Notes under the pieces: generated by a model | The model's input: only the letters and a program-made list of their open reading frames with translations | Databases searched by the model: none | Told to the model about the DNA's origin: nothing | Translations under genes and position numbers: made by a program | Part shown: positions 1 to 11,363 of the stretch, one piece after another | Position numbering within the stretch: the first letter of the stretch is position 1 | How the letters are laid out: each line of letters begins with the position of its first letter | NCBI GenBank assembly: GCA_964349945.1 | Contig: CAYGIH010000001.1 | Location: forward strand, 361,218 to 372,580 | Length of the DNA stretch: 11,363 nucleotides | Reading direction: 5' to 3' | Source of the DNA: an uncultured Candidatus Saccharibacteria bacterium | GTDB lineage: Bacteria; Patescibacteriota; Minisyncoccia; Phycocordibacterales; Zambryskibacteraceae

Positions 1-37
1 TAACTCCACCCTTCTCTCATCTGATAAAGTACTCATA

Positions 38-748
38 TTATGTATAGTTTACATCAAGAAAATCCAGAAGTGCTTCTTCAGGATCATTGGCTCCAAAAAT
101 TGCTGAGCCTATGATAATCCTATCAACCCCTGCATCCTTTATAGATTCAATATTTTCCAGAGTCACTCCTCCATCAAGAGATATTATTGTGTCAGGAAAT
201 TTTCCTTTCAACGATTTGATTTTATCTAATACTTTTGAATCAAATTCATACCCTTGTTTACCTATCTCATCAATACTCATAATGTGTATAAAGTCTGCCT
301 CTAAAACATGAGGGTATAATTTTTCTAATGGAGTGCCCATATCAATAGCCAAACCAACTTCTACACCAAGAAAAGCTGCCCCTTCTTTAAACCTATTTTT
401 TAATAATACTAAAAATCTTGAAAGTTCATTTGGATCTTCATATGATTCTAAATGCACAATAATTCTCTCTGCTCCGGCTTTTATCCAATCCTCCACTATT
501 TCTTCTGGCTTGTTAACCATAAGATGTGCCTCAAAACTCACATCTTCCCAGAATGGGAATCCTTCAACTTCTTCGGTAACCTTTAGAAATTCTCTAATGT
601 CTCCAGAGTATGGCCAGTTTGAATCTGGGGTCATCGTCCCATTGGTAATATCTATGTGGACCATAGATACTTTACCCACCATAAGCCCCAGCTTCTCTTC
701 TAGGTCATCAAAATCTTTTGGAAGAATTGCTGGGATAATCTCACTCAT
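38..748 (-). CDS. rpe: Ribulose-phosphate 3-epimerase family protein (ribulose-phosphate-binding TIM barrel), somewhat divergent
   Basis: 236 aa. N-terminal 'IIPAILPKDF' resembles the Rpe 'IAPSILSADF' motif. 'HLMV', 'SLDGGV' and 'GSAIF' match conserved Rpe motifs. ATG at 748..746; overlaps the rpiB stop by 8 nt (ATGAGTGA). The metal-ligand loop 'HIDITNGTMTPDSNWPY' is longer than canonical, so the call is at family level. Confidence 0.72.
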   Translation of the reverse strand: MSEIIPAILPKDFDDLEEKLGLMVGKVSMVHIDITNGTMTPDSNWPYSGDIREFLKVTEEVEGFPFWEDVSFEAHLMVNKPEEIVEDWIKAGAERIIVHLESYEDPNELSRFLVLLKNRFKEGAAFLGVEVGLAIDMGTPLEKLYPHVLEADFIHIMSIDEIGKQGYEFDSKVLDKIKSLKGKFPDTIISLDGGVTLENIESIKDAGVDRIIIGSAIFGANDPEEALLDFLDVNYT

Positions 749-1214
749 GAATATTGTCCATCTTGTTTATTCTTCTAATATGACGTTCGTCTTGGGAGAA
801 TGGAGTGTCGAGCCATGTACTTACAGCATGCTTCATTTGATCTTCATTTATAAAACGAGCCCCTAGAGAAAGGATATTCGAATCATTATGCTCCTTGGCT
901 AACTTAATTATTGACTCTCGGTCTTCAACTACTGTTCCGGCATCACCATAATAAACAGTAGCCCGCACATGCTTAAATTTATTGGCACACATTGCTTCTC
1001 CCTGACCAGTACCTCCGAGGATAATTCCCTTGACCTCATTTGGATGCATAGAAACCTCTCTGGCTACAGGAATTATATAATCAGGATAATCATCATCTTC
1101 TGTATATTCTCGTGCGCCCAAATCTACAACCTCATGTCCCAAACTAATAAGATATGGCACCAATTTCTCCTTGAGTCCAAAGCCTGCATGATCTGTGCCT
1201 ATAAATATTTTCAT
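741..1214 (-). CDS. rpiB: Ribose-5-phosphate isomerase B (RpiB/LacAB family)
   Basis: 157 aa. N-terminal 'MKIFIGTDHAGFGLKEKL' is the RpiB signature, and there is a 'GGTGQGEAMCANK' active-site region. Size is typical (~150 aa). ATG at 1214..1212, TGA stop at 743..741. Confidence 0.85.
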   Translation of the reverse strand: MKIFIGTDHAGFGLKEKLVPYLISLGHEVVDLGAREYTEDDDYPDYIIPVAREVSMHPNEVKGIILGGTGQGEAMCANKFKHVRATVYYGDAGTVVEDRESIIKLAKEHNDSNILSLGARFINEDQMKHAVSTWLDTPFSQDERHIRRINKMDNIHE

Positions 1215-1218
1215 AGTT

Positions 1219-2211
1219 TTATTTTATCGCATTTCCAAGCTTTACCACATGCTCCACTAATGTGTGTGTATAACCCATTTCATTGTCGTACCATGCGAGG
1301 ACTTTCACCAAATTTCCCCCAACTACTCGAGTGAAGTTTAGGTCAGCAATAGAAGCATGAGCTGAATCACGAACATCAGAAGACACAATTGGTTCGCTCG
1401 TCACCTCAAAGATATTTTTCCACTTTTCTGTCTTCGATGCTTCTGTGAGGATTTTATTTATCTCTTCTACTGTTGTATCTCGTTTGGTTATAAAAGTAAT
1501 ATCTGCGATAGAACCAATAACTGTTGGCACACGTATTGATATACCATCAAACTTTCCATCCAGTTGTTTGAGTGCTTTTCCGACTGCAATCGCTGCCCCT
1601 GTAGAACTAGGTACAATGTTTTGTGCGGCTGCTCTACCTTCTCGGAAATCCTTTTTGTTTGGACCATCTACAATTCCTTGGCTTGCTGTGTATGAATGTA
1701 CAGTATTAAGAATTGCTTTTTCTACTCCAAGCGCTTCATCAAGGATAGCCAACACTGGTGAAGCTGCATTTGTAGTACAAGAAGCATTAGATGTGATGAT
1801 ACTGGTCTCAAATTTGTCTTCATTTATACCCAAGAGCACCGTGGCTCCTTCTATAGTAGTTGGTTCGTCTTTCATAGGCGCGGTCACCACCACTCTCTTT
1901 GCCCCCGCATCAATATGATCCTTGGCTAATTCATATTTGGTATAAAAACCAGTAGATTCAACTACTACATCTATATCCAAATCCTTCCAAGGTAAATTTT
2001 TGGCCTCTTTTTCAGATAAAAACTTTACTCCTTCTAGACTCACATCACTCTGACCATAAACAGTGTCATATTTTAGAAGATAAGCAATATTCTCTTTATC
2101 TCCGAGGTCGTTTATGGCCACCACCTCTAACTCTGGTCGTTTTAAAGCCAATTTATAAAATGCTCGACCAATTCGGCCAGCGCCATTTATGGCTACTCTC
2201 GTTTTTTTCAT
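1219..2211 (-). CDS. gap: Glyceraldehyde-3-phosphate dehydrogenase, type I
   Basis: 330 aa. 'RVAINGAGRIGR' Rossmann/NAD motif. Catalytic 'SNASCTTNAASP' (ASCTTN with the active-site Cys). Typical length. ATG at 2211..2209 with AAGGA immediately upstream. Only 4 nt from the rpiB start. Confidence 0.93.
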   Translation of the reverse strand: MKKTRVAINGAGRIGRAFYKLALKRPELEVVAINDLGDKENIAYLLKYDTVYGQSDVSLEGVKFLSEKEAKNLPWKDLDIDVVVESTGFYTKYELAKDHIDAGAKRVVVTAPMKDEPTTIEGATVLLGINEDKFETSIITSNASCTTNAASPVLAILDEALGVEKAILNTVHSYTASQGIVDGPNKKDFREGRAAAQNIVPSSTGAAIAVGKALKQLDGKFDGISIRVPTVIGSIADITFITKRDTTVEEINKILTEASKTEKWKNIFEVTSEPIVSSDVRDSAHASIADLNFTRVVGGNLVKVLAWYDNEMGYTHTLVEHVVKLGNAIK

Positions 2212-2225
2212 CCTTATATTATAAC

Positions 2226-4553
2226 CTATTTCAAAGCTGGAACTTCCTCTATTTCACACACTCCACCTGCACAAGCCAGCTCTTTTTTAAGCTCTGTCTC
2301 ATCATTCATCTCATAGGTCATAATCTTGGAGAAATCTATATCCTTAAACCTTTCTACGAGTTCTTTATATCTCTTCTCATCTATTTCTTCATAAGGAGCG
2401 AGTTGATAAACGTGATTGTCCCTAGGTAGGAACGAGAGTCCTCCTATGATATCCCAATTCTCATATAACCAATTAGCCACGATGATCCACTCATCCTCTC
2501 CAATAGAAATAGTGACTGATGGATTGTGTTCAGTAAAGTTAACCTTCACATTCTTCCAATATTCGAGTTGTTCAATCGCTGATTGATCCTTTTTAAAGAT
2601 TGAACCTCCGGGAGCCTTCACTGGGAAATCAATCACATATGTAGTGGCACTATCCATCGATTGCCCAACTTCTGGGGCATAAGGAACTCCTTGGTCTCGA
2701 AGCATTTTAAATAATGCATCTGTAGAAGCAATTCTCACTCGACGAATATAGAAAGGTGCAAATCTTGGATGCATACCTGATGAACAATCGACTGTTTGGG
2801 AAAGATTACCAGATGGTTTAGTACATGTGATACATGTTGATTCATTTATACCAAATCTCTTTGCGAATAATTTATTTACTCGAATTGATTCCTTGCGGAG
2901 TTTCTCAAGCATTTTTGGTTCACGAACTTTTGGAGAATCCCACTGACCAGTGATGGAAACACCGAGGAGTCTTTCTGCTTCGCAGTTTGTTTTCCATTCT
3001 TTGGATAGATATGGGAAATATGTGAGAGTGGATTGATAGGTACCTATAATAGTAGCCACTCTAATTTTTCTCATTAGAGATTCTTCATCATCATCTGCTC
3101 GAGCCACAACTTCAGAGAGATTACAAAATTGTTTTGATTGAAGAATAATTTCTCCACAAGGATTTGTTCCCCATTGTGGAAGTTCACCTCCATCAAATTG
3201 AGTGATACGACGCGCTGGCAATGTCTTAGGTAAACTACCCGCATTGAATATTCCCCTCTCTCCAGAACCAGATTTCATAAGAGCAATCCATTCTTCTAGG
3301 AATTCTGTTGAAGATGGTTTTGAATCATAAACTGCAGAATTGTTCGCAAGCATTCTCTGTGGATCAGTATTCCAAAATTGTCCCTTCTTAGCATCACGGA
3401 TTTCGTTGTCATATAGGTCAGAAAGTGAAATCATGGCGCTTCTCCTCACTCCTCCTGAGACTACTATTTGGCCAATCATACAGAGGATGTCATGAGCATC
3501 AATGTTTGCAAGTCTACGGCCTTGTCTAGCCAAAATTTTGGTTCGGCTAAAGCTTAATAGTTGTCTAAGTGGTTCTGGGCCAGAAGATTTACCTCCCATA
3601 GTAGCGAGTCTTGCTCCAGCTGGACGAAGTCCTGAGAAATCAAAAGTAATGTCACTGCCATCTGCCCAAGTTTTTAGACCCAAAGCCAAGGCGTCACACC
3701 AACCTTCTTTTGAATCTGGAATTTTGTATGTTGGTAACATCTTGCCAGTCTGTTTTTTAATTTGAGGAAGTTGTTGAATATTTTCACTCTGCACTGCCCA
3801 ACCAGCACCAGTACCACACATGGAGATATACATTACTTCTGCGAAGTCTTGCCATTTCGTTGGAGCGATGAATGAACAGTTGTATGCGCAAACATTTGTG
3901 GCACGAGCTGCCTTACCTGCGAATTGTAGTAAACGCATAGAAGGCATCGCTTCTTGTCTAAGGATTGATTCTCTAACTTCTGCATACTCACTTGGTTTTA
4001 ATTTGTTCCCAAGATTTTCTTTCATGAAGTTTACATATCTATCAACAGTCTCTATCCATGTCTCTCGACGATTTTCTTCTGCAATCCATCTTGAATAAGT
4101 TCTATAGTAAACAAATTCACCAAGTGAGTTTTTAAAATAAGATTTACTTTCTTCTGCAAGTTTTCTAACTCTCTCCGGAACTTCTACTCCTTTATATCTA
4201 AGAGCGTTGCGTTTCTCTCTATATAAAATATATGCTTTGGCTGTAGCAATGTATTCAGAAAGCATTAATTCTTTCTCTACAGAATTTTGCACACCCTCAA
4301 CTGTAGGGATAAAGCCTGGATGTTTCTTAGAAATACGCACAATGTCTGCATAAACTTGATTAGCAATCATTTCTGCTTCTTCAGGAGAACCTTCTCCAGT
4401 GGCAACCATGGCTTTGTTGACTGCAGAAGCAATCCTATCCAAATCAAATGGAACAATTAATCCATTTCTCTTTTGAACTTGAGTGATCAAAAGTTTTTTT
4501 TGTTTTTTCTCTGCTCCCTTTACTGCCTCTATCTTTCTATTTGACTTTGCCAT
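2226..4553 (-). CDS. nrdJ: Ribonucleotide reductase, class II (adenosylcobalamin-dependent) with N-terminal ATP-cone
   Basis: 775 aa. N-terminal 'LITQVQKRNGLIVPFDLDRIASAVNKA' looks like an ATP-cone. 'TNPCGEIILQ' is a class II-type finger-loop Cys motif rather than the class I 'NLCxEI'. C-terminal 'CAGGVC' redox Cys pair near the end. No nrdB/nrdF partner nearby. 14-nt gap to gap. Confidence 0.78.
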   Translation of the reverse strand: MAKSNRKIEAVKGAEKKQKKLLITQVQKRNGLIVPFDLDRIASAVNKAMVATGEGSPEEAEMIANQVYADIVRISKKHPGFIPTVEGVQNSVEKELMLSEYIATAKAYILYREKRNALRYKGVEVPERVRKLAEESKSYFKNSLGEFVYYRTYSRWIAEENRRETWIETVDRYVNFMKENLGNKLKPSEYAEVRESILRQEAMPSMRLLQFAGKAARATNVCAYNCSFIAPTKWQDFAEVMYISMCGTGAGWAVQSENIQQLPQIKKQTGKMLPTYKIPDSKEGWCDALALGLKTWADGSDITFDFSGLRPAGARLATMGGKSSGPEPLRQLLSFSRTKILARQGRRLANIDAHDILCMIGQIVVSGGVRRSAMISLSDLYDNEIRDAKKGQFWNTDPQRMLANNSAVYDSKPSSTEFLEEWIALMKSGSGERGIFNAGSLPKTLPARRITQFDGGELPQWGTNPCGEIILQSKQFCNLSEVVARADDDEESLMRKIRVATIIGTYQSTLTYFPYLSKEWKTNCEAERLLGVSITGQWDSPKVREPKMLEKLRKESIRVNKLFAKRFGINESTCITCTKPSGNLSQTVDCSSGMHPRFAPFYIRRVRIASTDALFKMLRDQGVPYAPEVGQSMDSATTYVIDFPVKAPGGSIFKKDQSAIEQLEYWKNVKVNFTEHNPSVTISIGEDEWIIVANWLYENWDIIGGLSFLPRDNHVYQLAPYEEIDEKRYKELVERFKDIDFSKIMTYEMNDETELKKELACAGGVCEIEEVPALK

Positions 4554-4735
4554 GGATTAATTGTTTTATACTGTTTGTAAAATTACGGACTTAGTGCCTA
4601 TTGTATGAAAAAATGGAGACAAAAAACTGTGGATAACCATTTCTTTTGACTCAAAAAATAAAAAGCTCCAACTGTAAAGATGTCTCTTAAAATAGGAGTA
4701 GTCTAAAGGTCAAAATTAGCTAAAAAATCCTAAAA

Positions 4736-5206
4736 TTATTGAGGCTCTGACAAAAAATCACCGACTGAAATACTGTGTGCGTCGCAAAATCCACCAGGTA
4801 GTTCGAGGACCAAATTGGCTGGTTTAGAAGGATAAAACATCGTTGGATATGTGTCTGGAGAAACATTTTTTTCTATAAAAACAATCTGATTATCTTGTAT
4901 CCAAACAATATCTATTGAGAATTTCATATCCTTCATCCAGAATCCATGCTTGTCTGGCTCATCGAAAATAAAAAGCATACCTTCGTTCTCCTTCAATTCA
5001 CCCTTGTCACTTAATCCTCGCTTTTTTTCAACTAAAGTTTCCGCAACAGAAACAAAAATTGGGATATCTTTTACTAAAACAGTCTTTTTTTGTGTTGTTT
5101 TAACCAAACAGTTTACTGAATCACAATGATAAGGCAAAAACCAAATGCTTAAAGTTAAAAGTACTGCTGTCATCAATAAGACAAAAACTTTTTTCTTGAA
5201 ACTCAT
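4736..5206 (-). CDS. Secreted/membrane-anchored DUF192 family protein (unknown function)
   Basis: 156 aa. N-terminal hydrophobic signal/anchor 'VFVLLMTAVLLTLSIWFL'. The 'AETLVEKKRGLSDKGELKENEGMLFIFDEPDKHGFWMKDMKFSIDIVWIQDNQIV' segment matches the DUF192 pattern (..RGLM.R..L....GMLF.F.......FWMKNT...LDI.F.D..G.I). ATG at 5206..5204. Confidence 0.68.
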   Translation of the reverse strand: MSFKKKVFVLLMTAVLLTLSIWFLPYHCDSVNCLVKTTQKKTVLVKDIPIFVSVAETLVEKKRGLSDKGELKENEGMLFIFDEPDKHGFWMKDMKFSIDIVWIQDNQIVFIEKNVSPDTYPTMFYPSKPANLVLELPGGFCDAHSISVGDFLSEPQ

Positions 5207-5230
5207 ATATTAATTATACATTCAATAATC

Positions 5231-5257
5231 AAAAAACTCCCTGAAGGGAGTTTTTTG
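5231..5257 (-). terminator. Rho-independent terminator hairpin (perfect 12-bp stem, 3-nt loop, T/A tracts on both sides; potentially bidirectional)
   Basis: Plus strand reads AAAAAACTCCCT-gaa-AGGGAGTTTTTT. On the minus strand this gives stem GGGAG plus a U-tract about 36 nt downstream of the RRM gene stop (5293). Confidence 0.85.
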
Positions 5258-5292
5258 ATTAACGTGTGTGAGCCTTGCGACCCACTCAAGCA

Positions 5293-5577
5293 TTACATAG
5301 GACGTCGATTGTCTCTAGGAGCACGAGGCTCTAGAGGACGAGCGATGTTTACGGTAAGTTTTCTTCCTTCGAAGTCTTGTCCGTTCCACATGTTGATAGC
5401 TGCATCAGCACCGTTCTGATCCGCCATTTCGACGAAACCGAAACCTTTGCTTCTGCCAGTCATACGGTCGATGATAATCGCTGCTGATACAACTGATCCT
5501 GCTTTTGCGAATGCATCGCGTAAAGCAGCTTCAGTTGTTGTATAAGGGATTCCACCAACGTATAGCTTTGTAGGCAT
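5293..5577 (-). CDS. RRM-type RNA-binding protein (single RNA recognition motif, glycine/arginine-poor short tail)
   Basis: 94 aa. RNP2 'KLYVGGIPY' and RNP1 'KGFGFVEM' are in the canonical positions. ATG at 5577..5575, preceded by the purine-rich 'GAAAGAAGAAT'. GC content (~48%) is higher than the surrounding genes (~38-40%). Confidence 0.9.
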   Translation of the reverse strand: MPTKLYVGGIPYTTTEAALRDAFAKAGSVVSAAIIIDRMTGRSKGFGFVEMADQNGADAAINMWNGQDFEGRKLTVNIARPLEPRAPRDNRRPM

Positions 5578-5694
5578 ATTCTTCTTTCAAATTTGCCAGC
5601 CTTTAAATTAATTATGTAAGCGCTGGACTCTTCTCTCTCACACACTCTTCGGATTTCCCTAGGAAGCATAGAACGAGAAACTTACATACTCTCT

Positions 5695-5723
5695 ATCATA
5701 TACCTTTTTTTCTCTTTTGTCAA
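5695..5723 (-). promoter_or_regulatory. Sigma70-like promoter for the RRM gene: -35 TTGACA (5723..5718), 17-nt spacer, -10 TATGAT (5700..5695)
   Basis: Read directly on the minus strand: GGTTGACAAAAGAGAAAAAAAGGTATATGATAGAG. Predicts a TSS near 5688, hence a ~110-nt 5' UTR before the ATG at 5577. Confidence 0.55.
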
Positions 5724-5754
5724 CCATCTGGGGAAAACCTTAAAATATGGCTAA

Positions 5755-7494
5755 CTATTCACCTATATCATGTTCAATCTCTTTCATCTGTTTATGAATC
5801 ACTTTTTCTGCATCTTGAATATTTTGTCTGAACCTCTCTATGATAACTGCTTCTTCTTCAGTTAATCTTCTTCGACTCTTGGTCTTCTCAAGTAAGTGAA
5901 TGCTATCTTCTATATCTTCCTTGAGTAAGGCAAGTGCTTTATCTACCATATGTTCAACATCATGGAGCTCTCTACCAACTTTCTTTCTCATTTGTCTAAC
6001 TTTGTTGTATCCATAAAGGGCTAAAAAAATTAAGAAGAATATCAAGGCCAAAAGTGGGATGGCGAGAGAGAAGAATTTAGTGAGACCAACTCCAATTGAT
6101 TCAAACCAACCAGCATTCACCAATACTACCTTTGAAGTTGAATGTAGGCTTTCTGCCCCTCGACTGTCTATGGATACAGCGGTTAGTTTATAAACACCAC
6201 TCGTGAGTTTGCTTCCGTCTATAGAACCAGAAAACCCTCCTGCGCTATCCGTGTTCACTATTATAGACACTTCATCACTACCAGTTTTGTTCATGATGAT
6301 ACGCACTTGATTACCTATAGCACCCTTGCCATGAACAATCAGTGGATCATTGCCTGAAACCTTCTCTGTATAAGAAGTAATAATTGGTGACTCTATACCA
6401 GTAATAGAAAAGTTTGTAGACGCAGTAGAGAAATTCCCAGCATAATCAAAAGCTTTAGATACAAGAGTGTGGATACCTGGACCAAGGACTGGTGCACGAT
6501 AAACTCCTGTGCCATCATCCTCCCATATAACAGGGGCAAGTGAATCAATTTGGATTGAATAATTTTTAACTCCGGATGTGACGTCTGTAGCTGAAAGACT
6601 AAAGCTTGGTCTTGGTTCGGTCGAATCAGAAGATGGAATCTCCTTCACACTAAAGTTTTCTGGAGGTACAGTATCAACTCTAAACATATAATGTGCTGGC
6701 TGACCCCAACCTTTCGAATTCTTTAATTGCACATGCATATACCAAATACCATCATCAGTGTTGGCAATTTGTTTGGAGCTGATTGGTGGAGCATAGACGA
6801 TTGTCCCTTCAGAAGTTGGTTCCTTGCCTGCTAGTAACCGCACCGATGTTATGTCTGGAGAAAGTTTCCATGAGAATGTCCCAATTTTACTTGTATACCA
6901 TGTGCCTTGAACAGGATACTCGCTTGAATTTATTACTGGTGGTTTAGGCACTCCTGCCACCACGGCTGGGGTATCAATTACAACTGGTGCTGGTTCTGCT
7001 GCTGAAGAACTCTGTAAAGTAAAGGTGGCTGTATTTTGATTTATAAGAATATTCGTACCATTACCATCATTGGCTAGTAGTTGTGATGCTCCGAATCTTA
7101 CAGGAGCTTCGCCTTGTCCGATAACTCTAAAATTAATGGTAACTATCCTACCAGCAGTACCTTGAAATCCTGGATTAGGCACAACCCCTTCGAAAGTTAC
7201 TGTACCTGAATTATTTGAATATGTAGGTTCTGTTACCCATAGACTCAAAATAGAAGAAGTTTTAGAAACAGAAACAACTTGTAATTTATCTACAGGGAAA
7301 GTGACAGTACCAGAAACAGCATTAATAGCTTGATTAGTAGAAGTGACATAAACATTTACAGGAAAAGTTTTTCCTGTTTGATAAACGCCCACGCTAGGAC
7401 TTAATCCAAGAGTATTGGCAAAGGCAAAAAGCGGAAAAAGAAAAAATAGAACAAGAGCTATAGAAACATTTTTAAAATGTATGAAAGAACACAT
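5755..7494 (-). CDS. Type I membrane protein: signal peptide – cohesin-like domain – 3 Ig-like beta-sandwich domains – TM helix – ~85-aa charged coiled-coil-like cytoplasmic tail
   Basis: 579 aa. Signal peptide 'VSIALVLFFLFPLFAFA'. The N-terminal domain is paralogous to the upstream 260-aa protein (INAVSGTV..P.D / GFQG / LLANDGNGT). Later domains carry the 'AxDxAGNxS'-type Ig motif ('AFDYAGNFS'). TM 'FFSLAIPLLALIFFLIFLALYGY'. Tail 'NKVRQMRKKVGRELHDVEHMVDKALALLKEDIEDSIHLLEKTKSRRRLTEEEAVIIERFRQNIQDAEKVIHKQMKEIEHDIGE'. ATG at 7494; 37-nt overlap with the upstream gene. Confidence 0.6.
   Translation of the reverse strand: MCSFIHFKNVSIALVLFFLFPLFAFANTLGLSPSVGVYQTGKTFPVNVYVTSTNQAINAVSGTVTFPVDKLQVVSVSKTSSILSLWVTEPTYSNNSGTVTFEGVVPNPGFQGTAGRIVTINFRVIGQGEAPVRFGASQLLANDGNGTNILINQNTATFTLQSSSAAEPAPVVIDTPAVVAGVPKPPVINSSEYPVQGTWYTSKIGTFSWKLSPDITSVRLLAGKEPTSEGTIVYAPPISSKQIANTDDGIWYMHVQLKNSKGWGQPAHYMFRVDTVPPENFSVKEIPSSDSTEPRPSFSLSATDVTSGVKNYSIQIDSLAPVIWEDDGTGVYRAPVLGPGIHTLVSKAFDYAGNFSTASTNFSITGIESPIITSYTEKVSGNDPLIVHGKGAIGNQVRIIMNKTGSDEVSIIVNTDSAGGFSGSIDGSKLTSGVYKLTAVSIDSRGAESLHSTSKVVLVNAGWFESIGVGLTKFFSLAIPLLALIFFLIFLALYGYNKVRQMRKKVGRELHDVEHMVDKALALLKEDIEDSIHLLEKTKSRRRLTEEEAVIIERFRQNIQDAEKVIHKQMKEIEHDIGE

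Positions 7495-11363: not shown

Follow-up and report, generated by a model that had tools for sequence, protein, structure and literature searches.

A roughly 111-nt leader RNA precedes the gene for a small RNA-binding protein in an uncultivated, ultra-small bacterium of the Patescibacteria (Parcubacteria/Minisyncoccia; CPR), and comparison among relatives indicates strong selection on the structure of this leader. The gene lies on the minus strand of the window, which herein means the whole 11,363-nt stretch of DNA analysed. On sequence grounds, the RRM locus is most likely an independent, strongly transcribed unit, with the leader as a dedicated cis-regulatory RNA. Autogenous and/or cold-responsive translational control is inferred as its most likely function. 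More specifically, it is proposed with moderate confidence that the leader forms a cis-regulatory pseudoknot through which the RRM protein feeds back on its own translation.

Much of bacterial diversity belongs to the Patescibacteria, most of which have yet to be cultivated and whose tiny genomes encode few regulators that can be recognised. The new element is a defined and widely conserved RNA of this group, described by a covariance model and lying outside Rfam. It is tied to one of the most conserved small proteins of the Patescibacteria, with at least 78% identity between the 94-aa protein of the window and the 120 best-scoring clusters listed. The small size of both leader and protein puts binding and probing in vitro within reach without culture, providing a testable handle on post-transcriptional control.

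The RRM protein and its gene

The loci that match most closely come from genomes of Minisyncoccia, Parcubacteria and Paceibacterota. The 94-aa product matches Pfam RRM_1 (PF00076) over residues 5-74 with E = 8.5e-22 (77.3 bits, cutoff 20.7), its top PDB matches are RRM domains, and RNP2 (KLYVGG) and RNP1 (KGFGFVEM) can both be read in the translation, which bears out the original prediction of a single-RRM protein with both motifs. NCBIfam NF058537 (Rbp_regulator, an equivalog domain) scored 94.8 bits (E = 2.9e-27), below its curated cutoff of 100 bits; judged by this score, the protein is a relative of that family and no certified member. Across the relatives' loci, protein identity falls as low as 57-65%, and the protein of every relative begins M-x-x-KLYVGG. 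Close homologues were found in Patescibacteria, Acidobacteriota, Binataceae, deltaproteobacteria, Verrucomicrobia and Chloroflexota, and RRM proteins are also under study in Bacteroides (PMC13370968), so that the earlier description of bacterial RRM proteins as uncommon was too strong. Several homologues are annotated at JGI as "cold-inducible RNA-binding protein", an annotation label only.

The coding sequence has a GC content of 47.0%, compared with 39.4% for the window and 34-44% for nine other open reading frames, in agreement with the rise noted before (~48% against ~38-40%). GC is 0.57 and 0.50 at codon positions 1 and 2, where most of the excess arises because the protein is rich in Gly, Ala, Arg and Pro, and is only mildly raised at position 3 (0.35 vs 0.26-0.31). 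Among two-fold codons of the RRM gene, 17 of 23 end in C rather than T; for the other open reading frames the count is 239 of 881 (p = 5.7e-6). This C-ending bias and the near-consensus promoter fit a highly expressed gene, as had been suggested. In addition, nearly every relative shows the same GC excess of the RRM gene over its flanks, regardless of genome GC, and the foreign origin previously named as a less likely option is therefore not supported.

Transcription unit

The elements of the unit are listed below in the order of transcription.

5718..5723, minus strand: -35 hexamer TTGACA; TTGAC[A/T] and a 17-18 nt spacer are kept in relatives
5695..5700, minus strand: -10 hexamer TATGAT; position kept in relatives
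5578..5688, minus strand: predicted 5' leader of ~111 nt, matched by covariance models, with its start predicted at ~5688, 7 nt past the -10
5681..5688, minus strand: P1 5' strand, (U)AUGUAAG, which reads AUG-UAA; 8-nt perfect inverted repeat with 5613..5620
5675..5680, minus strand: P2 5' strand, UUUCUC, from pairing in relatives
5636..5674, minus strand: apical hairpin on P2 from the minimum-free-energy fold, variable in length and sequence (~13-60 nt in relatives)
5630..5635, minus strand: P2 3' strand, GAGAAG, from the fold and pairing in relatives
5622..5626, minus strand: P3 5' strand, CCAGC, just 5' of the P1 3' strand, from covariation
5613..5620, minus strand: P1 3' strand, CUUACAU(A), within the P3 hairpin loop, from the inverted repeat and pseudoknot topology
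5601..5612, minus strand: A/U-rich loop L3 between the P1 and P3 3' strands; consensus of relatives UUAAAAUAAAG (alignment A7)
5596..5600, minus strand: P3 3' strand, GCUGG, from covariation
5578..5595, minus strand: A-rich unstructured tract with a weak purine-rich ribosome-binding site, followed by the ATG; unpaired in the minimum-free-energy fold
5293..5577, minus strand: gene for the 94-aa single-RRM protein with a short Arg/Pro-rich tail; Pfam RRM_1 match
5268..5285, minus strand: short 3'-UTR hairpin with a GCAA loop, from folding; similar tetraloop hairpins in relatives L004-L013
5226..5261, minus strand: intrinsic terminator, A6, CUCCC-UUCA-GGGAG, U6 with extra flanking pairs, from folding and conservation

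The site TTGACA-N17-TATGAT (5723..5695, minus strand) scored 11/12, the highest of all sigma70-like sites in the window. Since a lone sequence match proves little, and promoter-like sites are in no excess in the window (27 vs 29.8 in shuffles), it is accepted as a real promoter because it is conserved across relatives. Among 54 distinct relatives, the -10 scored 6/6 in 32 and 5/6 in 18 (at least 5/6 in 50), the -35 scored at least 5/6 in 39, and the distance from the -10 to the first P1 base was 7 nt (range 6-8) in 46, which upholds the near-consensus sigma70 promoter described at the outset. The -10 ends 117 nt upstream of the ATG; the predicted leader length of ~111 nt reproduces the figure first given for a promoter about 110 nt from the ATG and a long 5' UTR.

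At the other end of the unit, the terminator arms (5226-5242 and 5245-5261) are 100% complementary and form a perfect hairpin of 15-17 bp with a folding energy of -32.6 kcal/mol (z = -5.96). The original prediction was right that the hairpin is perfect, but at 12 bp it made the stem too short. A consensus terminator scan of the window overlooked it, since its U-run pairs with the A-run and becomes part of the stem. Terminator-like sites are no commoner in the window than in shuffles; among the 38 relatives whose downstream sequence is readable, nearly all have an A-tract, GC hairpin and T-tract after the RRM gene. The nearby Rfam matches are all sub-threshold and lie in this terminator region; the RNAI-like match at 5227-5325, for instance (25.5 bits, gathering score 47), is just the two 3' hairpins and was rejected.

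No terminator was found between the upstream 579-aa gene and the RRM promoter, so read-through transcripts are possible. A monocistronic unit, as originally proposed, agrees with a promoter, leader and terminator that are kept in place across dozens of species, but is qualified by this possible read-through. The gene next downstream looks leaderless (-10, 6 nt, ATG), both here and in related genomes, and a long leader is therefore no default in this lineage.

Structure and conservation of the leader

Comparison of the 5' UTR (5578..5688) across relatives, which had been put forward as a check, revealed a conserved structure of three helices. P3 encloses the 3' strand of P1, which gives an H-type pseudoknot topology; from this topology, P1 and P3 are predicted to form together. 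Loops of 1-2 nt and ~12-13 nt, as in the window, are sterically compatible with an H-type pseudoknot, which would end 18 nt upstream of the start codon. The two nested folds are near iso-energetic (P1+P2, -21.3 to -22.7 kcal/mol; P2+P3, -23.0 kcal/mol) and have P2 in common, and by these predictions a switch between them is as possible as the pseudoknot. A single-sequence fold of the leader gave no stability signal against shuffles (z = -0.59); single-sequence folding is uninformative here because the predicted structure is a pseudoknot. The earlier reader had missed this structure, which appears by comparison only.

Leader strings recur at fixed positions in ~35 species. Where relatives carry CTTAC, it lies 35-47 nt before the ATG, with a single exception at 55 nt (L037). 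Covariation is strong in P3, in which all five pairs show changes on both sides while 98.8% of cells stay paired among 52 distinct sequences. In the 17 genome-derived sequences, which were chosen without a pattern, P3 is 100% paired, and RNAalifold alone recovers it. Covariation over the whole structure reached 0.30 in the 52 sequences, compared with 0.15 in shuffles (0/500 reach the observed value) and 0.05-0.12 in slid controls, and 0.43 against 0.17 in the 17 genome-derived sequences. These values come from covariance-model alignments, which were used instead of the MAFFT leader alignments A1, A2 and A8, in which P2 and the variable hairpin are misplaced. Furthermore, the metagenome pattern described below fixes parts of P1 and P2, and of the statistics drawn from metagenome sequences only those for P3 are unbiased.

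P1 is 95-98% paired in relatives and nearly invariant, and P2 is 85-91% paired, with changes that are mostly G-U/A-U. Within the window's clade, almost no covariation of P1 and P2 was found; being near-invariant, both are unproven by covariation, and their pairing rests on conserved complementarity. In three distant relatives that lack P3 (L019, L020 and L026), the 5'-terminal helix is kept with a changed sequence, as judged by eye and duplex folding.

These comparisons bear directly on the reading in which only the gene itself is functional, the leader looks conserved because its carriers diverged recently, and the promoter and terminator match by chance. The shuffle counts of promoter- and terminator-like sites and the z-score of the single-sequence fold would agree with it. 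However, P1, P2 and CTTAC hold their positions despite protein identities as low as 57-65% and flanks of 36-60% GC, and P3 changes in sequence many times yet stays paired, whereas pairing drops to 38-55% in slid-partner controls. In addition, the core string gave 12 matches in the relatives' loci, all correctly placed, against a calculated chance expectation of ~1e-3. P3 covariation and the core-string count already contradict this reading, which retains next to no credibility. The structural selection seen by comparison is instead in keeping with the post-transcriptional regulation originally suggested.

Specificity of the element

Covariance models R1, R2 and R3 match 5575..5691 at 146, 91 and 70 bits, respectively, and covariance-model searches located 63 instances of the element, only directly 5' of RRM genes. 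In 469 kb of genome loci, R2 gave 17 matches, each directly 5' of an RRM gene and none elsewhere, and it gave 0 matches over 36 RRM loci from outside the Patescibacteria. An independent metagenome scan, based on a pattern with no gene requirement, returned 93 pattern matches. R2 found 47 of these (E <= 0.04), 46 of which precede an RRM gene and 1 of which lies at a contig end; 43 pattern matches had no model match, and none of the 43 had an RRM gene. Over the ~1 Mb scanned, no element was found away from RRM genes. The motif thus sits specifically 5' of the gene for its presumed ligand protein (17/17 genome and 46/47 metagenome matches).

R3, a nested model of P1+P2, was built to reach the distant "group 2" leaders (Adlerbacteria- and Nomurabacteria-like). 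With filters off, these leaders went undetected except for L017 and L038, at E = 0.2-0.4, and their kinship to the window motif is therefore judged from strings that both have at the same positions, not from a model score. Rfam 15, including the Chlorobi-RRM family, gave no match at E <= 1 in 5578..5691 or in the leaders of nine relatives. In the literature searched, no Patescibacteria regulatory RNA tied to RRM proteins and no RRM leader motif from this group was found.

The predicted fold is compact and pseudoknotted, its nucleotides are highly conserved and no known RNA family matches it. This recalls small pseudoknot riboswitches, and the leader could be imagined as controlling the RRM gene by sensing an ion or small molecule. 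Such a sensor is nevertheless very improbable, given that the element accompanies RRM genes only and never metabolic or transport genes, that its conserved nucleotides lie mostly within helices rather than junctions, and that no expression platform (terminator or anti-RBS helix) is evident in the window.

The restriction to one gene family also weighs against a purely protective role, in which the 5' helix and 3' hairpins would only stabilise an abundant mRNA against 5'-end-dependent and 3' exonucleolytic decay, with no feedback. P1 begins 1-2 nt from the predicted transcription start, two stable hairpins lie at the 3' end, and codon bias and promoter indicate high expression, all of which suit a stabiliser. 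However, other abundant mRNAs should carry a generic stabiliser as well, and the invariant sequence, the covarying helix around the P1 3' strand and the conserved A/U loop would all be superfluous for protection. Stabilisation as the only role is consequently regarded as distinctly unlikely.

Proposed mechanism

In the favoured model of autogenous feedback, P1 would close the 5' end of the transcript and stack on P2 with its variable hairpin. P3 would complete an H-type pseudoknot in which the A/U-rich loop 3 runs along P1, followed by the open A-rich region with its weak ribosome-binding site. The RRM protein would bind its own leader; it might recognise the P1/P2 strands with their invariant sequence, the linker GUC(G)C that is kept in relatives, or the A/U-rich loop together with the downstream tract. 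Once bound, the protein may limit 30S access and so exert negative feedback on translation. The 5'-terminal helix could also stabilise the mRNA, and a temperature-dependent refolding like that of cspA could be layered on the feedback.

The region 5' of the ATG is predicted to be open in the window with or without the pseudoknot, so that there is no sign there of the RNA on its own simply blocking the ribosome-binding site. Group 2 leaders show complementarity between the P1 3' strand and the last 16 nt ahead of the ATG (permutation p = 0.003). The window's clade lacks such an RBS-sequestering helix (the value for the window is -1.4 kcal/mol), and sequestration was rejected as the mechanism for the window. 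A coding leader was likewise rejected: the 69-aa open reading frame at 5460..5669 overlaps the RRM coding sequence out of frame and starts in the non-conserved variable hairpin.

Temperature alone could provide the signal if the leader were a cspA-like RNA thermosensor, in which an exchange between the P1/P3 pseudoknot and nested folds makes an RRM chaperone cold-inducible without a protein ligand. The two near iso-energetic nested conformers with their common P2 would allow it, RRM proteins of cyanobacteria and Bacteroides serve in cold adaptation (PMC13370968; PMC9333190), and the JGI labels, as labels only, point the same way. On the other hand, the predicted architecture comprises the same helices at 10, 20 and 37 degrees C, with the start region open throughout, and the strict sequence invariance of P1/P2 exceeds the needs of a thermometer. 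A thermosensor acting without protein is accordingly considered rather unlikely, although thermosensing and autogenous feedback are compatible and could coexist.

A further reading starts from the P1 5' strand itself, whose invariance might then reflect more than structure. It spells AUG-UAA (in relatives GUG-UAA, UUG-UAA or GUG-UAG) and lies 1-2 nt from where the transcript is predicted to begin, in a lineage whose neighbouring genes look leaderless. The leader might thus begin with a leaderless start-stop mini-ORF on which a loading 70S ribosome would melt P1 and P2 and remodel the pseudoknot. This is thought quite improbable. If true, the mini-ORF would tie synthesis of the RRM protein to the supply of ribosomes in a given growth or cold state and constitute a new type of bacterial translational sensor; only in that case would the leader embody a new regulatory principle.

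Comparison with known leaders

The element extends the picture emerging from cyanobacteria and Bacteroides, in which long leaders govern bacterial RRM proteins that act as abundant RNA chaperones or regulators, and offers the first explicit covarying pseudoknot proposed for such an RRM leader. In Bacteroides, the 5' UTRs of rbpA, rbpB and rbpC measure 122-155 nt; the genes are under negative auto- and cross-regulation and contribute to cold adaptation, and the authors ask outright whether these 5' UTRs are thermosensors (PMC13370968). As in the window, the Bacteroides thetaiotaomicron genes encode small single-RRM (RRM-1) proteins under long leaders in bacteria lacking Hfq and CsrA. Their auto- and cross-regulation acts partly via the 5' UTR, whereas that of the window is a proposal. 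The two systems belong to different phyla, no sequence or structure relationship between them was detected, and neither is in an Rfam family. Unlike the window leader, the Bacteroides UTRs have no described pseudoknot or defined RNA motif.

Cyanobacterial rbp genes carry conserved cold-response boxes in their 5' UTRs (PMC9333190). Their products, such as rbpA1 and Rbp1, are cold-regulated single-RRM proteins, and the genes resemble that of the window in having conserved 5'-UTR elements. These elements, however, are short sequence boxes rather than a covarying pseudoknot, and the cyanobacterial Rbp tails are often Gly-rich, whereas the tail of the window protein is short and Arg/Pro-rich. Another candidate cis-regulatory RNA found 5' of RRM genes is the Chlorobi-RRM motif (Rfam RF01697; Weinberg et al., 2010; PMC2864571). 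Like the element described herein, it was found by comparative genomics and occurs in one phylum; it belongs to another lineage, and RF01697 had no match in the window or nine relatives at E <= 1.

Outside the RRM family, the E. coli RNA chaperone gene cspA has a leader of ~160 nt with autoregulation and temperature-dependent folding (PMC13370968). The likeness to the window lies in a long leader on the gene of a small, abundant nucleic-acid-binding protein; the protein has a cold-shock domain instead of an RRM, the RNA is unrelated, and the predictions for the window contain no temperature-dependent refolding. In phage T4 gene 32 and in ribosomal-protein leaders, a pseudoknot 5' of an unstructured A/U-rich ribosome-binding region is the nucleation or recognition site for translational autorepression by the gene's own nucleic-acid-binding product. 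The window leader has no homology to these leaders, but the layout predicted for it is the same, with an open, A-rich initiation region 3' of a pseudoknot.

Conserved leader architecture of the RRM gene

When the 160 nt upstream of the RRM gene's ATG were compared in about 40 Patescibacteria loci, conserved strings were found at fixed positions. The first, (A/G)UGUAAG-UU(U)CUC, lies directly after the -10 box and is followed by a variable insert; the second, GAGA(A/G), stands 3' of this insert and precedes a short linker. In addition, CUUACA sits 35-47 nt 5' of the ATG in every carrier locus except L037 (55 nt). In the window, the following elements are predicted:

Predicted elements of the leader
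5687..5681 with 5620..5614, minus strand: helix P1, AUGUAAG/CUUACAU, 8 bp including U5688-A5613
5680..5675 with 5635..5630, minus strand: helix P2, UUUCUC/GAGAAG, closing a variable hairpin (5674..5636)
5626..5622 with 5600..5596, minus strand: helix P3, CCAGC/GCUGG, restricted to the window's clade
P2 domain: pseudoknot loop 1
1-2 nt: pseudoknot loop 2
5612..5601, minus strand: pseudoknot loop 3, conserved and A/U-rich, consensus UUAAAAUAAAG in relatives

The loop of the P3 hairpin contains the 3' strand of P1, and the modelled fold would be an H-type pseudoknot if P1 and P3 both form. The structured part is predicted to stop 18 nt 5' of an open, A-rich start region, whose Shine-Dalgarno sequence is weak. 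Comparative analysis shows that the leader is gene-specific, conserved and structured; one of its helices covaries and the other two are invariant.

In some metagenome relatives (L175:1442-1569, L085:10793-10921, L093:290-417, L101 and L165:193-315), an imperfect hairpin of ~125 nt with a folding energy of -32 to -47 kcal/mol separates the pseudoknot from the RRM start codon, and a 26-nt hairpin occupies the same place in L102, L140, L142 and L106. These inserts could be additional regulatory domains or small elements that have inserted there.

Covariation and pairing

In the combined leader alignment A7 (63 sequences, 52 distinct), all five P3 pairs changed on both sides and 98.8% of cells were paired. 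The whole-structure covariation score was 0.30, against 0.153 +/- 0.008 in shuffles (0/500 reaching 0.30) and 0.05-0.12 when partners were slid by 1-3 columns. The metagenome sequences had been pre-selected by a pattern covering parts of P1 and P2; a second alignment, of 17 genome-derived sequences, is independent of that pattern. Herein, P3 was 100% paired with 5/5 double changes, and the score reached 0.432 versus 0.174 in shuffles (0/500). P3 was also found independently by RNAalifold. In the genome-derived set P1 was 98% and P2 85% paired, against 28-63% in whole-structure slid controls; because both are almost invariant in sequence, covariation speaks neither for nor against them. Furthermore, the distant, P3-less relatives L019, L020 and L026 keep a 5'-terminal helix around the UUCUC/GAGAA helix with differing P1 sequences (e.g., UCGUAAG/UUUACGA and GUCGU/ACGAC), which qualitatively backs P1.

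Association of the leader with RRM genes

Since MAFFT misaligned the variable part of the leaders, covariance models were used instead: R1 was built from three sequences, and R2 from 13 hits obtained with R1. In 469 kb of RRM-centred loci, R2 gave 17 true matches, each directly 5' of an RRM ATG, with zero elsewhere in these loci and 0/36 in non-Patescibacteria loci. As a gene-independent test, a metagenome collection was scanned with TGTAAGTTTCTC-N35-65-SSSCTTACA, and R2 recognised 50 of the 93 matches. At E <= 0.04, a rough value because model calibration was shortened, an RRM gene came next in all 46 R2 matches with downstream sequence (tblastn), and one further match was truncated by the contig end; three weak R2 matches (roughly E = 0.12-0.67) had no RRM gene. 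Nor does an RRM gene follow any of the 43 pattern matches that R2 did not recognise, which are therefore regarded as chance.

No Rfam 15 family, Chlorobi-RRM included, matched the leaders of the window and nine relatives at E <= 1. Neither RRM genes nor Parcubacteria are mentioned among 224 candidate structured RNAs (Weinberg 2017), and a literature search found no publication combining Patescibacteria with RRM. The leader may therefore be described as a new candidate RNA motif, RRM-linked and with a putative pseudoknot, of which no example turned up in the literature for this phylum.

A shorter leader variant

Sixteen Adlerbacteria-, Nomurabacteria- and Paceibacterota-type loci (group 2) carry a shorter leader, GUUCGAGUAAG-U(U)CUCC ... 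GGAGG-GUCGCC-UUAC-G..GAAC, in which GUUC/GAAC lengthens P1 outward, P3 is absent and the linker GUCGCC is invariant. The string GTAAGT-N0-2-CTC-N5-35-GTCGNCTTAC is present in single copy in each of 12 group 2 loci, ending 33-57 nt 5' of the ATG, and outside those 12 it was not found in 175 loci (chance expectation ~1e-3, own calculation). By sequence, this leader is likely homologous to the window's motif, a homology unproven by score because a P1+P2 covariance model, even with filters off, did not reach group 2 leaders.

In group 2 (L022-L046, ~60 nt 5' of the RRM ATG), the P1 3' strand and the next 9 nt are complementary to the last 16 nt before the ATG, with a mean duplex energy of -6.9 kcal/mol versus -5.5 for swapped partners and -3.3 for shuffles (permutation p = 0.0026). 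This suggests an alternative, anti-P1 helix that would sequester the initiation region. The window's clade is without such complementarity (mean -3.9 kcal/mol, window -1.4) and has P3 instead. An example of the group 2 complementarity is TACGCGAA with TTCGCGTA in L032 and L043.

Promoter, transcript ends and terminator

The near-consensus sigma70-type promoter of the original prediction, TTGACA-N17-TATGAT (5723..5695, minus strand), is the top site in the window with a score of 11/12. A single match is weak evidence alone, since the window's 27 promoter-like sites are no excess over shuffled sequence (29.8 +/- 5.7), but the site is conserved across 54 distinct upstream regions. The -10 matches 6/6 in 32 and 5/6 in 18, the -35 TTGAC(A/T) matches at least 5/6 in 39, and 48 have a spacer of 17-18 nt. 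The gap from the -10 end to the first P1 base is 7 nt in 36 and 6-8 nt in 46, a crude best-hexamer rule having chosen a different site in the remaining regions. From this conserved gap, the RRM transcript is predicted to start 0-2 nt before P1, giving a putative leader of ~111 nt with P1 as its 5'-terminal helix.

The 5' strand of P1 (5682..5687, minus strand) also reads AUG-UAA, a start then a stop codon, 1-2 nt from the predicted 5' end. In relatives the first of these codons is AUG, GUG or UUG and the second is UAA (UAG in L014), with L015 and L018 as exceptions; group 2 has GAG-UAA at this position, GAG being no start codon.

After the stop codon, a small GCAA-loop hairpin (5285..5268, minus strand) is followed by a palindrome with 100% complementary arms (5226-5242 and 5245-5261; -32.6 kcal/mol, z = -5.96) and the core A6-CUCCC-UUCA-GGGAG-U6, which a simple terminator scan missed because the U-run pairs with the A-run. 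The predicted perfect hairpin terminator is present, although longer than described. Almost all relatives with readable downstream sequence have an A-tract/GC-hairpin/T-tract directly 3' of the RRM stop, many with a small tetraloop hairpin in between. The conserved promoter and terminator thus delimit a promoter-leader-CDS-terminator unit throughout the clade. This agrees with the proposed monocistronic unit, but some read-through is possible because no terminator was found between the upstream 579-aa gene (stop 5755) and the -35.

At the place of the 5268..5285 hairpin, L004-L013 have GNRA or UUCG tetraloop hairpins. The window's copy includes GGGUCGC, similar to the leader linker GGUCGCC, a likeness that may be coincidence.

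The RRM protein and its codon usage

The open reading frame (5577..5293, minus strand) encodes 94 aa, MPTKLYVGGIPY...RSKGFGFVEM...ARPLEPRAPRDNRRPM. The product is an ordinary RRM_1 member (Pfam E = 8.5e-22, 77.3 bits against a gathering score of 20.7) and carries both RNP2 and RNP1, confirming the single-RRM assignment; its NCBIfam Rbp_regulator score lies just below the cutoff (94.8 versus 100 bits). Judged by its sequence relatives, it is unusually conserved, with full-length identities of 78% or more in all of the 120 best clusters listed. The CDS also contains (window 5476..5551) an imperfect inverted repeat of 30 nt, whose arms are 73% complementary and 16 nt apart.

As predicted, GC is higher than in the neighbours, at 47.0% against 34-44% in the nine other ORFs and 39.4% in the window (GC1/GC2/GC3 of 0.568/0.495/0.347; GC3 of other ORFs 0.255-0.31). 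Amino-acid composition (Gly, Ala, Arg, Pro) accounts for most of this excess, and the remainder comes from two-fold pyrimidine-ending codons, in which C is preferred to T (17/23 versus 239/881, Fisher p = 5.7e-6, against nine window ORFs that include no ribosomal-protein gene). A preference of this kind usually marks translational selection; gapdh lacks it (0.27). The RRM CDS exceeds its flanks by 1-14 GC points in nearly all relatives, in genomes of 36-60% GC, and the excess is therefore a property of the gene rather than a sign of recent transfer. Of the two explanations first offered for the deviation, high expression would fit the codon preference, and foreign origin is not supported.

Proposed function of the leader

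P1 and P3 may form simultaneously, and we infer that the RRM protein would bind the leader and limit its own translation; the 5'-terminal helix P1 would add mRNA stability. Autogenous control is suggested because the leader is exclusive to an RNA-binding protein gene, and mere mRNA stabilisation or a riboswitch appears less likely. The layout also argues for it: downstream of the putative pseudoknot lies an initiation region that is A/U-rich and unstructured, as in classical autogenous repressors such as T4 gene 32 and ribosomal-protein leaders. Moreover, the invariance of P1, P2 and the linker, in contrast to the free drift of P3, points to sequence-specific recognition beyond pairing. Direct precedent is given by Bacteroides rbp genes, whose 122-155 nt leaders accompany negative auto- and cross-regulation, partly via the 5' UTR (PMC13370968). 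The mode of action proposed here would thus be shared with known leaders on RNA-binding-protein genes. Cyanobacterial rbp genes have cold boxes conserved in the 5' UTR (PMC9333190). The leader may also act as a cspA-like thermosensor, as the nested alternatives P1+P2 and P2+P3 are predicted to differ by only ~1-2 kcal/mol; this is compatible with autoregulation, and both could coexist.

Host lineage and neighbouring genes

An identical RRM protein was found on metagenome contigs with the same neighbour genes. The nearest genome loci (97-64% identity) belong to MAGs named Minisyncoccia (placed in the phylum Minisyncoccota), Parcubacteria, Zambryskibacteria, Adlerbacteria, Nomurabacteria, Paceibacterota and Patescibacteria, and remoter RRM genes (45-62%) to Pyrinomonadaceae, Binataceae, deltaproteobacteria, Chloroflexota and Akkermansia. 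Downstream of the unit, the minus strand carries rpe, rpiB, gapdh, class II ribonucleotide reductase and DUF192 genes; upstream, on the same strand, are genes for a dockerin/Big_6 protein and for large proteins without known function.

The four large upstream ORFs (5755..11210, minus strand; 579, 260, 451 and 555 aa) are nearly without family matches, the sole signals being dockerin and Big_6 in one and a weak OmpL47-type beta-barrel in two; they look like lineage-specific surface proteins. The gene for the class II (B12-dependent) ribonucleotide reductase has a 182-nt non-coding gap on its 5' side (4554..4735), for which an Rfam search gave zero matches. Downstream of the terminator, the DUF192 gene is preceded by TGTATAAT (-10 at 5218..5213, minus strand), then 6 nt and ATG 5206 (element 5204..5220), by sequence a leaderless-mRNA layout, although the start is not certain because one gene caller set it 11 codons further in. 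The -10, N6, ATG arrangement recurs in 11/11 close relatives with RRM-to-DUF192 synteny and in 19/39 loci overall. Likewise, gapdh has TATAAT (2223..2218), 6 nt and ATG 2211 (element 2209..2223, minus strand).
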